Shown here: positions 1 to 64,000 of the stretch, piece after piece
How the letters are laid out: each line of letters starts with the position of its first letter
Numbering within the stretch: position 1 is the stretch's first letter
Assembly: GCA_965223865.1 (NCBI GenBank)
Contig: OZ245020.1
Coordinates: forward strand, 1,792,001 to 1,856,000
Source of the DNA: Nitrosarchaeum sp.
Lineage (GTDB): Archaea > Thermoproteota > Nitrososphaeria > Nitrososphaerales > Nitrosopumilaceae
Reading direction: 5' to 3'
DNA length: 64,000 bases
Notes under the pieces: generated by a model
Databases searched by the model: none
The model's input: only the letters and a program-made list of their open reading frames with translations
What the model was told of the DNA's origin: nothing
Position numbers and translations under genes: made by a program

Positions 1-13
1 TTAATGGAAAAAT

Positions 14-1339
14 CTAGCCAAAACCCATACGTCTTAAAGTACCTTGCATTTGTCTTCCTTTTGATGCCTTCATCATATTTTTTGAATTTTTATAATTTTT
101 GAGTAGCTCTTTTACTTCATGTTCTGGCCATCCAGATCCCCGAGCTATTCGTTTAATTCTAGAAGAGTTTAATAAATCAGGATCTGCTTTTTCATCTTTT
201 GTCATGCTTTGAATAATAAACCTCCATTTGGAAACTCTATCTTCCATTTGATCAAGTTGATCATCTTTTACCATTCCAGAAAGTCCAGGCATATTATCAA
301 GTAAGCCTCGAAGTGATCCAACTTTAGTTACTTCTTCTAATTGATAAAAAAAGTCATCCATATTCATTTTACCACTGGAAATTCGTTTTAATCTAACTTC
401 ATCACCTTCGTTTTCCAATCTTTTTGCAAGATCTAAAACAGCTTGAATATCTCCCATCCCAAGCAATCTTCCGACAAATCTTGTGGGAGAAAACTTTTCT
501 AAATCATCAATTCTTTCACCTGTTCCAATGTACATGATTTGAGCTCCAGTAGCTGCAGAAGCTGCAATGGCGCCACCTCCTTTTGCAGAGCTATCTAGCT
601 TTGTAATTATAATTCCTCCAACTGGAACTGTCTTATGGAATGCTTCTGCTTGATTGAAACATTGTTGTCCTATGGTTCCGTCAATTACCAATAAAGCAAG
701 ATCAGGATTTGCAACCTTGTTAATTTGTCCCATTTCTGCTAGAAGATCTTGTTCTTCTTTATGCCGTCCTGCAGTATCAATAAGAATTACATCAAAAGGC
801 ATTCCTTCAAAATGTTTTAGTCCATTTTTCACAATACTGGGAGAATCTTTGTTATTCTCTTCACCGTATACTTCAATGTTTGATTTTTCACACATTGTTC
901 GTAGTTGTACTAGGGCTCCAGGGCGGTATGTATCAGCACCAATAACTCCTACTTTGTACCCTTGTTTCATCAAAAATTTTGCTAGTTTTGCAGTAACAGT
1001 GGTTTTGCCACTACCTTGAATACCCAACATGATTATCCTATTTTGTTTTCCGGGTTTAAAATCAAAATCAGTCTCTTTTCCAAGTAATTTTGCTAATTCA
1101 TCATAGAGTATCTTTACAATGTGATCCTTTCGGGATAAACCTGGTGGAGGAGTTTCATTCAGTGATCTTTCTTCTAATTGCTTTGTTATTTCAAGAACTA
1201 ATCTAACATTTACATCAGATTGGAGTAATGCTCTTTGAACGTCTTTAGATAGTTCTTTAATTAATTCCTCATCGATGCCTGAGGATTTTACAATCTTCTT
1301 TATGGCACCACGTAAATTGTTTTTGAGGTTATCAAGCAT
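14..1339 (-). CDS. srp54: Signal recognition particle GTPase SRP54
   Basis: NG domain (GIQGSGKTT, DTAGR, TKLD..AKGG) plus Met-rich M domain ending SRIKRIARGSG. Confidence 0.97.
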   Translation of the reverse strand: MLDNLKNNLRGAIKKIVKSSGIDEELIKELSKDVQRALLQSDVNVRLVLEITKQLEERSLNETPPPGLSRKDHIVKILYDELAKLLGKETDFDFKPGKQNRIIMLGIQGSGKTTVTAKLAKFLMKQGYKVGVIGADTYRPGALVQLRTMCEKSNIEVYGEENNKDSPSIVKNGLKHFEGMPFDVILIDTAGRHKEEQDLLAEMGQINKVANPDLALLVIDGTIGQQCFNQAEAFHKTVPVGGIIITKLDSSAKGGGAIAASAATGAQIMYIGTGERIDDLEKFSPTRFVGRLLGMGDIQAVLDLAKRLENEGDEVRLKRISSGKMNMDDFFYQLEEVTKVGSLRGLLDNMPGLSGMVKDDQLDQMEDRVSKWRFIIQSMTKDEKADPDLLNSSRIKRIARGSGWPEHEVKELLKNYKNSKNMMKASKGRQMQGTLRRMGFG

Positions 1340-2021
1340 TATAATTTAACCTCGCTTCCATTATTTCAAACCTTCCTCTATATCCATCCCATTCTTTTTT
1401 ACTTTTCACAATTTTTATAGGATTGGAAAACAATGGGCAATCTAAAACAAATGTTTCTGCTTCACCACCTTCAAAATTCAAATTAAACCCAAATTTTTCA
1501 GACAAAGAGATCAGAGTATTAATATCATTTTTAGTAATTACTTTCCCTAACCATGAGTCATCAAGGCCATCCGAAGAAACACTTGTGATAATGAAAACAA
1601 ATTTTGAAGAAATTAAATCATTCATGTATTGTTGAGGATTACTTTTCCACAGAGGTGCAATCGATTTTAGATTTAATTTATTACAAATATTTTCAAATTT
1701 TTGTTTTTGGTATTGGCTGTTTATTCCACCATGAAGTAATCCTTCAATTCCAAATTCATCCTTTGCCTTTTTTAAGATTTTTCCCAATACAGATTCCTCT
1801 AGTTCTGGATCATTGGATTCAGAACTCCACATTAATTGCGGAATTTCCATAGATTCTGATTGTAAATAAGTCCAGTGTAAATTTGGGTAATGAAGTAAAT
1901 GACTTTCTTCAGATTTTGGAAAAATACTTAGAAGACATTTTATCTCATGTCCCTTCTTTTTTGCTAAATAAATTGAATAAGTGCTATCTTTTCCACCAGA
2001 AAAAAGGACACCTAATTTCAT
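1332..2021 (-). CDS. Diphthine--ammonia ligase (Dph6, PP-loop ATPase)
   Basis: MKLGVLFSGGKDS PP-loop and EGGEAET motif; ATG at 2021 preferred over the TTG at 2048. Confidence 0.88.
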   Translation of the reverse strand: MKLGVLFSGGKDSTYSIYLAKKKGHEIKCLLSIFPKSEESHLLHYPNLHWTYLQSESMEIPQLMWSSESNDPELEESVLGKILKKAKDEFGIEGLLHGGINSQYQKQKFENICNKLNLKSIAPLWKSNPQQYMNDLISSKFVFIITSVSSDGLDDSWLGKVITKNDINTLISLSEKFGFNLNFEGGEAETFVLDCPLFSNPIKIVKSKKEWDGYRGRFEIMEARLNYNA

Positions 2022-2081
2022 AATCTTAGACAAATTTAGCCAAAACAAATCTGTTGGGATTTGTTAGGAGTAATAATAACA

Positions 2082-2146
2082 GGATGCTTCATTACTCATA
2101 ATCCTCATCAACACTCAGACGGCTTTTCCGCTCATCATCAGCATCC
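2082..2146 (-). ncRNA. Box C/D guide sRNA
   Basis: Minus strand reads GGATGCT-g-ATGATGA(C)-gcggaaaagccgt-CTGA(D')-gtgt-TGATGA(C')-ggattatgagta-ATGA(D variant)-AGCATCC; 7-bp terminal stem, 12-13 nt guides. Confidence 0.85.
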
Positions 2147-2149
2147 ATA

Positions 2150-2560
2150 TTAACTTTTGATACGCATTATTTTAGTTCTGTCCATTACTTTCCAATATTC
2201 GACATTTTGACCATTTTCTAATTTACCTTTTATTTCGTCATCCACCATTGTAACATCAATTGTTTCAAAGGTTTCTGAATCCATAATTTGGATTGTTTCT
2301 CCAATAATAGAGATAATTTGACCAGTTCTTTTATCGATTAAAGGTACATGAATCTGCATACTAACAGGTCCAACATGTGGTCTTTTTTGGTCATCAAAAA
2401 CTCCCACGCCAACAATTCTTGCTTTGGCGGCTCCATGTTTTCCTGGTTTCGAGGTGTCATATTCAACTATTCTACATGGTTCTCCAGTCACTTGATCACC
2501 CACTGGGAGTAGGATATAAGATCCAATTTTTAATGAACCAAGGTCTGCAGGTTTACTCAT
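2150..2560 (-). CDS. eif5a: Translation factor aIF5A
   Basis: Hypusine motif SKPGKHGAAK. Confidence 0.96.
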   Translation of the reverse strand: MSKPADLGSLKIGSYILLPVGDQVTGEPCRIVEYDTSKPGKHGAAKARIVGVGVFDDQKRPHVGPVSMQIHVPLIDKRTGQIISIIGETIQIMDSETFETIDVTMVDDEIKGKLENGQNVEYWKVMDRTKIMRIKS

Positions 2561-2987
2561 GAAAAAACAGTTTTCTGTCGAATATTTAACTTGTACGCAT
2601 ATAAAATGTCAAGAAAACAATTGTAAAATTTTCCTGTATTTTATTTTCTAAAATTATTAACTACCATAAATGATAAATCAGATTTTTGTTAATACATTTC
2701 TGATCTTTAGATAGAATTAGAATTTTAACATGAGAACCTTTAGAAGGATAAAATGTAATTTTTGATATGAACTTTCTAGAATAATTTCCTCTAAAAGGAA
2801 AACTTGATTTGCTTCATTTACCAATTGTTTCATTTTTTCATATTTCAATTTGAAACACTTATGCTCTCAGAGTAGTTTTTTGATAATTTATTCAAATTGT
2901 TTTTAATTAAAAATATACTTTGTTATTTTTATGAAACAGTCTGGGAAAATTATAACTTAGCCTTTTTAAAATACAAAATTTTTGGAA

Positions 2988-3599
2988 TTACTTGATATTA
3001 TCTAAAATAGAAAGACTCATCAAATTAGTCATTATCAAACCTTTTCTATTAACATCTCGCCTTGTTTTTTCACAATATTTCTTTACACTTTGATGACTCT
3101 TTTCACTTGCTACTTCAATAATTACAATATTATCAGCATAAGGAAAAGTAAATTTGGATGGGATTTTACAAAAAGTGTCCATATAACCTAGTCCGGCAAC
3201 ATAGATTTTATCTCGCTTTAAGAGAAGATTTGCAATTTCTTGCAGGTCCTCATCAGATTCTGCATATTCTAAATAATAAATTGAAATAAAATTTGTGTCT
3301 CCTTGGAACTCTCTCTCAAATAGATCATCTTTTACATTGAAGACAAATGATGTCTTTTCTTGATTGTATTTTTTTAGATCTTGTGTAATATTATATCCAT
3401 CCTTGAATTTTGCCAAGAGGTAATGATTTGTAGAGTCCGAAAAGTAAGGTTTGCTTTCGCCAGAAAAAGTACCGGTTACAAAATATAATTTTTCAATATT
3501 TTCGGATTGCAACCATTTATCTTTTAATTCAACAGATTCGTGGTTATGAAGATAAGAAGCACACACATAACCTGAAAAAGCTAGTTCGAGTTTATACAC
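2988..3599 (-). CDS. Hypothetical protein
   Basis: 203-aa ORF with an upstream TATA-like element; no family recognised. Confidence 0.65.
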   Translation of the reverse strand: MYKLELAFSGYVCASYLHNHESVELKDKWLQSENIEKLYFVTGTFSGESKPYFSDSTNHYLLAKFKDGYNITQDLKKYNQEKTSFVFNVKDDLFEREFQGDTNFISIYYLEYAESDEDLQEIANLLLKRDKIYVAGLGYMDTFCKIPSKFTFPYADNIVIIEVASEKSHQSVKKYCEKTRRDVNRKGLIMTNLMSLSILDNIK

Positions 3600-3710
3600 A
3601 GTGCCAATTCTTGAAAAATACTATTTATGCCTATTTGAACTAGGTCTGATCTGCTTGAAAATTTGATATCTTCGATAGTTTTTTAATACTAGAATGTTTC
3701 GAAATTTTGT

Positions 3711-3836
3711 CCCAAGCTAGCTCAGCCTGGTAGAGCTTCCGGCTGTAGTTGTCGGCTTTGATGGCTGACCGAATAACAGCATATCAGGCATACAGAAACC
3801 GGGTTGTCGAAGGTTCAATTCCTTCGCTTGGGACCA
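3711..3836 (+). tRNA. tRNA-Tyr(GTA) with 49-nt intron (3749-3797) at position 37/38; CCA encoded
   Basis: Acceptor stem CCCAAGC/GCTTGGG (C1-G72), anticodon arm TCCGG-CT-GTA-G..A-CCGGG, T arm GAAGG-TTCAATT-CCTTC; intron TACAG pairs with CTGTA (BHB-like). Confidence 0.95.
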
Positions 3837-3929
3837 CAAGCCTTTGAATTTATTTAAACATTAGAAATAAAAAATGAATTAATTTAAGAAAACAAAAATT
3901 ACTCTTAAATTATAAAAAATATCTTTTGC

Positions 3930-4121
3930 CTATGCTGATTTTTTGACTTTTTGAGCAGCTGGTCCTTTCTTACCTTCGCCTACTTCGAACTCAACTTTAT
4001 CGCCTTCATTGATGAATCCATCAACATCTGATTTGTGAACGAATAGATCGTCACCAGATTCTCTTTCGATAAAACCAAAGCCTTTTGTACGGTTGAACCA
4101 TTTTACTGTGCCTTGTTCCAT
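3930..4121 (-). CDS. Cold-shock domain protein (CspA-like)
   Basis: [16 protein letters not shown] (RNP1), DLFVH (RNP2); ATG at 4121. Confidence 0.95.
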
Positions 4122-4206
4122 TTGACTTGGGGTAATATCAACCCGTATATTAAGTAGGCACTTAAAACGAGAGGACAGGAAAATTACCTTCAAAAAAAGA
4201 TTGAAT

Positions 4207-4518
4207 TTAGAAATCTTTTGGAATATGATTATTTGTTTTAAGCCACTCTACTTGAGGTAAAGTAAATCTCCAAACAATATCTCCTTTTTCTGATTCATTA
4301 AAGTCCCAAGGTGCAATTATCACGATATCATTATCACGTATCCAAACACGTCTCTTTAATTTTCCACGAATTCTACCACGTCTAGTAATACCATCAGTGC
4401 ATTTTATCAGGACATTTTCTCCACCTAGCATTTTAAGAACTCTACCAAATAATTCTCCCTCTTCTGGTAATCGAATTTCTTTTAAGTCGCTTTCATTTTT
4501 TACTTGACGTTTGCCCAT
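4207..4518 (-). CDS. eif1a: Translation initiation factor aIF1A
   Basis: [24 protein letters not shown]. Confidence 0.95.
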
Positions 4519-4625
4519 ACTAATTGTTCACATCATCATCATATAACTGTGGGGATTTTGAAAAAGATTTCATTAATTTTGCAAAATTACAAAGAGATTT
4601 TATTTATACCCAATTAGATTTCAAT

Positions 4626-5186
4626 GTGGAATTCAAATGTATTCAAGATTGCTCCCAATGTTGTATTGAGAGAGAGTATTACCCTAATAAAAAATTTGGA
4701 AAAATAGGAGTATTGATACTGCCAGAAGAAAAACAAAAAATAGAGAATTTGGCAAAAAAATATAGAATAAAGATTACTATCTTACCAAGAATAGGAGTAT
4801 CCTTTAAGGAAAATGAAAAGCCAAAAGTATTAGCATATCAAATGATGGGAATAGAAAAAAATGGAAATACATGCCCGTTTCTTGACACTAAAACAGAAAA
4901 CAGATCACCACATGGTGGTTATCCATGCAAAATTTACACAGATAGACCATTAGCATGTATGACATACCCATTGACTCAGATTAATCCAATTGAGCTTGAT
5001 CAAAAATGCAAATTTTGTAAGGAGCATGGTACTGCAGACAAGAATTTAAATTCAGAAATAGAATCCCTGTTAAAAATTAAAAACAAAATGAATACCAATG
5101 CACCTTTCATATGGAGGTATGCAACGGGAATTGGAGAAGAATCAGATCAAGATCAAATCAAGTCAGGTTGGATTCCTGATGATTGA
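4626..5186 (+). CDS. YkgJ-family cysteine-cluster (Zn/Fe-chelating) protein
   Basis: FKCxxxCxxCC, CPFL, CKIY..RPLAC.TYP; probable GTG start at 4626. Confidence 0.85.
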   Translation: MEFKCIQDCSQCCIEREYYPNKKFGKIGVLILPEEKQKIENLAKKYRIKITILPRIGVSFKENEKPKVLAYQMMGIEKNGNTCPFLDTKTENRSPHGGYPCKIYTDRPLACMTYPLTQINPIELDQKCKFCKEHGTADKNLNSEIESLLKIKNKMNTNAPFIWRYATGIGEESDQDQIKSGWIPDD

Positions 5187-5196
5187 TAAAAATCAA

Positions 5197-6249
5197 CTAT
5201 GGATTGATTACAGCACGACCAAGAATCTTTCTTGCCTTCAAGTCCTCCAAAGCTGTATTAGCCTCGTCAAGAGAATATCTTTTGGATATCATCGGATTAA
5301 TAACTCCCTTCCTTGCAAGATCCAGTAATTCAACCATATCATTGTAATTTCCAGTGTAAGCACCTTGAATTATGATAGATTTTAGAGGAATAGTAACTAA
5401 TGACATTTCGATAGAGCCCCCAAACAATCCAACTAAAACTAGATTACCTCTTTTTCTTAGAACTGCCAATCCTAATTTTGCTGTTGGTGGTGCATTAACA
5501 AAATCAACAACACTATCTGCACCTTTGTTGTTACAGATAGAAATTATCTTTTGAGAAGTTTCAGGATCTTTTGAATTGAGAATAAAGTCTGCACCCATTT
5601 CTTTGGCAGTCTCTAATTTTTGATCATCAAGATCTACACAAATGATTTTGGCTTTTGTTATTGCTTTTGCAATCTGAACTCCCATCAAACCTAAACCTCC
5701 AGCTCCAATAACTACAAGAAATTCCGGAGAATTTTGATTAGATTTTTTGATAGCGGTATATGCAGTTAGACCAGAACATGCCAAAGAAGTAGCAGATTCA
5801 GGATCAATACCATCTAATTTTGCCAAGTATTTGTAATGAGGAATAAGAGAGTAATCAGAATAACCACCATCTTGAAAAACTCCAAGAGATTTTGGTGCAT
5901 CACACAAATTTTCATTTCCAACCTTACAAGCAGGACATTCACCACAACCAATCCAAGGATAAACTAAAACCTCATCATCTTTTGAAAAACCAGTAACACC
6001 ACTACCTACATCAACAACAGTTCCAACAATTTCATGTCCTGGAGTAACAGGATATTTTACACCCCTATCAGTGACTTTCATAAATTGGCCATCTCCCAAA
6101 TCATAACCCCCTTCCCACAGATGAAGATCACTATGGCATACGCCTACTGCCTTTACCTTTACTAGAACCTGATTATCTTGAGGTTGAGGGTTTTCAGATT
6201 CTGAAATTTTCAATGGTTCATTTGGACCTGTAATTCTAGCAGATTTCAT
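5197..6249 (-). CDS. Zn-dependent medium-chain alcohol dehydrogenase
   Basis: GVCHSD, GHE, CxxCxxCx7C structural Zn site, GAGGLG Rossmann motif. Confidence 0.93.
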   Translation of the reverse strand: MKSARITGPNEPLKISESENPQPQDNQVLVKVKAVGVCHSDLHLWEGGYDLGDGQFMKVTDRGVKYPVTPGHEIVGTVVDVGSGVTGFSKDDEVLVYPWIGCGECPACKVGNENLCDAPKSLGVFQDGGYSDYSLIPHYKYLAKLDGIDPESATSLACSGLTAYTAIKKSNQNSPEFLVVIGAGGLGLMGVQIAKAITKAKIICVDLDDQKLETAKEMGADFILNSKDPETSQKIISICNNKGADSVVDFVNAPPTAKLGLAVLRKRGNLVLVGLFGGSIEMSLVTIPLKSIIIQGAYTGNYNDMVELLDLARKGVINPMISKRYSLDEANTALEDLKARKILGRAVINP

Positions 6250-6345
6250 AAATTAGTAATTCAACCTTAACAATATAAGAGTTGACTGGATGTGAGAAAA
6301 AAATAGAGCCCTTAGATATTATTGAATAAAAATTGAAATCAGGAT

Positions 6346-7020
6346 GTGAGTGAAGAACAAAATCTAAGTATATCTTCCGCGCCGGTAAACGTTTTATTTA
6401 ATCCGCTTTCAGATACAAAAAAAGAGGTTTGGGAAATTGATCTTATTCAAATTTTGAATTTACTAATTAAGATTCTTGAAAAGAGTGGAAAAAAGGATCT
6501 AAGAGTTGCTGGAATGGCAGCTTTATCATCTTCTTTAATATACAGAATGAAGGTTGAAAGTATTTTTGCATTACAAAGGGCTGCAATAGAAAAAAAACCA
6601 TTAAAACAACGAACAGATGTAGACATAGAATTAGTCGATATTCCTTATAGACATGAATCTACATATCCAGTGTCATTAGATGATTTGTTAGGATTATTAC
6701 AGAATCTAATTGGAACAATGGCAAATCCACAATCTAGAAGAAATAAACAAGTTGAAATTGAACCAATTGAACCACCAGATTTTCAAGAATATTTCATTTC
6801 ACTTGAAAGTATAATTGGAAAATATGAAGATTTGATTATTAGAAAGATTACTCCAGAAGGAGGAGGATTGCTTCAAAACATCATAATAGATCTTGACGAA
6901 GTTGATTCCATAAGATGTTTTTTCGCAATTTTATTTTTGGCAAGAGACCAGAAGATAGAATTAGAACAAGTTGAAGACGACATTAAAATTACTTTGATAA
7001 ATGAGAAGTTTACAAACTGA
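6346..7020 (+). CDS. scpA: Segregation/condensation protein A-like (kleisin ScpA)
   Basis: WEIDL N-terminus, C-terminal FFAILFLA...LEQ winged helix; directly upstream of scpB. Confidence 0.75.
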   Translation: MSEEQNLSISSAPVNVLFNPLSDTKKEVWEIDLIQILNLLIKILEKSGKKDLRVAGMAALSSSLIYRMKVESIFALQRAAIEKKPLKQRTDVDIELVDIPYRHESTYPVSLDDLLGLLQNLIGTMANPQSRRNKQVEIEPIEPPDFQEYFISLESIIGKYEDLIIRKITPEGGGLLQNIIIDLDEVDSIRCFFAILFLARDQKIELEQVEDDIKITLINEKFTN

Positions 7021-7054
7021 TCAAAAATGGAGAAAGAATTTCTTTAAGTAATTT

Positions 7055-7651
7055 TTGAGGAGAAAAAGAGAATTGGCGAAAATAGACGATATGAATAAAG
7101 CAACAGCAAGAATAGAAGCTGCTCTTTATTCGGCGGGACGACCATTAAGAATAGAAGAATTAATTCGAGCTTCAGGCACAGAATCACGTACTAAAACACA
7201 AGAATGCCTCAACAACATTATGAAAAGGGCAAGAACCGCATTTAGAGCAATAGAAATAGCCATACTTCCAGATGGGTCTTATGTCTTTCAATTAAAACCA
7301 GAGTATAGTTCAACAGTAAAAAAATATGCATCAAAACCAATTTTACCAAATGCAACTTTAAAGACGTTATCCTACATTGCATACATGCAACCAATATCAT
7401 CAAAACAACTTGTAGAAACAAGAGGTTCAGGGGTTTACGCGCATCTTAAAGAATTAAAGCAATTAGATTTTATCAGTAATCAAAATGTAGGAAGATTGAA
7501 GATTTACAGCACTACTGAAAAATTCCAAAAATATTTTGGAATTCAAGGAGACGTAGAAAATCTCAAACAAAGATTATTTTCAAAAATAAGAAAGACTGCA
7601 GCTAGATCACTTAAGAATACTACAAACTCTATCATAACAGAAATCAAATAG
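7055..7651 (+). CDS. scpB: SMC-Scp complex subunit ScpB
   Basis: IEAALYSAG, TLSYIAYMQPI..RG, YSTTEKFQKYFG; true start may be slightly downstream. Confidence 0.9.
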   Translation: MRRKRELAKIDDMNKATARIEAALYSAGRPLRIEELIRASGTESRTKTQECLNNIMKRARTAFRAIEIAILPDGSYVFQLKPEYSSTVKKYASKPILPNATLKTLSYIAYMQPISSKQLVETRGSGVYAHLKELKQLDFISNQNVGRLKIYSTTEKFQKYFGIQGDVENLKQRLFSKIRKTAARSLKNTTNSIITEIK

Positions 7652-7718
7652 ACATAATTTTTAGCATAAGCCTATTTCTTTGCGTTTTGTATAAATTAGA
7701 GTAAACAAGAAGAAATAT

Positions 7719-8099
7719 GTGAGAAAATCTGTTGAGAACCTTGCAACCAGTAAAACAACTGGTGGAAGAAGACATCCATTGAGAATTAGACGCAAATATG
7801 AAACGGACAGATATCCAAATGAAGCTGTAAATGAAGTTCAAGTAACCATTACTAGGAGAATTCGAGGCAAAAATAAAAAAACAGCTTTAAAGTCAATAGA
7901 TTTTGTAAATTTAGCAACTGAGGGTCCTAAAGTAAAGAAAACAAAAATTCTCAAAGTTTTAGAAAATGCTACAAATAATGATTATCAAAGAAGAGGCATC
8001 ATAACCAAAGGCGCAATATTAGAAACACAAGAAGGAAAATGTAAAGTGGTTTCTAGACCTGGACAGAACGGAATAGTTAACGCAATTCTCTTAAAGTGA
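7719..8099 (+). CDS. rps8e: 30S ribosomal protein S8e
   Basis: KTTGG, IITKGAI, VSRPGQNGIVNA. Confidence 0.95.
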   Translation: MRKSVENLATSKTTGGRRHPLRIRRKYETDRYPNEAVNEVQVTITRRIRGKNKKTALKSIDFVNLATEGPKVKKTKILKVLENATNNDYQRRGIITKGAILETQEGKCKVVSRPGQNGIVNAILLK

Positions 8100-8103
8100 T
8101 TTC

Positions 8104-8403
8104 ATGAAGGATTACGAACATATCGTAGTCTGGTTGGATTATTTCAATAAAACATTACCAAGAGTTAAAGGCAGAAAGCTTGGAAAAGAAAAATGTGTTT
8201 TTGATCCTTCACTAAAAGAATTAGCAGATGCAGCAACAGCAGCAGGTTTTGAAATCACAGAAACTGATGACAAAGTAAGATTTCCAAGAAGACCATATGT
8301 TAGGTCGGGGTACATTGTGTTACCAAAAGGATCTTCAAAGACAAAAATTCTTAACAAAATTTCAGAAAAATTAGTTTCAAAACGTTCCAAACAATCAAAA
8401 TAA
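8104..8403 (+). CDS. srp19: Signal recognition particle protein SRP19
   Basis: VWLDYFN..LPR.KGRK..P, FPR..G pattern; follows rps8e. Confidence 0.85.
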   Translation: MKDYEHIVVWLDYFNKTLPRVKGRKLGKEKCVFDPSLKELADAATAAGFEITETDDKVRFPRRPYVRSGYIVLPKGSSKTKILNKISEKLVSKRSKQSK

Positions 8404-8477
8404 AATCAATTCTAGCTGTTAGCTAAAGTAAAGTTGACAGAAGTCTATGAAAAGAATATGATGCTTATTGTTTTTAA

Positions 8478-8744
8478 TTGCAGGAGGTAGGCGAAATAAT
8501 GCACCTAGCCGGTAGTGGCAGAGTAATTATTCAACTATCAAACAAATTAGTTGAAGGGCAAATTCTCTGTGACGAGAAGGGAACTAGAATTGCAAAAGTA
8601 ATGGAATTAATTGGTCCAGTAAAAAGACCGTTTGCATCAGCAACTCCATTAACAAATAACATCAAAAAATACATTGGCAAAAGTGTTTTCGCAACTGAAT
8701 ATTCTCCTGCTAAAATACAAAAAAATAGGAGAAGAAAAAATTGA
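8478..8744 (+). CDS. gar1: H/ACA RNP protein Gar1
   Basis: V.ELIGPV.RP.A motif; conserved position before tfb. Confidence 0.85.
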   Translation: MQEVGEIMHLAGSGRVIIQLSNKLVEGQILCDEKGTRIAKVMELIGPVKRPFASATPLTNNIKKYIGKSVFATEYSPAKIQKNRRRKN

Positions 8745-9697
8745 ACATATTACAAACACAAAACTGTCCTGAATGTCAATCATCATTAGTTGATGACATT
8801 CAGAATGGAGAAGTTATCTGTTCTGGTTGTGGCGTAGTTGTTGCAGATCAGATTGCAGATTATGGTCCAGAAACCAAAAGCTCAAATCTCGAAGACAAGA
8901 TGAAGCTTGCAAGAGCATCCGGACAAACGACATATTCACAACATGACTTGGGAATTGCAACTGAGATATCAATTAGTTCTAAAGACTTCAGTGGAAAAAC
9001 AATCAATCACGACGTTGCAAATCAAATGCACAATCTCAGAAAATGGCAACAAAGAGTAAGAGTTTCCTCACCAAGAGAAAGAAGACTAGCAAATGTGTTA
9101 TCAAAAATGGGTGAAACATGTGACAGTCTAAATCTTTCAAAAAATGTTTTGGAAACTGCATCAATGATTTACAGAAACTTGGATGGACATGTTGATGTAA
9201 AGGGAAAATCAGTAGCAAGTATTACAGCTGCTACAATTTACATGGCATGTAAGCAATGTGATGTAGTAAGATCACTTGAAGAAATTTGTCGAGGAATATG
9301 TGCACCAAAAGATGTTAAATCAAAAACAAAACTTGCAGCAAGGTACTATAGAACTATGGTAATGGAAATGGGACAACTTACAGCACCAGTAGTTACCATG
9401 GACAAGTACATCTCAAAAATTGCAAATATGACGCAAACCGAAGTTAGAGTTGAAAGATTAGCTTTGGAAATTGCTGAAAAAACCAAAGACAGCAGTATTG
9501 CTGATGGAAAGGCACCAAACGGAATTGCAGCAGCATATCTGTATGTAGCCTCGGTGTTATTGGGACAAAATGTCCTCCAAAGAGATGTATCCAGTATTGC
9601 AGGCGTCACTGAGGTAACCATCAGAAATAGATGTAAAGAGATTCTAACAAATTACAAACTCAAAATTACTTTGAGACCATCTCTGGCCAAATACTAA
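8741..9697 (+). CDS. tfb: Transcription initiation factor IIB (TFB)
   Basis: Zn ribbon CPEC..CSGCG, two cyclin folds, GVTEVTIRNR HTH. Confidence 0.96.
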   Translation: MNILQTQNCPECQSSLVDDIQNGEVICSGCGVVVADQIADYGPETKSSNLEDKMKLARASGQTTYSQHDLGIATEISISSKDFSGKTINHDVANQMHNLRKWQQRVRVSSPRERRLANVLSKMGETCDSLNLSKNVLETASMIYRNLDGHVDVKGKSVASITAATIYMACKQCDVVRSLEEICRGICAPKDVKSKTKLAARYYRTMVMEMGQLTAPVVTMDKYISKIANMTQTEVRVERLALEIAEKTKDSSIADGKAPNGIAAAYLYVASVLLGQNVLQRDVSSIAGVTEVTIRNRCKEILTNYKLKITLRPSLAKY

Positions 9698-9744
9698 TCC
9701 AAATCCCCTTTTTCATTTTATTAGAGTTTATTTACAAGACTTGG

Positions 9745-9758
9745 TTAGGATCAACTAA
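9745..9758 (+). promoter_or_regulatory. Palindromic TTAG-N6-CTAA site upstream of the sufC TATA box
   Basis: TTAGgatcaaCTAA 12 bp before TTATATA; similar sites precede sufB. Confidence 0.5.
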
Positions 9759-9799
9759 TTTTCGTGGGCATTATATATAGAGAAACAAAATAATCACAC

Positions 9800-10573
9800 A
9801 TGGCAGTATTAGAAATAAAAGATCTTCATGTAACAAGAGAAGGAAAAGAAATTCTCAAAGGTGTAAATTTGAAAACAGGTCCTGGAGAAGTTCATGCCAT
9901 AATGGGACCCAATGGATCTGGAAAGAGTACATTAGCATACACATTACTTGCACATCCTAAATACGAAGTTACTCAAGGAGATATTTTGTTAGACGGAGAG
10001 AGCATTTTAGAATTAACAGCAGATGAGCTGGCAAAGAAAGGATTATTCTTAGGATTTCAATATCCAACTGAAGTTGCAGGTGTTGGCTTTTCTCATTTCC
10101 TTAGAACATCCTACAACTCCCTTAGTAAAGCATTGCAAGGTGAAGATAGAGAAGTATTCATTACAGTTAGAGAATTCCAAAAATATCTCAAAGACAATCT
10201 TAACAAAGTTGGTTTAAAAGAAGAATTTCTATCAAGATATCTAAATGAGGGATTTTCTGGAGGAGAGAAAAAACGTGCTGAAGTTTTACAAATGGCAGTG
10301 TTAAAACCAAAAATTTCGATTCTAGATGAACCTGACTCGGGGCTAGATATCGATGCGGTACAATCAGTCGCAAAGGCAATTAGCCAAGTCTCAGGAAAAG
10401 ATGCCACTGTAATTGTAATTACACACTATGCAAGAATTTTGAAATTCCTAGATAAATTGGACTTTGTGCATGTTTTTGCACAGGGTAAAGTGTTGAAGAC
10501 AGGAGATGCATCACTTGCAGATAAATTAGAAAGTGAAGGCTATGACTGGGTTTTAGAACAACAGGTGCAGTAA
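9800..10573 (+). CDS. sufC: Fe-S assembly ATPase SufC
   Basis: GPNGSGKST, FQYP, LNEGFSGGEKKR, LDEPDSGLDIDA. Confidence 0.96.
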   Translation: MAVLEIKDLHVTREGKEILKGVNLKTGPGEVHAIMGPNGSGKSTLAYTLLAHPKYEVTQGDILLDGESILELTADELAKKGLFLGFQYPTEVAGVGFSHFLRTSYNSLSKALQGEDREVFITVREFQKYLKDNLNKVGLKEEFLSRYLNEGFSGGEKKRAEVLQMAVLKPKISILDEPDSGLDIDAVQSVAKAISQVSGKDATVIVITHYARILKFLDKLDFVHVFAQGKVLKTGDASLADKLESEGYDWVLEQQVQ

Positions 10574-10734
10574 AAATACAAACTAAAGTTTTATTCAAAT
10601 CACTTCAATAAAGTCAATTATTTTCAGTTGTAAAAATTTGTTCAGGGAAAAAATCCTGACAAAAAAATATTGAAATTCAAGATCAGATAATCCAGTTTTT
10701 TGTTTAAATAGGGCAACTCAAAAAAATAAAATTA

Positions 10735-11412
10735 ATGGAACCTAATGATGATGAAAAATATTATTTTAATTTCTCATTCTTCCAAATAGATCCCAAATGG
10801 AGATGGATGGCAGACCTTGCAAAAGAAGAATCTGCAAGAGAAGTAGAGAATGTTATAAAAAATTCAGGAATTAAATTTAGATCTTATTCAACATTAGGAT
10901 TACGTTCAGATGCAGACTTTTTGTTTTGGTTTGCTGCAAAATCAATTGAAGAAATTCAAAATGCCATTTCTAAACTGTATCTTACGGTTTTTGGAAAGTA
11001 TGTAATTCCCACACAAACATACATTTCATGCACAAGACCATCAATTTATGCAAGAAAAGGAAGGATAATCTCATTTGTTGCAGGAAATGAATCAAAAAAA
11101 TATGTCATTGTTTATCCTTTCACTAAGACAAGGGAATGGTATCTATTACCACAAGAAGAAAGACAAAAAATGATGGATGAACATATTGATGTCAGTCAAA
11201 AATATCCAGATATTGTTCTAAATACAACATACTCTTTTGGAATCGATGATCAGGATTTTATGTTAGCATTTGAAACTGACGAATTAAGAGATTTTCAGGA
11301 TCTAATAATGGATTTGAGAGAAACAAAAGTATCCAAGTACGTTAAAGTAGACACCCCAATGATTCCTTGCGTAAAAAGAGACATCATGCCTCTAATAGCC
11401 AGTTTAGGCTAG
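10735..11412 (+). CDS. Chlorite dismutase-family heme protein (ChdC/HemQ-like)
   Basis: YPFTK..EWY..ER..MM.EH, YSFGIDDQDF; no distal Arg. Confidence 0.85.
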   Translation: MEPNDDEKYYFNFSFFQIDPKWRWMADLAKEESAREVENVIKNSGIKFRSYSTLGLRSDADFLFWFAAKSIEEIQNAISKLYLTVFGKYVIPTQTYISCTRPSIYARKGRIISFVAGNESKKYVIVYPFTKTREWYLLPQEERQKMMDEHIDVSQKYPDIVLNTTYSFGIDDQDFMLAFETDELRDFQDLIMDLRETKVSKYVKVDTPMIPCVKRDIMPLIASLG

Positions 11413-11521
11413 AAATTGAAACTCACTGATGCAAATATTGGATAAACATAAATGAAGAAATTTTATTGAAAAATTAGTTTGGAAGAACTAAGTCTTTCAA
11501 AATGAAATCAAACGATGTAAA

Positions 11522-12520
11522 ATGAAATACAAAAAACTAGGTAAAAGTGGAATTAAAGTATCAGAGATAGGATTTGGAGCATGGACTATTGCTCTAGATT
11601 GGTGGGGCAAGAAAATTGAAGAAGATGAAGCAAAACGTATGCTAAAAAAAGCCTATGATTTAGGAATTAATTTCTTTGAGACTGCAGATATGTATGGAAA
11701 GGGCAAAAGTGAAAAATTAATTGGCGAAGTATTCAATGGAATGAGAGATGAGATTGTAATATCTACAAAATATGGATATGATTTCTCAGAAGCAGATCAG
11801 ATTGGTCATGCAGAGCTTCCTCAAAATTTTGATAAAGAATTTACACGAAAAGCACTCAATGCATCACTTGAAAGACTACAAACAGACTATTTAGACTCTT
11901 TTGGATTACACAATCCTAAATTAAATCATATTAGAAATTATTCAACTTTTGATACTCTTGATGAGTTAATCAATGAAGGTAAAATAAAATCATCACAGGT
12001 TGCATTAGGTCCCGCTATTGGATGGACACAAGAGGGTTTGGAGGCAATGGACAGAAAAAGTGTTTCTGCAGTTCAAACAGTGTACAATATTTTAGAGCAA
12101 ACACCGGGGAATGAATTGATTGAAAAAGCTGAAAAACAAGATGTTGGGATTTTAGTTAGAGTTCCAGATGCATCAGGTATTCTTACTGGTAAAGTTAAAG
12201 CAGAAACTATCATTCCAAGTAATGATCATAGAAAAGACAGAAAAGTTGAATGGAGAAAATCTGCATTACAAAAAGTAGAACAGTTCAGACCAATTGCTGA
12301 ACGGAATGGATTAAACATAACTGAATTTGCAATAAAGTTCATACTCTCAAAAAAGTCAATCGCATCAGTATTACCTACAGTTATTAACGAAGAAGAGATT
12401 GAAACATTTGCGTCTATCTCTGATGGAAACTATCTTAGTTCCTCAGACATGAAAGAGATTGATGATTTGTATAATACATGGCCTCCATACGAATTAAAGG
12501 CTACGCCTCAAGCTAATTAA
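11522..12520 (+). CDS. Aldo/keto reductase
   Basis: LGKSGIKVSEIGFG, FFETADMYG.G.SE, SLERLQTDY. Confidence 0.93.
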   Translation: MKYKKLGKSGIKVSEIGFGAWTIALDWWGKKIEEDEAKRMLKKAYDLGINFFETADMYGKGKSEKLIGEVFNGMRDEIVISTKYGYDFSEADQIGHAELPQNFDKEFTRKALNASLERLQTDYLDSFGLHNPKLNHIRNYSTFDTLDELINEGKIKSSQVALGPAIGWTQEGLEAMDRKSVSAVQTVYNILEQTPGNELIEKAEKQDVGILVRVPDASGILTGKVKAETIIPSNDHRKDRKVEWRKSALQKVEQFRPIAERNGLNITEFAIKFILSKKSIASVLPTVINEEEIETFASISDGNYLSSSDMKEIDDLYNTWPPYELKATPQAN

Positions 12521-12526
12521 TCGCTA

Positions 12527-12865
12527 ATGGACAAATCAATGGATAAAGAAAAGACAATAGAAATCATAGAAAGACTCAAGCTAGCAAAGATAGGAGATTA
12601 TAAAAAATGGGAATTAATAATTAAAAAAATTAAAACGGATATTCCATTAAATTTAGGAGAAATTGAATATTTTTCAAACTTGACAAGAATTTACAAAGAA
12701 TCAACGATTTCAAAAAGAACAAGAATTTATCACACAAAATTATCAGAATACGATAAAAAACCACCCTGCCAGACTTGTGGGGATTTTTCAGAATATTATT
12801 GCAACATGAATGACCAATACTTTTGTTTAATTCATGTAGTAGGGCATGACGATAATGAAATTTAG
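12527..12865 (+). CDS. Hypothetical protein with C-terminal Cys/His zinc finger
   Basis: CQTC..YYC..FC..H..H. Confidence 0.65.
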   Translation: MDKSMDKEKTIEIIERLKLAKIGDYKKWELIIKKIKTDIPLNLGEIEYFSNLTRIYKESTISKRTRIYHTKLSEYDKKPPCQTCGDFSEYYCNMNDQYFCLIHVVGHDDNEI

Positions 12866-13878
12866 GAAGCAGGAATTGTTTCTTCTAGGTTAAAATCATT
12901 TTCAACAAAGTATTCGACTCTAGTTTTTTTGAATTCACGAGAGCTAAACAATATCTTGTAGTCATCAACATTAATTTGATTTTGAATAGTTTGAGCCATC
13001 TCTTTAGCTTCCTCATGGGTTTTACAATGAATCATAGAAAATACATTGTATGGCCAATCAGGATACGTTGGTCTCTCATAGCAATGACTTACTTGAGGAA
13101 ATGCTCCAAGTTTTCCTCCAACTTCAGAAATTCTATCTTCAGGAACCTTCCATACAATCATTCCGTTTGCAGTAAAGCCAACTTGCCTATGTCGAAGAAT
13201 TGCGGCAAATCTTCGCATTACTCCAATACTTTCATAGTATTTCATTTTTTCAAATAGATGTTCTTCAGTTATGCCTAGATTATTTGCAGCTTTTACAAAG
13301 GGTTCATCAATAATTTCCATATCTTTTTGAAGTTCACGAATGAATTTTTTGTCAGTTTCATTAGGTTCAAATTTTATGTTTTGAATTTCTTTTTTCTGTT
13401 CAGTTGGTGCAACTTGATGTTTTTTTTCATCAACCATATCTAGTTTTACACCTATTTTGAATAATTGAAGAGTTGGTAGCATTCGGACTTTTTTTATTCC
13501 TTTTAGCACATTGAATTTTTCAAGTTCTGTTTTCAAATCAGAACCAGGTGGTACAGCTAAAGTAAACCATAGATTAAACTGATGGTCACGCTCATAATTA
13601 TGACTCACACCAGGATGTCGATTAATTTGACTTGCTACATATTCTAATTTTTTTGGCTCAATCTCCATTGCGACAAGAGAGCTGGTATAACCTAATTTTC
13701 TTGTATCAAAAATAGCGCTTAGTTGTCGCAATACACCTGATTTTTTGAGGTCATTCATACGTTCTTTAATAATTTCTGGAGTCGTTTCAAATTTTTTTGC
13801 TATAGCTTCAAAGGGTCTGGTAACAAGTGGAAAAGTCCATTGAATTTCGTTTAGGATTTCTTTATCCAACTCATCCAT
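12862..13878 (-). CDS. Siroheme decarboxylase, fused AhbA-AhbB (Lrp/AsnC-like)
   Basis: Two Lrp-like halves with SHNYER and SHCYER..WPYN motifs; divergent from sirC-hemA. Confidence 0.9.
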   Translation of the reverse strand: MDELDKEILNEIQWTFPLVTRPFEAIAKKFETTPEIIKERMNDLKKSGVLRQLSAIFDTRKLGYTSSLVAMEIEPKKLEYVASQINRHPGVSHNYERDHQFNLWFTLAVPPGSDLKTELEKFNVLKGIKKVRMLPTLQLFKIGVKLDMVDEKKHQVAPTEQKKEIQNIKFEPNETDKKFIRELQKDMEIIDEPFVKAANNLGITEEHLFEKMKYYESIGVMRRFAAILRHRQVGFTANGMIVWKVPEDRISEVGGKLGAFPQVSHCYERPTYPDWPYNVFSMIHCKTHEEAKEMAQTIQNQINVDDYKILFSSREFKKTRVEYFVENDFNLEETIPAS

Positions 13879-13981
13879 TGAGGCCAATAAGTCAGTAACT
13901 AGTCTATTCAATTAAAAACTTAGCTAGAATTTTACGCCTCAGTTTTTAATACATAAATAGAAACTGTCGTCTTTTTGATCG

Positions 13982-14635
13982 ATGATAGTTGATCTGAACC
14001 TCCAAGGTAAAAAAGTAATTATCATCGGAGGCGGAAATGAAGCACTAAAGAGAATAAATTCATTGTTAAAACAACAATGCGATGTATTTGTAATTAGCAG
14101 TAAAGTAAATTCTCAGATTATCAAACTAGCCGAATCTAAAATAATAAAATTAAAAAAAATGAATATGGCTAATGTATCTATTCTTTCTAAATACAAACCA
14201 CATGTAGTAATTACTACTACAGATGACAGAAAATTGAATCAGGAAATAATAGAGTATGGGAAAAAAAATAAAATTATTACGTATAGTTCAGATAATCCAG
14301 ATGATAGTGATTTTGCAAATCCTGCAGTAATAGATATTGAAAACATCATACAAATTGCAATTTTTACTGGTGGAAGGAGTCCAGTAATGTCAAAAAAGCT
14401 GAAAATAAAATTTGAAGAGATTTTTAAAAAATCCGTAACAAAGGAGGAAATTGATCAAATTAAAATTCAAAAGATCGTCAGGGAGTTAGCCAAAGACAGA
14501 ATATCCACTCAAAAAAAGAGAAAAGAAGTTCTAAGCAATATTATGGCTGATAATGAGATTGATCAGTTAATAAAAGACGGAAAATTGAAAAAAGCTGAAA
14601 AACGGGCAATTACAATATTGAGAGATTGGGAATGA
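13982..14635 (+). CDS. Precorrin-2 dehydrogenase (SirC / CysG N-terminal type)
   Basis: IIGGGNEA Rossmann motif, DF.NPA, IAIFTGGRSP. Confidence 0.88.
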   Translation: MIVDLNLQGKKVIIIGGGNEALKRINSLLKQQCDVFVISSKVNSQIIKLAESKIIKLKKMNMANVSILSKYKPHVVITTTDDRKLNQEIIEYGKKNKIITYSSDNPDDSDFANPAVIDIENIIQIAIFTGGRSPVMSKKLKIKFEEIFKKSVTKEEIDQIKIQKIVRELAKDRISTQKKRKEVLSNIMADNEIDQLIKDGKLKKAEKRAITILRDWE

Positions 14636-15894
14636 AGCAAAACATCATAAATGCAAGGGTAACTTTTCGTGGATCTCCAATTCATGTTTTAGAAAGATTT
14701 ACAATTAGAGATTTAGAGGGAGCATATGAACAATTTAAGAAACACTCAGGATTAGATGAGTGTGTAATTATTCAGACGTGTAACCGAATTGAATTGTTTG
14801 GAAAATCAAAGGAATGTAATGCTGAAAAGATCAAAAAGACATGGGCATCATTGACGGGTTTAGAGGAAGAAGCATTCAAAGATAATTTAGAATTAGTTGA
14901 AAATCAACAAGCATTTCATCATCTTCTAAAACTCACATCAGGATTAGATTCAATGGTACTTGGAGAAGAACAGATTTTAGGCCAAATTAAAAATTCCATC
15001 ACAGAGGCAAGAAGTATCAAAGCATCAGGTCAGCATCTCAATACTCTTTTTGACAAAGCAATTAGAATAGGAACACGAATTAGAAATACCAGCGGTATTG
15101 GGCGAGGAGGAATTTCTGTTGGTTCTATGGCAGTAAAATTAGCAGAAGAAAATATTGATGAGTTAAAATTTAAAAAAATATTACTGATTGGAACAGGAGA
15201 AGTTTCAACTCTTGTTGCAAAATCCCTTCAAAGAAGAGGATATGGTTTTTCAGTAACTAGCAGAACTCTTGAAAGATCGAAGGCATTTTGTGAAACAATG
15301 GGAGGAAAGCCAGTTAAATTTGAAGATGTTTTATCAGGATTTGAAAATTATGATGTACTTTTTGTAGCAACTACTGCACCATACTTTCTTGTAACATATG
15401 AAAGGATTACAAATGCCATGAAGGAAAAGAAAACAGGTATGATGATTTTGGATTTGTCAAACCCTAGAACAGTAGATGAAAAAGTAGCAACTATTGGAGG
15501 TATTAAATTAATGAATCTTGATCAAATTGCTGAAATGGTTGAAAAGAATATGAATGCACGATTAAACAAGGTAAAAACCGTTGAAAATATAATTAATGAA
15601 GAAGTATCAGTTCTAGAAGCCTCAATGAAAAGACTAGATGCCGAACCACTCGTTAAAGATGTTTTCAAAAACATAGACTCTCTTAGAATAAAAGAATTAC
15701 AAAAAGCACTGCATATGCTTGATGAAAAAGATGAGAAAAAAATCAAGATAATTGAAGAGTTAACAAAGGCAGTAGTAGAAAGTATAGTATCTACTCCCAT
15801 GAACAATATTAGAAAGGCATCTGAGCAAGGAGATCCTTATGTTATTGAAATGGCAAGCAAATTATTTGACTATAAAAAGAGTCAATTAGACTAG
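14626..15894 (+). CDS. hemA: Glutamyl-tRNA reductase
   Basis: TCNRIE, GLDSMVLGEEQILGQ. Confidence 0.97.
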   Translation: MGMKQNIINARVTFRGSPIHVLERFTIRDLEGAYEQFKKHSGLDECVIIQTCNRIELFGKSKECNAEKIKKTWASLTGLEEEAFKDNLELVENQQAFHHLLKLTSGLDSMVLGEEQILGQIKNSITEARSIKASGQHLNTLFDKAIRIGTRIRNTSGIGRGGISVGSMAVKLAEENIDELKFKKILLIGTGEVSTLVAKSLQRRGYGFSVTSRTLERSKAFCETMGGKPVKFEDVLSGFENYDVLFVATTAPYFLVTYERITNAMKEKKTGMMILDLSNPRTVDEKVATIGGIKLMNLDQIAEMVEKNMNARLNKVKTVENIINEEVSVLEASMKRLDAEPLVKDVFKNIDSLRIKELQKALHMLDEKDEKKIKIIEELTKAVVESIVSTPMNNIRKASEQGDPYVIEMASKLFDYKKSQLD

Positions 15895-15919
15895 GATTAT
15901 ATTTTACCCTAAAGGATTT

Positions 15920-16906
15920 TTGAGTATGTCTTTTCCTATGAGACGACTTCGTAGATTAAGAACTTCTTCAAAAATGAGGGAGTTGGTACAAGAGACTAGT
16001 TTATCACCAAGAGATTTCATTTGCCCAGTTTTTGTTCAAGAAGATCTAAAGACAAGAATTAAAGTAGAATCAATGTCAGAGATAGAACGATTGCCTCTTG
16101 AAGACATTAATGATGAGGTAGGAACAATTTCAGATTTAGGCATACCTGCAATTATGTTATTTGGAATTCCAAGTAACAAAGATGAAGCTGGTTCATCAGC
16201 ATTTGATGATAATGGAATTGTTCAAAAGGCAATTTCCCAGATTAGAAAAAACTTTGGAGATAAAATGGTGATTATGGCAGATGTATGTCTGTGTCAATTT
16301 ACATCAACAGGACACTGTGGAATTATTCAAGGAAATAAAATCGATAACGATACTAGTTTGGACACTTTAGCAAAAATAGCCGTAAGTCAGGCAAAAGCAG
16401 GTGTTGATACTGTCTCACCATCTGCAATGATGGATGGTCAAGTAGCTGCGATTAGAGAAGCTCTAGACGGTGAAGGGTTTACTGATGTATCTATAATGTC
16501 ACATTCAGCAAAACATCGTTCTGGGTTTTACTCACCTTTTAGAGATGCTGCGGAATGTGCACCAAAATTCGGAGACAGAAAAACATACCAAGTTCCTTTC
16601 ACAAATGCAAGAGAAGCCATGTTGGAAGTTCAAACTGATATCAATGAGGGGGTAGATATTGTAATGATTAAACCAGCTTTATCATATCTAGATCTTATTT
16701 CAGAAACTAGAAAGAGATTCGACGTTCCAGTTGCAGCATACAGTGTTTCAGGAGAATATGCATTAGTTAAAGGAGCAGCAAAACAAGGTTGGATTGATGA
16801 AAAGAACATCACAGAAGAAATACTATATTCCATTAAAAGAGCAGGTGCAGACATGATTGTGACATACTTTGCAAAATCAGCAGCAACATTTCTTCAAAAA
16901 TCATGA
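15920..16906 (+). CDS. hemB: Porphobilinogen synthase
   Basis: DVCLCQFT.TGHCG, PSAMMDG, MIKP, AYSVSGEY. Confidence 0.97.
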   Translation: MSMSFPMRRLRRLRTSSKMRELVQETSLSPRDFICPVFVQEDLKTRIKVESMSEIERLPLEDINDEVGTISDLGIPAIMLFGIPSNKDEAGSSAFDDNGIVQKAISQIRKNFGDKMVIMADVCLCQFTSTGHCGIIQGNKIDNDTSLDTLAKIAVSQAKAGVDTVSPSAMMDGQVAAIREALDGEGFTDVSIMSHSAKHRSGFYSPFRDAAECAPKFGDRKTYQVPFTNAREAMLEVQTDINEGVDIVMIKPALSYLDLISETRKRFDVPVAAYSVSGEYALVKGAAKQGWIDEKNITEEILYSIKRAGADMIVTYFAKSAATFLQKS

Positions 16907-17214
16907 GAAATGATGAAAGATTTGAGATAGAAAGGGCTTTTGACTTATTGCCTCATGTGGTTGGTTGTAGTTGGGCTACAATTTGGTTTAGAATGAATGG
17001 AAACAAAAGACCCACAAGAGAAGAATTCCGAGAAAAGACAATAGAATACTTCAAAGTAATTGATCCTATCTTTGATTCATACCCAAAAGAGGAAAAATTT
17101 CAGGCAATTCAAAAATACATTAATTTTAGAAGAGATGAAGAAATCAAAAAGATTACGAACGGATTAAACAAAGAGGTCGAAAAGAGATATGACAGATATG
17201 TGGATTATGGTTGA
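16903..17214 (+). CDS. Hypothetical protein
   Basis: 103 aa, ATGA-coupled to hemB. Confidence 0.75.
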   Translation: MRNDERFEIERAFDLLPHVVGCSWATIWFRMNGNKRPTREEFREKTIEYFKVIDPIFDSYPKEEKFQAIQKYINFRRDEEIKKITNGLNKEVEKRYDRYVDYG

Positions 17215-17257
17215 TTTACTGAAATTTTTGATTAAAAATAAAAGAGAAAAGAGTGAT

Positions 17258-18166
17258 CTATTGCTCCAAGTTTAATGGAATAGATGCACTTCCATACGGT
17301 TCAGAGATTCTAAAGACATAATCTTTTGAAGAATCATAGATGAATTGTGTTCCACCATATCCAATATTTGGACCAAACAACATGTTGAATATTGCAGACT
17401 CTCCAGATTTCAGAACAATTTGCCCATTTGTAAAATCCATGCCAGAATACTTGAATGCCTTTTCACCATTCCAAACATCATAGTTACATACAGCAGGACC
17501 AGTACACATCATGGAAATATTATCTGATGAGCCATTATTTTCAGCTAGCATTCTAATTGAAAGAATTGCCTGACCAGATGGAGAAATTTCAAATGAATTT
17601 CCTTCACTTCCAAGATCGGCCCAATAATAAGTCAATGGTCCTACTTGGAAAGACTGACCATTTGTTTTTATTTTGTAAGCTTCAATTTGATGCTCAGCTG
17701 CTTTTTCACAGTTTAGTCTAGGATATGCTTTAGTAATCTCAGAACATTTTTCAAGCTCTGTTTCAAGGGAAGCTAATTTTGAATCATTAGTTGCTGATTG
17801 CATTGGAGCTTCAACTACAGGTTCAGAAGTTGAAACAGAGACAATACCAGTTTTTATCAGATGTTGAATTCCGTTAACAAATTCACCATCAGAAATTGTT
17901 CCATCAGCCCACCATCCTGCATTGTTTTTTACCCAAGCTGGTACACCTTCAGACGATTCAGCAGATACTGTTGTTGGAGGAACTACAATAATACCATCTT
18001 CTATAAGGAATTGAATCCCTTGTACAAATTCTGATTCAGAAATTGTTCCATCAGCCCACCATCCTGCATTGTTTTTTACCCAAGCTGGTACTTCTTCAGC
18101 ACTTGCAAAAGAAGTAATTGATCCTACTAAGAGAATTGCTGCAATTGTGGTTATTGTGGTTTTCAT
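17258..18166 (-). CDS. Secreted protein with two thaumarchaeal VPAWVKNNAGWW modules and a C-terminal beta-rich domain
   Basis: Signal peptide ending ASA, two ~49-aa repeats, Cys pairs. Confidence 0.85.
   Translation of the reverse strand: MKTTITTIAAILLVGSITSFASAEEVPAWVKNNAGWWADGTISESEFVQGIQFLIEDGIIVVPPTTVSAESSEGVPAWVKNNAGWWADGTISDGEFVNGIQHLIKTGIVSVSTSEPVVEAPMQSATNDSKLASLETELEKCSEITKAYPRLNCEKAAEHQIEAYKIKTNGQSFQVGPLTYYWADLGSEGNSFEISPSGQAILSIRMLAENNGSSDNISMMCTGPAVCNYDVWNGEKAFKYSGMDFTNGQIVLKSGESAIFNMLFGPNIGYGGTQFIYDSSKDYVFRISEPYGSASIPLNLEQ
17889..18091. repeat. Intragenic direct repeat of 56 identical bp (17889-17944 and 18036-18091)
   Basis: tcagaaattgttccatcagcccaccatcctgcattgttttttacccaagctggtac occurs twice, 147 bp apart. 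Confidence 0.9.
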
Positions 18167-18188
18167 TAACGTGTTTTTCCATTCATAA

Positions 18189-18224
18189 TATTTAAGCTGG
18201 TGCCAATAATTTGTCTAGTGCTAA
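18189..18224 (-). promoter_or_regulatory. Promoter with TTAGCACTA box (secreted protein gene)
   Basis: Minus strand TTAGCACTA-N20-TTAAATA; second copy TTGGCACCA inside the spacer. Confidence 0.7.
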
Positions 18225-18250
18225 ATTTTAAAAGAAATTGTAAAAATATC

Positions 18251-18288
18251 TAGTGGTAAACAAAATTTTCCATATTGGGCTTTTTATG
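18251..18288 (+). promoter_or_regulatory. Promoter with inverted box (DUF1722 gene)
   Basis: TAGTGGTAA-N21-TTTTTATG. Confidence 0.5.
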
Positions 18289-18310
18289 TAATCAACATCA
18301 AATTTGAAAA

Positions 18311-18868
18311 GTGAAGGAAAAGCAAGAATATTCCAATGTAGGATTGCCTGTTATTTCTGAGGATGATGTTAAAAATTATGTATTTGAGAGATTTGAAGAC
18401 GTTAAAAGGTTAAAAAAAATCAAAAATCTCGTGAATTTTCAGGCTATGAATAAGTACATGATAATGGCCCATAACCAAGAGCAACTCAAAAAGCTAGGAA
18501 ACATTGTAGCTAGTTATAAAAAAATCCCCTTTTCAGAAATTTTAGAGAGTTATGAAGAAAATCTAAGAATTGCTCTAAAGAAAAAACCAACCAAGAAAAT
18601 GCATACAAATGTAATTATGCATATTTTTGGACATTTTTCAAAAAAATTGAATCAATCTGATAAAGAATTGTTTTTTCAGTTATTAGAAGAATATAGAAAA
18701 GAAAAGATCAGCTTAGGAGATATTCTTGTAGAAATAAATCCAGTCATATTTAGATTCAACAATACCTATCTAGCTAGTCAGACCTACTTTTTATTATATT
18801 CAAACATTATTCCAGGAATTCCATTTCAATCTCTCAATAATGAAAACGTCATAAAGGATCTAAATTAA
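18311..18868 (+). CDS. DUF1722 (YbgA C-terminal-like) protein
   Basis: LV.FQA.NKY.IMAH....K.LG, H.NV.MH.FG.F, YL..QTY. Confidence 0.85.
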   Translation: MKEKQEYSNVGLPVISEDDVKNYVFERFEDVKRLKKIKNLVNFQAMNKYMIMAHNQEQLKKLGNIVASYKKIPFSEILESYEENLRIALKKKPTKKMHTNVIMHIFGHFSKKLNQSDKELFFQLLEEYRKEKISLGDILVEINPVIFRFNNTYLASQTYFLLYSNIIPGIPFQSLNNENVIKDLN

Positions 18869-18893
18869 AAAAAATAGCAAAAAATAAAATCCA

Positions 18894-18929
18894 TTAGCAC
18901 TATAAAATATAGTTAGCATTAGTTATATA
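18894..18929 (+). promoter_or_regulatory. Promoter with TTAGCACTA box (B12-binding regulator gene)
   Basis: TTAGCACTA-N20-TTATATA; second copy TTAGCATTA inside the spacer. Confidence 0.7.
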
Positions 18930-18950
18930 GTTTAATGAAACAAAAAATTC

Positions 18951-19793
18951 ATGGTATACATTAGAGCAAAGAAAGTAAAATCTGATCAATATCTTTATCT
19001 TGTCAAAAGTGTGTGGGATTCTCAGAAAAATACATCAAAACAAGAAATAATCAAGTATTTAGGAAAAGCATCTGATGTTGTAAAAGATGATATTCCTTCA
19101 GATTACAGAAATGATTCTAAAATATTATCTGTGTTGGCAAAATTTAATCCTAAAGATATTAAAAAAAGAGAAGATGCATCAAAAAAATCAAAACAGCAAC
19201 TATTTAAAAAATTAACAGAAGGAGATATTCAGGCTTCACTAAAGATCTATCAGGAATATACCAAAATTTTTGATACTCCAGATTTTTTTGATAAAATTCT
19301 AAAACCAGTAATGTATAAGATTGGAGACGATTGGGCTACTGGTAAAATCAGTATTGCAACAGAGCATGTAGCAAGTAATGTTGCACAAACCCTTGTTAAA
19401 ATTATAATGGATCAAGTTACTGGAAATGCCAACAAAAAGAAAGTCTTAATTTGTGTTCCTCTTGGAGAGGAACATCATCTTGGTTGTGACGTACTAGAAA
19501 CATATCTTTCAATTAAAGGATTCAAAGTATACAACATGGGAACATCAATGCCCACGGAATCTATTTTGAATTTCATCGATAACAACAATCCTGATGTAGT
19601 ACTATTATCAATAACCTTGGAGGATAATCTATCAGCAGGACAACGACTTGTAAGAAAGATCAAAGAACGATTTAACATTCCAATTTTGGTTGGCGGTTTT
19701 GCAATAGAGGGAGAAAATATCCCAAAGTTTGATGCAAAAATAATACCAAAATCATCACTAGAAGAAATCCCCAAGTTGATTAGAACAGCATAG
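18951..19793 (+). CDS. Cobalamin-binding protein with CarH/AerR-type photoreceptor signature and N-terminal basic beta-sheet domain
   Basis: Helix-bundle motif W-ATGKISIAT-EH (W-x9-EH); Rossmann EEHHLG (ExHxxG), LSIT, LVGG. Confidence 0.85.
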   Translation: MVYIRAKKVKSDQYLYLVKSVWDSQKNTSKQEIIKYLGKASDVVKDDIPSDYRNDSKILSVLAKFNPKDIKKREDASKKSKQQLFKKLTEGDIQASLKIYQEYTKIFDTPDFFDKILKPVMYKIGDDWATGKISIATEHVASNVAQTLVKIIMDQVTGNANKKKVLICVPLGEEHHLGCDVLETYLSIKGFKVYNMGTSMPTESILNFIDNNNPDVVLLSITLEDNLSAGQRLVRKIKERFNIPILVGGFAIEGENIPKFDAKIIPKSSLEEIPKLIRTA

Positions 19794-19801
19794 TTTATTT
19801 C

Positions 19802-21136
19802 TTATTTTTTTAAATAAGATTGTATTTTAGGCATGCAAAGAATAGAGCTATGGGCTGCTGAATCAGTACCTATTCCGTAACTAATAGTAGAATCCCCTAC
19901 AAAAAACAACCCCTTAATGCTAGGAATTTCATGTGGCATTTTTGATTTCCATACCAATCCAGGTTCTTTTACAACTGATTCCACAAGATTCCAAGCCATT
20001 GGGCGTTCCCAAAGTAGTGATTCCTCAAATTGAGGGTAAATCGAAGAGATTTCTTTTTTCATTGTATTTACGATCATACGTATTTGTTTTGGATCATCAG
20101 TGACAGAGGGATCTACTGGAGTTCCAGCAATTATCAAATGTTCTCCCGGAGGAGAAACTGATGAAGTAATGTTTGAAATGAAAAAAATTCCTTTTGTAGT
20201 ATAATTATCACCGACTGGAAAAACTACTTGTCTTGTATCAAGTTGAGATTTTAAGGCAAAATGAACCTCTACTACTGCAGTTTTTTTGTTTAACTTGTTT
20301 ATCTCTTTTACAAATTTTTCATCAAATACATCTCTGTCAAACAATTGATTAATTGCCATGTAAGCAGGGTAAGAAATCACAACACAGTTTGTCGGAATAA
20401 AATCATTACTGTTTGTTACTATTCCTGTTACTTTAGAATTTTCAATAATAATTTTTTTTACAGAGCAGTTTAGCTCAACATTACCATCATTTTCTTCAAT
20501 GTATTGGGCCAAAATTTTTGAAATTGAATCATATCCACCGTCTTCAGGATAAGCAAATTCACTTGTTCCTCCTTTGAAAGGATTGGCACGGATTATTGTC
20601 CTTGCAAATTCACCTAAAGAAATATGATCAACAGTATCAGCAAAAGCCAACATGCATACTGCCTCAAAAAATGCATTTGTTTCAGGATCTAATTTGGAAG
20701 TTATTTCTTTTAGAGAAAGGTTATCCCATTCTTCTGTTTTTTCAATGGAGGTAAAAGCCATCGGGAGAAGTACTTTCAAAAGTTTGATTCTACTTTTTAA
20801 TGGAATCAGAGAAAGGCGTAAAAGGTCATTCATTCCTTTAGGATATTTGTGAAATCCTGAATCAGAATGAAAGGCAATATTGTCAACTTTGGCAAGTTTT
20901 AGTTTTGATTCAATTTCTAATGATTTTAAAACAGTGAAAATTGCAGATTTTTTGTAAAAGGGCATAATATGAAAGCCATTATCTAGAATATGGTTTTTAA
21001 ATTTCATAGAGGCAGTTCTGCCACCTAATTTTGAGGATTTTTCAATAATTCTTACAGGATGTCCTTTTTGTGCAAGCATAGCACCTGTGGTTAGTCCACC
21101 CACTCCTGCTCCAATAATGTAAATGGGTTCCCTCAT
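19802..21136 (-). CDS. FAD-dependent oxidoreductase, phytoene desaturase/amine oxidase superfamily
   Basis: IIGAGVGGL..EK...LGGR, DNGFH, YP.DGG...I, GLFFVGD. Confidence 0.88.
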   Translation of the reverse strand: MREPIYIIGAGVGGLTTGAMLAQKGHPVRIIEKSSKLGGRTASMKFKNHILDNGFHIMPFYKKSAIFTVLKSLEIESKLKLAKVDNIAFHSDSGFHKYPKGMNDLLRLSLIPLKSRIKLLKVLLPMAFTSIEKTEEWDNLSLKEITSKLDPETNAFFEAVCMLAFADTVDHISLGEFARTIIRANPFKGGTSEFAYPEDGGYDSISKILAQYIEENDGNVELNCSVKKIIIENSKVTGIVTNSNDFIPTNCVVISYPAYMAINQLFDRDVFDEKFVKEINKLNKKTAVVEVHFALKSQLDTRQVVFPVGDNYTTKGIFFISNITSSVSPPGEHLIIAGTPVDPSVTDDPKQIRMIVNTMKKEISSIYPQFEESLLWERPMAWNLVESVVKEPGLVWKSKMPHEIPSIKGLFFVGDSTISYGIGTDSAAHSSILCMPKIQSYLKK

Positions 21137-21157
21137 GAATAATTTTTTATTTTTTTC

Positions 21158-21194
21158 TATTTATGCAGGTGCCAAATAATTTACATAGTGCTAA
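21158..21194 (-). promoter_or_regulatory. Promoter with TTAGCACTA box (FAD oxidoreductase gene)
   Basis: Minus strand TTAGCACTA-N21-ATAAATA; second copy TTGGCACCT inside the spacer. Confidence 0.7.
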
Positions 21195-21644
21195 CTATTT
21201 GGACAAATTATAAGAATTAAATTTCTCAGTAGATTTAATAAACTGATCCATTACTGAACTCATCTGATTTGCAAGATAATCTTCTAAGAATCCAAATAAC
21301 TTGAAAAATCCATTTAATCTTAATCTTACATCAATTGAAATAACTGTTCCATCATCAGATTTTACATATGACTCTACAAATACAGTCCCCTTAGTAGGCC
21401 CACTAAGAATATAGATTTCGTGATTTGAGGGTTTTTTAATTACATGTTTTGTTTTTATTTTTAGGGGAATTCCAAGAAATTTTATTTTTTCTAAAACAAT
21501 TTTTTCATTCTTTGTTTGTCTAATGATTTTTAATGATTTAAAATAATCAGGCATTACCTGATGAAAATTTTCGACATCAGTACTTAAATGAAATATTCTT
21601 TCTTGAGATAATGAAGAATTTCTCGTTAGAGTAAAATGTTTCAT
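21195..21644 (-). CDS. SRPBCC/START-fold (polyketide cyclase-like) protein
   Basis: IF.L.TDVEN..Q.MP pattern, GPTKG, C-terminal helix. Confidence 0.75.
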   Translation of the reverse strand: MKHFTLTRNSSLSQERIFHLSTDVENFHQVMPDYFKSLKIIRQTKNEKIVLEKIKFLGIPLKIKTKHVIKKPSNHEIYILSGPTKGTVFVESYVKSDDGTVISIDVRLRLNGFFKLFGFLEDYLANQMSSVMDQFIKSTEKFNSYNLSK

Positions 21645-21647
21645 ATC

Positions 21648-21824
21648 TTAATCACTATTTTCAGATAATGAGAAATTTGTTTGTATATTTTCAAGGTTAT
21701 TGTAATTACTTTTTTTGATTTTCAAGCGAACTAAGGATGAAAGACAAACGTTCAGTTTTTTTGGATTTTCATCAGAATTCAAATTTTTTGTAGATTGGGA
21801 CAGGAAAGACAATTCAGTAATCAT
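21648..21824 (-). CDS. Putative 58-aa microprotein
   Basis: ATG 21824 to TAA 21648, directly upstream of SRPBCC, behind a boxed promoter; low complexity. Confidence 0.35.
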   Translation of the reverse strand: MITELSFLSQSTKNLNSDENPKKLNVCLSSLVRLKIKKSNYNNLENIQTNFSLSENSD

Positions 21825-21840
21825 ACTTTTTTGTTTTTAG

Positions 21841-21876
21841 TATTTATGAAGAAAAGAAATTATTTCATAGTGCCAA
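21841..21876 (-). promoter_or_regulatory. Promoter with TTGGCACTA box (microprotein-SRPBCC unit)
   Basis: Minus strand TTGGCACTA-N20-ATAAATA. Confidence 0.65.
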
Positions 21877-21909
21877 TAATTTGTTATTGTATTAATATTT
21901 AGGAGCGAA

Positions 21910-21945
21910 TTAGCACTAGATTATAATTTTTAGGACATTAAAATA
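21910..21945 (+). promoter_or_regulatory. Promoter with TTAGCACTA box (21968/22133 unit)
   Basis: TTAGCACTA-N19-TTAAAATA. Confidence 0.62.
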
Positions 21946-21967
21946 TCTTAAAAAAGAAAAACAAGCT

Positions 21968-22123
21968 ATGGAAGAAAATCTTTCAATTTCATATGGAGTT
22001 GAATCAGGTTATGCGATGATTGAGAATAAAGAGTTTGGTTTGATTGAAAACATCTCAAAGGTGTTATCTAAAGTAAGAGAACTTGAGAGCCAAACAGCAA
22101 TAGTAATTCAAGTCTCAGGATAA
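21968..22123 (+). CDS. Putative 51-aa microprotein (MEENLSISYGVESG...)
   Basis: ATG 22 bp after a TATA box; protein-like composition; 9 bp before the next ORF. Confidence 0.55.
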   Translation: MEENLSISYGVESGYAMIENKEFGLIENISKVLSKVRELESQTAIVIQVSG

Positions 22124-22132
22124 AAAACTAAA

Positions 22133-22363
22133 ATGAGTAAATTAAAACCATATAGACCAAGCATCATAACAGCATTTGGAGTAATCTTTTTGATTTCAGC
22201 AATAATTATTCCAATTCAAAATTTGATTGTGTGGGGTCCAGATTTTGTGATGGAGTTTTACACATCGTCTCAAATAACTTCAGAGAAAATATCAATTGGA
22301 GTGATTGCATTTGGTCTTGCATTAATTTTGATAGGTTATAAAAAGCAAGTCTATGTTGAATAG
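22133..22363 (+). CDS. Small membrane protein (2 TM)
   Basis: Two hydrophobic segments in 76 aa. Confidence 0.7.
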   Translation: MSKLKPYRPSIITAFGVIFLISAIIIPIQNLIVWGPDFVMEFYTSSQITSEKISIGVIAFGLALILIGYKKQVYVE

Positions 22364-22374
22364 AAGTTTAATAA

Positions 22375-22410
22375 TTACCACTAGTTACAAAAACAAATCT
22401 GGCTTAAATA
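22375..22410 (+). promoter_or_regulatory. Promoter with TTACCACTA box upstream of the second tfb
   Basis: TTACCACTA-N20-TTAAATA. Confidence 0.6.
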
Positions 22411-22589
22411 ATTTTAAAACCAAATTTAATTATGATAGTAAAATCATCTTACCAAGAAAAAAACAGAAATTCATTAGTATATGTAAATTCTAAAATCAAA
22501 ATTTGTATTAATTATAGTAATTACAAAATAAAATTTCATGAGTTTGGAGTATCCTGTAAATATTATGGAGAACCATTTTGGAGGATAAA

Positions 22590-23495
22590 ATGTTAACCGA
22601 ACTTGTGCATCAACAAAATTGCAACAAAAATAAAATAATTACAGATTTAGATACTGGGGAAATTGCATGTAGTAATTGTGGTGCAGTATCACATGAAAAA
22701 CCAATTGAATTTGGACCAGAAATTTCTGGAATTACAAAAGAAGAATATCTTAAAACATCTCGAGTTGGAAGGAAAATTTCATTAAAAATAGCCGATATGG
22801 GCTTATCGACAATAATAGAGTCACAAGATAAGGATGCTACTGGAAAGTACTTATCAAAAGAGAATCGTAGAATGTTTTATCGCCTTCGTATGTGGGATAG
22901 AAATAGTCGTTCTGCAAATACTGTAAAATCATTGCAAAAAGCATTTCTTTTACTTGATGGAATTAGAGCAAAACTTAATCTTCCTGAACCAGTTGTAGAA
23001 CATACAGCCTATCTTTTTAGAAAAATTTCAGCAAAAAAAATTCTTAGCGGCAGAACTACTTCAGGAATTCTTTGTGCTACAGTGTACATTGCATGTAGAT
23101 TAACAAACACACCTAGAACCATACAAGATGTTGCCGATGCTGGAAATATCAAAAGAAAAAACTTACAGAGAATTTACAGATTTTTAATAAAAGAGCTAAA
23201 CATCTTTCCTAATGCATATAATCCACATGAATTTATTACAAGAATTTCAAAAACTATTAGCATTTCAGAAAAAACAGAAAGACTTGCATTTAACATTGTT
23301 TTGTTGACAGAAAAAATAGGAATATCTACAAGCAAGAATCCAATGGCAATGGCAGCAGCATCTATTCATTTGGCATCCTTGAAAAATAATGAAAAAGTTT
23401 CACAATTAAAAATTTCAGAGGCATCAGGTATAAGTGCTGTAACAATTAGGGATCGAGCAAAAGAGATCAAAGAAAGATTAGGAGGTGAAATTTAG
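22590..23495 (+). CDS. tfb: Transcription factor IIB paralog (alternative TFB)
   Basis: Zn ribbon (C..CSNCG), RLRMWD, cyclin repeats, GISAVTIRDR; GGAGG RBS before ATG 22590. Confidence 0.92.
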   Translation: MLTELVHQQNCNKNKIITDLDTGEIACSNCGAVSHEKPIEFGPEISGITKEEYLKTSRVGRKISLKIADMGLSTIIESQDKDATGKYLSKENRRMFYRLRMWDRNSRSANTVKSLQKAFLLLDGIRAKLNLPEPVVEHTAYLFRKISAKKILSGRTTSGILCATVYIACRLTNTPRTIQDVADAGNIKRKNLQRIYRFLIKELNIFPNAYNPHEFITRISKTISISEKTERLAFNIVLLTEKIGISTSKNPMAMAAASIHLASLKNNEKVSQLKISEASGISAVTIRDRAKEIKERLGGEI

Positions 23496-23677
23496 TGGGA
23501 AGAACATGTAGAGGTATTTGCCAAATGCACAAAGCCGAACCTGTTCCAAATAAACTCAGATATGAAGTTGGTCAGAAGCGATGTACGTTTTGTGGAATAT
23601 TTATGTCAGTTGAAGATACTAGATGTATTTGTTGCAAGGCAGTCCTAAGAACAAAGGCAAGAGGGAAAAAGAATTAG
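23495..23677 (+). CDS. Cys-rich small protein (Zn-binding)
   Basis: Cx3C, CxxC, CxCC; GGAGGTGA RBS; overlaps the tfb stop. Confidence 0.8.
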   Translation: MGRTCRGICQMHKAEPVPNKLRYEVGQKRCTFCGIFMSVEDTRCICCKAVLRTKARGKKN

Positions 23678-24294
23678 ATTTCGTTTTTTAGTTCAGAGAG
23701 AAAATTTTTCATAATTCTAGTTCTCCTTTTGGCCTCAATTTTAGCAGATTTTGTGTTCATTAAAGATTCTAATTTCAATAGTTTCTGATAGAAATGATCC
23801 AGAGTCCAATTTTTGTCATCAGCTGTCCGTTTTTTACAAAATGGGTCTTTTTTGTTGTAAAATGATCGTTTTTCTGATCCTCCAACGGCAAAAACTCTAG
23901 CAATTCCTATTGCACCAATTGCATCTAGCCTATCTGCATCTTGAAGTATTTTTCCTTCTAAAGTTTGCGGAGTTTTTCCTCTAGAAAAACTATGATCACG
24001 AATTGCATCTGAGATTATTCTAAGTTCTTTAGAAGAATAGCCTAAATTTTTTAGAATCTTTTTTGCTTCTTGGGCACTCTTTATTGATGAAAGTTTTGAG
24101 CGCGGGTCTGATTTAGGGTAGGAGATGATATCATGTAATAATACTGCACTTAGCACAAGTTTTTCATTTGCTTTTTCTTTTTTGCATAATTTCTGTGCGT
24201 TTTTGTATACTCTCATAACATGATTAAAATCATGGGCAGAATCATTTTTCATTCTTTGCTGCACTTGTTTTTGTAGTAAATCAACAGAATCCAT
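23674..24294 (-). CDS. HD-domain phosphohydrolase
   Basis: AHD..HV.RV, LLHDI, QDADRLDAIGAIG. Confidence 0.92.
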   Translation of the reverse strand: MDSVDLLQKQVQQRMKNDSAHDFNHVMRVYKNAQKLCKKEKANEKLVLSAVLLHDIISYPKSDPRSKLSSIKSAQEAKKILKNLGYSSKELRIISDAIRDHSFSRGKTPQTLEGKILQDADRLDAIGAIGIARVFAVGGSEKRSFYNKKDPFCKKRTADDKNWTLDHFYQKLLKLESLMNTKSAKIEAKRRTRIMKNFLSELKNEI

Positions 24295-24930
24295 TTAGAA
24301 TCTCCAGAGTTTTGGTTTGACAAATTTGATTTTTCTTTGTGTTATTAAGAGCGACCAGTTAATGGATGCAAAAAGCACTATTACTCCAACACCAACTCCA
24401 TCTACAAGTAAAATTCCTGTAAGTCTATCTTCAAAAATTTCGAGGAATGGTTGTAAAACGGCATTTCCAAAATATATCATTACAATATATGACAAGAATC
24501 GTCCAAACCAAAATCCAATGTAAATACCAATACTTTTTGCCCTCATTAAACCATATGTGATAAAAAGCATGTTACTGGGAAGAGGAGTTGCACCAAAAAG
24601 AAAAGATGCAATCAAATATCCAAATTTTTTTTGATTTAGGTAATCTCCAATAATATCAAGATTTGATTTTTGTTCTTTTCCTACAAATCTTCTAAAAAGA
24701 CTACTAATTCTTTTCAGCAAAAATCTACCTATTGTTGCAGCAGTAGCTCCAACCATTGCAAGTGAGATAATATTCAAACTAGGATCAAGTAGGTAAAAAG
24801 AAGTCAATATGATCCAGCTTGGTGGCATCAGAATTGGGGCAACATTTACTCCAAATAATACAAGAAAAATACCTACATAGGACCATTCTGCAAAGATTTC
24901 AAAAATATCTGCCATCTTTTGATTAATCAA
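24295..24930 (-). CDS. DedA/VTT-like membrane protein
   Basis: Multiple TM segments, GA.AATIG, ATPLPS. Confidence 0.7.
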   Translation of the reverse strand: MINQKMADIFEIFAEWSYVGIFLVLFGVNVAPILMPPSWIILTSFYLLDPSLNIISLAMVGATAATIGRFLLKRISSLFRRFVGKEQKSNLDIIGDYLNQKKFGYLIASFLFGATPLPSNMLFITYGLMRAKSIGIYIGFWFGRFLSYIVMIYFGNAVLQPFLEIFEDRLTGILLVDGVGVGVIVLFASINWSLLITQRKIKFVKPKLWRF

Positions 24931-25100
24931 ATAGATTTTTGTTTCTAAACCCTTGGATTCTGCTTTACTTGTGAAAAAATTTTGTTTTTATCACAAAACC
25001 TCAAAAAATCTCAAGATTATGAAAGTATTGATGACGATTTTTAAAAAAATTGGATCAATTATTCAATATCCTTATAAGGAAAAAATACCTATAAATACAC

Positions 25101-25223
25101 ATGTCTGAGGTAGTCTGGAAATGTTATAGATGCAATCTTTCTTTTAACGATGAGGGCATCGCAGAAATGCATAAAAAAATTGAAAAGCATTCAGTAAGCA
25201 AAGTAAAGCCAATAACTGCTTAA
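25101..25223 (+). CDS. 40-aa C2H2-type zinc-finger microprotein
   Basis: MSEVVWKCYRCNLSFNDEGIAEMHKKIEKH...: CxxC-x3-F-x8-H-x5-H; TTATAA upstream. Confidence 0.75.
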   Translation: MSEVVWKCYRCNLSFNDEGIAEMHKKIEKHSVSKVKPITA

Positions 25224-25270
25224 TTTATAGAAAAAATTTACAATTTATCAAAATTTTACATAAAGGATAG

Positions 25271-25371
25271 TGCAGAGGGTGGGATTTGAACCCACGAACT
25301 CCTGAGAGAAGGGATTTCCTATTTTGAGGATCTTGAGTCCCTCTCGGTTGACCGGGCTTCGATACCTCTGC
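25271..25371 (-). tRNA. tRNA-Leu(CAA) with 16-nt intron (25316-25331)
   Basis: Acceptor GCAGAGG/CCTCTGC-A, anticodon arm AGGGA-CT-CAA-G[intron]A-TCCCT, long variable arm, GTGGG-TTCAAAT-CCCAC. Confidence 0.93.
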
Positions 25372-25504
25372 AAGGAGATTTGATATCGACCGATATTTTT
25401 CGATTACTATTGGATTGTTTTGAAAATGAGATCGGCATATTAAAAAAATCAAAAAGCTATTTTTAAAAAAGCTTTTAATTGTGTGAAATTGAGTCAAAAT
25501 CAGA

Positions 25505-25819
25505 ATGGCTGAATTTATCCCAATTTCACAAGTAAAAAAAATGCGAAGTGGAATCAATGCAAAAGCTGAAGTAAAGAGTAAAGGAGATCCAAGAACGGTT
25601 AATCTCAAGACTGGTGGAACCGTTGATGTATGTGATGCAATCATTGCAGATGGTGAAACTGAAGATGATCAAATGAAATTAACATTATGGGGAGATGACA
25701 TCAAAGCAGTAAATGTAGGAGATGTAGTAGTAATAACAAATGGATACACCAATGAGTTCAAAGGAGAGGTTTCCTTAACAAAAGGCAAGTATGGCCAAAT
25801 GGAAATAAATCCTCAATAA
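25505..25819 (+). CDS. Single OB-fold ssDNA-binding protein (SSB/RPA-like)
   Basis: LTLWG, GDVVVITNGY..EFKG..SL..GKYG. Confidence 0.88.
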   Translation: MAEFIPISQVKKMRSGINAKAEVKSKGDPRTVNLKTGGTVDVCDAIIADGETEDDQMKLTLWGDDIKAVNVGDVVVITNGYTNEFKGEVSLTKGKYGQMEINPQ

Positions 25820-25894
25820 ACTAATTTTGAAAATTAGTTTTTCATTGTTTTAATTATCTTTTAAAATAGTTCAGAAATTAAATTGTAGTAAAAA

Positions 25895-26845
25895 TTATTT
25901 TCGAGTTTTTTTCTTTGTAGCTACTTTCTTTGCTGGTTTCTTTGTAGCTACTTTCTTTGCTGGTTTCTTTGTAGCTACTTTCTTTGCTGGTTTCTTTGTA
26001 GCTACTTTCTTTGCTGGTTTCTTTGTAGCTACTTTCTTTGCTGGTTTCTTTGTAGCTACTTTCTTTGCTGGTTTCTTTGTAGCTACTTTCTTTGCTGGTT
26101 TCTTTGTAGCTACTTTCTTTGCTGGTTTCTTTGTAGCTACTTTCTTTGCTGGTTTCTTTGTAGCTACTTTCTTTGCTGGTTTCTTTGTAGCTACTTTCTT
26201 TGCTGGTTTCCTCTTAAGATAATCTTGAAGCCGTTTTGTGGCTCTTTCGAGAGCCTTTTTAGCAGATTCCTCTGCTCTTGACCTTCTTTCAAGTTCTACT
26301 GCAAGTTTTTGGACCTCTTTATGACTTGAGGCCATTTTTTCTCTCAAAGCAGGTTTTGAATGAGTCTGTTTTTGGATTTTGGAAGTAATTGTCGATTTTA
26401 TATTACTGAATTTGGCAATATCATCAGAAATCTTTTTAGCAGTTTTTGTTCTATTTTTTATCTCAAGTTCTAGTTCTTGAACATGATCTTTGAGGGATCT
26501 TAATCTCGATTCGGCATACCCTTTTTCTTCAGGATTATCAGCAAATTCAATTTCTTGTTCGGCTTGAGCGATTGCATCTTTTTCAAGGGTTAATCGTTCC
26601 TTAGCAGTAGAGATTAATCTTTCAATGCTTTCTATTTGAGCATTTTTTTGAACAAGAGTTTCAGAAACATCTGATGCATCTTCTTTTTGAGATTCAATTT
26701 TTTTCTCTATGGTGTTTAATCCTGAGGATGATCTTCTTTCAAGAGATTTGTATTCTTTTAATTGCTTTTCAGCTTTATTTTTTAATCTAGTAGCTTCTCG
26801 TTTCTTTTTTCTTAGATCATTAACTAATTTTTCTAGAGTTACCAA
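25895..26845 (-). CDS. Coiled-coil protein with histone H1-like Lys/Ala/Pro C-terminal tail
   Basis: ~210-aa heptad-rich region followed by (KPAKKVATK)x11. Confidence 0.85.
25911..26210. repeat. Perfect 27-bp coding tandem repeat, ~11 copies
   Basis: Unit ttctttgtagctactttctttgctggt, no spacers. Confidence 0.97.
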
Positions 26846-26981
26846 TGTCTAAACCAAAGCCTGAGACTCGGTTAAGTTGTTATTATAATCAGGATTTGAC
26901 TTACCAGTTAAGAAAATTAACATAATTTGATCCTATTGGACATTTTTAAAAAATATTAGTCAAAGCGTCTTAGAAAAATTA

Positions 26982-27293
26982 ATGGATTTTCATCCAAAGG
27001 ATTTACCAGTTGCCAAGACATTTGATCTAAAAGACGTCAAAGACGCAAACGATGCAGTTGAGGAGATGGTAAAGATGGGTTTCAGTCAGAGAAAAGAGGG
27101 ATTCAGGGTATTTATGCCAAAAGAAACAAAATTAGCAAAAAGAATAGGATTCACTATTACCACCGGAGTGACAGCAGGTCTTAGAGAGAAAAACGAAATT
27201 AGAGATGTCAAGTACTGGACATATCACCATGACAAAGAACATTATGCCATAGTTTTGATTAGCAATACAGCTCTAACAGAGTTAGGATTTTGA
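26982..27293 (+). CDS. Hypothetical protein
   Basis: 103-aa ORF with upstream TATA-like element. Confidence 0.75.
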   Translation: MDFHPKDLPVAKTFDLKDVKDANDAVEEMVKMGFSQRKEGFRVFMPKETKLAKRIGFTITTGVTAGLREKNEIRDVKYWTYHHDKEHYAIVLISNTALTELGF

Positions 27294-27950
27294 TTTTTCA
27301 AATATTTTATACAATTTTGTTCTTTTTGCCATGACACCGGTAAGCATTATACCTAGAATTGCACCACCAAGAACATCCATAGGATAGTGTTGAAGAACAT
27401 AGACCCTGCTTATTGATACAAGTATTGGATAGAGGAAGAGCAAATAGGCACCTCTCGGGAATCGTTCAGATAAGGCATACCCAAGAACAACTCCAAATAT
27501 TACAGATCTTGCTGCATGGCCTGATGGATAAGAGGCATTAAAACCGCCTTCACAAAATAGCGCAAATGTATCACGGCTAATATCAACTGGAAAAGGTACA
27601 CCTTCATATTCAAAATCAGGTCTGTCCCTATCAACCCCACATTTGATGTATCCTGTAAGGAGAGTTGATAGTACTATCAATATCATAAGAGTTATCCCGA
27701 TCCTCCTAGTCTTTTTTAGTGCAAGCATTAAGATTCCAAATCCCAACATGTAAAAAGTATCTCCAGTTTCAGTAATTATCTGCATAATTAGATCAGCAGA
27801 GTCATTTCCAGAACTTTCAATAACAAACGAAACGATTGATTGATCAAATTCTTCAGTAATTTCATAGATTACTAACAGGGATACAAAAACAAAAGCTCCA
27901 ACCAGTAAAACAAAGGAACGTGATCTGATATCAAAAATCCAATTTTTCAA
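27282..27950 (-). CDS. PAP2-family membrane phosphatase
   Basis: K..V.R.RP, SYPSGH, SRVY...HYP.DV. Confidence 0.93.
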   Translation of the reverse strand: MKNWIFDIRSRSFVLLVGAFVFVSLLVIYEITEEFDQSIVSFVIESSGNDSADLIMQIITETGDTFYMLGFGILMLALKKTRRIGITLMILIVLSTLLTGYIKCGVDRDRPDFEYEGVPFPVDISRDTFALFCEGGFNASYPSGHAARSVIFGVVLGYALSERFPRGAYLLFLYPILVSISRVYVLQHYPMDVLGGAILGIMLTGVMAKRTKLYKIFEKSKS

Positions 27951-28012
27951 TTAACCAAACCTCAAGTATGTTACGTTTAATTTTTCTCAATTGGTAAAGC
28001 TTTGGAAATAAG

Positions 28013-28360
28013 CTAGATACTAGATTTGCAAGATTCATTTGGACAAGTTCTAGATTCTGAAGCCCCTAGATAAACATCAAAATTACAAGTGTTACAATGA
28101 TATTTTTCAATAGGATCAAAGAGCTTTAGCCATATCGTAGTAAAATTCTGAGCGATGTTTCTTGTAAGACCAGAATCACAAATTTCTTTAATATATGGTT
28201 CAATATCATCAACAATCCAGGATGGATCTAAATCTCCATTTTGTTTTAATTTTTCAAAAATTTCATCATTTGTAAATCTTGCATCAACATCGTTGTGTTG
28301 TTCAAAAATTATTTTTCTAATTTGAAGTGAAATTGGAGTTGAAGGAGTAAAATCACCCAT
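28013..28360 (-). CDS. Hypothetical protein with C-terminal Cys4 motif, last gene of the suf operon
   Basis: CNTC..CPNESC; abuts sufU. Confidence 0.7.
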   Translation of the reverse strand: MGDFTPSTPISLQIRKIIFEQHNDVDARFTNDEIFEKLKQNGDLDPSWIVDDIEPYIKEICDSGLTRNIAQNFTTIWLKLFDPIEKYHCNTCNFDVYLGASESRTCPNESCKSSI

Positions 28361-28361
28361 A

Positions 28362-28805
28362 CTAGTATAGGCTCGCTGCTTCTTCTTTTAACTTATCTAC
28401 ATCCTCAGAATCTTTCATGTGTTTTCCAAGATAAGAATAGAGGGCTGATTTGAGTACTTTTAGTGACAGTAGTGCACATTTTATTCGGACTGCCTGTAAA
28501 TTCTCCAATCCAAGTTCACCCAAAACATCATTTTTTTCAATTTGTCTTACCTCATCAATTTTTTTTCCCTTTGTTATTTCAGTTAGAACTGAAGAGCATG
28601 CCATGCAAATGGCGCAGCCTTTGCCGTGAAACTTGATATCAGTAACGGTACTATCGTCAATTTTCATATCAATGTCAATGCTATCCCCACATAGAGGGTT
28701 AGAGTCATGAAATGTAACATCAGGATTTTCAATCTCACCATAGTTAACAGGGTTTCTTGAATAATCAATTATCATCTCATGGTAAATGTCTGCATTACTG
28801 CTCAT
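28362..28805 (-). CDS. sufU: Fe-S scaffold SufU/IscU
   Basis: NPLCGD, GCAIC, RIKCA. Confidence 0.92.
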   Translation of the reverse strand: MSSNADIYHEMIIDYSRNPVNYGEIENPDVTFHDSNPLCGDSIDIDMKIDDSTVTDIKFHGKGCAICMACSSVLTEITKGKKIDEVRQIEKNDVLGELGLENLQAVRIKCALLSLKVLKSALYSYLGKHMKDSEDVDKLKEEAASLY

Positions 28806-30043
28806 AATTTGAATAACCTCGCTACCTTATTTAATGAATTTACCAAGGCATCAACATCTTCTTTGGTATTGTAAATATAGAAACTTGCTCTTGATGTTGC
28901 AGCAACATTTAGTCTTTCCATCAAAACCTGAGCACAGTGGTGTCCTGACCTGACAGCAATTCCTTCCTCATCGATAATTTGTGCAACATCATGGGGATGA
29001 ACATCTGCAAAATTAAAAGAGATCACCCCTCCTCGTTTTGAAATATCCTTTGTTCCATAGATTTGAAGACCATTTACTTGAGAAAGTTTGTCAATAGCAT
29101 ATTGAGTTAGTTCAATTTCATGATGTCTAACATTTTCCATTCCAATAGAGTTCAGATAATCTATTGCAGCCCCCAATCCAACAACATCTGCAATATTTGG
29201 GGTGCCAGCTTCAAATTTGTATGGTAAATCATTCCATGTAGTTTCATACTTGTGAACTTCTCTTATCATATCACCACCGCCATGAAATGGATTCATTGTT
29301 TCTAGAACTTGTTTTCTTACCCAAAGGACACCAATTCCAGTAGGTCCAAGCATTTTATGCCCTGAGAACGCAAAAAAGTCGCATTCTAATTTTTCAATAT
29401 CTACTTTCATGTGAGGAACTGCTTGTGCCCCATCAACTAGAGTTAAAACTCCTTTTGCTTTACATTTTGCAATAATTTTTTCAGCATCAGTAATTGTTCC
29501 CAAAACATTAGACATTAGGCTAAAAGTCACTAGTTTTACCTTTCCTGTATCAAGTAGCTTATCTAAATCTTCTAGGATTAGCTCACCATTGTCATCCATT
29601 CCAATGTACTCTATCTTTGCATGTTTTTCCTGTGTAAGAAGCTGCCATGGGACAATGTTGCTATGATGCTCATATTCAGTTGAAACTATAATGTCATCCT
29701 CTTTTACATGAGTTCTGCCCCATGCATAAGCCACCAGATTAATTGCCTCTGTTGTTCCTCTAACAAAGATTATTTCCTCTCGGTTTTTGATATTGACAAA
29801 ATTTGCAATCTTGTCTCTCGTAGATTCAAAAGCCTCTGTTGCTTCTTCTGCTAGGGCATACACTGCTCTGTGAATATTTGCATTGTGGTTTTGATAGTAA
29901 TCGGTAATTGCATTGATTACTTGATTTGGTTTTTGTGTAGTTGATGCATTATCAAGATAAACAAGGGGTTTGTTTTCTCGTACCTTTCTTTTTAGGATTG
30001 GGAAATCATTTCTTAAATTTTCAAAAGTTTGAGAGCTTTGCAA
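28802..30043 (-). CDS. sufS: Cysteine desulfurase SufS
   Basis: YLDNASTTQKP, SGHKMLGP, RSGHHCA. Confidence 0.96.
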   Translation of the reverse strand: MQSSQTFENLRNDFPILKRKVRENKPLVYLDNASTTQKPNQVINAITDYYQNHNANIHRAVYALAEEATEAFESTRDKIANFVNIKNREEIIFVRGTTEAINLVAYAWGRTHVKEDDIIVSTEYEHHSNIVPWQLLTQEKHAKIEYIGMDDNGELILEDLDKLLDTGKVKLVTFSLMSNVLGTITDAEKIIAKCKAKGVLTLVDGAQAVPHMKVDIEKLECDFFAFSGHKMLGPTGIGVLWVRKQVLETMNPFHGGGDMIREVHKYETTWNDLPYKFEAGTPNIADVVGLGAAIDYLNSIGMENVRHHEIELTQYAIDKLSQVNGLQIYGTKDISKRGGVISFNFADVHPHDVAQIIDEEGIAVRSGHHCAQVLMERLNVAATSRASFYIYNTKEDVDALVNSLNKVARLFKL

Positions 30044-30047
30044 ATCT

Positions 30048-30365
30048 TTAAACCTCCACGTAAATCTCGTTTTGCTCTATTTTAACATTGTATACTCTAA
30101 GAGGAGTTTCTGCAGGAAGATTTTGTGGTTTACCATTCTCCAAATTAAAAACAGAAAGATGTAATGGGCAACGAACACCTTCATCACTTAGAAATCCGGT
30201 AGAAAGATCAGCTTCTGCATGAGTACAAATCAGATCAGTGGCATGAATTTTTCCTTTTTGGTTTGCAATGAGAATTTTTTTATCATCATGATTTAATCCA
30301 AAAAGTTGACCTTCTTGTACTTGATCTAAATTACAAGCTTTAATCCACTGAACCAGGTTAATCAC
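30048..30365 (-). CDS. Rieske-type ferredoxin
   Basis: CTH...CPLH. Confidence 0.9.
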   Translation of the reverse strand: MINLVQWIKACNLDQVQEGQLFGLNHDDKKILIANQKGKIHATDLICTHAEADLSTGFLSDEGVRCPLHLSVFNLENGKPQNLPAETPLRVYNVKIEQNEIYVEV

Positions 30366-31762
30366 CTATACTTGTAGTGTTGTTCTATTTCAGAATCTTC
30401 GTTATAACGAGTTTCTTCAACTTCAACAAATTTTGCAAGCTCTTCATCTGTATTGATGGTAAGTTCTCTTTCTTCCCATTTTGATTCAATAAGATATGCA
30501 ATCCAGGCTCTTACCTGATAGGACATTTTTCTAGAAAGTGGTTCTAAGAAGCCTTCAACAATTGTTCTTTCTGCTTCTTCTTTTGAGAGACACCTTGACT
30601 GTAAGTAGAATATTTGTTCTTCATCAATTTGTGCAACTGAGGCAGAGTGTGTTGCTTTTACATCATTTGTGAAAATCTCAAGGCCTGGAATTGCATCTGA
30701 TTTTGCATCTTTATCAAGAAGAATAGAGCGTCCAGACAAAAATGAGTTTGATTTTGATGCATTTTCTTTGATTCTAATCATCCCTTTGAAAAGGGATTTT
30801 GCCTTATCTTTTAGTATGGATTTTTCAACCACTCTACCTTCCGTAGCTGGACTTTGATGGTTCACATTTGTTTGAATATCAAAGTCTTGGTTGTTGTTTC
30901 CAAATACAACCTCAGAGTCATTAGCTGATGCTCCTGTTCCATTTAGAAAATATTCAATCTTATATCTAGATAAAAGGGAGCCAAATAAACCAGAATACCA
31001 GTTTACTTTTGCATCTTGCCCCAAATCAGTTCTTCTAGTTGAGAAATTAACAGTACTTTGATCCATTACCTGTAGCGTAGTAATATCTATTTGTGAATTT
31101 GCAGCAGCTGTTGTGTTGAGTAATTCAAGATATGCTTGTTGTTTTTCTGCTTTTGGAGAGTATAGTTCTTGAACAATTGTAGCTTTGCTATTCTCATCTG
31201 CAAACAATACATTTCTTGAAATGGTAGAAATACCGTCTTCACTTAAACAAGAAACAACATGAATTGGATTATCTAAAATTACATTTTTTGGAATGTGAAT
31301 AAATATTCCAGAGTTAAATGCAGCATTATTTAATGCAGTAAATTTATCTTCATTTGAGGTTGATGATTCAAGTGCCTTTTTGACCAGGTCCTGGTTATTT
31401 TGAATTGCATCTGCAATAGAACTAATTACAACTCCTTTTGATTTTACATCATCAGCAATGTTGATTTTGTGAATGTTTGTACCAATTTGAATAATACATG
31501 TTTGGTTTTCTAGCTCACCTAATCTTTTTTGCAAAAATGAGGGAACAGAATCAGTAGTCTTTGTTGCAAATGAGACTTGTTCAGGATCCATCTTTTTTGC
31601 ATCAGTGTATTTGTTGTATAATGGAGATGTTTCAATTGGCAAAGTCTCATATATTGAAAGAGAGTTCTTTCGATATTCCTTTAACCAATCAGGTTCATTT
31701 CTTGAAGAGGAAATTTCTTCAATGTGACTAGGATTAATTTTTGATAATGTTTGTTGAGACAT
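30362..31762 (-). CDS. sufD: Fe-S assembly protein SufD
   Basis: PGLEI..NDVKATHSA, FYL.SR. Confidence 0.92.
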   Translation of the reverse strand: MSQQTLSKINPSHIEEISSSRNEPDWLKEYRKNSLSIYETLPIETSPLYNKYTDAKKMDPEQVSFATKTTDSVPSFLQKRLGELENQTCIIQIGTNIHKINIADDVKSKGVVISSIADAIQNNQDLVKKALESSTSNEDKFTALNNAAFNSGIFIHIPKNVILDNPIHVVSCLSEDGISTISRNVLFADENSKATIVQELYSPKAEKQQAYLELLNTTAAANSQIDITTLQVMDQSTVNFSTRRTDLGQDAKVNWYSGLFGSLLSRYKIEYFLNGTGASANDSEVVFGNNNQDFDIQTNVNHQSPATEGRVVEKSILKDKAKSLFKGMIRIKENASKSNSFLSGRSILLDKDAKSDAIPGLEIFTNDVKATHSASVAQIDEEQIFYLQSRCLSKEEAERTIVEGFLEPLSRKMSYQVRAWIAYLIESKWEERELTINTDEELAKFVEVEETRYNEDSEIEQHYKYR

Positions 31763-31783
31763 GTCTTTTTAAAATTAATGTGG

Positions 31784-33184
31784 TTAGCCTACAGAGTCAT
31801 CCATTTCTAGCTTTATGAGTCGGTTTAGCTCAACTGCGTATTCCATTGGGAGTTCTTTTGTAAATGGCTCCATGAATCCATTAACAATTAGAGATAGTGC
31901 TTCTTCTTCAGTAAATCCTCTAGTCATAAGGTAGAAGATTTGTTCATCGCCAATTTTTCCTACAGTTGCCTCGTGAGTAATTGTGGCATCTTCTTGATTA
32001 ATTTCCATGTAAGGATAGGTATCAGTTTTTGAGGTGTCATCCAGTAATAATGCATCACATCGTACAGTAGATTTTACATTTGTTGCACCCTTTGCTACAT
32101 TAAGTAATCCTCTGTATGTGGAGCGGCCATCAAGTCTGCTAACTGACTTTGATGTAATCTTTGATGTTGTATTTGGAGCTAAATGAACCATCTTTGCACC
32201 AGTATCTTGGTGTTGGCCTTTGCCTGCAAATGCAATAGATAACGTTTCACCATAAGCTCTCTCACCCATAAGGTAAACTCCAGGATACTTCATTGTTAGT
32301 TTACTTCCAATATTTCCATCAATCCATTCTACTGTTGCGCCTTCATATGCATATGCTCTCTTTGTTACAAGATTGTACACATCATTACTCCAGTTTTGAA
32401 TTGTAGTGTATCTTAGCTTTGCATCTTTGTGTGCAACTAATTCTACTACTGCAGAGTGTAATGACTCTGAAGAGTAAACTGGAGCAGTACATCCTTCAAT
32501 ATAGTGAACTTCGGCACCTTCATCAACTACAATCAGAGTTCTCTCAAACTGACCTATGTTTTCCGCATTAATTCTAAAGTATGCTTGCAGAGGCATGTCA
32601 ACTTTAACACCTGGGGGAACATAGATGAAAGAACCACCACTCCATACGGCACTATTTAGTGCAGCAAATTTGTTATCTTCAGGCGGAATTACTTTACCAA
32701 AATATTTCTTGAAAATCTCTGGTTGTTCCTTTAGAGCAGAGTCAGTATCCAAGAATAAAACACCTTGTTTTTGCAAATCTTCTCGTAGATTGTGGTATAC
32801 TACTTCGGACTCATACTGTGCACCAACGCCTGCAAGGAATTTCTTTTCTGCTTCAGGAATCCCTAACTTATCAAAAGTATTTTTGACATCAGCTGGAACA
32901 TCATCCCAATTTTTCTCTGTTTTCTCTGATGCTTTAGCATAATAGTAAATATTTTGAAAATCAATGACACTAAGATCTCCACCCCAGGTTGGCATTGGTT
33001 TTTTCATAAAAGTTTCAAATGCACGTAATCTGAAATCAAGCATCCATTGTGGCTCATCTTTCATTTTGCTAATGCCAATTACTGTATCCTTAGTCAGGCC
33101 TTTCTTGCTAAGGTGAACATACATTTCTGTAGAATCTTTAAAATCATATTTTGAATAATCCATGTCAAGATTTTCAGTTGCCAT
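31784..33184 (-). CDS. sufB: Fe-S assembly protein SufB
   Basis: [30 protein letters not shown]. Confidence 0.96.
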
Positions 33185-33225
33185 GCACGAAATAACTCCG
33201 TTATATTATAAATACATGAGGAAAA

Positions 33226-33253
33226 GTAGGTACAGCTAAATAGCTTTAGCTAA
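33226..33253 (-). promoter_or_regulatory. Two tandem TTAG-N6-CTA sites upstream of the sufB TATA box
   Basis: Plus strand gTAGgtacagCTAA and aTAGctttagCTAA; the proximal site lies 13 bp from TTTATAA. Confidence 0.5.
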
Positions 33254-33276
33254 ATATTTGCATTAAAATAAAAATT

Positions 33277-33774
33277 TCAGAATATAAGAATTTCTTTAAA
33301 CTCATTAAGATGTCTTATCTCATGAAAATCAACATCGTATTTTGCTTGTTCTTTGTAAGAAGGATCTTTTTTTACAACGGTTGTTAGAATTTTTAATCCC
33401 TCATCAGTTTTGCCAAGTTGAACTAAGCTTGATGATTTGTTGTATAGAGTAGTCAAATTATCAGGTTTGGATTTCAAAACCATATCAAAGCACTCTATGG
33501 CACTTTGATAATTTTTTAGAAAGTGTAATGCCAATCCTTTGTTTAGCAAAGCAAGTAAATCATTAGGATCTTGTTTTAACGCATTATCATAAAATGTAAT
33601 AGCCTGCCTATATTTTCCAAGTTTTCCTAATACATTTCCTTTTTTTATCAAACTTTTCTTGTGATTAGGATCTATACTCAAAGCTTTGGTGAAATACTGT
33701 AATGCCTCTTTTGGATTTCCGAGATTCATACATCTCTGACCCAGATCAAATAACTGTTCAACTTTTTCAACCAT
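33277..33774 (-). CDS. TPR-repeat protein
   Basis: Four KG..L..LG.Y..A...YD.AL repeats. Confidence 0.88.
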   Translation of the reverse strand: MVEKVEQLFDLGQRCMNLGNPKEALQYFTKALSIDPNHKKSLIKKGNVLGKLGKYRQAITFYDNALKQDPNDLLALLNKGLALHFLKNYQSAIECFDMVLKSKPDNLTTLYNKSSSLVQLGKTDEGLKILTTVVKKDPSYKEQAKYDVDFHEIRHLNEFKEILIF

Positions 33775-33894
33775 GATTTCAATTATGCAATTGCAAATAG
33801 ATGAATTTTTTGAAATTAACACATTAATAATTCACACAAATGAATGCTAGAAAGAATCAAAGATAATAAAATTAGTCATCCCAGTATTCTAAGA

Positions 33895-36000
33895 TTAGGA
33901 TTGTCTTGCAGAGGCAGTTGCTTCTGGTGGAGCATTAACTGGGTCTACAGTAATCATTACAGTGTCAGTATCTTCTCTTCCATTATCATCGTATACTCTG
34001 AGCTCAAATGTGAGTACCTTAATTTCGTTATTGGCAACAGTTGGACTGGTAAATGATGGAGTGATTGATGTTGTCGAAGATAATGTCACTTGTTCTCCGC
34101 CAACCTGAGTCCACATGTATGATAGTGGTTGGTTCTCTGGATCATAGCTATTGTTTCCATCTAAACCGACTCTAACATTTTCGTTTACAATTCTGTCAGG
34201 TCCTGCATCTGCTACAATATCAAGATTCAAGACATTTCTTACAGTAAGTGTCATGCTGTCTGAAGATGACAATCTGCCATCAGAAACAGTACAAGTCATC
34301 ACCATTGTTGTGTCTGTTACAACACTTGGAATCTGAACTGATGTCATTGGAGTTACGGGACTAGCAATGACAACACCAGAATCTGATGACCACATAAAGT
34401 CGATTATATCGCCATCAGGATCACTACCGGTACACATCAAATCTAACATTGCATTTTCATCTACAATTCTATCTGGACCAGCATTAGCGATTGGTGCGCT
34501 ATTTTCTGGAACTACAAAGACTACAACTTGATCAGAGTCACTTTGGTTTTCAGTGTCTGTTACTGTTAATTGGAAGGCCAAACGCTTTGTCTCTGCAGGA
34601 GATACTTCAGGTGCAGTAAATGAGAATGTTGGGTTTGATGTATCAATGCTTATAGTATCGCCATAGATCTGTTTCCATTTGTATGTGAGCTCATCACCGT
34701 CTGGATCAACTCCAGTTCCTACAATAGTTACGTCAGTTCCACCAACTACTCTCTTATCTGGACCAGCTGAGGCTCTTGGTGGGAAGTTAATGGTATTAAT
34801 GTTGACACTTACATCGTCAGTATCATAGTTACCATGCGTATCAGTTACAGTAAGTTCAAAGGTTAATTGCTCAGAAGCAGTAGAAATCTGAGGTGTCATA
34901 AAGTAAATTGAAAATGATGCTCTCTCAAAGACTTCCATTTCCATTCCAGATGTTTGAGCCCAAGAATATTTCAGTCTATCACCATCTGGATCAGTACCAG
35001 TGCCTTCTAGTTTCACAAGAACACCTTCAAGGACATTTTGATCTAAACCTGCATCAGCAATAGGAGGTCCATTGGATGGAGTTACTTTAACTAGTGCCAA
35101 GTCATTTGCCCAACCATTTCCAGGAGAATAACCGGTTACTAAGAATGATAAGAGTTCTTCATTATCACCTACTTTAGGTGCGATAAATGTTACTTGATCA
35201 CCATTAAATGAACTAAGTTCAACTGATGTTCCAAGAATCTGAGCCCAAATATAGGTAATTGGTTTACCATCAAGTGTCTCACCAGTTACATTTAAGGTAA
35301 CTTTGGTTCCTTCAGGAACTGTTTGAAGTGGACCGGCATCAATTGAAATTCGTTTATTATCAAGAAGACCAGTAAATGGGAATACGTTTACGGTGTCGCT
35401 TGCAACACCACCAAAGCCATCATCAACTGTAATTTTAAAGGTAATTGGATCAATTTGGTCAAAATCTAGATACATCGGCAAAAATGTAAGGTATTTTTCA
35501 TTGGTAGATTGAACATCCACTTCCTGTCCTGCAAGTTGTTCCCATTTGTAAGTTAGGATATCTCCATCTGAGTCAGAGGTAGTTGGAATGATAGTCATTG
35601 CATTAACAGAAGGTAAAGCAACTTGATCTTTTCCTGCATCAACAAAAGGAGTATGGTTTACAGGGTTTACAATAATTTCAACAATATCAGAACTACTTGC
35701 ACCTTGAGGATCAGTGACTGTCAATTCAAAGGTCAAAACCTTGATTTCACCATTTGGGACTTCAGGTGCCATAAATGTGGGTTCTGGAATCACATAAGAG
35801 GAAAGAGTTACAGACTCACCATAAATTTGAACCCACTTAAAGGTGAGATCATCTTGGTCAGGATCAAATCCTTCACCAATCAAAGTTACGAGTTTATTTT
35901 CAACAACATCAACTGATTCGATTGTTTGAGCAAAAGAACCTGAAACATTACCAATGATTAAGACTCCAAGAATCAATGGGAGTAATAGATAATACTTCAC
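33895..36000 (-). CDS. Secreted protein with seven PKD/Ig-like (K319-like) repeats
   Basis: Signal peptide; repeated NxxPxAxAGxD..L.G...DPDGD.L.Y.W.Q..G..F.LTVTD. Confidence 0.88.
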   Translation of the reverse strand: MKYYLLLPLILGVLIIGNVSGSFAQTIESVDVVENKLVTLIGEGFDPDQDDLTFKWVQIYGESVTLSSYVIPEPTFMAPEVPNGEIKVLTFELTVTDPQGASSSDIVEIIVNPVNHTPFVDAGKDQVALPSVNAMTIIPTTSDSDGDILTYKWEQLAGQEVDVQSTNEKYLTFLPMYLDFDQIDPITFKITVDDGFGGVASDTVNVFPFTGLLDNKRISIDAGPLQTVPEGTKVTLNVTGETLDGKPITYIWAQILGTSVELSSFNGDQVTFIAPKVGDNEELLSFLVTGYSPGNGWANDLALVKVTPSNGPPIADAGLDQNVLEGVLVKLEGTGTDPDGDRLKYSWAQTSGMEMEVFERASFSIYFMTPQISTASEQLTFELTVTDTHGNYDTDDVSVNINTINFPPRASAGPDKRVVGGTDVTIVGTGVDPDGDELTYKWKQIYGDTISIDTSNPTFSFTAPEVSPAETKRLAFQLTVTDTENQSDSDQVVVFVVPENSAPIANAGPDRIVDENAMLDLMCTGSDPDGDIIDFMWSSDSGVVIASPVTPMTSVQIPSVVTDTTMVMTCTVSDGRLSSSDSMTLTVRNVLNLDIVADAGPDRIVNENVRVGLDGNNSYDPENQPLSYMWTQVGGEQVTLSSTTSITPSFTSPTVANNEIKVLTFELRVYDDNGREDTDTVMITVDPVNAPPEATASARQS

Positions 36001-36267
36001 TGAAAGTCTGATAAATTAGGGGTATATTAAACATTTATTCAAAAAAGAAAAGACCGAATTTTACAATTTATGAAAGTTAATTGCAATAATTGATCGATTC
36101 AATTTAATTCAAAATTCTTAGAATTATCCAGAGTAATCACAAATCAGACATAAAATCAAATAATTCAGGCAAATCTGTTTTCAACATCTTTTCATTTTGG
36201 ACAATTAGACAAATTTGATCTTAATAATCAAAAGGTTCTACACTAGAGAAATATGTATATGCTAATT

Positions 36268-37065
36268 TTAAGTTGAGAAGATTTCTTTGATTGTATCAAA
36301 AGATCCTGATACGGTATGAACCTGCGATACCGTATTTTGGACTTTGAGTTTTTTTAGTTCATCAGCTGTGAATGGTCCAATTGCAACAACTTGGGTTTTT
36401 TTGAGATTATCCAAGAGTCGGTCCTCATCATAATCTTTTAACATTATCTCAAAAAATCCACGGACTGATGATGCACTAGTGAAAACTACTCCATCTATCT
36501 TATCCTTAGAAAAGAGTTCCCGAAATTCGTTCCATTGAGTAGTGTCTCGAAATGCACAAACATCATACAGATGAATCTCCAAGACATCAATTCCAATCTT
36601 GTTTAGAAGTTCCTTCAAAAACGGAGTTGAGGCACCACTTCGTGGGACAATAACCTTTTTTCCTACTGCATGAATTTGGGTAAATTCCTCACCTACACCT
36701 ACTGAGGAATACGTACTAGGTTGATAATTTACCTTGATTCCCTCATTTTCAAGTGCTATGGTGGTTTTTGGACCAACTGACATTACCATAGTATTTGCAA
36801 CTGCTAGTTGCAGTTTTTCAAATTTTCCTACTTGTTTTGCAGTATCAAAGAGTAGTTTTACTGCCTTTGAGCTCATAAAAACGGAATAGTCAGGATTGTA
36901 TTGTTTAATTGATTCTAGAAATTCATCAACAATTTTTTCTCCTTTGCTTACAAGTTCAATTGTTGGCAATGGAATTGGTCTTACATTATTTTTTTGTGCA
37001 AGTTCAATAAATTCTGTAGCATCTTCTTTTGAGCGAGTGATTGCTATATTTTTTCTATCAAACAT
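36268..37065 (-). CDS. hemD: Uroporphyrinogen-III synthase
   Basis: IAITR, VGPKT, FTSASSV, AIGPFTA. Confidence 0.92.
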   Translation of the reverse strand: MFDRKNIAITRSKEDATEFIELAQKNNVRPIPLPTIELVSKGEKIVDEFLESIKQYNPDYSVFMSSKAVKLLFDTAKQVGKFEKLQLAVANTMVMSVGPKTTIALENEGIKVNYQPSTYSSVGVGEEFTQIHAVGKKVIVPRSGASTPFLKELLNKIGIDVLEIHLYDVCAFRDTTQWNEFRELFSKDKIDGVVFTSASSVRGFFEIMLKDYDEDRLLDNLKKTQVVAIGPFTADELKKLKVQNTVSQVHTVSGSFDTIKEIFST

Positions 37066-37066
37066 T

Positions 37067-37807
37067 TTACTTCCATCCTGTTGTTTTTGACAAATCCACT
37101 ACTTTTCCTATTATAATATTAGTTGGGGGGACAATCTTGTTTTGTTTTACAAGTTTTGCAATGTTTGAAACAGTTCCTGTAATCATTTTTTGTTTCGGAG
37201 TAGTTCCATTTTGGATAACTGCAACAGGGGTTTTTTTATCCATACCTCCTGCAATTAGTTGTTTACAAATTATATCAATTCTGGATAAACCCATCATAAT
37301 TACAATAGTATCAACTGACTTTGCAAGTCTTTTCCATTTTACAACTTCGTTTTTCTTTTGAGGATCTTCATGTCCTGTTACAAAGACAACAGAAGATGCA
37401 TGTTTTCTATGAGTTAGAGGAATTCCAGCATATGTTGCAGAGCCAATTCCAGAGGTAATTCCTGGAACAATTTCATATTTTACTTTGTGAGATTTTAGAA
37501 ACTCGGCTTCCTCACCGCCTCTACCAAAGATTATTGGATCTCCACCTTTCAGTCGGACAACAATTTTTTTAGATTTGGCATAATTTACCATCAAGTCATT
37601 TGTTGTATTTTGGTGAGTAGTATCATCTCCTACTGCACGGCCAACATAGACTTTGTCAGTTTTTTTGGGAATCATAGAAATTATCTTCTTGCTAACCAAT
37701 CTATCGTAAAGTACCACATCAGCTTTTTGAAGTAATTCTACAGCGCGTAAGGTGATTAGCTTACTGTCTCCAGGACCGGCTCCTACCAGATAGACTTTAC
37801 CTGTCAT
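37067..37807 (-). CDS. cobA: Uroporphyrinogen-III C-methyltransferase (SUMT)
   Basis: VYLVGAGPGD, RLKGGDP.IFGRGGEE. Confidence 0.95.
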   Translation of the reverse strand: MTGKVYLVGAGPGDSKLITLRAVELLQKADVVLYDRLVSKKIISMIPKKTDKVYVGRAVGDDTTHQNTTNDLMVNYAKSKKIVVRLKGGDPIIFGRGGEEAEFLKSHKVKYEIVPGITSGIGSATYAGIPLTHRKHASSVVFVTGHEDPQKKNEVVKWKRLAKSVDTIVIMMGLSRIDIICKQLIAGGMDKKTPVAVIQNGTTPKQKMITGTVSNIAKLVKQNKIVPPTNIIIGKVVDLSKTTGWK

Positions 37808-38739
37808 TTCTTATTCCATTCCTCCACTTTTTCTCTCCAATTTAACGCAAGGTCATTTACGCCTTTCTGGCGTAGTTCCTCGCCAGCATTTCTGCCAAGT
37901 ATACTTGGGTCATTTTTACTTCCAGCTTTAGTAACAAAAAGGGATTGTTTACCATCTACTGAAAAGGCACTTACTGTGATACTCATCTGTTCACCATTGG
38001 ATTTGGCATACGCTCCAACTGGAAATCTACATCCAGAATCAACAAAGTCAGAAAGTGCGCGTTCTGCCTCTACTTCAAGTCTAGAATCAGGATCTTCGAT
38101 TTTTTTTAGCATTTTAATTGTTGAATTATCATCTTTTCTAGCTACAATAGCTAACGCCCCCTGTCCAGGTGAAGGAGAAAAATCCTCAACAGACAATGGA
38201 GTATATGAAACATCAATTCCCAATCTAGTAATTCCAGCTTGAGCCAATACTATTGCATCATAGTTTTCACCAGATGCTTTTCTTATTCTAGTTTCTATAT
38301 TTCCACGAATTGGTTTTACTATAACATCAGGTCTCTTTCGAGAGATTTGTACTGCTCTTCGAAGGGAGCTGGTACCAATTACAGATCCTGGTTTAATTGT
38401 ATCGAGGGTAGCATTGTCTGATGAAATAAACACATCATTTACCATCTCTCGTTTTGGAATGCAAGCAATAACAAGAGTCTCATCTAGTTGTGATGGAACA
38501 TCTTTTAGACTGTGTACTGCAAAGTCTACTTGTTTTTGTACAACTGCACGGTCTATCTCTTTTTCAAAAATTCCTTTTTGATCAATTGTGAATAATGGTC
38601 TTGCATCAGTATCACCTTGTGTTTTGATTGGTTTGATTTCAAATTCTATGTCAAGATATACTTTTTTTAATTCCTCAATTACCCAGTTTGTTTGTGCAAG
38701 AGATAGTTGACTTCCTCTTGCGCCAATCAAATACTTCAA
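37804..38739 (-). CDS. hemC: Hydroxymethylbilane synthase
   Basis: RGSQLSLAQ, HSLKDVP, GTSSLRR, RGNIETR, GC. Confidence 0.96.
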   Translation of the reverse strand: MKYLIGARGSQLSLAQTNWVIEELKKVYLDIEFEIKPIKTQGDTDARPLFTIDQKGIFEKEIDRAVVQKQVDFAVHSLKDVPSQLDETLVIACIPKREMVNDVFISSDNATLDTIKPGSVIGTSSLRRAVQISRKRPDVIVKPIRGNIETRIRKASGENYDAIVLAQAGITRLGIDVSYTPLSVEDFSPSPGQGALAIVARKDDNSTIKMLKKIEDPDSRLEVEAERALSDFVDSGCRFPVGAYAKSNGEQMSITVSAFSVDGKQSLFVTKAGSKNDPSILGRNAGEELRQKGVNDLALNWREKVEEWNKK

Positions 38740-40010
38740 TTCTTCACCGACTTTAGGGCACCATGATATGCATCAAGTGCTCTGTTAAGATCAGTTTTAG
38801 TATGAGCATCAGACAAAAAGACTACTTCAAATTGAGAGGGTGCAATGAATATTCCCTTCTTTAAAAGAACATTGAACATTTTTTGGAATTTTTTTGCATC
38901 AGCATTTTTTGAGGTTTGGTAATCTAATACAGGTTTTTTTGTAAAGAAAATCTGAAACATAGAAGATGCAGAATTAATTTGATGAGGGATTTTCATATCT
39001 GTTGCCATATCATCTAGTGCTTTGGTAAATCGAAGATTATATTTTTCAAGTTTAGAGTAGAGTTTGTTTTTAATTTTGTTTATTGTTCTGATTGAGCTAA
39101 TTGCAGCACTGACTGATATTGGATTTCCAGCAAAAGTACTTGCCTGATATACCTTTCCTTCAGGAGATAACAAGTCCATTATCTCTTTTTTACCACCAAC
39201 TGCGGCAATTGTAAATCCATTGCCTAATGCTTTTCCAAGAGTAGTGATGTCAGGTTTTATTCCAAAGTGTTTTTGTGCACCACCAGTCGACACCCTAAAT
39301 CCAGTTACTACTTCATCAAAAATTAACGGAATGTTGTTTTCTTTGGTTATTTTTCTAATGTCTGAGAGAAAATTATTCTCAGGTAGAATCAATCCCATGT
39401 TTGCAAGAATGGGTTCAACAATTACACCTGCAATATCTTTATTTTTAGAAATAGTCTTTTCAAGATCTTCAGCATTGTTGTACTGAACAACCAAAGTGTT
39501 TTTTGATACTTCATCTAGTCCTCCATCAGATACAGATATTCCAATGTGTGCAGAACCAGAACCTGCCTTTACAAGTACAGAGTCATGTGCACCATGATAA
39601 CACCCTTCAAATTTTATGATCTTTTTCTTTTTTGTAAAACCTCGAGCTAGACGAATTGCAGTCATTGTAGCCTCACCACCAGTATTAACAAGACGGACTT
39701 TGTCAATTGAAGGAAAATTACCAATTATTAGCTTTGATAGTTCAATTTCTGATTGCGTAGGAGTACAATAAAGCGATCCTCGGGTTAGCTGTTTTGTTAC
39801 TGCTTGTAAGATCTCTTTTCTTCTGTGTCCTAAGAGCAGTGCACCATAACCATTGCAAAAATCAATATACTTTTTTTTCTCTTCATCCCAAATGTATGAC
39901 CCATCAGATTTTTTTGTAAAGAATGGATATGGTTCAAAATATCTTACAGGACTGTTTACGCCTGATGGAATGATCTTCTTTGAATCTGAGAATAATTTTG
40001 AATTTTTCAA
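38736..40010 (-). CDS. hemL: Glutamate-1-semialdehyde 2,1-aminomutase
   Basis: GVNSPVR, GCYHG, FDEVVTGFR, LGKALG, APSQFE. Confidence 0.96.
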   Translation of the reverse strand: MKNSKLFSDSKKIIPSGVNSPVRYFEPYPFFTKKSDGSYIWDEEKKKYIDFCNGYGALLLGHRRKEILQAVTKQLTRGSLYCTPTQSEIELSKLIIGNFPSIDKVRLVNTGGEATMTAIRLARGFTKKKKIIKFEGCYHGAHDSVLVKAGSGSAHIGISVSDGGLDEVSKNTLVVQYNNAEDLEKTISKNKDIAGVIVEPILANMGLILPENNFLSDIRKITKENNIPLIFDEVVTGFRVSTGGAQKHFGIKPDITTLGKALGNGFTIAAVGGKKEIMDLLSPEGKVYQASTFAGNPISVSAAISSIRTINKIKNKLYSKLEKYNLRFTKALDDMATDMKIPHQINSASSMFQIFFTKKPVLDYQTSKNADAKKFQKMFNVLLKKGIFIAPSQFEVVFLSDAHTKTDLNRALDAYHGALKSVKN

Positions 40011-40154
40011 TATACTATTCTAAACTAGGTCATTATTATTCGTAAAAGAAAAATTTATTGAAAAATGCATAAAACTATGAATAGAGATATTCACCAGATT
40101 TTTCCTTTTTGCACCAACAATTTGGACTGCATTGGGATTTTTCATTATCAGACA

Positions 40155-40313
40155 TCATAAATTCTCCTTTGGATTCTCCCTATCATTGCGTTTTGGATGA
40201 ATGGCCTGATTAGATTCGTGCATTACCTGCTTTATGATCTCTGCTACTTCTTTTGACAATAAGAGTTTTGAAAATGAGGAATTGTCATGCTCAAGGAAGG
40301 CTGTAGCATTCAT
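40155..40313 (-). CDS. Putative small hypothetical protein (52 aa)
   Basis: ATG 40313; CTATATAG palindrome ~73 bp upstream, as for pstS. Confidence 0.35.
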   Translation of the reverse strand: MNATAFLEHDNSSFSKLLLSKEVAEIIKQVMHESNQAIHPKRNDRENPKENL

Positions 40314-40410
40314 TGAATATAGTATGAGGGAATCAGATAAATTAGAATTGTAATTATTTTCTGTAATCAACTAAAACTTTGTAATCTATATAGAAATCTT
40401 GATTTAGGAC

Positions 40411-40863
40411 TTAACTCGTAAATCCATCATCGGAATCATTTTTTGGAAAATCAATTTTTTTCTCAATTTTTTCAAATCTCAAAATAGCAAAAACCGCAAT
40501 TCCACTAATTATTGCAATATAATACTCTCCAATTCCTACCGCAAGACCTATTCCTGCAACTACCCATAGAGTAGCTGCACTTGTAATACCTTTAACCTGT
40601 CCTTTGTGGGCAATAATTGAACCAGCACCAAGAAATCCAATTCCTGCGACAATTCCCGCTGCAATCCTAGCAGGTTCGATATCAAAGGTTAAGGAAGTTA
40701 CAGCAAAGATAGCAGATCCTAATGAAACTAGCATGTGAGTTCGAAGACCTGCGGGTCTATGTTTTAGCTCCCGCTCAAAGCCAACTAGTGCACCCAATCC
40801 AATAGCAAGTAATATTCTGAACAAGATTTCTACGTCAAAATTTTCAAATCCTTCAAATGCCAC
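40411..40863 (-). CDS. MgtC/SapB family membrane protein
   Basis: GFERE...AGLRTH.LV, RIAA.IV.GIGFLGAG.I, G.TSAATLW. Confidence 0.93.
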   Translation of the reverse strand: MAFEGFENFDVEILFRILLAIGLGALVGFERELKHRPAGLRTHMLVSLGSAIFAVTSLTFDIEPARIAAGIVAGIGFLGAGSIIAHKGQVKGITSAATLWVVAGIGLAVGIGEYYIAIISGIAVFAILRFEKIEKKIDFPKNDSDDGFTS

Positions 40864-40997
40864 ATTAACAATTTAATCTAAATCAAGTAAATAATAACAA
40901 CTTAAATCTCAATTATGAAAGTAAAGAAAAATAGAAAATAGTTTAAACTCAGAAAAAAATTAAACAAATTTTTAAGTGAATACTTGTAAAAAAAATC

Positions 40998-41339
40998 GTG
41001 TCAACTGAATCACTAGCTCAGATAAAAAAACAAGAAAATGATAAAGTCAAAGCTGCTCAAATTAAGGTTAAGCAAGCAAAGACAGAGCTAAAAAAGATAC
41101 GAGATGAAGCAAAAAAATCAATTAAAGCAGCAAGAGATATTGCTCAAAAAAAGGCCAAAGAGGAAAGAAAGAGAGCAAAAATTGAGGCAAAGAAAAAACA
41201 GCTTGAGGCCAAAAAGAAAATCAAGGAAACAAAACAACAACTAAAACAAACAAAAAAATCCGCAAAAAAAGAAGCAAAATCAAAGGTAAATGCAGTAAAG
41301 AAAATATTAAAACAAGTTAGAAAAGAATCGAAATCCTAA
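40998..41339 (+). CDS. Highly Lys/Ala-rich coiled-coil protein
   Basis: 113 aa, roughly one third Lys. Confidence 0.7.
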   Translation: MSTESLAQIKKQENDKVKAAQIKVKQAKTELKKIRDEAKKSIKAARDIAQKKAKEERKRAKIEAKKKQLEAKKKIKETKQQLKQTKKSAKKEAKSKVNAVKKILKQVRKESKS

Positions 41340-41354
41340 TTCCTTTTTTTAAAT

Positions 41355-42119
41355 TTATTTTTTATTAGATAGATTAGATGCGAGTTTTTTGAAAATTTGG
41401 CTCCTGAGATCTTGTTCTTTTGTTATTAGAGGTTTTAATTCAGGAAATTTTTTAGAATTTTTCTTAAGAAAATCAACAGTAATATCACAATCATGAATTT
41501 TTCCTAGCAACTCCTGAAGGGATTTCATGCTAACAATTACATGTTGATAAGAATTTTTTGGATCTGTTTCCAGAACATAACGAAGTCTCTTTGCCAATTT
41601 TCTCAAATAATGTAATTTTGCAATTTTAGATTCATCAGAAATCACTATTGGAATTAGATTTTGAATTTCTTCAATTAATGAGAATATTTTTTTTTCATAT
41701 TTTGCCAAAATTCTTTTAGAATCGATTTCTTTGAGTTTTGTTTTATTTAGTTTTGATAATTTTTTAGTGTCTTTAAAAACATCTTTTATTTTTTTTTCTT
41801 TTCGCTTTGTCAAATAATGTATGACATCAGAATTTTCTAGTAACCCGTTTTTCAAAAGTCTATCATGTATTACATCAAAATCTCTAATAGAACTATTTTT
41901 TTTGAATAATTTTTTATAACTTGCAACAAAGTTGTCTGTCTTTTTTGTTTTGCATGATTTTGGGAAGATAAAATATGCAGCTTCTAATCTGCGGATTGAC
42001 GTACGAAGATCATGAATTTGTTTATTTCCCTGTTTTTGAATATATTCTTCTAATCTATTTTTTGATTTATCTTGTTTTTCTTGAAAAATATCTAGAAAAG
42101 GATCAGGTTCAGTAATCAT
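41355..42119 (-). CDS. CHAD-domain (polyphosphate-binding) protein
   Basis: IHDLRTSIRRL, RD.DV, LH.LRK..KRLRY, LQELLG.IHD. Confidence 0.92.
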   Translation of the reverse strand: MITEPDPFLDIFQEKQDKSKNRLEEYIQKQGNKQIHDLRTSIRRLEAAYFIFPKSCKTKKTDNFVASYKKLFKKNSSIRDFDVIHDRLLKNGLLENSDVIHYLTKRKEKKIKDVFKDTKKLSKLNKTKLKEIDSKRILAKYEKKIFSLIEEIQNLIPIVISDESKIAKLHYLRKLAKRLRYVLETDPKNSYQHVIVSMKSLQELLGKIHDCDITVDFLKKNSKKFPELKPLITKEQDLRSQIFKKLASNLSNKK

Positions 42120-42850
42120 GGTACTTTGGAAAGATACCTGTTAATTTGTTTTTCAATAGATGTAGTTACTTGCTCAACACTGCGGTTTCCATTAATTAGC
42201 GTCAAACCATATCTCTTTTTTAAAACCTCAAACTCCATAGCAAGTTTTTTCTGATATAAGATAAAGGATTCAAACATATCATCTGAAATGCCCATATCAG
42301 AGCCTGATTCATAATAGTCAAGACTCTGTCTTTTTTCAAATACTCTGTGAACTAACACAAAAGGATCAACATCAATGTAAAAGGTCAAGTCTGGAACCAT
42401 TGCAAAACTATACAGGTCACTTGACCATTTACGTTTGATTCCTCGCACAGTATTTCTTGCCATTAATGTATAGATATAACGATCCGCTAAAACCACATAA
42501 CCTGCCTGTAAGGCAGGAATTATTTTATGTTCTAATTGGTCGGCAAAATCTGCTGCATAAAACAGTGCAAGAGTCCGCTTTCCTAATGAGATATTTTGTT
42601 TTGCGTCTAATATCCCCTCGCCAATAATATCAGAACGTTTCAGACCGGTATTTAGAACCGCATATCCGTCAGCTTCAAGTTTTGCAGTAAGCAATTCAAT
42701 TTGAGTACTTCGACCTGAGGCATCAGGACCTTCAATAACAATTAGTCTTCCAGAGATTTCCAAATCATCAAGATATGGAATACCTCCAAATTTTTTGCTA
42801 CCATACCATTTTGGTTTTCTTTTCTTTCCTGATTGCGCCAAATCTTGCAT
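42116..42850 (-). CDS. Thymidylate-kinase-like protein (PPK3-type subunit, degenerate P-loop)
   Basis: EGPDASGRSTQ, LADRY; coupled to its paralog and to CHAD. Confidence 0.85.
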   Translation of the reverse strand: MQDLAQSGKKRKPKWYGSKKFGGIPYLDDLEISGRLIVIEGPDASGRSTQIELLTAKLEADGYAVLNTGLKRSDIIGEGILDAKQNISLGKRTLALFYAADFADQLEHKIIPALQAGYVVLADRYIYTLMARNTVRGIKRKWSSDLYSFAMVPDLTFYIDVDPFVLVHRVFEKRQSLDYYESGSDMGISDDMFESFILYQKKLAMEFEVLKKRYGLTLINGNRSVEQVTTSIEKQINRYLSKVP

Positions 42851-43557
42851 TATGGAACCTCCATCACAGTTTTCTTTTTCAATTTTTTTGGAAATAGTTT
42901 TTTTACTCTTTCTCTCATAATTTTTTGTTGTTCTTTAATTCCAGCTGTAGCATCAATTACAAAAAAATTTTCACGTTTGCTCATTGCTTCATATTGATCT
43001 ATTATTTTACTTTGAAAAATCCTAAAACTCTCATAGATGTCCTTTGAAAAATTAAGATCCATTCCAGCTTCATAATATTTCAATTTTGGACGACCAGAAA
43101 GAATTCTATCCATCGATATGTCAAGTGGGACTCTAAAATAAAATGCAATATCGGGTTTTATTGCAAAGTCATATACTTTTCTTACCCATGCAGGATTACA
43201 CCTGCGAGTGACATCACGCGAATAAGCTGTATACACGTATCGATCTGCCAATACAAAATAACCTGCTCTCAACAATGGCAAAATATTTCTCTCAAATCTG
43301 TCTGCAAAATCGGTGGCGTGAAGAAGACTAAATGTTGTAGGTGTAAGGTTGGCTTTCTTTTTTCCCTTAGATGTAATAGATTTTACCATTTCAGATGAGT
43401 TCCAATCGGTTCTAAAAACTTCAAACTGGTTATAGCGGAGCCATTTTTCTAGTAAACTAAGTTGTGTTGACTTTCCAGAACCATCAATCCCTTCTACAAC
43501 TATTAATTTTCCAGGGATACCACGATTTTTTAGGAGTTTTTTAGGAGAAATAGACAA
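42850..43557 (-). CDS. Thymidylate-kinase-like protein (PPK3-type subunit)
   Basis: EGIDGSGKSTQ, DFADR, LADRY, YEAGMD. Confidence 0.85.
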   Translation of the reverse strand: MSISPKKLLKNRGIPGKLIVVEGIDGSGKSTQLSLLEKWLRYNQFEVFRTDWNSSEMVKSITSKGKKKANLTPTTFSLLHATDFADRFERNILPLLRAGYFVLADRYVYTAYSRDVTRRCNPAWVRKVYDFAIKPDIAFYFRVPLDISMDRILSGRPKLKYYEAGMDLNFSKDIYESFRIFQSKIIDQYEAMSKRENFFVIDATAGIKEQQKIMRERVKKLFPKKLKKKTVMEVP

Positions 43558-43621
43558 GTATGGAATTAATTAGTTAAAACTATCTATAAATTTTCTATAG
43601 ATTTTATGTAATTTTTATTTT

Positions 43622-45220
43622 TTATACGAATCCTATGTGATCCGATGTGGGTAACGAAGTTTGATAATATATACTGGAATTAATCGAAAGTCCAAGAGTA
43701 TTTTCCAATCTTTCACATGCTTGATGCAATAAAACCTCAGGAAAAATGTTTGATTTAGGATAGATGGATAGAGAAATTAGTTTTGGAGAATCAGAAGTTG
43801 CTTTAATCTTTACATCAGTTTTATGGAAAATATCACATAAGGAAACTATTGAAGATATTTTTTTGATTAGTTTTTTGTCATTGATTTCTAAAATGTTTTC
43901 AAATTTTAAGATTAGAGAGTCTACTTTCTTTTTCTTTTTTGAGTAAATTAAAGCTAAAGCCACAATCAATTGTTCTCTATGATTTAATGAGCTGTCATCG
44001 TCCAATATAGAATACAAAACATTGTCAACATCTCTAAATGACCACAGTTTATCTATTTGTGATATAGTATAGGATAATAATACACGTTCTTGCTCATCCA
44101 ACAAATTCATCATATATAGTAACCTAACAAAATCTTCAACATATTCAGATAATGATTCCATTTGGGAAGATAGGTAAATTATCTCTTTGACCTTTTCATA
44201 ATCAATATTCTGATTTGCAAATTCATTTGGATATTGTAATGATAATGCCAAGGTTCCTTCACGTAGACCATGAGCACTTACTGTTAATTCGTTAAATCTT
44301 AAATTTTTCATTAATTGTGTTATTACAAGAGTTCCTGCACGTACAGTGTCAGCACGACCACTTCCAATTGATTGTATCTTGGAGATTTTTTCTACTGGTA
44401 ATGAGCGAATTCTTTTGAATATGGTCTCAAGTGAGGTATATGATAGCTTATAGTTATGCAGTTTTGATAGTGGATAAGTTCTTAATTGTTGATCATACTT
44501 TGCAAGGGCTCGTAGAACACCACCAACACCCACCAAAACTAGATCATCAGAGTCAGAAATTCCCAAGTTTTCTCGGGTAGGAAGGATTTTGTTGATATGT
44601 TTTTCCATTTTATAAAAATCAGAGATCTCAGATTTTGGATCTTCTGAAAACATTTGTGTCAATCTAAGGGAACCAAGTGGAAGGGATATGACTTTTTTTA
44701 TTTCAAAGTCTTTGGATAATACAATCTCAAGACTTCCTCCTCCAATATCAAAAAATAAAACATTAGGAATTCTAAGAGAACGAATAGCACCAGTATATGA
44801 GTAAATAGCCTCATCATGGTCAGACAAAATTTTAAAATCAAAATTTGTCTCTTTACGAATTCTATCTAATATATCAAATCGATTTTCTGCATCTCTGATG
44901 GCACTGGTGGCAACCGAAATAACATAGTTTACTTTTTCAAAGTCGACAATATTTCTAAACAGCTTCAAAGTTTCAACAGTGTTATCTATGTAATTTTCTT
45001 GAATTACACCATTTTCCAATCCTTCTGAAAGTTTTAAACGCGTTGATTCTTGATGATATGGTTTGTAATCATTGTATGAGTTTATTATGTAATTTACAAG
45101 TTTTACAGAATTTGATCCAAGGTCCAACACAGAAGCTTTTCCTAATTTCTCAACATCTGAAGCTCTTCTCATCTGATCTTTTTTTTCTACTGTATGCTTC
45201 AATTTATCCACCTGTAACAA
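43622..45220 (-). CDS. ppx: Exopolyphosphatase (Ppx/GppA family)
   Basis: DLGSNS, ATSAIRDA.N, DIGGGSLE, GLREG. Confidence 0.93.
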   Translation of the reverse strand: MLQVDKLKHTVEKKDQMRRASDVEKLGKASVLDLGSNSVKLVNYIINSYNDYKPYHQESTRLKLSEGLENGVIQENYIDNTVETLKLFRNIVDFEKVNYVISVATSAIRDAENRFDILDRIRKETNFDFKILSDHDEAIYSYTGAIRSLRIPNVLFFDIGGGSLEIVLSKDFEIKKVISLPLGSLRLTQMFSEDPKSEISDFYKMEKHINKILPTRENLGISDSDDLVLVGVGGVLRALAKYDQQLRTYPLSKLHNYKLSYTSLETIFKRIRSLPVEKISKIQSIGSGRADTVRAGTLVITQLMKNLRFNELTVSAHGLREGTLALSLQYPNEFANQNIDYEKVKEIIYLSSQMESLSEYVEDFVRLLYMMNLLDEQERVLLSYTISQIDKLWSFRDVDNVLYSILDDDSSLNHREQLIVALALIYSKKKKKVDSLILKFENILEINDKKLIKKISSIVSLCDIFHKTDVKIKATSDSPKLISLSIYPKSNIFPEVLLHQACERLENTLGLSINSSIYYQTSLPTSDHIGFV

Positions 45221-45231
45221 AACAATTTTGT

Positions 45232-45732
45232 CTACTTACATAATTTCAATTGTTTTGGAGTTAAAAGACTTCGTAGTGATCCATCAATTTTAGATTTAGA
45301 GGCATTTCCTCGAATATGAGCAAATCCTCCTTTCTTCAAGAATATGTTTGCATCTAAATTATTGGATATTATCGACGTAATCAAATTACTAAGATGTGGT
45401 TCATGACCAACTAAAAGAATTTTGGCAGTCACACTAAAATTTGTAATTTTTTTTTGTGTTTCTAATACAGAAGATTCAGGTTTTAGTTCATCCCAAATTA
45501 TAATTTTCTTTTTATTGTCGAAAAGATATTTTGCAACAATTTCTGCTGTTTCAATTGCCCTAACAAGAGGACTAGAAATTACAAAGTCAAATGAAATATC
45601 AAAATTTTTTATTCCTCTAACAATTTCTTCAAGTTCTTTTTTGCCAGTAACTGTCAGTTTTCTTTTAGCATCACTTTTTATATTAGATGAACGTTCTTCA
45701 GCTTTTCCATGTCTTAGAATATAGATATCCAT
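45232..45732 (-). CDS. sixA: Phosphohistidine phosphatase SixA
   Basis: LRHGKA, SSPLVRA.ETA, LVGHEP. Confidence 0.9.
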   Translation of the reverse strand: MDIYILRHGKAEERSSNIKSDAKRKLTVTGKKELEEIVRGIKNFDISFDFVISSPLVRAIETAEIVAKYLFDNKKKIIIWDELKPESSVLETQKKITNFSVTAKILLVGHEPHLSNLITSIISNNLDANIFLKKGGFAHIRGNASKSKIDGSLRSLLTPKQLKLCK

Positions 45733-45790
45733 TATTCTAAATTTAAAATTAATTTGTAATTAAAATAGGTTCATCTATTTTTTCATATTT

Positions 45791-45798
45791 CTATATAG
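45791..45798. promoter_or_regulatory. CTATATAG palindrome upstream of sixA-ppx (candidate phosphate box)
   Basis: Same 8-mer at 40386, 52305, 55122, 56657. Confidence 0.45.
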
Positions 45799-45918
45799 AC
45801 TAGAATTCAACTTCAATAATTTTCTTAAACTGAAGAAATGTTGTATTTGATTGTAAATTCCACCACAAAAACCTAATATCAACAGTGTATGAGAATAGTT
45901 AAAAAATTTTGATGGTTT

Positions 45919-46596
45919 TTATGATATGTTATTTCTTTGAATTGCAAATTTCTTTTTAAACAAAAATGCAACAATAATTGTACCAACATACGGTGCACTC
46001 CAATAGAGCCATAGATTTTCTATTGCTCCAGATAATAAGGCAGGTGCAAGTGCTCTTGCAGGATTCATCGAAGCACCAGAGACAAAAGCTAAAAAGAAAA
46101 TATCCAAGCCTACAATTCCACCTATTGCAATTCCACTAAAACCTTTCAAACCCTTTGTGTATACCACAATAAATATTACTGCCATGAGTAATGCAGATGC
46201 TAAAACTTCTATTGAAAATATCAAAAATAATGAGTAATCATAGTTTGGTGCATTTGCTCCAAGGTCAGCTTCTTTTCCAATAAAGCTCATAACAAACAAA
46301 GAACCAAGAATTGCGCCAATAATTTCAGCTGTAAAATACCAAAGGATTTGAATTTTTGAAATATGCCCTGTAATGTAATAACCGATTGTGACTGCAGGAT
46401 TGAAATGTGCAAGTGAAATTTTTCCAAAAGAATAAACACCAATTATCAATGCAATAAATGGAGTTACTGCTGCAAACCATATTCCATATGGTCCACCGAG
46501 TTGAGCATCATACACAATCGAACCTGTTGCAAATATTACAAGAATAAACGTTCCAATGAGCTCTACGGTAAAGATTTGGAGATTTGAATAAGTCAT
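45919..46596 (-). CDS. MIP/aquaporin channel (probable arsenite efflux)
   Basis: HFNPAVT and SMNPAR motifs; coupled to arsC. Confidence 0.92.
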   Translation of the reverse strand: MTYSNLQIFTVELIGTFILVIFATGSIVYDAQLGGPYGIWFAAVTPFIALIIGVYSFGKISLAHFNPAVTIGYYITGHISKIQILWYFTAEIIGAILGSLFVMSFIGKEADLGANAPNYDYSLFLIFSIEVLASALLMAVIFIVVYTKGLKGFSGIAIGGIVGLDIFFLAFVSGASMNPARALAPALLSGAIENLWLYWSAPYVGTIIVAFLFKKKFAIQRNNIS

Positions 46597-47000
46597 TATT
46601 TTTTCTCTAAACTTTTGATAAGATCTAAAACTCGATTTTTTATTATATCACGAATCTCTCGTACCTGTACAATATCCTTATTTTTAGGATCTGAAATATT
46701 CCAATCAATCAAATCTTTTACAAATAGTGCAGGGCAAGATTCTCTATTCATACATCCCATGTTAACTGAGATTGATTGTTCAATCATTTCCTTTGTCAGT
46801 TCTTTTGGCTTTTGTTTTGTAATGTCAATTCCAATCTCTTTCATCGCTTGGACTACAATTGGATTTAGATGTGAGCTGGGTTGGGTCCCAGCGCTGATAG
46901 CATCAAATTGAGGTGCATATTTGCGAAAAAATCCTTCAGCCATCTGACTACGACCTGCATTTTCTACGCACACAAAAAGGATTTTTTTTGGTTCAGCCAC
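46596..47000 (-). CDS. arsC: Arsenate reductase, LMW-PTP type
   Basis: FVCVENAGRSQMAE, SAGT, MGC..CP, W.I.DP. Confidence 0.9.
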   Translation of the reverse strand: MAEPKKILFVCVENAGRSQMAEGFFRKYAPQFDAISAGTQPSSHLNPIVVQAMKEIGIDITKQKPKELTKEMIEQSISVNMGCMNRESCPALFVKDLIDWNISDPKNKDIVQVREIRDIIKNRVLDLIKSLEKK

Positions 47001-47040
47001 ACTATCACATAAATATTAGTTTATATAAATTTAAATTGAT

Positions 47041-47340
47041 ATGAATGGAGTTAGTCTGTTAAAGTGTATATGTGATGACACAAGATTCGAGATTCTAGAT
47101 ATGCTTCAAAAAAACAAAGAGTTGTGTGTAAATGATTTTGTAGATAAAATAAAGAAAGATCAGCCATTAATATCGCATCATCTAAAGATTTTGAAAAAGT
47201 GTGGAATAGTTAAATCAAGAGATGAAGGAAAAAAATCAATGTACAGGATCTCAAATCAACAGCTTTCTGAACTAATTTCAGATATTACAAAAACAAGCAA
47301 AAAAATTCCTGTCTTGTGTAATGAGGAAACTTGTTGTTAG
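47041..47340 (+). CDS. arsR: ArsR/SmtB family transcriptional regulator
   Basis: ELCV, ISHHLKILK..G.V, C-terminal CC; divergent from arsC. Confidence 0.9.
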   Translation: MNGVSLLKCICDDTRFEILDMLQKNKELCVNDFVDKIKKDQPLISHHLKILKKCGIVKSRDEGKKSMYRISNQQLSELISDITKTSKKIPVLCNEETCC

Positions 47341-47642
47341 ACAAATTTTTCAGATCTAAGGACACCAACATCACTTACATACAAAACTATTGCAAAGTTT
47401 GTAAACAAGGTTCTTGCAATTTCTTCTACAACATCTTGTAGTTTTTCTTCTTGCATTAAAACTTCAACTTTAACATTCTTTTCATTTTCTAGTCCCTGGC
47501 CACGTAAACCTCGTGCACCATTTCCTTCAACTTCATAAGTAGTATAGCCTGTAATCTTATGTTTGGTCAAAATATCAAGTACATTTTTCTGAGCCAAAAT
47601 CTCACATGTTACAGTCAAGAGTTTTATGTTATAGAATTTCAT
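47337..47642 (-). CDS. sbtB: PII-like protein SbtB
   Basis: TGYT..V.G.G.RG, NVKVEV, V.VLR.EKF; coupled to sbtA. Confidence 0.85.
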   Translation of the reverse strand: MKFYNIKLLTVTCEILAQKNVLDILTKHKITGYTTYEVEGNGARGLRGQGLENEKNVKVEVLMQEEKLQDVVEEIARTLFTNFAIVLYVSDVGVLRSEKFV

Positions 47643-48724
47643 ATCAAGCTCTTTGTAATGTAATTGAATAAGTCTATCGTTCCTTCATTGTGCACTATGG
47701 AGGAGACCATAAACATAATTGGCAATAATACAATAATGTTGTAGGGAAATGTAATTCCCAAAGCTGATGTAATGTAGAGACTTGGTTTTGCCTGAGGAAT
47801 TGCATGACGTAGAACAGCTGGTGCTGCAATAAATGATGCACTTGCTAGCAACAATCCAAACATTACGGCACCACCAAGACTTAATCCAAGCGCCGTTGCT
47901 ACCAAAACACCTACAATTCCATTAAATGTGGGCATAATAATTGCGAATGCAGTCAGAAACACTCCAACCTTTTTGATATCATCTAGTCTTTGTCCTGCAA
48001 TAATTCCCATTTCTATTAAGAAGATCACTATAGCACCTGTGAACAATTCATCAAAAACTATGCTAATTGAGCTAAAGCCTTCTTTGCCTATTACATAGCC
48101 TATAATGATGCTCCCAAGAAGTATGACTATGGCTTTACCCGTAATGGACTCATGTAATACTTGTTTTAGGTTTGTTTTAGTTTCAGTAATACCCATCTCA
48201 AATTCAGATTCAGTCTCAATTTTTCCTAGAGATTCTTTTTTGGTTTTGATTTGTTTTGATACTGCGATGTTTGTCAGAAAAATTGCCAAGATAAATGCTA
48301 CTGGTTCTAGTACTGCAAGTATTGCAGCAAGATATCCTTCTGAGGTTACTCCTTGATTTTTGAGAAATGATAATCCAACTGAAAATGTTACAGCACCAAC
48401 TGCTCCATAAGTGGAAGCAAGGGCATACGAATCAAACAGATTGAATTTTCCAAGACGTCTTAAAATTTGATAATGATTTAAAGTAAATAACAAAGATAAC
48501 CCAATAGCAACAAGCATAGGGACTAACATTACCTCAAAGCCGGTATTTCTCATCTCTATTCCACCATGCAATCCAATTGCTGCAAGTAAGTATATTGGAA
48601 GAAATTCAGAAATTGCATCTGGAATTTTTAGGTCGGATTTTATTCTAGCAGCAATGATTCCAAATAGAAAAAACAACACGATTGGTGTTAAAAGATTTGA
48701 TTGAATTAATTCTAAAATATCCAT
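47639..48724 (-). CDS. sbtA: Sodium-dependent bicarbonate transporter SbtA
   Basis: KSDL.IP, YLL.AIG..GG, YGAV.AVTF, ASASFIAAPA, LGITFP.N. Confidence 0.9.
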   Translation of the reverse strand: MDILELIQSNLLTPIVLFFLFGIIAARIKSDLKIPDAISEFLPIYLLAAIGLHGGIEMRNTGFEVMLVPMLVAIGLSLLFTLNHYQILRRLGKFNLFDSYALASTYGAVGAVTFSVGLSFLKNQGVTSEGYLAAILAVLEPVAFILAIFLTNIAVSKQIKTKKESLGKIETESEFEMGITETKTNLKQVLHESITGKAIVILLGSIIIGYVIGKEGFSSISIVFDELFTGAIVIFLIEMGIIAGQRLDDIKKVGVFLTAFAIIMPTFNGIVGVLVATALGLSLGGAVMFGLLLASASFIAAPAVLRHAIPQAKPSLYITSALGITFPYNIIVLLPIMFMVSSIVHNEGTIDLFNYITKSLI

Positions 48725-48849
48725 TTTATAACAACACTAATCAAAATTTTGTAAAACTTATCAAACCATCATTTATTTGATGACAAATGAATTTATTTGA
48801 TTTTATCATAACGAATTTTCAGATTTTGTTTCGGTTATAAATACAAAGA

Positions 48850-49509
48850 CTAGTCTGTTTTTGTGTGAGAAGCGATTCTCTCTTCACTAGGTCTATGTTT
48901 TCCAGTAACAATGTAATTAATTGCATCAGTCATAAATACGGCATGATCACCTATTCTTTCTAAATATCTTAAAAGTAAAGCTTCAGCGAGTGCACATTTA
49001 GTATCTTTTGATTCAATTAATTTAGGAAGTCTGTCTTTGTAAATTCTATCAATAAAGCGCTCATCTTCTCGTATTTTTGCTGCCTTTCGAACATCTAGTT
49101 CAGCAAACGACATTATTGATTCTCTTATCATATGTTTTACTTTTTTTGAAGATTCAACTAGAGATGCGTTTTTACACTCAGAGATGTCTCCGAACAAATC
49201 TCTAACCAAAGTGATATCATATGCATATCTACCAAATCTTGAAAAAGCGTAAGAGATTTCAGTAGATGAGCGGATAAATCTAAAGTCATCTGCAACAGGT
49301 TGATACTTTAGTAACATATCAAACGTCAAATCTTCAACTTCAAAGTACTTGTTACGTATCGCATCAGATAACTGTAGTACTTTGGCTTTCGTGTTTGTTC
49401 CATCAAGGTAAGAATCAATGGCAAGAGAAACTGATTCTATTACCATATCACCCATCTCAGCCATGATAAATGAGAGTTTTTGTAACGATGGGTCTATTAG
49501 ACGAGTCAT
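48850..49509 (-). CDS. phoU: Phosphate uptake regulator PhoU
   Basis: YQPVA.D.R, YLERIGDHA; follows pstB. Confidence 0.9.
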   Translation of the reverse strand: MTRLIDPSLQKLSFIMAEMGDMVIESVSLAIDSYLDGTNTKAKVLQLSDAIRNKYFEVEDLTFDMLLKYQPVADDFRFIRSSTEISYAFSRFGRYAYDITLVRDLFGDISECKNASLVESSKKVKHMIRESIMSFAELDVRKAAKIREDERFIDRIYKDRLPKLIESKDTKCALAEALLLRYLERIGDHAVFMTDAINYIVTGKHRPSEERIASHTKTD

Positions 49510-50349
49510 TTATCCAAATTGACCTTGAACATATTTTGCAGTCAATTCATTTTTTGGATCTGTAAAGAGTTTCTTTGTCTCTCGAAATTCAATCAAATCA
49601 CCAAGGTACATAAATCCAGTATAATCAGACACTCTTACTGCTTGTTGCATGTTATGAGTCACAATGATGATTGTATACTCTTTTTTTAATTCTGTAATTG
49701 TTTCTTCAATTTTTTGAGTAGCTATTGGGTCTAGTGCTGATGCAGGTTCATCCATGAGTAACACTTCAGGTTGAATTGCCAATGCTCTTGCAATGCATAA
49801 TCTTTGTTGCTGACCTCCAGACAATTCTATTGCAGATTTTTTCAGATCCCCCTTCACTTCATCCCAAAGATATGCCATCTTTAGTGAATCCTCTACAATT
49901 TCATCTAGAATTTTTTTATCTCTTACACCGTTTAGTTTTAGACCTGCAGTGACGTTATCATAAATAGACATGGTTGGAAATGGATTTGGTTTTTGAAATA
50001 CCATTCCAACTTTTCTTCTGTGATAAATAGGATCAATAGACTTGTCATAAAGATCAATGTTATCAATCATTACTTTTCCTTCAACTTTGGCATTTTTTGT
50101 CATGTCATGCATTCTGTTTAGGCATCTAAGAAATGTAGTTTTTCCACATCCAGAGGGACCAATTAAAGCAGTAACAGATTTTTCAGGAAATTTCATTGTG
50201 ATGTTTTTAACAGCAGCAATATCACCATAACTTATTGTAACATTTTCTGCGATCATTTTGTATTTTTTTTCTATTTCAGGTGGTGAAGTGGGAGGTTCTG
50301 AAACAGAAGAACTATCCAAAGTGGGAGGATTAATGGTCAACGCTGTCAT
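49510..50349 (-). CDS. pstB: Phosphate ABC transporter ATPase
   Basis: [36 protein letters not shown]. Confidence 0.96.
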
Positions 50350-51272
50350 TTTGTGTTAGACGCTCCTCGTTTAATTAATCGTCCTAATATTCCATTTCCT
50401 TTTCTGCTTGCAAAGTAGTAACGGACTCCAAGATTAATGCCAAGAATTATTATTATCAAAACCAAAGCAGCCCCCCAACCTTGAAGTTGTGCACTATCAT
50501 AAGGCAATAATGACAATCTCCAGATCCTCAGTGGAAGTGCATCCATTGGTACATCCATGCTGCTAAAGAATTGACTGCTTCCAAGAATTGTCATTATTAG
50601 TGGAGCAGTCTCACCACCAATCCTAGAAACTGAAAGTAGTATTCCAGTAATCATACCACTTTTTGCAGCAGAAATCACAATTCTAAGAGTAATGACCCAT
50701 TTTTTGAGACCCAAAGCGGTACCGGCCTCACGATAAGTTACAGGAACCATCTTCAAAGATTCCTCTGTAGTTCTAGCAACAATTGGGAACATAATCAAAG
50801 ATAATGCAAATGCACCTGCCCATACAGAGAAATGGCCCAGTATCAAGACAATCATCAGAAATGCAAAGATGCCCATAACAATTGAAGGAAATTCCATAAA
50901 GACATCGTTAAAGAATCGAATACTCTTTGCTAGTTTATTATCACCATACTCTGAAAGAAAAATTCCAGACATTACTCCTACTGGAACTCCAATAAGACTA
51001 GATAATCCAATGATTATCAGAGTACCTTGAATAGCAGGACCAATACCTCCTTCACCAGAGCCAATTGAACCAGGTACTGCAGTTAAAAATTCGTAATTTA
51101 TAGCTACTGCACCATTTTTGAAAACCTCAACTAAGATACTACCAAGTGGAATAATAGCAATTATCACACATGCAAAAACTACGATTCGCACTGCCTTGTC
51201 AACAACTAGTCGCTTCTCAACATTTTGTTTGAAAAGAGATCTGTATTCCTGTCTTCTTTGTTGTGTAGTCAG
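50346..51272 (-). CDS. pstA: Phosphate ABC transporter permease PstA (probable CTG start at 51272; first GTG at 51191)
   Basis: GGIGPAI.GT, PSIV.G.F, R.TEE.L..VP..REA..ALG, R..GETAP. Confidence 0.93.
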
Positions 51273-52240
51273 TTGTTAATTGCACCTTCCTTTACTTTAA
51301 GCATTCTAGTTACCAGTATGTGAGCTACAACGTTGATTCCAATTGCTATTAAAAGCAGAGTCACAGCTACACCCATCAAAGCTGCTAAATGAAGTTCCGA
51401 CGAGGCATCATTAAACTGATTGGCAATAATACTAGACATTGTTTGAGATGGATGAAATAAAGATGGAGCGATTGCTTTAATTCCAGTAGTATTTCCAATT
51501 AACATTGTAACTGCCATTGTTTCACCAACAGCTCTTCCTAATCCAAGAATTGAAGCTCCTATCAAACCAGTTTTAGAGTATGGAAATACAGCCAGTTTGA
51601 ACATTTCCCATTTTGTTGCTCCAAGCATATATGCTGCTTCTTTTTGTTGTTGAGGAACTGCTTTCATCACTTCACGCGATACAGCCGAAACAGTAGGAAT
51701 AATCATAATTGCTAGAATCACACTAGCGGTAAGAATATCTAATCCAAAAGGGGTTCCTGAAAAAAGCCAAATATTATCTCCAAATGTATTATGTAACGGC
51801 TTTTCAATCCAGTCTACAAAATATACTCTAAAAACAAAAAGTCCCCATAGTCCATAAATTACACTTGGAACCGCGGCTAATAATTCAACAAGAAATCCTA
51901 ATGGACCTCCAATTTTTGCTGGAGCATCAGAAATGAACATTGCAATTCCAATGCTGAGTGGAACACCAATAGCCATAGCTATTGCAGAGGTAGCAAGAGT
52001 TCCAAATACATATGGAAGTGCACCAAAGGCTTCACGACCCTCAACTTCATTCCATTCAGTGCTTGTGATAAAAGACAATCCATTTTCTTCCCATATAGGA
52101 TAAGATTCTGAAATGAGCTGAAATGCCAAAAGAGCAATTATCAATATAACATAAATGCCAGCTACAGTTGCACCAATCTTGAAAATTTTATCTGAAATTG
52201 GTCGTCTTCCAATTTTTGTAGTTAGATTTACTTTTCTCAC
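51269..52240 (-). CDS. pstC: Phosphate ABC transporter permease PstC
   Basis: ELLAAVPSVIYGLWG, LGLGRAVGETMAV. Confidence 0.95.
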   Translation of the reverse strand: MRKVNLTTKIGRRPISDKIFKIGATVAGIYVILIIALLAFQLISESYPIWEENGLSFITSTEWNEVEGREAFGALPYVFGTLATSAIAMAIGVPLSIGIAMFISDAPAKIGGPLGFLVELLAAVPSVIYGLWGLFVFRVYFVDWIEKPLHNTFGDNIWLFSGTPFGLDILTASVILAIMIIPTVSAVSREVMKAVPQQQKEAAYMLGATKWEMFKLAVFPYSKTGLIGASILGLGRAVGETMAVTMLIGNTTGIKAIAPSLFHPSQTMSSIIANQFNDASSELHLAALMGVAVTLLLIAIGINVVAHILVTRMLKVKEGAINN

Positions 52241-52358
52241 AGTTTGTCGGCGTGAAAATGGACATATCTAAGATCTCACTATATTTTATGAGATGATCAT
52301 AGTTCTATATAGATCCTAAAGATATTGTAAATAACGAATTCAAATCAATACTGGATAA

Positions 52359-53402
52359 TTGGAATTAATTGAAAATACTAAACAAACAAGAAAAATGCAA
52401 CTGAGTGGTGGTTCTACATACATTGTTTCATTACCAAAAAACTGGATTGATGATTTAAAGATAAAAGTTGGAGAAAATGTTACCATTGTAAAAAATTCTA
52501 ATCAGTCACTAACATTATACCCAAGAGAAAAAAAGGATCCAAACAAAAAAAGAATTGCAGTAATTCCATTAAGTCAAAAAGACTCAGGAGACTCAATTAA
52601 ACGAAAAATCATTGCAGCTTATCTTGCAGGTTACAAAACAATTAAAATAAAAACAAAAGGAGTGAGAATTCAAGCAGTACAATCTAGAAGCATAAGAGAT
52701 TTGGTTCGCTCAACAATGATAGGTACTGAAATTGTAGAATCAAGTTCGGAAGTTATGGTAATTCAAATTCTTACAAGACTTCCAGAATTATCATTTGTTA
52801 CAGCTCTGAAGAGAATGTATTTGATGGCACATAATATGATTATAGAAGCAATAGAATCTTTAGAAGAAGTAGACATAGATCATGCAGATGAAGTAGTAAA
52901 CATGGATGATGAGGTAGATAGATTTGGTCTCTATATGAGGCGGAATTTGGTATTAGCAATAGAAAATGAGAATATTTTGCAAGATATGCAATTACGAAAA
53001 CCATCTGATTGTCTTGGATATAGAGCAATTGTGACTAGAATTGAAAGGATTGCAGATCATGCACGTCTAATTGCAAAACGAACAAAATTCATTGAAGAAA
53101 AAATTGAAGAAAAAATTCTTATAAAAATAAAAAATCTCTCTGAGAAATCTATCAATGTGTTTGAAAAATCAATTACAGCAGTACAAGAACATGATTTTGA
53201 GAAAGGAGAAAAGGTTGCAGAAGAAGTCAGTCAAATAATTGAAGAAGAAAAACAGATCATGAATAAAATTAAAGAAACTGAAAAAAATATCACCATCATA
53301 AGATTTGTCTTAGAAGATTTGAGAAGAATTGCAGAATATTCAAGCGATATTGCCGAAGTTGCAATTGATGAAAATATTCAAAAAATTATTTCTGAAGAAT
53401 AG
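52359..53402 (+). CDS. AbrB-PhoU fusion phosphate regulator
   Basis: N-terminal RKMQLSGGSTYIVSLPK.W (AbrB), DDEVDRF, ERIADHA. Confidence 0.92.
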   Translation: MELIENTKQTRKMQLSGGSTYIVSLPKNWIDDLKIKVGENVTIVKNSNQSLTLYPREKKDPNKKRIAVIPLSQKDSGDSIKRKIIAAYLAGYKTIKIKTKGVRIQAVQSRSIRDLVRSTMIGTEIVESSSEVMVIQILTRLPELSFVTALKRMYLMAHNMIIEAIESLEEVDIDHADEVVNMDDEVDRFGLYMRRNLVLAIENENILQDMQLRKPSDCLGYRAIVTRIERIADHARLIAKRTKFIEEKIEEKILIKIKNLSEKSINVFEKSITAVQEHDFEKGEKVAEEVSQIIEEEKQIMNKIKETEKNITIIRFVLEDLRRIAEYSSDIAEVAIDENIQKIISEE

Positions 53403-53439
53403 ACATTTTTAGTTTTTAAAAAATAAAAAGAAAAAAGAT

Positions 53440-55059
53440 CTACTGTACGTAGAATCCTGGACCCCAATCATCTGTGCTTAGTAGGTCCATACTACTTGAT
53501 GTGTTTGCTTTTTCGTATGAATTAAACATTGCATCATAGACTGGACTATATGGATGATATCCTTGGCATTCAAGATGAAATTCATTTGTCAAGGCAAATC
53601 CTTTAAAGAAACTCTCATCTTTGTCATGCTGGGTTTTTATGACATAGTCAACACTTCTGCAATTTGAATAGTTGAATTCTCGTATAGAATCTTCTCCGTA
53701 TACCAGTTGAACATCTACATCAAACAAGTCAGAAAGTGCATTTACTCCACTCACTTTTTGTCCAAGCTTTTGTGCATCATCAACATGCTTGTACAGTAAT
53801 GGATATTCCCCTGGAACTGCTACAAATTCAATAGTTGGGTAAGACCTATCCAACAAATTTCCTTGTTCAAATATTGGAAAATTAATTGTTTCTTGTCCAT
53901 CACTGAAAGTCAAAGTAGCTACAGCATGAGGACCTTGTCCCATATTGTATGAATTTACCATGTATTCATTTGATACTTTGGTAGTAGACCAAACAGGTGC
54001 ATTTCCTTTAACTTTATCATAGGTTGGATTAAGAGGAGTCATTCCAGCACATGTAAAGTCAACTTTTTCGATTAATGCAAAGCCACGTTTACCAGTGTAT
54101 CCTTCTTCCTTATCTTGATAGGTATCAATGAAAAAGGAAGATACTCTACAATCTGTAAAATCAAGGCCCCGTACCACTTTACCATTATTGGTAAATTCGA
54201 CAAGTGCCTCAAAATCAGTGTTAAAGGTACTTGACAATCCCTTGGTATTTCGTGCCTGGTTTATTGCATTATCCAATAGTGGATGGTTTATCACAGTTCC
54301 TTCTACATGAAAACTAGGACCAGAATCATCTTCTTCTTCAAAACCAGTCGTTAACTCAAAAATTGGAAACTCTATTTTTTCAGTTCCTTCATCAAATTTG
54401 AAAGTTACAAAGGTTCTTGCATCACTGGCAAATTTGAATGGAGTTTGACCATAGTCATATACTATCTGGTTTGTAGTGGAGCGTGGCTCTGATGGAATTT
54501 CATCATTTGACATTACACCACCGCATCTAAAGTCGATGTCATCTACAATTGCAAATCCTACTTTCTCATAGAATCCCCAGCTTTCATAATCATCTTTCAT
54601 TGTCTTAATTTTGTAGTCCAGAACTTCACAGTTGTAATAGTTTACATTACGTATGATTTCAGTATCATTTGAAATAACTACATTTACGTCAAAAAATCTG
54701 TAATCATATTCTAAACTACTTGATCCAGTAGACACCATTAATCTATACTTAAAAGATTCATCTAATGCCTTATGCAAATGAGGAGCCTCTTTTACTACAC
54801 CTTGAACATTAAATGTTGTTCCAACATTTGAAACAAGATCAGAGGTCATCTTAAAGACTGGAAACTCATGTGTTTCAACACCGTCTCTGAATGTGAATGT
54901 CAAAGTTGCACTAACATCATCAGCCATTTTGTATCCGGAATTTTCTTCTGCAAATGCGGAAGGAGCATTCAACAAAATAACAGACATTACTGCAAACAAA
55001 CTTAGAGTAGTCGTTATGGTTGTGTTTTTTGTAATCATTGATCTGTTCAACTGTTTCAT
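53440..55059 (-). CDS. Secreted protein made of three ~165-aa beta-rich repeats
   Basis: Signal peptide ending AFA; threefold TF.F.DG.E...FP.F...R...Y.C.V..Y...T..D.E...GFA.....F.C.G. Confidence 0.85.
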   Translation of the reverse strand: MKQLNRSMITKNTTITTTLSLFAVMSVILLNAPSAFAEENSGYKMADDVSATLTFTFRDGVETHEFPVFKMTSDLVSNVGTTFNVQGVVKEAPHLHKALDESFKYRLMVSTGSSSLEYDYRFFDVNVVISNDTEIIRNVNYYNCEVLDYKIKTMKDDYESWGFYEKVGFAIVDDIDFRCGGVMSNDEIPSEPRSTTNQIVYDYGQTPFKFASDARTFVTFKFDEGTEKIEFPIFELTTGFEEEDDSGPSFHVEGTVINHPLLDNAINQARNTKGLSSTFNTDFEALVEFTNNGKVVRGLDFTDCRVSSFFIDTYQDKEEGYTGKRGFALIEKVDFTCAGMTPLNPTYDKVKGNAPVWSTTKVSNEYMVNSYNMGQGPHAVATLTFSDGQETINFPIFEQGNLLDRSYPTIEFVAVPGEYPLLYKHVDDAQKLGQKVSGVNALSDLFDVDVQLVYGEDSIREFNYSNCRSVDYVIKTQHDKDESFFKGFALTNEFHLECQGYHPYSPVYDAMFNSYEKANTSSSMDLLSTDDWGPGFYVQ

Positions 55060-55329
55060 TACTATAAGATAGATCTTTATTCTCTCCGGATAGAATATGT
55101 TGGTAGATAGTTCTCGTAAGGCTATATAGAAAAAATTGTTATTTTAAAAATCTAAAATAAAAATTTAGAAAAGATCATTATGAGAATAAATCTAATCTAT
55201 ATCCAACACATAGATCTGCATCACTAAAAGCAATGGAAGAACTATCATTGTAAGAGTTTAACAATTGCAAAGATAGAAAATAATTCAAATATTGAAATAA
55301 ATTATTCGGAAAAAATAAAAAGAAAAAAA

Positions 55330-56583
55330 TTAGACTTGGAGAATACCCTGTGAAATAAGATACTGCAATCCGTTGATATAGTCTTGATCAGTTATCAATC
55401 CTTCTGCCCACCATCCTGCATTATCTCGAATCCATTGAGGGATTTCATATTCTGCTGTTTCTACAGCTCCTGAATATTCCCAAAGAACTTCACCATCATA
55501 GGTTACCTTTGACAAGCCTTGTTTTCCAAGTTCTACCACATTATCTGCAAGTGGAACATAAAGTAAACTTGGAGAGAATTCCTGACCATCAGTAATCATC
55601 CAATAAATTATGTGAATTACTGCTTTGGCTTGTTCTTTGTCTTTTGTTACTGATTTTAAGTCATCATACACAAGAAGGTACGTAAAACTAGCGATTGGAT
55701 ATGAATCTGAGCCTGGAGCATTTACAAGAGACACAGAAACCCAGCTTTCTTCTGCTTTAGGAAGGTTATCTCCAACTCCGCTTGAGGCAGCTGAAATGCT
55801 TTCCAAAGTAGGTTCAATGAATGCAGTTCCATCACCGTTTTGAACGTAGGCATAACTCATGCCAGTTTGAAATGCATATGCCAATTCAATATAGCCAATG
55901 GAGTATTCTGTGGATTTTACAATTCCTGCAACACCTTCATTTCCTGCAGCAGCTAATCCCAAAGGCCAAGGAACAGATTTTCCTTTGCCTATCTTTTCAT
56001 CCCATTCAGGACTAATTGCTACTAAATAATCAGTAAAGACAAAAGTAGTTCCAGAGCCATCAGAACGATGTGCAACAACAATCTCTTTGTCAGGAAGATT
56101 CAATTCTGGATTGTGTGCAGTAATTCTAGAATCGTTCCATTTTGTAATCTTTCCTAAAAAGATATCAGCAATTTCATTTCCTGTTAATTTCAATCCTTTG
56201 TTTGGAACTTCTGGTATATTGTATACAACTACAACACCTCCAATAGATTCAGGGATATGAAGTGTACCAGGTGCTGATTCTCTTTCAGATTCACTCATTG
56301 GTTTATCTGAAGCTGCAAAGTTTACGGTTTTTTCAATGTGTTGTTTTACTCCACCGCCACTTCCAATCGATTGATAGTTTAGGTTGACGTTAGAATATTC
56401 TTTGTTGTATTCCACTCTCCATAAATCAATTAGAGGAAATGGAAATGTTGCACCTGCCCCATTCAAATTAAATTCTGAATTTGGATCTGGAAGATCAGGC
56501 ATTGATTCGGCATTTGCACTAATTGGCGGTAGGATTGCAACAAGAGTTGCGATCATCAGTATTGATGTTATCTTTGTTCTCAT
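55330..56583 (-). CDS. pstS: Phosphate-binding protein PstS with C-terminal IPxWIxxNAGWW module
   Basis: GAGATFP, GSGGG, RSDGSGTT, GNEGVA, IGYIE, YPI. Confidence 0.95.
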   Translation of the reverse strand: MRTKITSILMIATLVAILPPISANAESMPDLPDPNSEFNLNGAGATFPFPLIDLWRVEYNKEYSNVNLNYQSIGSGGGVKQHIEKTVNFAASDKPMSESERESAPGTLHIPESIGGVVVVYNIPEVPNKGLKLTGNEIADIFLGKITKWNDSRITAHNPELNLPDKEIVVAHRSDGSGTTFVFTDYLVAISPEWDEKIGKGKSVPWPLGLAAAGNEGVAGIVKSTEYSIGYIELAYAFQTGMSYAYVQNGDGTAFIEPTLESISAASSGVGDNLPKAEESWVSVSLVNAPGSDSYPIASFTYLLVYDDLKSVTKDKEQAKAVIHIIYWMITDGQEFSPSLLYVPLADNVVELGKQGLSKVTYDGEVLWEYSGAVETAEYEIPQWIRDNAGWWAEGLITDQDYINGLQYLISQGILQV

Positions 56584-56715
56584 TGAGGAAACATCTTTTA
56601 CAATTTATTTACAAATAACAATCATAGATTACGGAAAAACAGTATCACCCTATTTACTATATAGAAATCAATTTATCATTTACAACTAATTGTCAGAACA
56701 TTTTTGTAATAACTG

Positions 56716-57501
56716 TCAAAATGGTTTGTTTACCTCACGAGTAAACACATAGCTTGCAAGTCCAACCATTACCAACACAAATATGCATATTATGCCAATG
56801 CTTAGAATTTCAGATATTCCACCCTCAGTTACGCCTGTCATCATACCTCTTACAAGTAAAACAGTATAGGTTACAGGGTTGAGTTTAGCTATTGCTGCAA
56901 GCCAGTCAGGCAATAATTCCAAAGGAAATAATGCAGGACTTAACATGAATAATGGCATTCCAAGAAAATTAATAATTCCCCAAAAAGTTTCCTGAGATTT
57001 TGCAGTAGCAGCTACCATTACAGATATTCCAGAAAAACCAAGAGAAAATAAAATAACGATTGCCATGATTGGTGCAATCATCCAGAGATTTGGAAAAGAG
57101 ACACCTATTGCAAGTGCAATTCCTAAAATCAAGCTTGCTTGAAGTGCAGATATTAGTGAGATTGCAAGCATCTTCCCAAGAGCAATTGATGAGCGGGAAA
57201 TAGGAGAAGTTAGTGCTTTGTTCATAAATCCATAGCGTCTATCCCAAAGAGTATTAACACCTCCAAAAATACTAGTAAAGATTGCAGTTAGAATAATTAC
57301 TCCAGGTGCCATAAACTCTATGTACTGGCCTTCAAATCCAACTGATTGAATTAATGGTTGAGTTCCTGCAAAGGTATTTCCTATTACTATAATCCAAATT
57401 GCAGGTTGTATCAGTCTAATTAAAACACCACTACGAGATTTCTTGTATCTTTTTAGCTCACGCCAAAAAATTGTATATGTATCAGATACCAAAGAACTCA
57501 T
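56716..57501 (-). CDS. ABC-2 type exporter permease
   Basis: FMAPG, DR..GF, PISR..I.LGK, NPVTY. Confidence 0.9.
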   Translation of the reverse strand: MSSLVSDTYTIFWRELKRYKKSRSGVLIRLIQPAIWIIVIGNTFAGTQPLIQSVGFEGQYIEFMAPGVIILTAIFTSIFGGVNTLWDRRYGFMNKALTSPISRSSIALGKMLAISLISALQASLILGIALAIGVSFPNLWMIAPIMAIVILFSLGFSGISVMVAATAKSQETFWGIINFLGMPLFMLSPALFPLELLPDWLAAIAKLNPVTYTVLLVRGMMTGVTEGGISEILSIGIICIFVLVMVGLASYVFTREVNKPF

Positions 57502-58517
57502 GCACGTAACCTCTTTAATTTTGCGTGTTCTCGTTTTCTATTAAATCCAGAGTCATCGTCTCTGATTTCATGTCCAGTGTATGAGATAAAGACATCATCT
57601 AATGTTGGCTGTGTTAAAGAAATAGAATTAATTTTAATATCAAGTTTTGATGAAATTTGAAAAATTTTGGGAATTACTTCTGTTCCTTTTGATGCAAAAA
57701 GGGTGAGTTTGTCATCATCTTCTTTAATATTGTTTATTGTTTCAATAGTGTTTAATTCTGAAAGAAATGATCCTATTGAATCTCTATTATCAGTAGTTAG
57801 TGTAATGACTTCATTTCCCATTGCACTTTTCATGTTTTGAGGAGAATCAATAACCTGAATCTTACCTGAATCTATTATTCCTACTCTATCACAAAGTTGA
57901 TCAGCCTCCTCCATATAGTGAGTTGTAAGGAATATGGTCATCTCAAATTCAGTGTGGATTTTTTTGATATACTGCCAAATTTTACGACGGGTTTGAATAT
58001 CCAAACCCACAGTGGGTTCATCTAGGAACAAAACTTTAGGATGATGAAGTAAACCACCTGCAATGTCAAGACGTTTTCGCATTCCACCTGAATATGTGAC
58101 AACAGGATCGTTTTGTTTATCAGATAATTCTATTAATTCTAAAACCTCGTCAATTCTTTGGTTGATTTGATCCTTAGGTATGTGATTAAGGCGAGCTTGT
58201 AAAAGAAGATTTTCACGACCTGTTAGATATTCATCAACTGTTGTTTCCTGCTGTACATAGCCAATGCTTTGACGAACTTTTTTTGACTGAGTTACAACAT
58301 TGTACCCGTTCACCAAAGCTTGTCCAGATGTTGGTTTAAGAAGAGTTGTGAGAATCATCATGGTTGTACTTTTTCCAGCACCATTTGGTCCCAAAAATCC
58401 AAAGATCTCACCATTCTCTACTGAAAAAGAAACATCATCAACTGCAGTGACAGTTCCAAATAATTTTGAAAGAGATTTTGTTTCTATAGAATACAATATT
58501 TTGATCGCTTTAATCAA
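57498..58517 (-). CDS. ABC exporter ATPase (DrrA-like)
   Basis: GPNGAGKST, YSGGMRKRL, LDEPT.GLD, TTHYMEEA, TLDDVF. Confidence 0.93.
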   Translation of the reverse strand: MIKAIKILYSIETKSLSKLFGTVTAVDDVSFSVENGEIFGFLGPNGAGKSTTMMILTTLLKPTSGQALVNGYNVVTQSKKVRQSIGYVQQETTVDEYLTGRENLLLQARLNHIPKDQINQRIDEVLELIELSDKQNDPVVTYSGGMRKRLDIAGGLLHHPKVLFLDEPTVGLDIQTRRKIWQYIKKIHTEFEMTIFLTTHYMEEADQLCDRVGIIDSGKIQVIDSPQNMKSAMGNEVITLTTDNRDSIGSFLSELNTIETINNIKEDDDKLTLFASKGTEVIPKIFQISSKLDIKINSISLTQPTLDDVFISYTGHEIRDDDSGFNRKREHAKLKRLRA

Positions 58518-58588
58518 TTATAAATTGCTAAGCGTTTTGCATAATCTATTCTCATAAAAAATTTAAAGACCAAACATAGAATGCAAAC

Positions 58589-58684
58589 ATGAAAGGGCTT
58601 TGTCAAAAGTGTCATTCATCAAATGTAGAAATTACAATTCAAGAAGGATTTCCAATATGTGAACAATGTAATAAAAAAAATTAA
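58589..58684 (+). CDS. 31-aa CxxC...CxxC zinc-ribbon microprotein
   Basis: MKGLCQKCHSSNVEITIQEGFPICEQCNKKN; TTTAAA box ~25 bp upstream. Confidence 0.65.
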   Translation: MKGLCQKCHSSNVEITIQEGFPICEQCNKKN

Positions 58685-58695
58685 TTTTTATAAAA

Positions 58696-59148
58696 TTATT
58701 CTAGTTTTTTGAATTCTTCTTTTGTAATGCCAAGAATTACTTTTTCTCCAATTCCCCAAATCTCCGATTTTGAGAGAATTTTTGAATGCATTAATCCATC
58801 ATTGATTTCGATTGATTCAAGTTCATTTGTGCGAGGATTTCTGTGAAGTCGTTTTATTTTGCCAATTTTATTACGATCAATATCGACTACTGGAATTCCA
58901 GTTCTAACAGGAGGTCTGCTGAGCAATAGAGTCTTTTCTGTGAATCTATCAATATAATCATCTGATAAGAAATAGTCTTTTTTGAATCCCTGATGGACTG
59001 TAACTCCTGAAACAAGAAGCGTATTCTGATTAATGTGAATATGTTTTACCTTACCATATTCAATTCCTTCTCTATCAATGACCTTTTTTCCAGTAAAGGT
59101 ATCTGCAGTGGCAATGTTTGAAGGCATACCTTCTAATTTTACTGACAT
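58696..59148 (-). CDS. Tandem PRC-barrel domain protein
   Basis: GK.V.D.EG...G.V and G..V.D....IGK.K repeats. Confidence 0.8.
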   Translation of the reverse strand: MSVKLEGMPSNIATADTFTGKKVIDREGIEYGKVKHIHINQNTLLVSGVTVHQGFKKDYFLSDDYIDRFTEKTLLLSRPPVRTGIPVVDIDRNKIGKIKRLHRNPRTNELESIEINDGLMHSKILSKSEIWGIGEKVILGITKEEFKKLE

Positions 59149-59236
59149 GGCACCTAATGGACAGATTTACTTATCATACCAGATATCAGAAATTTCTATC
59201 AATGAGGTTAAATTACTTGACAGAAGGTAGATTTCC

Positions 59237-59563
59237 ATGGGAATTGAGAAGAATCTTTTTCGTGCCCTACTTACTACAAAAGGTAGAAAAACAGGCAAGC
59301 ATCACTCTGTCATGCTTCGAGCAGTAAAATATAATGATAAAATCTATTTTTCAAGGCATAGACCTGATGGCGACTGGTTCAGAAATGCAATTGCAAATTC
59401 AGATGTGAAAATAGAATACCAAGGTGAAACATATTTGGGAAGGGCAAATCTAGTTACGGATGAAAATTTAGAGAAGAAAATTTCCCAATTAAAATATCCA
59501 GGTGAAAAAAGAGCCGATGAAAAACGAGTTGCAATAGAAATTACACTATATGAACAACAGTAG
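59237..59563 (+). CDS. F420-dependent nitroreductase-like (DDN/DUF385) protein
   Basis: LTT.GRKTG, DW.RN..AN..V. Confidence 0.8.
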   Translation: MGIEKNLFRALLTTKGRKTGKHHSVMLRAVKYNDKIYFSRHRPDGDWFRNAIANSDVKIEYQGETYLGRANLVTDENLEKKISQLKYPGEKRADEKRVAIEITLYEQQ

Positions 59564-60185
59564 TCAGACCCCTACGATCATACTCTATATCATTTTCAGT
59601 TTCAATCACAGTAACGGTAAATGAAATAACATCTCTTTGTTTTGCTTTTTCTGCATGAAGTTTTAGATGAAGGTCCATCAAATCAAATTGTTCTGTGGGA
59701 AGATTGGTCTCATCAAGATATGCACCACATGTTGACTCTATTCGAAATCTATCATCTTTAAAATGAAATCCAAGTTTTGTTTTTCTATTTTCTCTACCAT
59801 TTGCCTTTACATTAACATCTATTATTCCAGATTTTGCCTTGGTATAGCTTGATGTTCCATTGATAAAAACTCCAATTGGAAATGGCTTTCCAGCAGTTGA
59901 TTCAGCCATTTTTTGGATTCCATCATTCATTACAACATCAACTGCTTTGATTGATTGAGGAACTTTGGCAATCCATTCATTTGTTCTTTTGATGGTTGCA
60001 TGAATTCCAGCTCGTCTTTTTTTATCCTCATCCTCAGGTAGCTTGTAGTAATCAACCCATGCTTCATAATCATGTGAAATATCTTCGATAAAATCCATAC
60101 ATGTTCTTTTGTAATCATTAACATTATCAGTTCTCTCAGATGCATCATCTGTTCTGAGACCATCATAATCCATCGGAAGTGCCAA
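59541..60185 (-). CDS. Hypothetical protein
   Basis: 214-aa ORF with typical codon usage; no family recognised. Confidence 0.7.
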   Translation of the reverse strand: MALPMDYDGLRTDDASERTDNVNDYKRTCMDFIEDISHDYEAWVDYYKLPEDEDKKRRAGIHATIKRTNEWIAKVPQSIKAVDVVMNDGIQKMAESTAGKPFPIGVFINGTSSYTKAKSGIIDVNVKANGRENRKTKLGFHFKDDRFRIESTCGAYLDETNLPTEQFDLMDLHLKLHAEKAKQRDVISFTVTVIETENDIEYDRRGLTTVVHIV

Positions 60186-60269
60186 TAGAAAGGGTCAGTT
60201 TTTACATCTAAAAAACCAATCTTGTTCAAAAATTAATGAATATAATGGGAAGTTTAGAGAGACCATAGT

Positions 60270-60746
60270 ATGATATTTTCCGAACTAATACAAGATTTAC
60301 AAAAAGAGCTCAAAGTAAACTTGGCTCAGATCAGATTTTTGCTTAAGAAAAATCCAGGAATGGGTTATACAAGAATTGTTGAAATTGGAAAAGAAGTCGG
60401 GAAAAAGTACAACATCAAACTTGTTGTCAATTTTCCTAAGGAAGGAAGAATTGAAGAATTTGAAATGTATGGAAAACGAGATCTAAGCTTGATTATTGAT
60501 TATGAGAGAAAAAGATTTCCAATGGATAGAACCATCATAAAAGAAAAAGCAAATGAAATTCTAGGAGATATACAAACGGAGGATGCATACATGTATGAAA
60601 ATAAAGAAGGAGTCAGGGTATTTTCAAAAGGCTGGAAGATAGATATTTTGCCTCATTCTTTGCACATATGGACCGAATTTGACGAGAAAGTCACTAGGTT
60701 TTGTGATTGGTTATTAGATGAAGTTTATTTGGTAAAACACAAATAA
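60270..60746 (+). CDS. Hypothetical protein
   Basis: 158-aa ORF with TATAA upstream. Confidence 0.75.
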   Translation: MIFSELIQDLQKELKVNLAQIRFLLKKNPGMGYTRIVEIGKEVGKKYNIKLVVNFPKEGRIEEFEMYGKRDLSLIIDYERKRFPMDRTIIKEKANEILGDIQTEDAYMYENKEGVRVFSKGWKIDILPHSLHIWTEFDEKVTRFCDWLLDEVYLVKHK

Positions 60747-60751
60747 AAAAC

Positions 60752-61111
60752 TTAGATATTTTCTAATTTTTCAAGCAATCCCTCTGCCTCATGGTTATCT
60801 GGCTGTAATTTTAGAATTTTTTTACAACATTCAATTGCCTCATCTTTTTGTTGCAATGCAAGATGTGCGTTTGTTTTTAGTGTGAGGGTTTCAACATCAT
60901 CAGGGTTGAGATTATGCGCTTTATCAAAATAAGGAATTGCTTTTTTACTATCCTCTAAGATGTAGTAAGTGCTCCCCATAATAAACATAAAATCAGAGTC
61001 TTCAGAAAATTGTGATTCAAGACTTTTTCCAAACTCAAGTGCTTCAATATATTCACCATCTTTGATGAGTTTTTTGAGTTTTCTTTTTGGATAGCTAAAC
61101 AGACCAACCAT
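60752..61111 (-). CDS. TPR-repeat protein
   Basis: G..YY...D..KAI.YFDKA..LNP; A..C..KIL.L.P. Confidence 0.85.
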   Translation of the reverse strand: MVGLFSYPKRKLKKLIKDGEYIEALEFGKSLESQFSEDSDFMFIMGSTYYILEDSKKAIPYFDKAHNLNPDDVETLTLKTNAHLALQQKDEAIECCKKILKLQPDNHEAEGLLEKLENI

Positions 61112-61172
61112 TACAAATCAACTGAATCATTACTAAATTTTAACAATTTGAATGTAACAATAATTCAAATTA

Positions 61173-62681
61173 CTATGAGGGAATTGTCATGATTCCCTCT
61201 TTGATCAAGAATTGTATTCCCTGAACAAAAGAGTTATCATCAATGTCACCATTTGCCCACCAGCCTGCGTTGTTCTTAATCCATGCAGGAATTTCATTAG
61301 AACCAGTACCTTCACCTTGAGCAGTTGGAGGAATTTCCATGATTCCCTCTTTGATCAAGAATTGTATTCCCTGAACAAAAGAGTTATCATCAATGTCACC
61401 ATTTGCCCACCAGCCTGCGTTGTTCTTAATCCATGTAGGGATATTGCTTATTGGTTCTGGAATTTCTTCCGGAGTAGGTTCTGGTGAAACACCTCCTGGA
61501 CCTGGAGATATGGGAACTTCGATTAGTAAATAATCATCTGGTGTTGATGGAACAATTCCCTGTGGTGCTAGACCATATACCCAAACAACATACTTGGCAA
61601 TACCAGGTTCAGATTCCACTGTAAAATCAAGCAAGGATTGCCCTGATGGAGAGTAGATAAATGGTCTTCCTTCATCTTGTGCAAGAGATCTTAATGGTGT
61701 TAAGTTGTCATCTACACGAAAGAAATCATACTGAACTTGATTTAAAAATTCAGTATCATCAAATTTGCTGATAAATTTGATTAGCCAATTCATTTCACAG
61801 CCTTGAGTTGGATTTTCAGGACCGTAAAATGCGTGAATTTGATAGCTAAAGTTTTTTGTTGGTTTTTTTATGCTAACTGTTTTCTCAAAATCTGTTTGAC
61901 AACCCATTGCGGCTGCAGTGTCTGCAGTAGAAACAATTCCTTCAAATGGATTCTGCTGAACATTTTCTCGATATTCTAATAATTCAAATTGATATTCAGG
62001 AGGAGGAATTCCTTCAGAAACATGTGTAAAAGTTGATGCCTTGATAGGAAAAGGAAAGTCATCAACAATCCAAATACTACTTGATTGTCCACCAGTATGC
62101 CATCCAACTATAACTGTATCCCAAGTTCCAGATTCAACTGTGATTGTTTCAAGATCAAGAGGAGCTACTTGCTCGCCACCAATGTTTCCAATCTTACCCC
62201 AAGATTGAGCAGTAAATTCCTTTGGTCCTTTTCCACCAGAACTATCATCAGCGGTTGCAAAAGCTGAAAGCCATGCAACTGAAGATTTGAATGCACCTCT
62301 GTAAAGGCCGAGTTCCTCACTTCCTCCTGTGGGTTCTGGTGCAACTTTACCTAATTCTAATTCTCCAACAACTACTTTGTTACCATCATAAACAACAACT
62401 TCTGCAAGCCATTTTGATTCACTACCTACCTGTTTATCTCCTTTAATCCACAAATCTAATTCAAAATTAGCACATTCCTTATAGTCAACATGACACATTG
62501 AATAACTAAAATAATCTCCTTGTTTGAGACCTTCACCAGCATACCAAGATCCTTCTTTGTCTACCCCTCCAGAGGGGATTTGTGCAGATGCTAATGGTAT
62601 TGAAAATGATCCTAGGACCAAAATTGCAATTAATGATATGGCCATAAATGCTGCCTTCAAATCAACGAAAATTAACGCCAC
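61173..62681 (-). CDS. Secreted protein with two C-terminal IPxWIKNNAGWW modules
   Basis: Signal peptide, Pro-rich linker, duplicated C-terminal module. Confidence 0.88.
   Translation of the reverse strand: MALIFVDLKAAFMAISLIAILVLGSFSIPLASAQIPSGGVDKEGSWYAGEGLKQGDYFSYSMCHVDYKECANFELDLWIKGDKQVGSESKWLAEVVVYDGNKVVVGELELGKVAPEPTGGSEELGLYRGAFKSSVAWLSAFATADDSSGGKGPKEFTAQSWGKIGNIGGEQVAPLDLETITVESGTWDTVIVGWHTGGQSSSIWIVDDFPFPIKASTFTHVSEGIPPPEYQFELLEYRENVQQNPFEGIVSTADTAAAMGCQTDFEKTVSIKKPTKNFSYQIHAFYGPENPTQGCEMNWLIKFISKFDDTEFLNQVQYDFFRVDDNLTPLRSLAQDEGRPFIYSPSGQSLLDFTVESEPGIAKYVVWVYGLAPQGIVPSTPDDYLLIEVPISPGPGGVSPEPTPEEIPEPISNIPTWIKNNAGWWANGDIDDNSFVQGIQFLIKEGIMEIPPTAQGEGTGSNEIPAWIKNNAGWWANGDIDDNSFVQGIQFLIKEGIMTIPS
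61188..61435. repeat. Intragenic direct repeat of 98 identical bp (61188-61285 and 61338-61435)
   Basis: Identical sequence 150 bp apart. Confidence 0.92.
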
Positions 62682-62740
62682 GGATAGTTAAAGGTTATTC
62701 AAATAAGCAAATATAGAGGAAAATTACAGAATTTTCAGAC

Positions 62741-62911
62741 ATGTGTGAATGTTCTAAAGTTCATCTTTTTGAAGTTGAATTCAAACTTGATGGTATGACA
62801 GTAGTTCCTACGCACAAGAATTGTGGTTTTGCTCTTGATGAAAAACAGGCCGATAAATTCCAAAAAGAATTGGTAAAATCATGGGGCATAGAAGAAGAGG
62901 AAGAAGAATAA
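62741..62911 (+). CDS. 56-aa microprotein (CxC, HxxC, poly-Glu tail)
   Basis: MCECSKVHLFEVEFKLDGMTVVPTHKNCG...WGIEEEEEE. Confidence 0.75.
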   Translation: MCECSKVHLFEVEFKLDGMTVVPTHKNCGFALDEKQADKFQKELVKSWGIEEEEEE

Positions 62912-62951
62912 TTTTTAAAAATAAAAAATAAGATTGTAATAAACTATCGAA

Positions 62952-63095
62952 TCACATTTGTCCGACAGCTTCTTTACAAACATCGGTTGTACATTTGCAA
63001 TCTGCACTGCATATACAATGACCTTGCATTGCACAATCGCATGAGTAATCAGGATCGCCGCTATCTGCTTCGCATCCACATGCTTGATCTGCCAT
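62952..63095 (-). CDS. Metallothionein-like 47-aa Cys-rich microprotein
   Basis: MADQACGCEADSGDPDYSCDCAMQGHCICSADCKCTTDVCKEAVGQM; 9 Cys, four CxC; TTTTAAA box upstream. Confidence 0.75.
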   Translation of the reverse strand: MADQACGCEADSGDPDYSCDCAMQGHCICSADCKCTTDVCKEAVGQM

Positions 63096-63151
63096 GTTAA
63101 GTCAGTATTCCTCCTTGTTTTAAAAGGTTAGTATAAAAAACTAGACTTACT

Positions 63152-64000
63152 TTACACGATCTTAAATATCTCATTACATGATTTCTTTACAAGATTTGCT
63201 TGTTGTAATAATAGGTTAGAGTCAGCCTCAACATCAAAGGCGACCTTTAGGATATGAATCAGATCTGGTTGTTTCTCTATAGTGTTTTTGATTTTAACAA
63301 AGTTTTCTTTGTTGATATATCCCAAGAAAAAGTAGCAATCAGACAACATGGAGTTTTTTACAAAAAAGTCATGTTTTTGTTTGATGATTTGAGAATGATT
63401 GTTTTTCTCAACTATATCTGAAAAGCCCATTGTTGATTTCAACATTCTTTCTAAAAGAGTAGGGATAGCACGCTCTATTCCTACCGTTTCATTAATTGTT
63501 GAGATTTTTTTGTTGACAGGATTTTTTTCAAATTTTCTCATCATATCTAACATGTGGGAAGGAGATGACTTTTTCTGATTTAATGCACAAATTGCTTCAG
63601 CCAAATAAAATGAAGCACATTTTTGCCAGCAAGATGCAAAAACATTTGAAGAATTTATCCCACTCTTACATTTTTCACAGCAAAAAAGAGAATCAATCAA
63701 ACAGTTTTTTGCATAGTCATTAAACAGATTCATTCTTTTTTCTTTTATTTTTGATAAGAACATTCTAAGATCCCAGGAATCATCTTGAATTATTTTCATT
63801 TGGTCATATTGAACCAAAATTTTTGATTGATTTTCTTTTAATGAACCATGATGAATATGAATAAGATTATTTTCAAATAAAATAAAGGTGTCAGGTTCTA
63901 ACTTTTCATCAAATATTGTAATATCATAATCACACAAATCAAAATTAATACCAGATGTTCTGCAACCACTCAATCCAACTGGAAAATTTGTAAGACCTTG
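63152..64000 (-). CDS. Hypothetical protein, possible nucleotidyltransferase-like N-terminus (5' end beyond window)
   Basis: G..T......D.DI pattern; frame stays open upstream of the TTG at 63973 to the window edge. Confidence 0.6.
   Translation of the reverse strand, partial: QGLTNFPVGLSGCRTSGINFDLCDYDITIFDEKLEPDTFILFENNLIHIHHGSLKENQSKILVQYDQMKIIQDDSWDLRMFLSKIKEKRMNLFNDYAKNCLIDSLFCCEKCKSGINSSNVFASCWQKCASFYLAEAICALNQKKSSPSHMLDMMRKFEKNPVNKKISTINETVGIERAIPTLLERMLKSTMGFSDIVEKNNHSQIIKQKHDFFVKNSMLSDCYFFLGYINKENFVKIKNTIEKQPDLIHILKVAFDVEADSNLLLQQANLVKKSCNEIFKIV

Follow-up and report, generated by a model that had tools for sequence, protein, structure and literature searches.

The B12-binding protein B12R is encoded in an archaeal gene block within the window, the whole 64-kb stretch of DNA that was analysed and to which all positions refer. 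The genes named in an earlier note on this DNA are all found in their places by ORF calls and profile searches. Tetrapyrrole genes (siroheme synthase-like, hemA and hemB; 13982-16906) lie directly upstream, and the block begins on the minus strand with SECR (17258-18166, ORF call), a secreted protein of 302 aa that matches no Pfam or NCBIfam family in profile searches and forms its own Nitrososphaerota cluster in Atlas (2,244 members). SECR is the most constant neighbour of B12R, lying within 9 kb of it in 31 of the 35 loci, from 34 genomes, that were compared for gene neighbourhood. On the plus strand follow a DUF1722 (YbgA-like) gene (18311-18868; PF08349, 1.1e-35, profile positions 1-116 of 117), which is found near B12R in 17 of the 35 loci and in tandem ahead of photolyase in L062 and L064, and the gene for B12R itself (18951-19793), a 280-aa protein with B12-binding_2 and B12-binding profile domains.

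Two minus-strand genes come next. DESAT (19802-21136) is an FAD amine-oxidase or CrtI-HpnE-like flavoprotein (PF01593, 2.1e-29) whose every NCBIfam match falls far below its cut-off, and its neighbour (21195-21644) is a weakly SRPBCC-like protein (Polyketide_cyc, 5.6e-4, 20.6 bits against a Pfam cut-off of 23.4 bits) present in 9/35 loci, mostly in the order c134-SRPBCC-DESAT. ORF calls on the plus strand give a 51-aa ORF (21968-22123) and a 76-aa membrane microprotein (22133-22363), kept in two and seven of the 35 loci, respectively. The microprotein set proposed earlier had also included a 58-aa ORF (21648-21824), downstream of the SRPBCC-leader promoter, which is probably not a gene because tblastn finds a match to it in 0/35 related loci. 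The block closes on the plus strand with an alternative TFB paralogue (22578-23495; TFIIB repeats, 3.3e-29) and CYS60 (23495-23677), an ORF for a Cys-rich, zinc-ribbon-like protein of 60 aa whose start overlaps the TFB stop. The TFB contains two TFIIB stretches and a Zn_Ribbon_TF match of 28.0 bits, slightly below the 29-bit cut-off, and its score against PRK00423 (1.3e-74, 251 bits), below the cut-off of 384, is consistent with a divergent paralogue. CYS60 is present in 21 of the 35 loci, and its multi-copy family has 20 matches in this genome.

A direct-repeat promoter box and its distribution

One box is common to the transcription units of the block, as had been claimed from a first look at the sequence. 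It is a direct repeat of the 10-bp unit TTAGCACTAG, about 19 bp apart, adjoining the TATA box. The exact TAGTGCTAA has four copies in the window, all in intergenic DNA of the block, and a strict bipartite pattern finds three sites in the 2,012,789-base genome, again all in the block; the reversed control gives 0 and marks the pattern as non-random. A degenerate pattern finds seven sites genome-wide (2.0 Mb; control 0), three in the block and four in a photolyase island. In six units a TATA-like box follows the first repeat at about 29 nt, namely in SECR, B12R, DESAT, the leader of the SRPBCC gene, the unit of the 51-aa and 76-aa ORFs, and the leader of TFB-CYS60.

The B12R operator/promoter (18894-18930, plus strand) comprises a first repeat (18894-18903), a second repeat (18913-18922), and a TATA-like box (18923-18930), with the start codon 57 nt after the first-repeat start. 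That of DESAT (21157-21194, minus strand) has its repeats at 21185-21194 and 21166-21175, a TATA-like box at 21157-21164, and the start codon at 58 nt, the same distance as in SECR. The divergent SECR/DUF1722 control region (18188-18259, minus strand) contains a first (18215-18224), second (18197-18206), and third repeat (18250-18259) and a TATA-like box (18188-18195); DUF1722 has this operator in common with SECR, and an arrangement with three repeats is seen again in L056-L064 and L070. The SRPBCC-leader promoter (21840-21876, minus strand) has a first repeat at 21867-21876, a degenerate second repeat, and a TATA-like box at 21840-21847, a layout also seen upstream of c134 in L056, L059, L062, and L070. 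In the 51-aa/76-aa operator/promoter (21910-21945, plus strand), the first repeat (21910-21919) is followed by a weak second one (21930-21939), and the start codon of the 51-aa ORF lies 58 nt after the first-repeat start. The box proposed for TFB is present in the TFB-CYS60 promoter (22375-22411, plus strand; first repeat 22375-22384, TATA-like box 22404-22411), but the second repeat there is degenerate, and about 200 nt separate the box from the TFB start downstream of it.

A first repeat lies 55-61 nt before the start codons of B12R, SECR, DESAT, c61, c194, c127, CYS60, and the 51-aa ORF, and the control neighbours hemB, HD, w211TM, and w103 have 0 box sites upstream. Every one of the 35 loci, which come from many genera, keeps the operator, with the first repeat at -56 to -64 of the B12R gene in 23/35 loci, at -55 to -59 of SECR in 26/32 copies, and at -55 to -59 of DESAT in 10/12 copies; a box site is found 45-243 nt upstream in 8/13 TFB copies. 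Across 200 related genomes, box and B12R track each other genome by genome: the 89 genomes with B12R have a mean of 2.78 box sites (control 0.58), and the 111 without it have a background mean of 0.30 (control 0.25). The same contrast holds within genera, boxes being present in 10/10 genomes with B12R versus 0/6 without it in g13, and in 9/9 versus 1/7 in g17. Fourteen of the 89 B12R-bearing genomes give 0 pattern matches; these belong mostly to distant genera, where the boxes are divergent yet recognisable. From this co-occurrence we infer that B12R binds the box.

A second island, 350 kb from the block, contains a photolyase operon and genes for an NmrA-like reductase, PNPOx-like proteins, and several proteins without assigned function; it also encodes a 91-aa, helix-bundle-only paralogue of B12R. 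The photolyase operon of this genome has no clear box of its own. B12R is present in 26 of 28 photolyase genomes, the two genes lying within about 10 kb of each other in 18; in other genera the two islands are fused beside B12R, as in L043, L054, L062, and L064, and photolyase is directly 3' of the B12R gene in L039. The gene-neighbourhood check that the earlier note had called for thus links B12R, across the 35 loci, with photolyase as well as with the same set of genes. The predicted regulon comprises B12R itself and about a dozen units in the two islands; most members are without assigned function, and 'photoprotective module' would be a reading of the gene content.

Domains of the B12R protein

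B12R is composed of a β-sheet, putative DNA-targeting domain (residues 1-45), a four-helix bundle with Wx9EH (residues 67-156), and a Rossmann B12-binding module with His175 (residues 164-280). CarH-type adenosylcobalamin (AdoCbl) photoreceptors are defined by the motif D/ExHx2G/P-x41-SxT/V-x22-27-GG, which provides the lower axial His, together with Wx9EH, a four-helix-bundle motif that caps the adenosyl group and distinguishes AdoCbl photoreceptors from B12-independent CarA (PMC9304148). Regular expressions locate both in B12R, Wx9EH at residues 128-139 and a fully spaced ExHx2G-x41-SxT-x22-27-GG at residues 173-249. In an alignment of 30 orthologues (35-84% identity), W128, E138, and H139 are each at least 90% conserved, and H175, G172, E173, G248, and G249 are invariant.

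CarH is the best NCBIfam model for B12R, aligning with residues 78-272 only, and the nine best matches of the B12R profile among PDB sequences are all B12 photoreceptors (1.3e-23 to 8e-15), a modest margin over MetH, which ranks behind them at 2.7e-14. In a Foldseek search with the AF2 model (pLDDT 88.3), every top match is either a B12 domain of Thermus CarH/LitR or a photocobilin (E from 9e-12). The CarH/LitR B12 domains match at E of 9e-12 to 4e-10 and TM 0.5 on the target, with a high rmsd of about 13.6 Å that probably reflects a different pose of the two subdomains in the model, which is free of cofactor. Both signature motifs and the closest solved structures, which are B12 photoreceptors, bear out the earlier description of a CarH-type protein, and AdoCbl binding and light sensitivity are predicted on the basis of sequence and model. 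The genome encodes a PduO-type adenosyltransferase (1.8e-55), which would give it the capacity to make AdoCbl, and its MetH, at about 837 aa, is distinct from B12R.

Public sources label B12R as an MtbC/MtaC corrinoid protein or a MetH B12 domain. Assignment as a methyltransferase corrinoid protein (MtbC/MtaC/MtgC) was rejected at NCBIfam scores of 28-47 bits against cut-offs of 215-450, as was pyl_corrinoid (46.8 bits against an NCBIfam cut-off of 215), and none of the 13 proteins neighbouring B12R matches a methyltransferase family in Pfam or NCBIfam. An unlikely alternative to light perception would be the sensing of corrinoid supply or redox state, by which B12R would tune its genes to cofactor availability. 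The sequence of the B12 domain alone cannot separate light from corrinoid sensing, the scores of MetH and of corrinoid proteins in the B12R profile search come close behind that of CarH, and the tetrapyrrole genes adjoin the block, with hemB-w103-SECR synteny in five loci. The boxless hemB argues against this role, however, as do the Wx9EH motif that sets AdoCbl photoreceptors apart from B12-independent CarA (PMC9304148), the link of the regulon to photolyase, and the regulon members, among which no genes for cobalamin synthesis, transport, or B12 enzymes are seen.

The head of the protein is its best-conserved part (residues 1-40), with 13 invariant columns among the first 49, and is modelled as a three-stranded β-sheet with one helix (pLDDT >90). 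A MerR-type winged helix was considered for this head and rejected, as residues 1-66 match neither MerR nor any other Pfam family even at E≤10 and the NCBIfam CarH alignment begins at residue 78. Foldseek returns 0 matches to the domain at E≤0.001 and the best VIA-align Z is 4.9, so that it corresponds to no established DNA-binding fold. The same module is also found at the N-terminus of a DDE transposase, of three HNH endonucleases, and of an AbiEii protein; a genome search finds B12R to be the sole protein of this genome that carries it, and it is conserved to the same degree as the operator. These sequence and model features suggest that the N-terminal ~45 residues form a new kind of DNA-binding domain.

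An improbable alternative is that the box is bound by another factor, the TFB paralogue or a small zinc-ribbon protein, with B12R staying off the DNA and serving as an anti-repressor or as a partner like AerR. Genome G073 (99% complete, 120 contigs) would fit this, since it has photolyase and a TFB paralogue flanked by two perfect, well-formed boxes, and B12R is detected there by neither a whole-protein nor an N-terminal-profile search. TFB-like and zinc-ribbon proteins are moreover encoded in both islands, the second repeat occupies the expected BRE position, and the head of B12R resembles no established fold. TFB orthologues (E≤1e-85), however, are limited to 36 of 201 genomes and occur in 0/16 genomes of the genus g20, yet 11 of the 12 B12R-bearing g20 genomes have boxes, and the CYS60 family is present in 201/201 genomes whether or not boxes are. 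A TFB-BRE contact would also leave the distal repeat, 19 bp upstream, unexplained, and the recurrence of the N-terminal module on a transposase and HNH endonucleases, with conservation equal to that of the operator, favours B12R as the binding protein. B12R is carried by 33 of the 36 genomes with a TFB orthologue, which together with the boxed TFB-CYS60 unit agrees with the proposed membership of a second TFB and its Cys-rich partner in the regulon.

A proposed light switch in relation to known systems

The reading we favour, at a probability of roughly 0.7, is that B12R, with its 280 aa, is a transcription factor that senses light and in which a CarH-type AdoCbl module is joined to a new N-terminal DNA-binding domain. 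The B12 photosensor circuit proposed in the earlier note is supported computationally by the motifs, the neighbourhoods, the co-occurrence of box and protein, and the boxed TFB-CYS60 operon. In the dark, AdoCbl-bound B12R would oligomerise via its B12 domains with all N-terminal domains pointing one way, and these would dock on two, sometimes three, direct 10-bp repeats ~19 bp apart. The promoter-proximal repeat would be the site directly upstream of TATA, the normal position of TFB contact, and B12R bound there would fill that site and thereby block transcription of leaderless mRNAs. Light would cleave the Co-C bond, disassemble the oligomer, and open the promoters, and B12R thus most likely keeps the boxed promoters repressed in the dark until light releases them.

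Archaeal activators, too, make use of the position just before TATA, and regulation of the boxed promoters could therefore also be positive. B12R might thus bind the repeats as an activator whose light-exposed form recruits TBP/TFB from just upstream of TATA, which we think even less likely than the other alternatives. The repeats do lie upstream of and adjoining the TATA box rather than over the start site, and the boxed promoters, which by eye have no obvious purine-rich BRE, could therefore be activator-dependent. The position of the proximal repeat over the BRE nevertheless favours occlusion, and CarH requires an intact AdoCbl-bound oligomer, which light destroys, to bind DNA, its tetramer sitting on promoter-overlapping direct repeats (PMC8156234); an activator of this kind would turn photolyase-linked genes off in the light.

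Light inhibits ammonia-oxidising archaea (AOA) and so shapes the sites of nitrification in the ocean. The photolyase of AOA is treated solely as a surface-water adaptation, with no regulator named, in passages of two studies (PMC13591554, PMC6593220). Literature searches found no published description of a characterised archaeal equivalent, in agreement with the earlier note. We are evenly divided on a broader reading in which B12R would be the first archaeal photoreceptor transcription factor, a bacterial-type AdoCbl sensor on a new β-sheet fold shared with transposases and HNH endonucleases, which switches a light regulon at TATA/BRE promoters, including that of its own TFB (a light-triggered, feed-forward change in promoter specificity), with a truncated helix-bundle paralogue that possibly tunes the sensor. 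On this broader reading, the presence or absence of the switch would be a genetic determinant of sunlit-water tolerance among marine ammonia oxidisers. A light switch of the B12R kind would bring Archaea, and transcription of the TBP/TFB type, within the range of B12 photoreception and would provide a new ~45-residue DNA-binding module of use outside the B12R system. Given a defined sensor, operator, and regulon, light perception in AOA becomes directly testable on specific promoters with a protein that is small and soluble. B12R might also become a tool, as a compact DNA-binding protein under light control for use at archaeal or eukaryote-like promoters. The presence or absence of B12R, which varies within genera, could serve as a marker in ecological surveys.

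Among known systems, MtbC/MtaC and MetH B12 domains have the B12-binding_2 plus B12-binding architecture in common with B12R, which, unlike MtbC/MtaC, scores far below the NCBIfam cut-offs and has no methyltransferase partner in the block. AerR and stand-alone B12 light sensors share the B12-binding fold (7te2, 3.4e-12), but AerR is without a DNA-binding domain and acts via a partner repressor, whereas B12R has a conserved N-terminal domain fused on; the helix-bundle-only paralogue in the photolyase island means that stand-alone pieces exist in this genome. Photocobilins and B12 photoreceptor domains (PDB 8j2x, 8j2w, and 8jbs) are the best profile matches (B12R residues 79-257, 1.3e-23 to 1.9e-19); these end in C-terminal output modules, bilin-binding or other, and have no β-sheet domain at the N-terminus, whereas B12R is without such a C-terminal extension.

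Class I CarH/LitR proteins (Thermus thermophilus, Myxococcus xanthus, and Bacillus megaterium) are AdoCbl-dependent light-sensing repressors of bacteria, with homologues described across bacterial taxa in one review (PMC8156234), whereas the host of B12R is an archaeon. Their MerR winged helix contrasts with the three-stranded β-sheet of the B12R head, their tandem 11-mers with 10-bp repeats at a period of ~19 bp, and their sigma-A promoters with archaeal TATA/BRE promoters of leaderless mRNAs, and no carotenoid genes are involved in the B12R regulon. What B12R shares with CarH/LitR is a B12 module of two subdomains, which carries both signature motifs and has its closest solved folds among them, a direct-repeat operator at the promoter, including that of its own gene, where the box suggests autoregulation, and the clustering of its gene with light-protection genes that include photolyase.

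The predicted sensor module and N-terminal head of the candidate regulator

The candidate regulator B12R, a 280-aa protein encoded at 18951-19793 on the + strand, contains a B12-binding_2 and a B12-binding domain and is labeled in public sources as 'cobalamin-dependent protein', 'response regulator receiver', 'histidine kinase', 'methionine synthase', or 'MtbC1'. Its top NCBIfam model is CarH, aligned over residues 78-272 only. CarH homologues are defined by a Wx9EH motif and a motif of the ExHx2G-x41-SxT-x22-27-GG type (PMC9304148, PMC8156234), and B12R matches this definition exactly at residues 128-139 and 173-249, respectively. Thirty aligned orthologues (35-84% identity) all keep H175, with the conservation of W128, E138, and H139 reaching 90% or more. 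The AlphaFold2 model of B12R (mean pLDDT 88.3) was compared with the PDB, where every top-ranked match is a B12 photoreceptor (E from 9e-12), including Thermus CarH/LitR, photocobilins, and the B12 domain of a Chloracidobacterium MerR-family protein. A sequence profile searched against the PDB likewise ranked B12 photoreceptors as the nine best sequences, with MetH close behind. A PduO-type adenosyltransferase is encoded in the home genome G000 (2.01 Mb, 99.98% complete). A complex prediction on two full-length copies of the B12R chain by itself scored 0.05 against a mark of 0.42, which counts neither for nor against a dimer. The earlier note knew of no characterized archaeal equivalent, and we likewise found no description of an archaeal B12 photoreceptor in the literature searched, PMC6908642 included, with few subscription journals among the sources covered.

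The best-conserved part of B12R is its head, residues 1-45, which is modeled with confidence, whether by itself or within the whole protein, as an antiparallel sheet of three strands that leads into a short helix. Even with the threshold relaxed to E<=10, this domain has no Pfam match; it also matches no PDB sequence, and Foldseek returned no PDB structure at E<=0.001. Comparison with 48,161 chains by VIA-align gave a best Z of 4.9 (chain 5mmm_w of a chloroplast ribosome) and a Z of 2.5 to an integrase arm-type domain, values that fall under the noise level of the tool, so that no known fold is assigned to the head, which may have a new one. When 1.84 billion representatives were searched with its profile, this module of ~40 residues appeared in 632 clusters at E<=0.001, always at the N-terminus. 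The 30 matches of varied length that were scanned for families comprised a DDE transposase, three HNH endonucleases, and a toxin-type AbiEii nucleotidyltransferase (together P0242, P0247, P0239, P0267, and P0223), along with five proteins that carry B12 domains and 20 that have no family; the module also begins many proteins of 160-185 aa without a known family. We infer that the head may be a portable DNA-targeting domain, of which B12R is the only carrier in G000.

The block and its promoter box

Every gene that the earlier note had listed for the block (17258-23677) was recovered by ORF calls and Pfam/NCBIfam scans, in a window (G000:C1:1792001-1856000) with a G+C content of ~33%. SECR (17258-18166, - strand) belongs to no family, has an N-terminus that resembles a signal peptide by eye and two repeats of ~35 aa, and yielded no lead on its function beyond its own cluster and weak DUF4352-type matches. 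It is followed by the DUF1722 protein (18311-18868, +), B12R, the amine-oxidase/CrtI-like flavoprotein DESAT (19802-21136, -), and a weakly matched SRPBCC protein (21195-21644, -). The block further contains ORFs of 51 and 76 aa, a TFB (22578-23495, +), and CYS60, a Cys-rich 60-aa ORF that overlaps the TFB gene (23495-23677, +). The 58-aa ORF proposed as a microprotein did not hold up, showing no conservation among the 35 loci compared. Upstream, the block is flanked by siroheme-synthase-like, hemA, and hemB genes, and downstream by genes for an HD hydrolase and a membrane protein; the box was found at none of these flanking genes. An Rfam scan of 16900-24400, including the TFB leader, gave no match at E<=0.1. 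Within this leader, which runs ~200 nt from a boxed promoter to the TFB start, lies a 54-aa ORF (22432-22596, +) with tblastn matches in 7 of the 35 loci at 30-65% identity; it may encode a small protein, or conserved leader DNA alone may account for these matches. Elsewhere, a 316-aa coiled-coil-like protein (25895-26845, -) ends in ~13 tandem units of the nine residues KKPAKKVAT, and G000:C1:1738545-1738755 holds another, separate array of 21-bp tandem units.

The box is built from a 10-mer unit with the consensus TTAGCACTAG, directly repeated every 18-20 bp, and a TATA-like TTTAAATA immediately adjoins the second copy. The promoter box reported for the block was borne out genome-wide, where the strict bipartite pattern occurs at three sites, all within the block, against none in the control. 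With the TATA box included, a degenerate pattern yields seven sites against none in the control, three in the block and four in a second island at C1:1434790-1441751. A looser two-repeat scan proved too noisy to extend the regulon, with 77 sites in the genome and 37 in its reversed control. The exact 9-mer alone occurs 18 times in the genome, against ~25 copies expected from composition. The information it carries lies solely in how it clusters and in the bipartite form; the second island was located through such clustering.

At the 35 loci, the start codons of B12R, SECR, DESAT, CYS60, the 51-aa ORF, c61, c194, and c127 lie 55-61 nt downstream of the point where the first repeat begins. For leaderless mRNAs, this spacing puts the repeats at about -57 and -38 and the TATA box at about -28. 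The box lies 45-243 nt (mostly ~200) upstream of the TFB start, and 72-301 and 69-323 nt upstream of the starts of EPIM and PyrOx2. A third repeat is conserved in the divergent region between SECR and DUF1722, and the control neighbors hemB, HD, w211TM, and w103 have no box. Repression in the dark is favored over activation as the probable mode, both by analogy with CarH and because the proximal repeat occupies the BRE position.

Distribution of the regulator, the box, and their neighbors

Full-length B12R orthologues (E<=1e-30) are present in 89 of the 201 genomes of the family, G000 included, and matches near 1e-10 in this search are MetH. When a sample of 251 genomes of the phylum was searched at E<=1e-25, B12R turned up in 22 of the 34 that belong to this family and in none of 216 genomes from 41 families outside it. 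The neighborhood comparison, covering genes within 9 kb of the regulator at 35 loci from 34 genomes, agrees with the gene association proposed in the earlier note: SECR recurs at 31 loci, CYS60 at 21, EPIM and DUF1722 at 17 each, DESAT at 11, and photolyase at six. The genes of both islands are joined in L043, L054, L062, and L064, with photolyase following DUF1722 in L062 and L064, and in L039 the regulator gene is followed directly by photolyase. In the close relative G030, the match to the DESAT neighbor of the regulator is split into two pieces that overlap (94% and 67% identity), which suggests that the flavoprotein gene at L059:7900-9059 is frameshifted or disrupted.

The 89 genomes with B12R average 2.78 box sites (control 0.58) and the 111 without it 0.30 (control 0.25; G038 excluded), a contrast seen within all eight tabulated genera and given without a p-value because related genomes are not independent. 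These tallies take in three genomes flagged as unpublished (G077, G092, and G093), only as rows without a regulator match or box site. Photolyase (PF03441) is found in 28 of the 201 genomes, 26 of which also have the regulator, in 18 cases on one contig within ~10 kb. The TFB of the block was considered as the reader of the box, but it cannot define the box: its orthologues are limited to 36 of the 201 genomes, the regulator being present in 33 of these, and all 16 genomes of genus g20 lack one, in a genus where boxes persist. CYS60 was set aside as the box binder at the family level, since this ~60-aa, Cys-rich, basic-tailed family has matches in all 201 genomes searched, with 20 in G000 including 23495-23677 and several clustered at C1:1573444-1576308. 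A sensor of corrinoid supply would leave the gene content and the Wx9EH motif unexplained. Taken together, the CarH motifs, the photoreceptor matches in the PDB, and the co-occurrence with box and photolyase support, computationally, the original proposal that B12R is a B12-dependent light regulator.

Several genomes depart from this pattern. No strict box match occurs in 14 regulator-bearing genomes. In G073, a genome of the same genus (120 contigs, 99% complete), photolyase is present and a TFB paralogue is flanked by two well-formed boxes (C89:83891-85475). Neither the whole protein nor the N-terminal profile found a regulator there, so that either the assembly has a gap or the genome is a genuine exception. 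The N-terminal profile, whose positive control on the home genome succeeded, also found no missed regulator in G185, G107, G009, or G140. In G038, a regulator fragment with an in-frame TAG (G038:C1:1499973-1500332) and three remaining box sites possibly represent a regulon caught in decay. A divergent second regulator paralogue of 39% identity, encoded at L065:9551-10411 (-; G126:C12) and G102:C92:5140-5964, keeps the N-terminal domain, lacks Wx9EH, and adjoins a helix-bundle-only gene, recalling CarA, the B12-independent paralogue of myxobacteria.

The photolyase island and known light-response systems

The second island (L035), ~350 kb away, contains an apparent operon for a 91-aa helix-bundle protein, a Usp, and photolyase, together with a second Usp, an NmrA-like reductase, PNPOx-like proteins, a truncated TFB-like protein, and several unknowns. 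No clear box precedes the photolyase operon in G000. The 91-aa protein, whose gene heads this operon (L035:6956-7231, equivalent to G000:C1:1432956-1433231, - strand; B12-binding_2, 1.5e-4), consists solely of the four-helix bundle found in the B12 module, shares 51% identity with B12R residues 78-157, and by eye has Leu in place of the Trp of Wx9EH; it could modulate the sensor. At the edge of the island, L035:3117-3749 (+) encodes a 210-aa protein with an adenylate/guanylate-cyclase domain (2.6e-10).

Among known systems, B12R is predicted to work like CarH, although it is placed outside the CarH family because it is missing the MerR head. The arrangement is presumably comparable with ybgA-phr of E. 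coli, and we take the singlet-oxygen regulons of bacteria to be a second point of comparison.

Follow-up and report, generated by a model that had tools for sequence, protein, structure and literature searches.

The window analysed here, a 64-kb stretch of the genome of a Nitrosarchaeum sp., raises the question of which factor reads a short box that stands repeatedly, at a fixed distance, upstream of TATA boxes in one island of genes. Seven such pairs of box and TATA box had been claimed in a preliminary description, and on re-reading the positions in the window we find all seven in place; the second box copies reported at three promoters (18197–18206, 18913–18922, and 21166–21175) are real as well.

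Boxes and promoter geometry

The features of the window island are listed by position, with the strand and, in brackets, the basis of each assignment.

17258–18166, minus: 302-aa protein gene, the most constant box-preceded gene (comparison of relatives' loci)
18189–18195, minus: TATA box TTAAATA, 29 nt before the ATG at 18166 (sequence)
18197–18206, minus: proximal box TTGGCACCAG, one base from the TATA box, at the BRE position (sequence, composite model)
18215–18224, minus: distal box TTAGCACTAG, promoter of the 302-aa secreted-protein gene (sequence, genome scan, composite model; orthologous promoters boxed in 13/15 loci)
18250–18259, minus: third box TTACCACTAG, 35 nt upstream of the distal box of the 302-aa gene (sequence)
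18281–18287, plus: TATA-like TTTTTAT, DUF1722 promoter, 30 nt upstream of the GTG (sequence)
18311–18868, plus: DUF1722 gene, 185 aa (gene annotation)
18894–18903, plus: distal box TTAGCACTAT, promoter of the B12-protein gene (sequence, ortholog promoters)
18913–18922, plus: proximal box TTAGCATTAG, abutting the TATA box (sequence; identical in six genomes of several genera)
18923–18929, plus: TATA box TTATATA, 28 nt before the ATG at 18951 (sequence)
18951–19793, plus: 280-aa B12 protein gene, regulator candidate (family and motif searches, structure model)
19802–21136, minus: 444-aa flavin amine-oxidase / phytoene-desaturase-superfamily gene (all NCBIfam matches below cut-offs)
21158–21164, minus: TATA box ATAAATA, FAD oxidoreductase promoter, ATG at 21136 (sequence)
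21166–21175, minus: proximal box TTGGCACCTG, FAD oxidoreductase promoter (sequence)
21185–21194, minus: distal box TTAGCACTAT, FAD oxidoreductase (desaturase-like) promoter (sequence, composite model; box in 5/5 orthologous promoters)
21195–21644, minus: SRPBCC gene, after the doubtful 58-aa ORF (gene annotation)
21648–21824, minus: doubtful 58-aa ORF, unconserved, after the TATA box at 21842–21848 (comparison of relatives' loci)
21842–21848, minus: TATA box ATAAATA for the box at 21867–21876 (sequence)
21867–21876, minus: distal-only box TTGGCACTAT (sequence, box + TATA scan)
21910–21919, plus: distal box TTAGCACTAG, back to back with the box at 21867–21876 (sequence, genome scan)
21938–21945, plus: TATA box TTAAAATA, before the 51-aa ORF, ATG at 21968 (sequence)
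21968–22123, plus: 51-aa ORF (downstream of the TATA box at 21938–21945)
22133–22363, plus: 76-aa membrane-like ORF (after the 51-aa ORF)
22375–22384, plus: distal-only box TTACCACTAG (sequence, box + TATA scan)
22404–22410, plus: TATA box TTAAATA, 28 nt before the ATG at 22432 (sequence)
22432–22596, plus: conserved 54-aa ORF, overlapping the TFB gene start (box before 3/3 orthologs)
22578–23495, plus: TFB paralog gene, 305 aa (gene annotation, ortholog search)

The box has the 10-bp consensus TTRSCACTAK and is mostly arranged as a tandem direct repeat. The distal box starts 57–58 nt 5' of the start codon, and the proximal box, 18–19 nt downstream of the distal one, abuts the TATA box and hence lies over the BRE position. 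Genome-wide, the TATA-to-ATG distance peaks at 27–31 nt, and no base preference upstream of TATA is observed in 107 generic promoters. Two distal boxes occur at two promoters each: TTAGCACTAT precedes the B12 protein gene (plus strand) and the FAD oxidoreductase gene (minus strand), and TTAGCACTAG, the 302-aa protein gene (minus strand) and the 51-aa ORF (plus strand). The 302-aa protein has no match in Pfam or NCBIfam; by eye, it has a signal-like N-terminal stretch and two repeats.

Among 46 distal-position sites, 31 have a second box over the BRE. In the other 15, among them the conserved promoters of TFB and SRPBCC, no proximal box can be recognised, and the distance to the TATA box is still rigid. 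The 31 vs. 15 split is given raw, with no p-value, since the background set for the proximal box (95th percentile, 10.7 bits) was drawn within the islands themselves and contains real sites. The orientation is flipped in some boxes, namely in DUF1722 promoters and in a palindromic pair before L009 3797. In the window, the third box (18250–18259) stands 52 nt before the GTG of the DUF1722 gene, in the opposite orientation to that gene and N21 from TTTTTAT, and the same arrangement recurs in L040, L041, and L051. The DUF1722 gene adjoins the photolyase gene in G047.

Distribution in the genome and in relatives

The number of copies of TTAGCACTA with at most one mismatch is ordinary, 17 in the 64-kb window vs. 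13.7 ± 3.5 in shuffles; they are clustered, with eight of the 17 and all four exact copies falling within 4.2 kb. In the whole genome (2.0 Mb, AmoA-bearing), ten out of 18 exact copies are found in two islands, and the box followed by TATA at N19–21 has 20 matches vs. 1–11 for 11 shuffled-core controls. Full bipartite sites have been identified only in the window island and in a second, photolyase-bearing one. The composite model, circular in that it was trained on the very island sites it scores, yields seven sites above 34 bits (34–42), all in the islands, the next score being 23, and none above 25 bits on the reversed genome. A model trained independently, on eight promoters of other genomes only, also places its top five matches in the two islands (42.8–20.1 bits vs. 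the control maximum of 18.4). Single boxes with the right geometry outside the islands (C1:188724, 87415, 607051) could not be told apart from chance, as the controls gave 1–11 such matches.

The second island contains the photolyase gene, two Usp genes, and PNPOx-like genes, in agreement with the expectation of the preliminary description that extra matches would occur at photolyase or stress genes. No canonical box is seen directly upstream of the photolyase operon in this genome, and no box near photolyase in G048 and G009. Photolyase is present in seven out of 61 genomes, six of which have the B12 protein, the seventh genome being 72% complete. Ten unassigned island proteins have nothing above the NCBIfam cut-offs.

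The geometry of the boxes is kept across genera of the family and the spacers diverge: in the promoters of B12-protein orthologs, the information content is 1.0–2.6 bits in box columns and mostly 0.3–0.8 bits (range 0.3–1.2) in spacer columns. Two boxes are seen by eye in 15 out of 24 upstream regions of these orthologs. In all 18 relatives' loci the B12 gene stands behind a box promoter, in 11 of them directly and in seven behind a co-oriented box-preceded gene. Strong boxes in the relatives' loci number 75; the distal geometry is seen in 32 of them and the proximal one in nine, compared to 24 and 28, respectively, of 18000 positions in the random control, and in 27 of the 32 distal-geometry boxes an ORF starts at +57 to +59. 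A chance repeat or a mobile-element remnant is rejected, because between genera the spacers and the genes downstream change and the boxes do not.

Moreover, the box co-occurs with the B12 protein. The bipartite pattern is found in 20 out of 25 genomes with the 280-aa protein (one interrupted copy counted) and in two out of 36 genomes lacking it, counts that overstate the support, as related genomes are not independent. Both latter cases are dubious, one being a single match and the other, six matches, five of which overlap in a 9-bp tandem repeat. The strict pattern is present in 21 out of 60 relatives (22 out of 61 genomes including G000); it is absent in five genomes with the B12 protein, where the boxes are 11-nt or otherwise variant. 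Orthologs of the 302-aa secreted protein have a canonical box in 13 out of 15 cases in the presence of the B12 protein, vs. none in the four genomes without it.

The 280-aa B12 protein

[quoted passage not shown] The bundle carries W128-x9-E138-H139, aligning to the motif of TtCarH (Wx9EH), and the Rossmann domain, E173-x-H175-x2-G178-x41-S220-x-T222-x25-G248-G249, as counted on the translation. The latter (E173-E-H175-H-L-G178, S220-I-T222, G248-G249) agrees with the cobalamin-binding motif of CarH, ExHx2Gx41SxV/Tx22-27GG, both motifs being taken as defined in excerpts of PMC8156234. In 23 orthologs W128, E138, H139, E173, H175, G248, and G249 are invariant, and S220 is kept in at least 90%. 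The best PDB matches of the B12 module, both in sequence and in fold, are photocobilin 8j2w and TtCarH 5c8d/5c8e, with Foldseek E-values of 3e-13 to 1e-11 and TM of 0.6–0.85 on the target for 5c8d, 5c8e, 8c31, and 8j2w.

The N-domain, the most conserved part of the protein in the 23 orthologs, is modeled as three long beta strands (pLDDT about 90) with no helix-turn-helix. Residues 1–70 have no Pfam match even at E of 10, so a MerR winged-helix domain is not present; residues 1–60 yield only chance-level scores (0.82) in ESM Atlas. The profile of the N-domain also matches a DDE transposase, an HNH endonuclease, and an AbiEii protein, and it is plausibly a DNA-binding module, a suggestion that draws on domain architectures only, since a Foldseek search with the N-domain alone gave nothing significant (best E of 0.47). 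The two-copy complex prediction (score 0.01 vs. the mark of 0.42) is uninformative either way.

Proposed circuit and alternative readings

These data point to the box as a candidate operator of the AdoCbl-photoreceptor-like B12 protein, which would repress in the dark by occupying the BRE, a reading that we regard as evenly balanced between right and wrong. An operator of this protein with autoregulation had been suggested in the preliminary description, and it is the best-supported reading, given the co-occurrence, the constant box before the B12 gene or the co-oriented gene upstream of it, and the CarH-type motifs; the binding itself is a prediction. For each box, a single N-terminal beta-sheet domain would serve as the reader. 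In the dark, the AdoCbl-bound protein would oligomerise through its CarH-like module, and the oligomer would sit on the strong distal box as an anchor and on the position 18–19 bp downstream, that is, the BRE, where its presence beside the TATA box would leave TFB and TBP unable to assemble. Light would cleave the cofactor and disassemble the oligomer, opening approximately a dozen promoters, predicted to be those of the B12 regulator itself, photolyase, Usp proteins, flavin and SDR oxidoreductases, PNPOx-like proteins, the secreted protein, and the TFB paralog, and the latter may in turn act on a second tier of genes.

Light inhibits ammonia-oxidising archaea, which are also major cobalamin producers in the ocean; to our knowledge, no means of light sensing has been known in them. 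A search of an available literature collection for the box or for an archaeal CarH-like or light-sensing regulator has found no description. Taken as a whole, and tentatively, at slightly less than an even chance, the system could be the first light-sensing transcription circuit of Archaea, with an AdoCbl photoreceptor, a new beta-sheet DNA-binding domain, and tandem 10-bp boxes gating BRE/TATA promoters in Nitrosopumilaceae, and with control over photolyase, photo-oxidative-stress genes, and a dedicated TFB paralog in a two-tier cascade. If so, it would open the photoinhibition of marine nitrification to molecular study, bring a new DNA-binding fold into the B12 photoreceptor family, which may serve optogenetic tools, and represent a light-controlled gene circuit of a kind previously undescribed in archaea. 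The small regulon is directly testable with a single protein, a probe of 36 bp, and some dozen promoters, and the predicted on/off response to light can be checked in any cultured Nitrosopumilus possessing the system.

Archaeal activators typically have upstream sites at a fixed phase, as the preliminary description had remarked, and a box over the BRE in archaea usually means repression. The same protein and boxes might act in activation, with the distal-bound protein, in its light- or dark-state form, recruiting TFB and TBP. The rigid spacing, seen also in the positions of ORF starts, is consistent with this, and the distal-only sites, among them the TFB and SRPBCC promoters, are explained by an activator no less well than by a repressor and leave room for it; but the activator inference is doubtful because in about two thirds of the sites the second box lies over the BRE, and a factor bound there would be a competitor of TFB. 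Moreover, characterised CarH-type receptors are all dark repressors, according to excerpts of PMC8156234, and we consider activation unlikely.

The box could also be the operator of another regulator, the B12 protein being merely co-regulated or sensing cobalamin supply rather than light. The predicted status of the binding, several island ORFs with no family assignment, and an N-domain with no fold match agree with this reading, which is nevertheless improbable: apart from the B12 protein, no conserved product of the islands has a plausible module for binding nucleic acids, the box and the B12 protein go together from genome to genome, the predicted regulon includes photolyase, and Wx9EH marks AdoCbl photoreceptors and is absent from methionine synthase, as stated in excerpts of PMC8156234.

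Least probable, and in our opinion very unlikely, is a promoter-class element read by the dedicated TFB paralog, the proximal box being a special BRE of a TFB-specific regulon. It would explain the exact placement of the proximal box at the BRE position, and fits with a TFB paralog being encoded in each of the two islands and with box-preceded TFB paralogs recurring in G003, G030, G047, G027, and G051. However, a BRE reader leaves the identical second box 18–19 bp upstream, or the third box, unexplained, the promoter of the TFB gene carries the distal box only, and the second-island TFB is split into two ORFs. Further, clear orthologs (at least 57% identity) are found in just five out of 60 relatives, fewer than have the strict pattern, and one of these five, G009, is 72% complete and has no full-length B12 ortholog, while the box-bearing G054, G020, G045, and G041 have only matches of about 40–45%, the level of ordinary paralogs. 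The earlier suggestion that the box is read together with the local TFB is thus weakened, and the 305-aa paralog looks like a target, a regulon member rather than the box reader, because its own promoter carries the box.

As an operator of the B12 protein, the box resembles known systems in part. Similar to the AdoCbl photoreceptor repressors CarH/LitR (Thermus thermophilus CarH, PDB 5C8D/5C8E; Myxococcus, Bacillus), the B12 module has Wx9EH and ExHx2Gx41SxTx25GG and the CarH fold (Foldseek E about 1e-12), the candidate operator consists of tandem direct repeats overlapping core promoter elements, and the predicted targets are the regulator's own gene and photoprotection genes. Where CarH/LitR have a MerR winged helix, the B12 protein begins with a beta-sheet of three strands that matches nothing in Pfam or the PDB; the boxes measure 10 bp and are spaced 18–19 bp apart instead of forming contiguous 11-bp repeats, the promoters are archaeal BRE/TATA rather than sigma-70, no His follows the Trp of Wx9EH, and the host is an ammonia-oxidising archaeon. 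Photocobilin of Saccharothrix syringae (PDB 8J2W/8J2X), which the B12 module matches best in both sequence and fold, likewise joins a CarH-type module to a non-MerR partner domain, but the partner differs, and we know of no DNA operator involved. Finally, the predicted placement of a TFB paralog under a radiation-linked control circuit resembles the UV-induced TFB3 of Sulfolobus (PMC6101591). TFB3 is a truncated protein with a co-activator role following UV damage; in the present island, the paralog is full-length, a box promoter precedes it, and there is a regulator of the photoreceptor type.

Box promoters in two gene islands

The analyzed genome (2.01 Mb, 34% G+C), in which the window spans C1:1792001–1856000, encodes an archaeal AmoA and therefore belongs to an ammonia-oxidizing archaeon. 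On reading of the region, the six direct sites and the inverted one that the preliminary description had reported upstream of TATA boxes were all matched at their positions, and the three second copies it had placed near the BRE position are present at 18197–18206, 18913–18922, and 21166–21175. The count of 17 one-mismatch matches to the 9-mer in the 64-kb window is ordinary (13.7 ± 3.5 in shuffles), but 8 of these 17, and all four exact copies, lie within 4.2 kb; the signal of the box is its clustering and geometry, not the total window count. Genome-wide, TTAGCACTA has 18 exact copies, four of them in this window island and six in a second island, with the following genes.

Genes of the two islands
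Window island, 17258–18166, minus strand: family-less 302-aa protein
Window island, 18951–19793, plus strand: 280-aa B12 protein
Window island, 22578–23495, plus strand: TFB paralog
Window island, further genes: DUF1722 protein; flavin amine-oxidase/phytoene-desaturase-superfamily enzyme; SRPBCC protein; small ORFs
Second island, C1:1430854–1441716: DNA photolyase behind an Usp gene, and a second Usp gene
Second island, same interval: 91-aa four-helix-bundle protein; 458-aa NmrA/SDR-type protein; two PNPOx-like proteins
Second island, same interval: TFB paralog in two ORFs; several family-less ORFs

The usual element at the island sites read is bipartite: a distal box, TTAGCACTAG, a spacer of 8–9 nt, a second, proximal box (TTGGCACCAG, TTATCACTAG, TTAGCATTAG, or TTGGCCCTAG), 0–2 nt, and the TATA box. 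The box followed by TATA at N19–21 has 20 matches in the genome, compared to 1–11 for eleven shuffled-core controls. A composite model (box, box at 18–20 nt, TATA), trained on the same sites that it then scored, yields seven sites at 34–42 bits, all inside the two islands and four of them in the second one; the next best match has 23 bits, and none exceeds 25 bits in the reversed genome. As this model was trained on its own sites, a second one was built solely from eight promoters of B12-protein genes of other genomes; its top five matches (42.8 to 20.1 bits) all fall within the two islands, the control maximum being 18.4.

The 45 nt preceding TATA show no base preference in 107 ordinary promoters of this genome. 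The distance from TATA to ATG in these promoters peaks at 27–31 nt (68 of 107), and box promoters have the same geometry, which fits short or absent leaders and lends indirect support to the TATA words of box sites as real promoters. The start codon lies 57–58 nt past the box start at five of the six direct sites; at the sixth it is at +52, and the ORF, lacking conservation, is probably no gene. Downstream of the box promoter at 21876 lies a 58-aa ORF (21648–21824, minus strand) without a tblastn match in 18 loci of relatives, the closest included; this promoter probably drives a leader of approximately 180 nt to the SRPBCC gene.

The suggestion that additional genome-wide matches would occur at photolyase or stress genes agrees with the gene content of the second island. 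Its photolyase operon has no canonical site directly upstream; the only box there, inverted and imperfect, is located 126 nt ahead of the Usp start. At another site of this island (3797–3854, minus strand, of the extracted locus L009) an inverted half-site replaces the direct proximal box, forming a perfect palindrome, CACTAG-N6-CTAGTG; at the usual spacing there is an ATG that starts a frame of a mere 14 codons. Lone boxes with TATA and an ORF start are found outside the islands at C1:188724 (minus, +58), 87415 (plus, +48), and 607051 (minus, +60), preceding ORFs of 132, 56, and 179 aa, respectively, the last one by eye resembling an Lrp-type regulator; these may be further regulon members or chance matches. 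Weak matches at C1:1738524–1738755 were rejected as operators: they belong to a tandem repeat of twelve head-to-tail 21-bp units with TTTGCACCAG.

Distribution in related genomes

Of 61 family genomes, 24 (the analyzed one counted) have a full-length ortholog of the B12 protein, and one more has a copy interrupted by a stop; as these genomes are related and not independent, this and the following counts describe the pattern rather than test it. By eye, two boxes and TATA are seen upstream of the orthologs in 15 of 24 regions, and the proximal box TTAGCATTAG is identical in six genomes, in one of them within a G+C-rich flank. Among the 20-kb loci of 18 orthologs, a box promoter directly precedes the B12 gene in 11, while in the remaining seven this gene lies downstream of a co-oriented, box-preceded 302-aa gene, with which we infer it to be co-transcribed. 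Boxes are also found upstream of orthologs of the 302-aa gene (13 of 15 loci) and of the flavoenzyme (5 of 5).

Among 75 strong boxes in relatives' loci, 32 are placed as distal boxes, with TATA at +28 to +31 and an ORF start between +54 and +64 (mode +58), and 9 as proximal boxes; the corresponding numbers for 18000 random positions are 24 and 28. The strict bipartite pattern occurs in 22 of 61 genomes, the backwards control giving two matches in total, and 20 of these 22 belong to the 25 genomes with the B12 protein, the interrupted copy counted. One of the other two has a single match, the other six, five of which overlap in a 9-bp tandem repeat; the boxes of the five genomes that have the B12 protein and lack the strict pattern are variants, e.g., 11-nt TTAGGCA forms. 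In four genomes where the 302-aa gene has an ortholog and the B12 protein was not found, none of the orthologs has a canonical box; one of these promoters contains two CTGGCACCAA repeats, and GCCACAG repeats are found instead in two others, both from the same genus. In this G+C-rich genus (G012 and G037, loci L058 and L059), two to three GCCACAG repeats precede the 302-aa ortholog, one abutting TATA, and they could be another operator at the same place.

A photolyase of this class is encoded in 7 of 61 genomes, of which six also carry the B12 protein; the remaining one has a completeness of 72%. Four of the six relatives have this photolyase downstream of a box promoter, either in an operon with the B12 gene (G020) or with DUF1722 (G047), or with a bipartite site approximately 215 nt upstream of it (G027 and G051); no box was found near the photolyase in G048 and G009.

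The interrupted copy, in G038 (C1:1499973–1500332), matches residues 21–135 only and has a TAG stop; bipartite boxes are still present nearby, at 1500423 and 1502815, and this genome may have lost the regulator recently. Residues from about 20 to 115 of the 302-aa protein, two repeats of roughly 45 aa, match at least 12 other ORFs per family genome; the repeat is a widespread domain in these archaea.

The B12 protein and its proposed mode of action

The best PDB sequence matches of the B12 module are photocobilin (8j2w/8j2x) and Thermus thermophilus CarH, and the AlphaFold model of the protein (mean pLDDT 89) retrieves the same structures with Foldseek E-values of 3e-13 to 1e-11. Both motifs given in PMC8156234 as defining for CarH homologs are present: W128-x9-E138-H139 is invariant across 23 orthologs, and E173-x-H175-x2-G178-x41-S220-x-T222-x25-G248-G249 has four invariant residues, E173, H175, G248, and G249, and a nearly invariant S220. 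The most conserved stretch is the N-terminal domain (first 40 residues), modeled as three long antiparallel strands (pLDDT about 90), with no match in Pfam and no significant one among PDB folds; its identification as a MerR domain was rejected. The profile of this domain retrieves 498 proteins at E ≤ 0.001, and among ten scanned with Pfam there are a DDE transposase, an HNH endonuclease, an AbiEii protein, and another B12 fusion, the other six having no significant family; these architectures support a nucleic-acid-binding role of the domain. In its proposed working the system resembles CarH/LitR, but as the family-defining MerR domain is missing, we file it as a related variant and not a family member. 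A literature search at the level of titles and abstracts retrieved no published description of an archaeal CarH-like regulator or of the box.

The box is a genuine motif, both specific and conserved, and it is linked to a B12 photoreceptor-type protein. The earlier proposal that it serves as the operator of this protein has good inferential support, the binding itself being predicted. The asymmetric box would be read by one small beta-sheet domain, and two or three tandem boxes would fit a multi-headed oligomer. With its end 0–2 nt from TATA, the proximal box covers the BRE position read by TFB, and binding of a factor at this place would be expected to prevent initiation. Such predicted blockage resembles the action of CarH on bacterial promoters, where in the dark the AdoCbl-bound tetramer occupies three or four tandem direct repeats overlapping the promoter, as described in PMC8156234. 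Given this parallel and the coverage of BRE, we favor, at roughly even odds, the B12 protein being a dark repressor released by light.

The chief evidence against dark repression comes from 15 of 46 distal-position sites, the conserved promoters of the TFB and SRPBCC genes included, which retain the rigid spacing without a recognizable proximal box. Activation from a fixed upstream site would explain these sites equally well, and we consider it unlikely. Under dark repression, a strong distal box could anchor the oligomer, a second head reaching BRE regardless of the sequence there. By eye, inverted boxes of DUF1722 genes are located 41–52 nt before the start codon in six of seven loci, hence the box orientation is not absolute.

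In the second island, a 91-aa ORF (5956–6231, minus strand, of L009) has 51% identity to residues 78–157 of the B12 protein, that is, to the four-helix bundle only, and lacks both the DNA-facing and the Rossmann domain; it may act as a modulator or be what is left of a gene.

Other candidate readers and the TFB paralog

That another regulator, or a sensor of cobalamin supply, stands behind the box seems improbable to us. The idea that the box is read by, or together with, the local TFB paralog is very unlikely, since just 5 of 60 relatives have a clear ortholog of the island TFB (at least 57% identity), and the promoter of this TFB has the distal box alone. More distant TFBs of G027 and G051 (49–50%) have a box promoter approximately 226 nt upstream of the gene, and the TFB paralog looks like a recurrent target of the box rather than its reader, suggesting a second regulatory tier.

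The TFB paralog of the second island (13247–13453 and 13591–14124, minus strand, of L009), about 60% identical to that of the window, consists of two ORFs, an N-terminal one of 177 aa and a C-terminal one of 68 aa, separated by a 137-nt gap, and may be a broken gene. In the window, the box promoter is followed by a 54-aa ORF (22432–22596) that extends across the start of the TFB gene and is retained in three relatives with 44–65% identity.

Follow-up and report, generated by a model that had tools for sequence, protein, structure and literature searches.

One gene in the window (the whole 64,000-nucleotide stretch of DNA that was analysed) codes for a 280-residue protein in which a B12 sensor module of the CarH type follows an N-terminal head of a different kind from that of CarH. 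The protein is probably a repressor that acts in the dark, depends on 5′-deoxyadenosylcobalamin (AdoCbl) and is released by light; a regulator of ammonia-oxidising archaea that would be CarH-like in action with a different DNA-binding head. New here is its candidate operator, a pair of TTRGCAYYAG direct repeats recognised from sequence comparison.

The regulator gene occupies the whole open reading frame 18951..19793 (+ strand) of the ORF list and starts with ATG. Four segments can be distinguished in the product: an N-terminal domain (residues 1–55; 18951..19115, +) delimited by AlphaFold2, conservation and hhalign, two linker helices predicted by AlphaFold2 at residues 56–65 and 67–89 (residues 56–89; 19116..19217, +), a four-helix bundle of the B12-binding_2 type (residues 93–155; 19227..19415, +; PF02607 and AlphaFold2), and a Rossmann-type B12-binding domain (residues 164–279; 19440..19787, +; PF02310 and Foldseek). 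Pfam places B12-binding_2 at residues 82–152 (E 1.4e-10) and B12-binding at residues 164–250 (E 3.5e-13), and matches no domain in residues 1–81. The AlphaFold2 models have a mean pLDDT of 93.7 for the full-length protein and 94.4 for the N-terminal domain alone. There are 2180 homologues at E≤0.001, and of the 150 representatives listed at 50% identity, 59 have a match that begins at regulator residue 1–3. Three alignments are used below: A1 (16 close homologues), A2 (40 family representatives, with identity down to 23%) and A3 (26 N-domains of the family). The immediate upstream neighbour of the regulator is a DUF1722 gene in the same orientation (18311..18868, +; PF08349, E 1.1e-35), which serves here as context only, and a tetrapyrrole biosynthesis cluster is situated 2–6 kb upstream.

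The predicted B12 sensor module

The initial annotation proposed a CarH-type sensor from two motifs, both of which can be read directly in the protein. The capping motif WATGKISIATEH corresponds to W128-x9-E138-H139, and the cobalt-ligating motif EEHHLG to E173-x-H175-x-x-G178. All six of these residues are invariant in A1, and in A2 E173 and H175 remain invariant with W128, E138 and H139 kept in at least 90% of the representatives; the motifs are beyond chance because they are conserved in both alignments. H175 would serve as the lower axial ligand, and W128 together with E138-H139 would cap the adenosyl group. The C-terminal module bears all of the motifs that hold AdoCbl in CarH, and AdoCbl binding is predicted for it on these grounds. 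Two family members in A2 (P0143 and P0150) lack both the W and the EH, and light sensitivity therefore need not hold for every member. The motifs GxxW, EH, GxxH and GxxxP are described in the main text of PMC11796333 as an experimentally validated light-response signature of B12-binding domains. This signature is complete in the regulator, with G125xxW128 and E138H139 in the four-helix bundle and G172xxH175 and G197xxxP201 in the Rossmann domain.

Searches with sequence and fold bear out the CarH-type assignment computationally. The top NCBIfam model is the CarH equivalog NF052513, although it aligns only to the C-terminal part (residues 78–272) and its 67.6 bits fall below the whole-protein cut-off of 400, and the regulator departs from the CarH/LitR class in having no MerR domain. 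A sequence search of the PDB gives photocobilin 8j2x as the best match (E 1.3e-12) followed by Thermus thermophilus CarH (TtCarH; 2e-11 to 1e-10). The best 49 Foldseek matches listed for the full-length model are exclusively B12 photoreceptor domains (TtCarH, photocobilin and the CtMerR B12 domain), and those to the TtCarH B12 domains have E 4e-13, TM (target) 0.83–0.86 and rmsd 2.6–2.8. The photocobilins (PDB 8J2W/8J2X) and the CtMerR B12 domain (8JBT) rank equal to CarH as structural matches and have the light-response signature in common with the regulator. However, the regulator has none of the biliverdin-binding, DGC, GAF, MEDS or HTH outputs described for photocobilins and the SignatureFinder set of light-responsive B12 domains (PMC11796333, PMC10979010). 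The main text of PMC11796333 contains none of the terms 'archaea', 'Nitroso' and 'Thaumarch', and its passages on output domains do not mention the head; its set of 1561 sequences may include the regulator family.

In databases some homologues are named, for instance, 'methanogenic corrinoid protein MtbC1', and the NCBIfam model pyl_corrinoid (TIGR02370) scores 46.8 bits, as might be expected if the protein were the corrinoid carrier of a methyltransferase system of the MtaC/MtbC/MtgC type. We regard this as scarcely credible. The cut-off of that model is 215.3 bits, all other corrinoid models are likewise under their cut-offs, and no methyltransferase family was matched among the ORFs inspected at 8.7–24.9 kb of the window. 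The W-x9-EH cap, the extra conserved N-terminal domain and the operator-like sites described below also argue against a carrier.

The N-terminal head and its kinship with IS1634 transposases

The head was described in the initial annotation as a three-stranded beta module and not a MerR helix-turn-helix, from a string (YIRAKKVKSDQYLYLVKSVWDSQKNTSKQEIIKYLG) that corresponds to residues 3–38. Both points hold: neither Pfam nor NCBIfam matches a MerR or HTH family, and AlphaFold2 predicts with high confidence beta-strands at residues 2–9, 12–23 and 28–39. These form a three-stranded antiparallel beta-meander in the AlphaFold2 model, followed by a conserved DIPxEYR tail. No part of the regulator is more conserved than the head, which contains nine of the 13 columns that are invariant in A2 (R5, K7, Y14, Y16, V18, Q31, Y36, G38 and P49).

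The resemblance to IS1634 transposase N-termini, which the initial annotation had put forward, proves to be real, and the N-domain profile aligns to these N-termini in hhalign. Comparison of A3 with four IS1634 transposases gave E-values of 4.2e-8 (probability 95%), 7e-5, 2.4e-4 and 0.032, all per comparison, of which the weakest, against the first IS1634 group alignment, is not significant alone. The best local match is the transposase N-terminus in all four, and each of these transposases scores 218–402 bits on NF033559 (cut-off 100). When hhalign was given only one IS1634 sequence, the match fell short of significance (E 0.16); BLASTP between one member of the regulator family and one IS1634 transposase has 19 of 42 positions identical (E 6e-7). 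M1, R5, Y14 and G38 are invariant in a joint alignment (A5) of regulator heads and IS1634 N-termini. The homologous segment is about 45 residues long and lies at the extreme N-terminus in both, with the common pattern M-x-F/Y-x-R ... G-x-x-Y ... Q-x-x-I/V ... G-R/K. An HMM search covering 401 genomes of the phylum recovered the domain, regulators aside, in two settings only: at the N-terminus of frames of transposase size, and in short frames. The two groups differ in that IS1634 transposases have a DDE_Tnp_1 catalytic domain, and neither a DDE catalytic domain nor NF033559 is matched on the regulator. There are no matches to IS1634 copies in this genome, and a search for inverted repeats as IS ends in locus L101 gave nothing interpretable.

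The NF033559 model begins only at transposase residue 26–34, and for this reason neither Pfam nor NCBIfam has a model of the head module. Residues 1–55 match no family in either collection. With the 26 N-domains, Pfam gives nothing consistent (five families, each matched by one member) and NCBIfam gives CD1375_fam in four members (E 7e-4), with IS1634 unmatched because the model starts after the module. Structural searches yield no clear relative. VIA-align of the head against 48,161 chains gives a best Z of 4.6, to ribosomal and PSRP-3-like chains, and none with Z≥5; the best Foldseek E-values are 0.64 in the PDB and 0.069 in BFVD, and an AP2/integrase-type three-stranded sheet is absent among the structural matches listed. 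A features search of the ESM Atlas reached a best score of 0.83, under the lead threshold, a tblastn search of 72,556 plasmids with the N-domain returned nothing at E≤10, and a word-based search with the N-domain alignment at longer lengths found only the regulator family among the best 120.

The N-terminal modules of DDE transposases recognise element ends, and we assume such a DNA-binding role for the IS1634 module. Homology to it would make the head a site-specific DNA-binding module that is shared with a mobile element. We accordingly propose the head as the putative DNA-binding module of the regulator, on the basis of this homology and of the conserved, co-occurring operator described below.

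Candidate operators in the window and across genomes

The candidate operator consists of two direct 10-bp TTRGCAYYAG repeats with a 19-bp period, adjoining a TATA box. The regulator is preceded by one such site (18894..18929, +; composite score 39.4 bits), in which the distal repeat TTAGCACTAT (18894–18903) is followed by a 9-nt spacer, the proximal repeat TTAGCATTAG (18913–18922) and the TATA box TTATATA (18923–18929). The regulator mRNA is probably leaderless, since the ATG follows the TATA box by 21 nt. A second site (18189..18224, −; 42.1 bits) precedes a gene for a 302-residue protein (17258..18166, −) with a signal-peptide-like start, two PAWVKNNAGWWADGTIS repeats and no Pfam family. It is composed of TTAGCACTAG (18224–18215), a spacer, TTGGCACCAG (18206–18197) and TTAAATA (18195–18189), with the ATG (18166) 22 nt later, and a third repeat, TTACCACTAG, is present at 18259–18250 (−). 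The third site (21158..21194, −; 28.4 bits) belongs to a CrtI-like gene (19802..21136, −) whose 444-residue product is an FAD-dependent, amine-oxidase/phytoene-desaturase-like oxidoreductase (PF01593, E 2.1e-29; every NCBIfam match is under its cut-off). Here TTAGCACTAT (21194–21185), a spacer and TTGGCACCTG (21175–21166) are followed by ATAAATA (21164–21158) and the ATG (21136) 21 nt later.

There are also weaker sites. One (21910..21946, +) resembles the operator but its proximal repeat is degenerate; its geometry was read from the sequence, and its score is under the composite threshold. It has TTAGCACTAG (21910–21919), TTAGGACATT (21930–21939) and AAAATAT (21940–21946), and the ATG at 21968, 21 nt later, opens the small ORFs 21968..22123 and 22133..22363. 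A weak half-operator (22375..22410, +) has TTACCACTAG (22375–22384), a degenerate proximal repeat and the TATA box TTAAATA (22404–22410); 21 nt beyond this box is an ATG (22432), which lies upstream of a TFB gene (22578..23495). A weak single repeat, TTGGCACTAT (21867..21876, −), is located upstream of ORF 21648..21824 (−) and an SRPBCC gene (21195..21644, −).

Sites were scored with a composite model that has a flexible spacer and gap and a null maximum of 18.5 bits; this was used instead of a fixed-spacing 36-nt PWM, which was too rigid and found three strong sites only. This genome has seven composite sites of 28–42 bits, all within two islands, and in all seven an ATG is present 20–23 nt past the TATA box. 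The gap from proximal repeat to TATA box is 0–2 nt. The exact 10-mer TTAGCACTAG has nine copies in 2 Mb, eight of them inside the two islands.

The arrangement is conserved across genomes. In Nitrosopumilaceae the regulator promoter has the two repeats at the fixed 19-bp period beside the TATA box in 78 of 78 loci, upstream of it on the strand of the gene, and the footprint of these loci has high information in the repeats and TATA box and low information in the spacer. In a set of 12 loci, six from Nitrosopumilaceae-type genomes and six from more distant ones (families f14, f8 and f13) in which the regulator is 33–45% identical, the same repeat core precedes the regulator gene every time. A set of 92 loci contains 289 composite sites, and the start codon is at 21–22 nt for 207 of them. 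A strict two-repeat pattern is present in 52 of the 72 genomes of the order with the regulator as against three of the 129 without it (201 genomes), and within the family in 28 of 33 as against 0 of 17; the real pattern has 119 matches and a reversed-pattern control six. There are departures of two types. First, the strict pattern is missing in 20 of the 72 regulator-positive genomes. Second, the repeats by the regulator gene are in the opposite orientation in family f13 (G035, G044 and G062). Among congeners lacking the regulator, G162 has kept the CrtI-like gene without operator or TATA box, and the CrtI-like gene is also not found in four of five regulator-negative congeners. For the most part, regulator, operators and target genes come and go together as one island.

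Because gain and loss are island-wise, co-occurrence is no proof that the B12 protein itself reads the repeats, and a TFB paralogue, for example, could do so. The repeats might thus be read by another factor of the island, either a TFB paralogue dedicated to them or some regulator as yet unrecognised, with the B12 protein a member of the regulon that acts through protein–protein contacts as AerR does with CrtJ. TFB paralogues are present in or beside both islands and some are behind repeats, and the head has no solved DNA-binding relative. We nonetheless consider such a reader improbable. The head has a homologue in the N-terminal module of DDE transposases, a kind of module that recognises element ends, and the head, like the repeat core, which is kept across the order, is strongly conserved. 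Two direct repeats with a 19-bp period are unlike a BRE, and the site on the regulator's own promoter in every one of the 78 loci is the usual mark of autoregulation. AerR/PpaA proteins, which act on CrtJ/PpsR, also use a B12 domain for light signalling, but the regulator is less similar to them than to CarH (PDB 7te2, E 0.0023). They have no DNA-binding head and act via a partner, whereas the conserved head and operator sites of the regulator argue for direct binding.

A proposed light-controlled regulon

Comparative genomics places the repeats at promoters of the regulator, the CrtI-like FAD oxidoreductase (preceded by a composite operator in 35 of 92 loci) and the secreted repeat protein (an orthologue of the 302-residue protein in 58 of 92), as well as of an NmrA/epimerase-like protein, several small Zn-ribbon or unknown proteins and TFB paralogues. 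A DNA photolyase is directly behind the repeats in several genomes, and the regulator is present in 19 of the 20 photolyase-bearing genomes, within 10 kb of the photolyase in eight. In G011 regulator and photolyase are consecutive genes of one operon, the photolyase beginning after a gap of 1 nt, and in G096 and G175 the start of the photolyase has a repeat about 50 nt before it. Photolyase is also encoded in the second island of this genome, together with two Usp proteins and a four-helix-bundle paralogue, and operators precede genes of that island.

These genes bear on what the protein senses. It could bind the repeats and, instead of light, respond to the supply of cobalamin or to some other state linked to B12: its B12 domain also resembles MetH and corrinoid-protein domains, the tetrapyrrole cluster is nearby, and the W and EH are lacking in the two members noted above. 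However, no B12 synthesis or transport gene was seen in the regulon, which has photolyase, and both the association with photolyase-bearing genomes and the full, conserved light-response signature, which sets photoreceptor B12 domains apart, make a sensor of cobalamin supply quite unlikely.

A light-released repressor would operate as follows. In the dark, the B12-loaded regulator would oligomerise, at least to a dimer, and its two N-terminal beta-sheet heads would then bind the two direct 10-bp repeats of consensus TTRGCAYYAG. The repeats directly adjoin the upstream side of the TATA box in promoters that are putatively leaderless, and this is where TFB contacts the BRE; the bound regulator would block assembly of the pre-initiation complex. 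Green or UV-visible light would photolyse the Co–C bond, the oligomer would dissociate and the promoters would open. The same position could suit an activator that recruits TBP/TFB in the dark or after a light-induced rearrangement. The repeats are upstream of the TATA box and not over the start site, archaeal activators are known to bind upstream of BRE/TATA, and the inverted repeats of family f13 argue for some orientation tolerance. Activation is nevertheless rather unlikely. The proximal repeat, 0–2 nt from the TATA box, is in the BRE position itself, and competition with TFB is therefore favoured; in addition, the precedent of CarH/LitR (PMC9304148) is repression in the dark.

The proposed repressor shares much with CarH/LitR (T. 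thermophilus CarH, PDB 5C8D/5C8E/5C8A, and Myxococcus CarH). The sensor is the same (four-helix bundle plus Rossmann domain, W-x9-EH and ExHxxG), the order is the same with the DNA-binding head N-terminal and the sensor C-terminal, and both have direct-repeat operators on the promoter (candidates here) and photoprotection genes in the regulon. The head, however, is a MerR winged helix in CarH and a three-stranded beta-meander here. The CarH operator has three 11-bp tandem repeats, as against two 10-bp repeats with a 19-bp period, and CarH targets sigma-70 promoters, whereas the targets here are TATA/BRE promoters read by TBP/TFB because the host is an archaeon. In place of the carotenoid cluster of CarH, the putative targets here comprise, among others, photolyase and TFB paralogues.

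Ammonia-oxidising archaea are inhibited by light, and their photolyase and photoinhibition are subjects of published work. The literature searched, mostly by title and abstract opening, contains no light sensor or light-controlled regulator of these organisms, no description of an archaeal B12 light-sensor regulator, and nothing pairing 'CarH' with 'Nitrosopumilus'. A broader reading, which we offer tentatively and judge a little short of an even chance, is that the union of a head shared with IS1634 and B12 photochemistry constitutes the master light switch of ammonia-oxidising archaea. Darkness would shut leaderless promoters at the BRE, and light would allow expression of photolyase, photo-oxidative-stress genes and alternative TFBs in a two-tier cascade; the patchy presence of the regulator (72 of 201 genomes) would mark lineages living in light. 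No earlier light-sensing transcription factor would then be known from Nitrososphaeria, and no earlier B12 photoreceptor regulator from Archaea.

If the regulator acts as proposed, cultured Nitrosopumilus would have a concrete sensor, operator and regulon, and there would be an explanation of why photolyase and the adjoining genes travel together. The unmodelled N-terminal module of IS1634 would gain a function, sequence-specific binding to a defined 10-bp site, and the protein could supply optogenetics and gene switches with a compact new DNA-binding part under green-light control. B12 photoreception would extend to Archaea and to TATA/TFB-type promoters.

The predicted cobalamin-binding half and its relation to CarH

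The open reading frame at 18951..19793 (+) begins with ATG and encodes a 280-residue protein (the regulator), in which Pfam recognizes B12-binding_2 (residues 82-152) and B12-binding (residues 164-250) domains and no family within residues 1-81. The two motifs from which the initial annotation proposed a CarH-type B12 sensor are present as W128-x9-E138H139 and E173-x-H175-x-x-G178, and both are invariant in 16 close homologues. Among 40 representatives with identities down to 23%, E173 and H175 never change, and at least 90% keep each of W128, E138 and H139. Close homologues have source names that point to Nitrosopumilus and Nitrosarchaeum, and their database names are inconsistent ('cobalamin-dependent protein', 'histidine kinase', 'response regulator receiver', 'MtbC1'). 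The top NCBIfam model is the CarH equivalog, which matches only the C-terminal part (residues 78-272) and scores 67.6 bits there (cut-off 400). The closest solved relatives by sequence are photocobilin (8j2x, E 1.3e-12) and TtCarH, and a confident full-length AlphaFold2 model built from the 40 representatives (mean pLDDT 93.7, pTM 0.80) gives, among the Foldseek matches listed (to rank 49), only B12 photoreceptor domains: TtCarH, photocobilin and the CtMerR B12 domain.

A signature that tells light-responsive B12 domains from others (GxxW, EH, GxxH, GxxxP) was worked out and validated by experiment in a 2024 paper (PMC11796333), and it is complete in the regulator (G125xxW128, E138H139, G172xxH175, G197xxxP201). 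Corrinoid-protein and MetH models of NCBIfam score lower than the CarH model and are all under their own cut-offs, and the rival reading as a corrinoid carrier is very unlikely. Membership of the CarH/LitR family is defined by, among other things, a MerR head and the model cut-off; the regulator lacks the first and falls below the second, and judged by its sequence it would be CarH-like in its working and yet stand outside that family.

We found no paper describing the regulator and no literature joining 'CarH' with 'Nitrosopumilus'. Such a protein is absent from the titles and abstract openings listed for B12 photoreceptors together with archaea or Thaumarchaeota, and from those for ammonia-oxidizing archaea with photolyase, photoinhibition or cobalamin-binding. 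The available text of PMC9239080 lacks 'B12-binding', 'cobalamin-binding', 'light-responsive', 'CarH' and 'LitR' and has 'photoreceptor' in its reference list only, the available passages of PMC9304148 do not touch on the regulator, and the main text of PMC11796333 has no mention of archaea or of this N-terminal head.

An N-terminal head related to IS1634 transposases

Residues 1-55 (the head) are the best-conserved part of the family, with nine of the 13 columns that are invariant in the 40 representatives (R5, K7, Y14, Y16, V18, Q31, Y36, G38 and P49). The three-stranded pattern proposed for this segment agrees with the AlphaFold2 prediction of long antiparallel strands at residues 2-9, 12-23 and 28-39, with short turns and a helix after them, and the fold is the same in the full-length model and in the head modelled alone (pLDDT 94.4). 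The domain is present once in the genome, it is not recognized by the Pfam and NCBIfam libraries, and it has no clear match among solved structures or viral predicted structures.

The suggested resemblance to IS1634 transposase N-termini is upheld by hhalign, BLASTP and HMM searches. The transposases compared were found by NF033559 searches of related genomes and are bona fide by score (218-402 bits; cut-off 100). With an alignment of 26 regulator N-domains, the best local hhalign alignment covers the first ~45 transposase residues in every case, with E-values of 4.2e-8 (probability 95%), 7e-5 and 2.4e-4 for the transposases of loci L103, L101 and L105, 0.032 for an alignment of nine transposases, and 0.16 for the single L095 sequence. 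BLASTP aligns a regulator-family protein (P0167) with the L103 transposase at 19/42 identical residues (E 6e-7). When 401 genomes of the phylum were searched with an HMM of the N-domains, the only matches other than regulators were a few short frames and the N-termini of frames 468, 498 and 571 residues long, two of which are transposases already used in hhalign. In a joint alignment of heads and transposases, M1, R5, Y14 and G38 never vary, and at least 90% of the sequences keep Q31. Together, these sequence comparisons show that the homology is real. The library scans missed it because NF033559 begins only at residues 26-34 of the L095, L101, L103 and L105 transposases; for the same reason, a conserved N-terminal beta module of these four proteins from related archaea lies outside every Pfam and NCBIfam model. 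An NF033559 search finds no IS1634 copies in this genome.

A candidate operator and the genes behind it

In the intergenic DNA, CTAGTGCTAA-like words are clustered around the regulator gene. We compared the gene start and 90 nt upstream in 78 of 80 related loci, leaving out L063 and L081 because they are cut inside the gene. All 78 share one layout on the gene strand: TTRGCACTAK, a 9-nt spacer, TTRGCAYYAG, TTAWATA, and ATG ~21-22 nt later. Repeats and TATA box carry 1-2 bits per column and every spacer column less than 0.6 bits; the invariance of the distal core is by construction because CAC[CT]A served as the alignment anchor, and the proximal repeat and TATA box were unanchored. Twelve additional loci, from six closer and six distant genomes, all have the core in front of the regulator gene; they include the distant families f14, f8 and f13, where the regulator is only 33-45% identical. 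The repeat pair by the regulator's TATA box in f13 has the opposite orientation to that of the other families (G035:C29:1125-1153, locus L092; G044:C1:36596-36624; G062:C8:34177-34205), which may reflect a shared divergent promoter or tolerance of orientation.

A composite model that allows variable spacing (repeat, 8-10 nt, repeat, 0-2 nt, TATA box) identifies seven sites in this genome at 28-42 bits, compared with at most 18.5 in three Markov-shuffled genomes, and at each an ATG lies 20-23 nt past the TATA box. Three are within the window and precede the regulator gene itself, a CrtI-like oxidoreductase (19802..21136, -), and a 302-residue secreted repeat protein with a signal-peptide-like start (17258..18166, -). 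The last has the strongest operator in the genome and a duplicated PAWVKNNAGWWADGTIS...GIQxLI module, and matches no Pfam family. The other four sites are 370 kb distant in a second island (L001), which encodes a DNA photolyase, two Usp proteins, an NmrA-like protein, PNPOx-like proteins and a TFB-type Zn-ribbon protein; eight of the nine genomic copies of the exact 10-mer TTAGCACTAG are in the two islands. The second island also encodes a 91-residue paralogue of the regulator's four-helix bundle (L001:4956-5231, -, equal to G000:C1:1432956-1433231), upstream of a Usp gene and the photolyase on the same strand. It shares 53% identity with regulator residues 83-155 and keeps EH, with L replacing W128; as a modulator or anti-repressor, it could act by capping the B12 domain of the regulator or by competing with it. 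Small ORFs at 21968 and 22432 have weaker, half-degenerate sites in front of them, and a TFB gene lies downstream of the one at 22432. TFB (TFIIB) paralogues lie in or beside operator-marked islands at window 22375-23495 and 8741-9697, L001:12591-13124 and L087:6870-7778, some behind a repeat, which suggests a second regulatory tier, with alternative TFBs also under the control of light.

Altogether, 92 loci contain 289 composite sites that score more than 22 bits, and 207 of these sites have a start codon at 21-22 nt. Clustering of the proteins encoded behind them gives the regulator in 81 loci, the secreted repeat protein in 58, the CrtI-like enzyme in 35, an NmrA/epimerase-like protein in 11, and small proteins located in L001 in this genome. 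The unit is two repeats; it is uncommon for a third to follow the same orientation (63 upstream repeat matches over the 289 sites).

Distribution, neighbourhood and mode of action

Of 201 genomes sampled evenly from the order, 72 have the regulator and 55 the strict two-repeat pattern, which has six matches in this genome and none in three shuffles. The pattern is in 52 of 72 regulator-positive and three of 129 regulator-negative genomes, and within the Nitrosopumilaceae in 28 of 33 and none of 17, respectively, although related genomes are non-independent samples and the island is mostly gained or lost as a block. The reversed pattern gives six matches, compared with 119 for the real one. The regulator-negative genomes with the pattern (G014, G057 and G128) have one match each. 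The regulator is the probable reader of the repeats; a less likely rival is that another factor reads them. The CrtI-like gene was not found in four of five regulator-negative congeners, and the fifth (G162) retains it without operator or TATA box. In G075, a Nitrosopumilaceae genome, the regulator gene is broken in two, and a TAG interrupts the match (G075:C1:1499973-1500391, -), and still adjoined by two operator pairs.

Photolyase (PF03441) is present in 20 of the 201 genomes, 19 of them with the regulator (the exception is G054), and within 10 kb of it in eight genomes of two families; in G011 it follows the regulator after 1 nt, and its start has a repeat ~50 nt upstream in G096 and G175. 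This association and the signature residues favour light as the stimulus; the rival, that the regulator senses B12 and not light, is less likely.

A DUF1722 gene (18311-18868, +) lies immediately 5' of the regulator gene, and locus L086 has a DUF1722-like ORF between photolyase and regulator; in E. coli, ybgA (DUF1722) adjoins the photolyase gene phr. Just upstream of the regulator region, at window 10735-16906, is a tetrapyrrole cluster (chlorite-dismutase-like of HemQ type, AhbAB-like siroheme decarboxylase, precorrin-2 dehydrogenase-like, glutamyl-tRNA reductase and ALA dehydratase), and at the edge of the photolyase island is an adenylate/guanylate-cyclase-domain protein (L001:1117-1749, +; PF00211, E 2.6e-10).

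We infer a CarH-like logic, in which a regulator oligomer loaded with AdoCbl would, in the dark, set two heads on the two direct repeats. As the proximal repeat touches the TATA box, the bound regulator would occupy the BRE region and hinder TFB/TBP; light would then cleave the Co-C bond, the oligomer would come apart and the promoters would open. An activator role is a less likely rival, as the contact of the proximal repeat with the TATA box favours repression. The initial observation at 18951..19793 is confirmed and its interpretation as a B12 sensor with an IS1634-like head is supported, and the finding is now extended by a candidate operator, a predicted regulon and a phyletic pattern.
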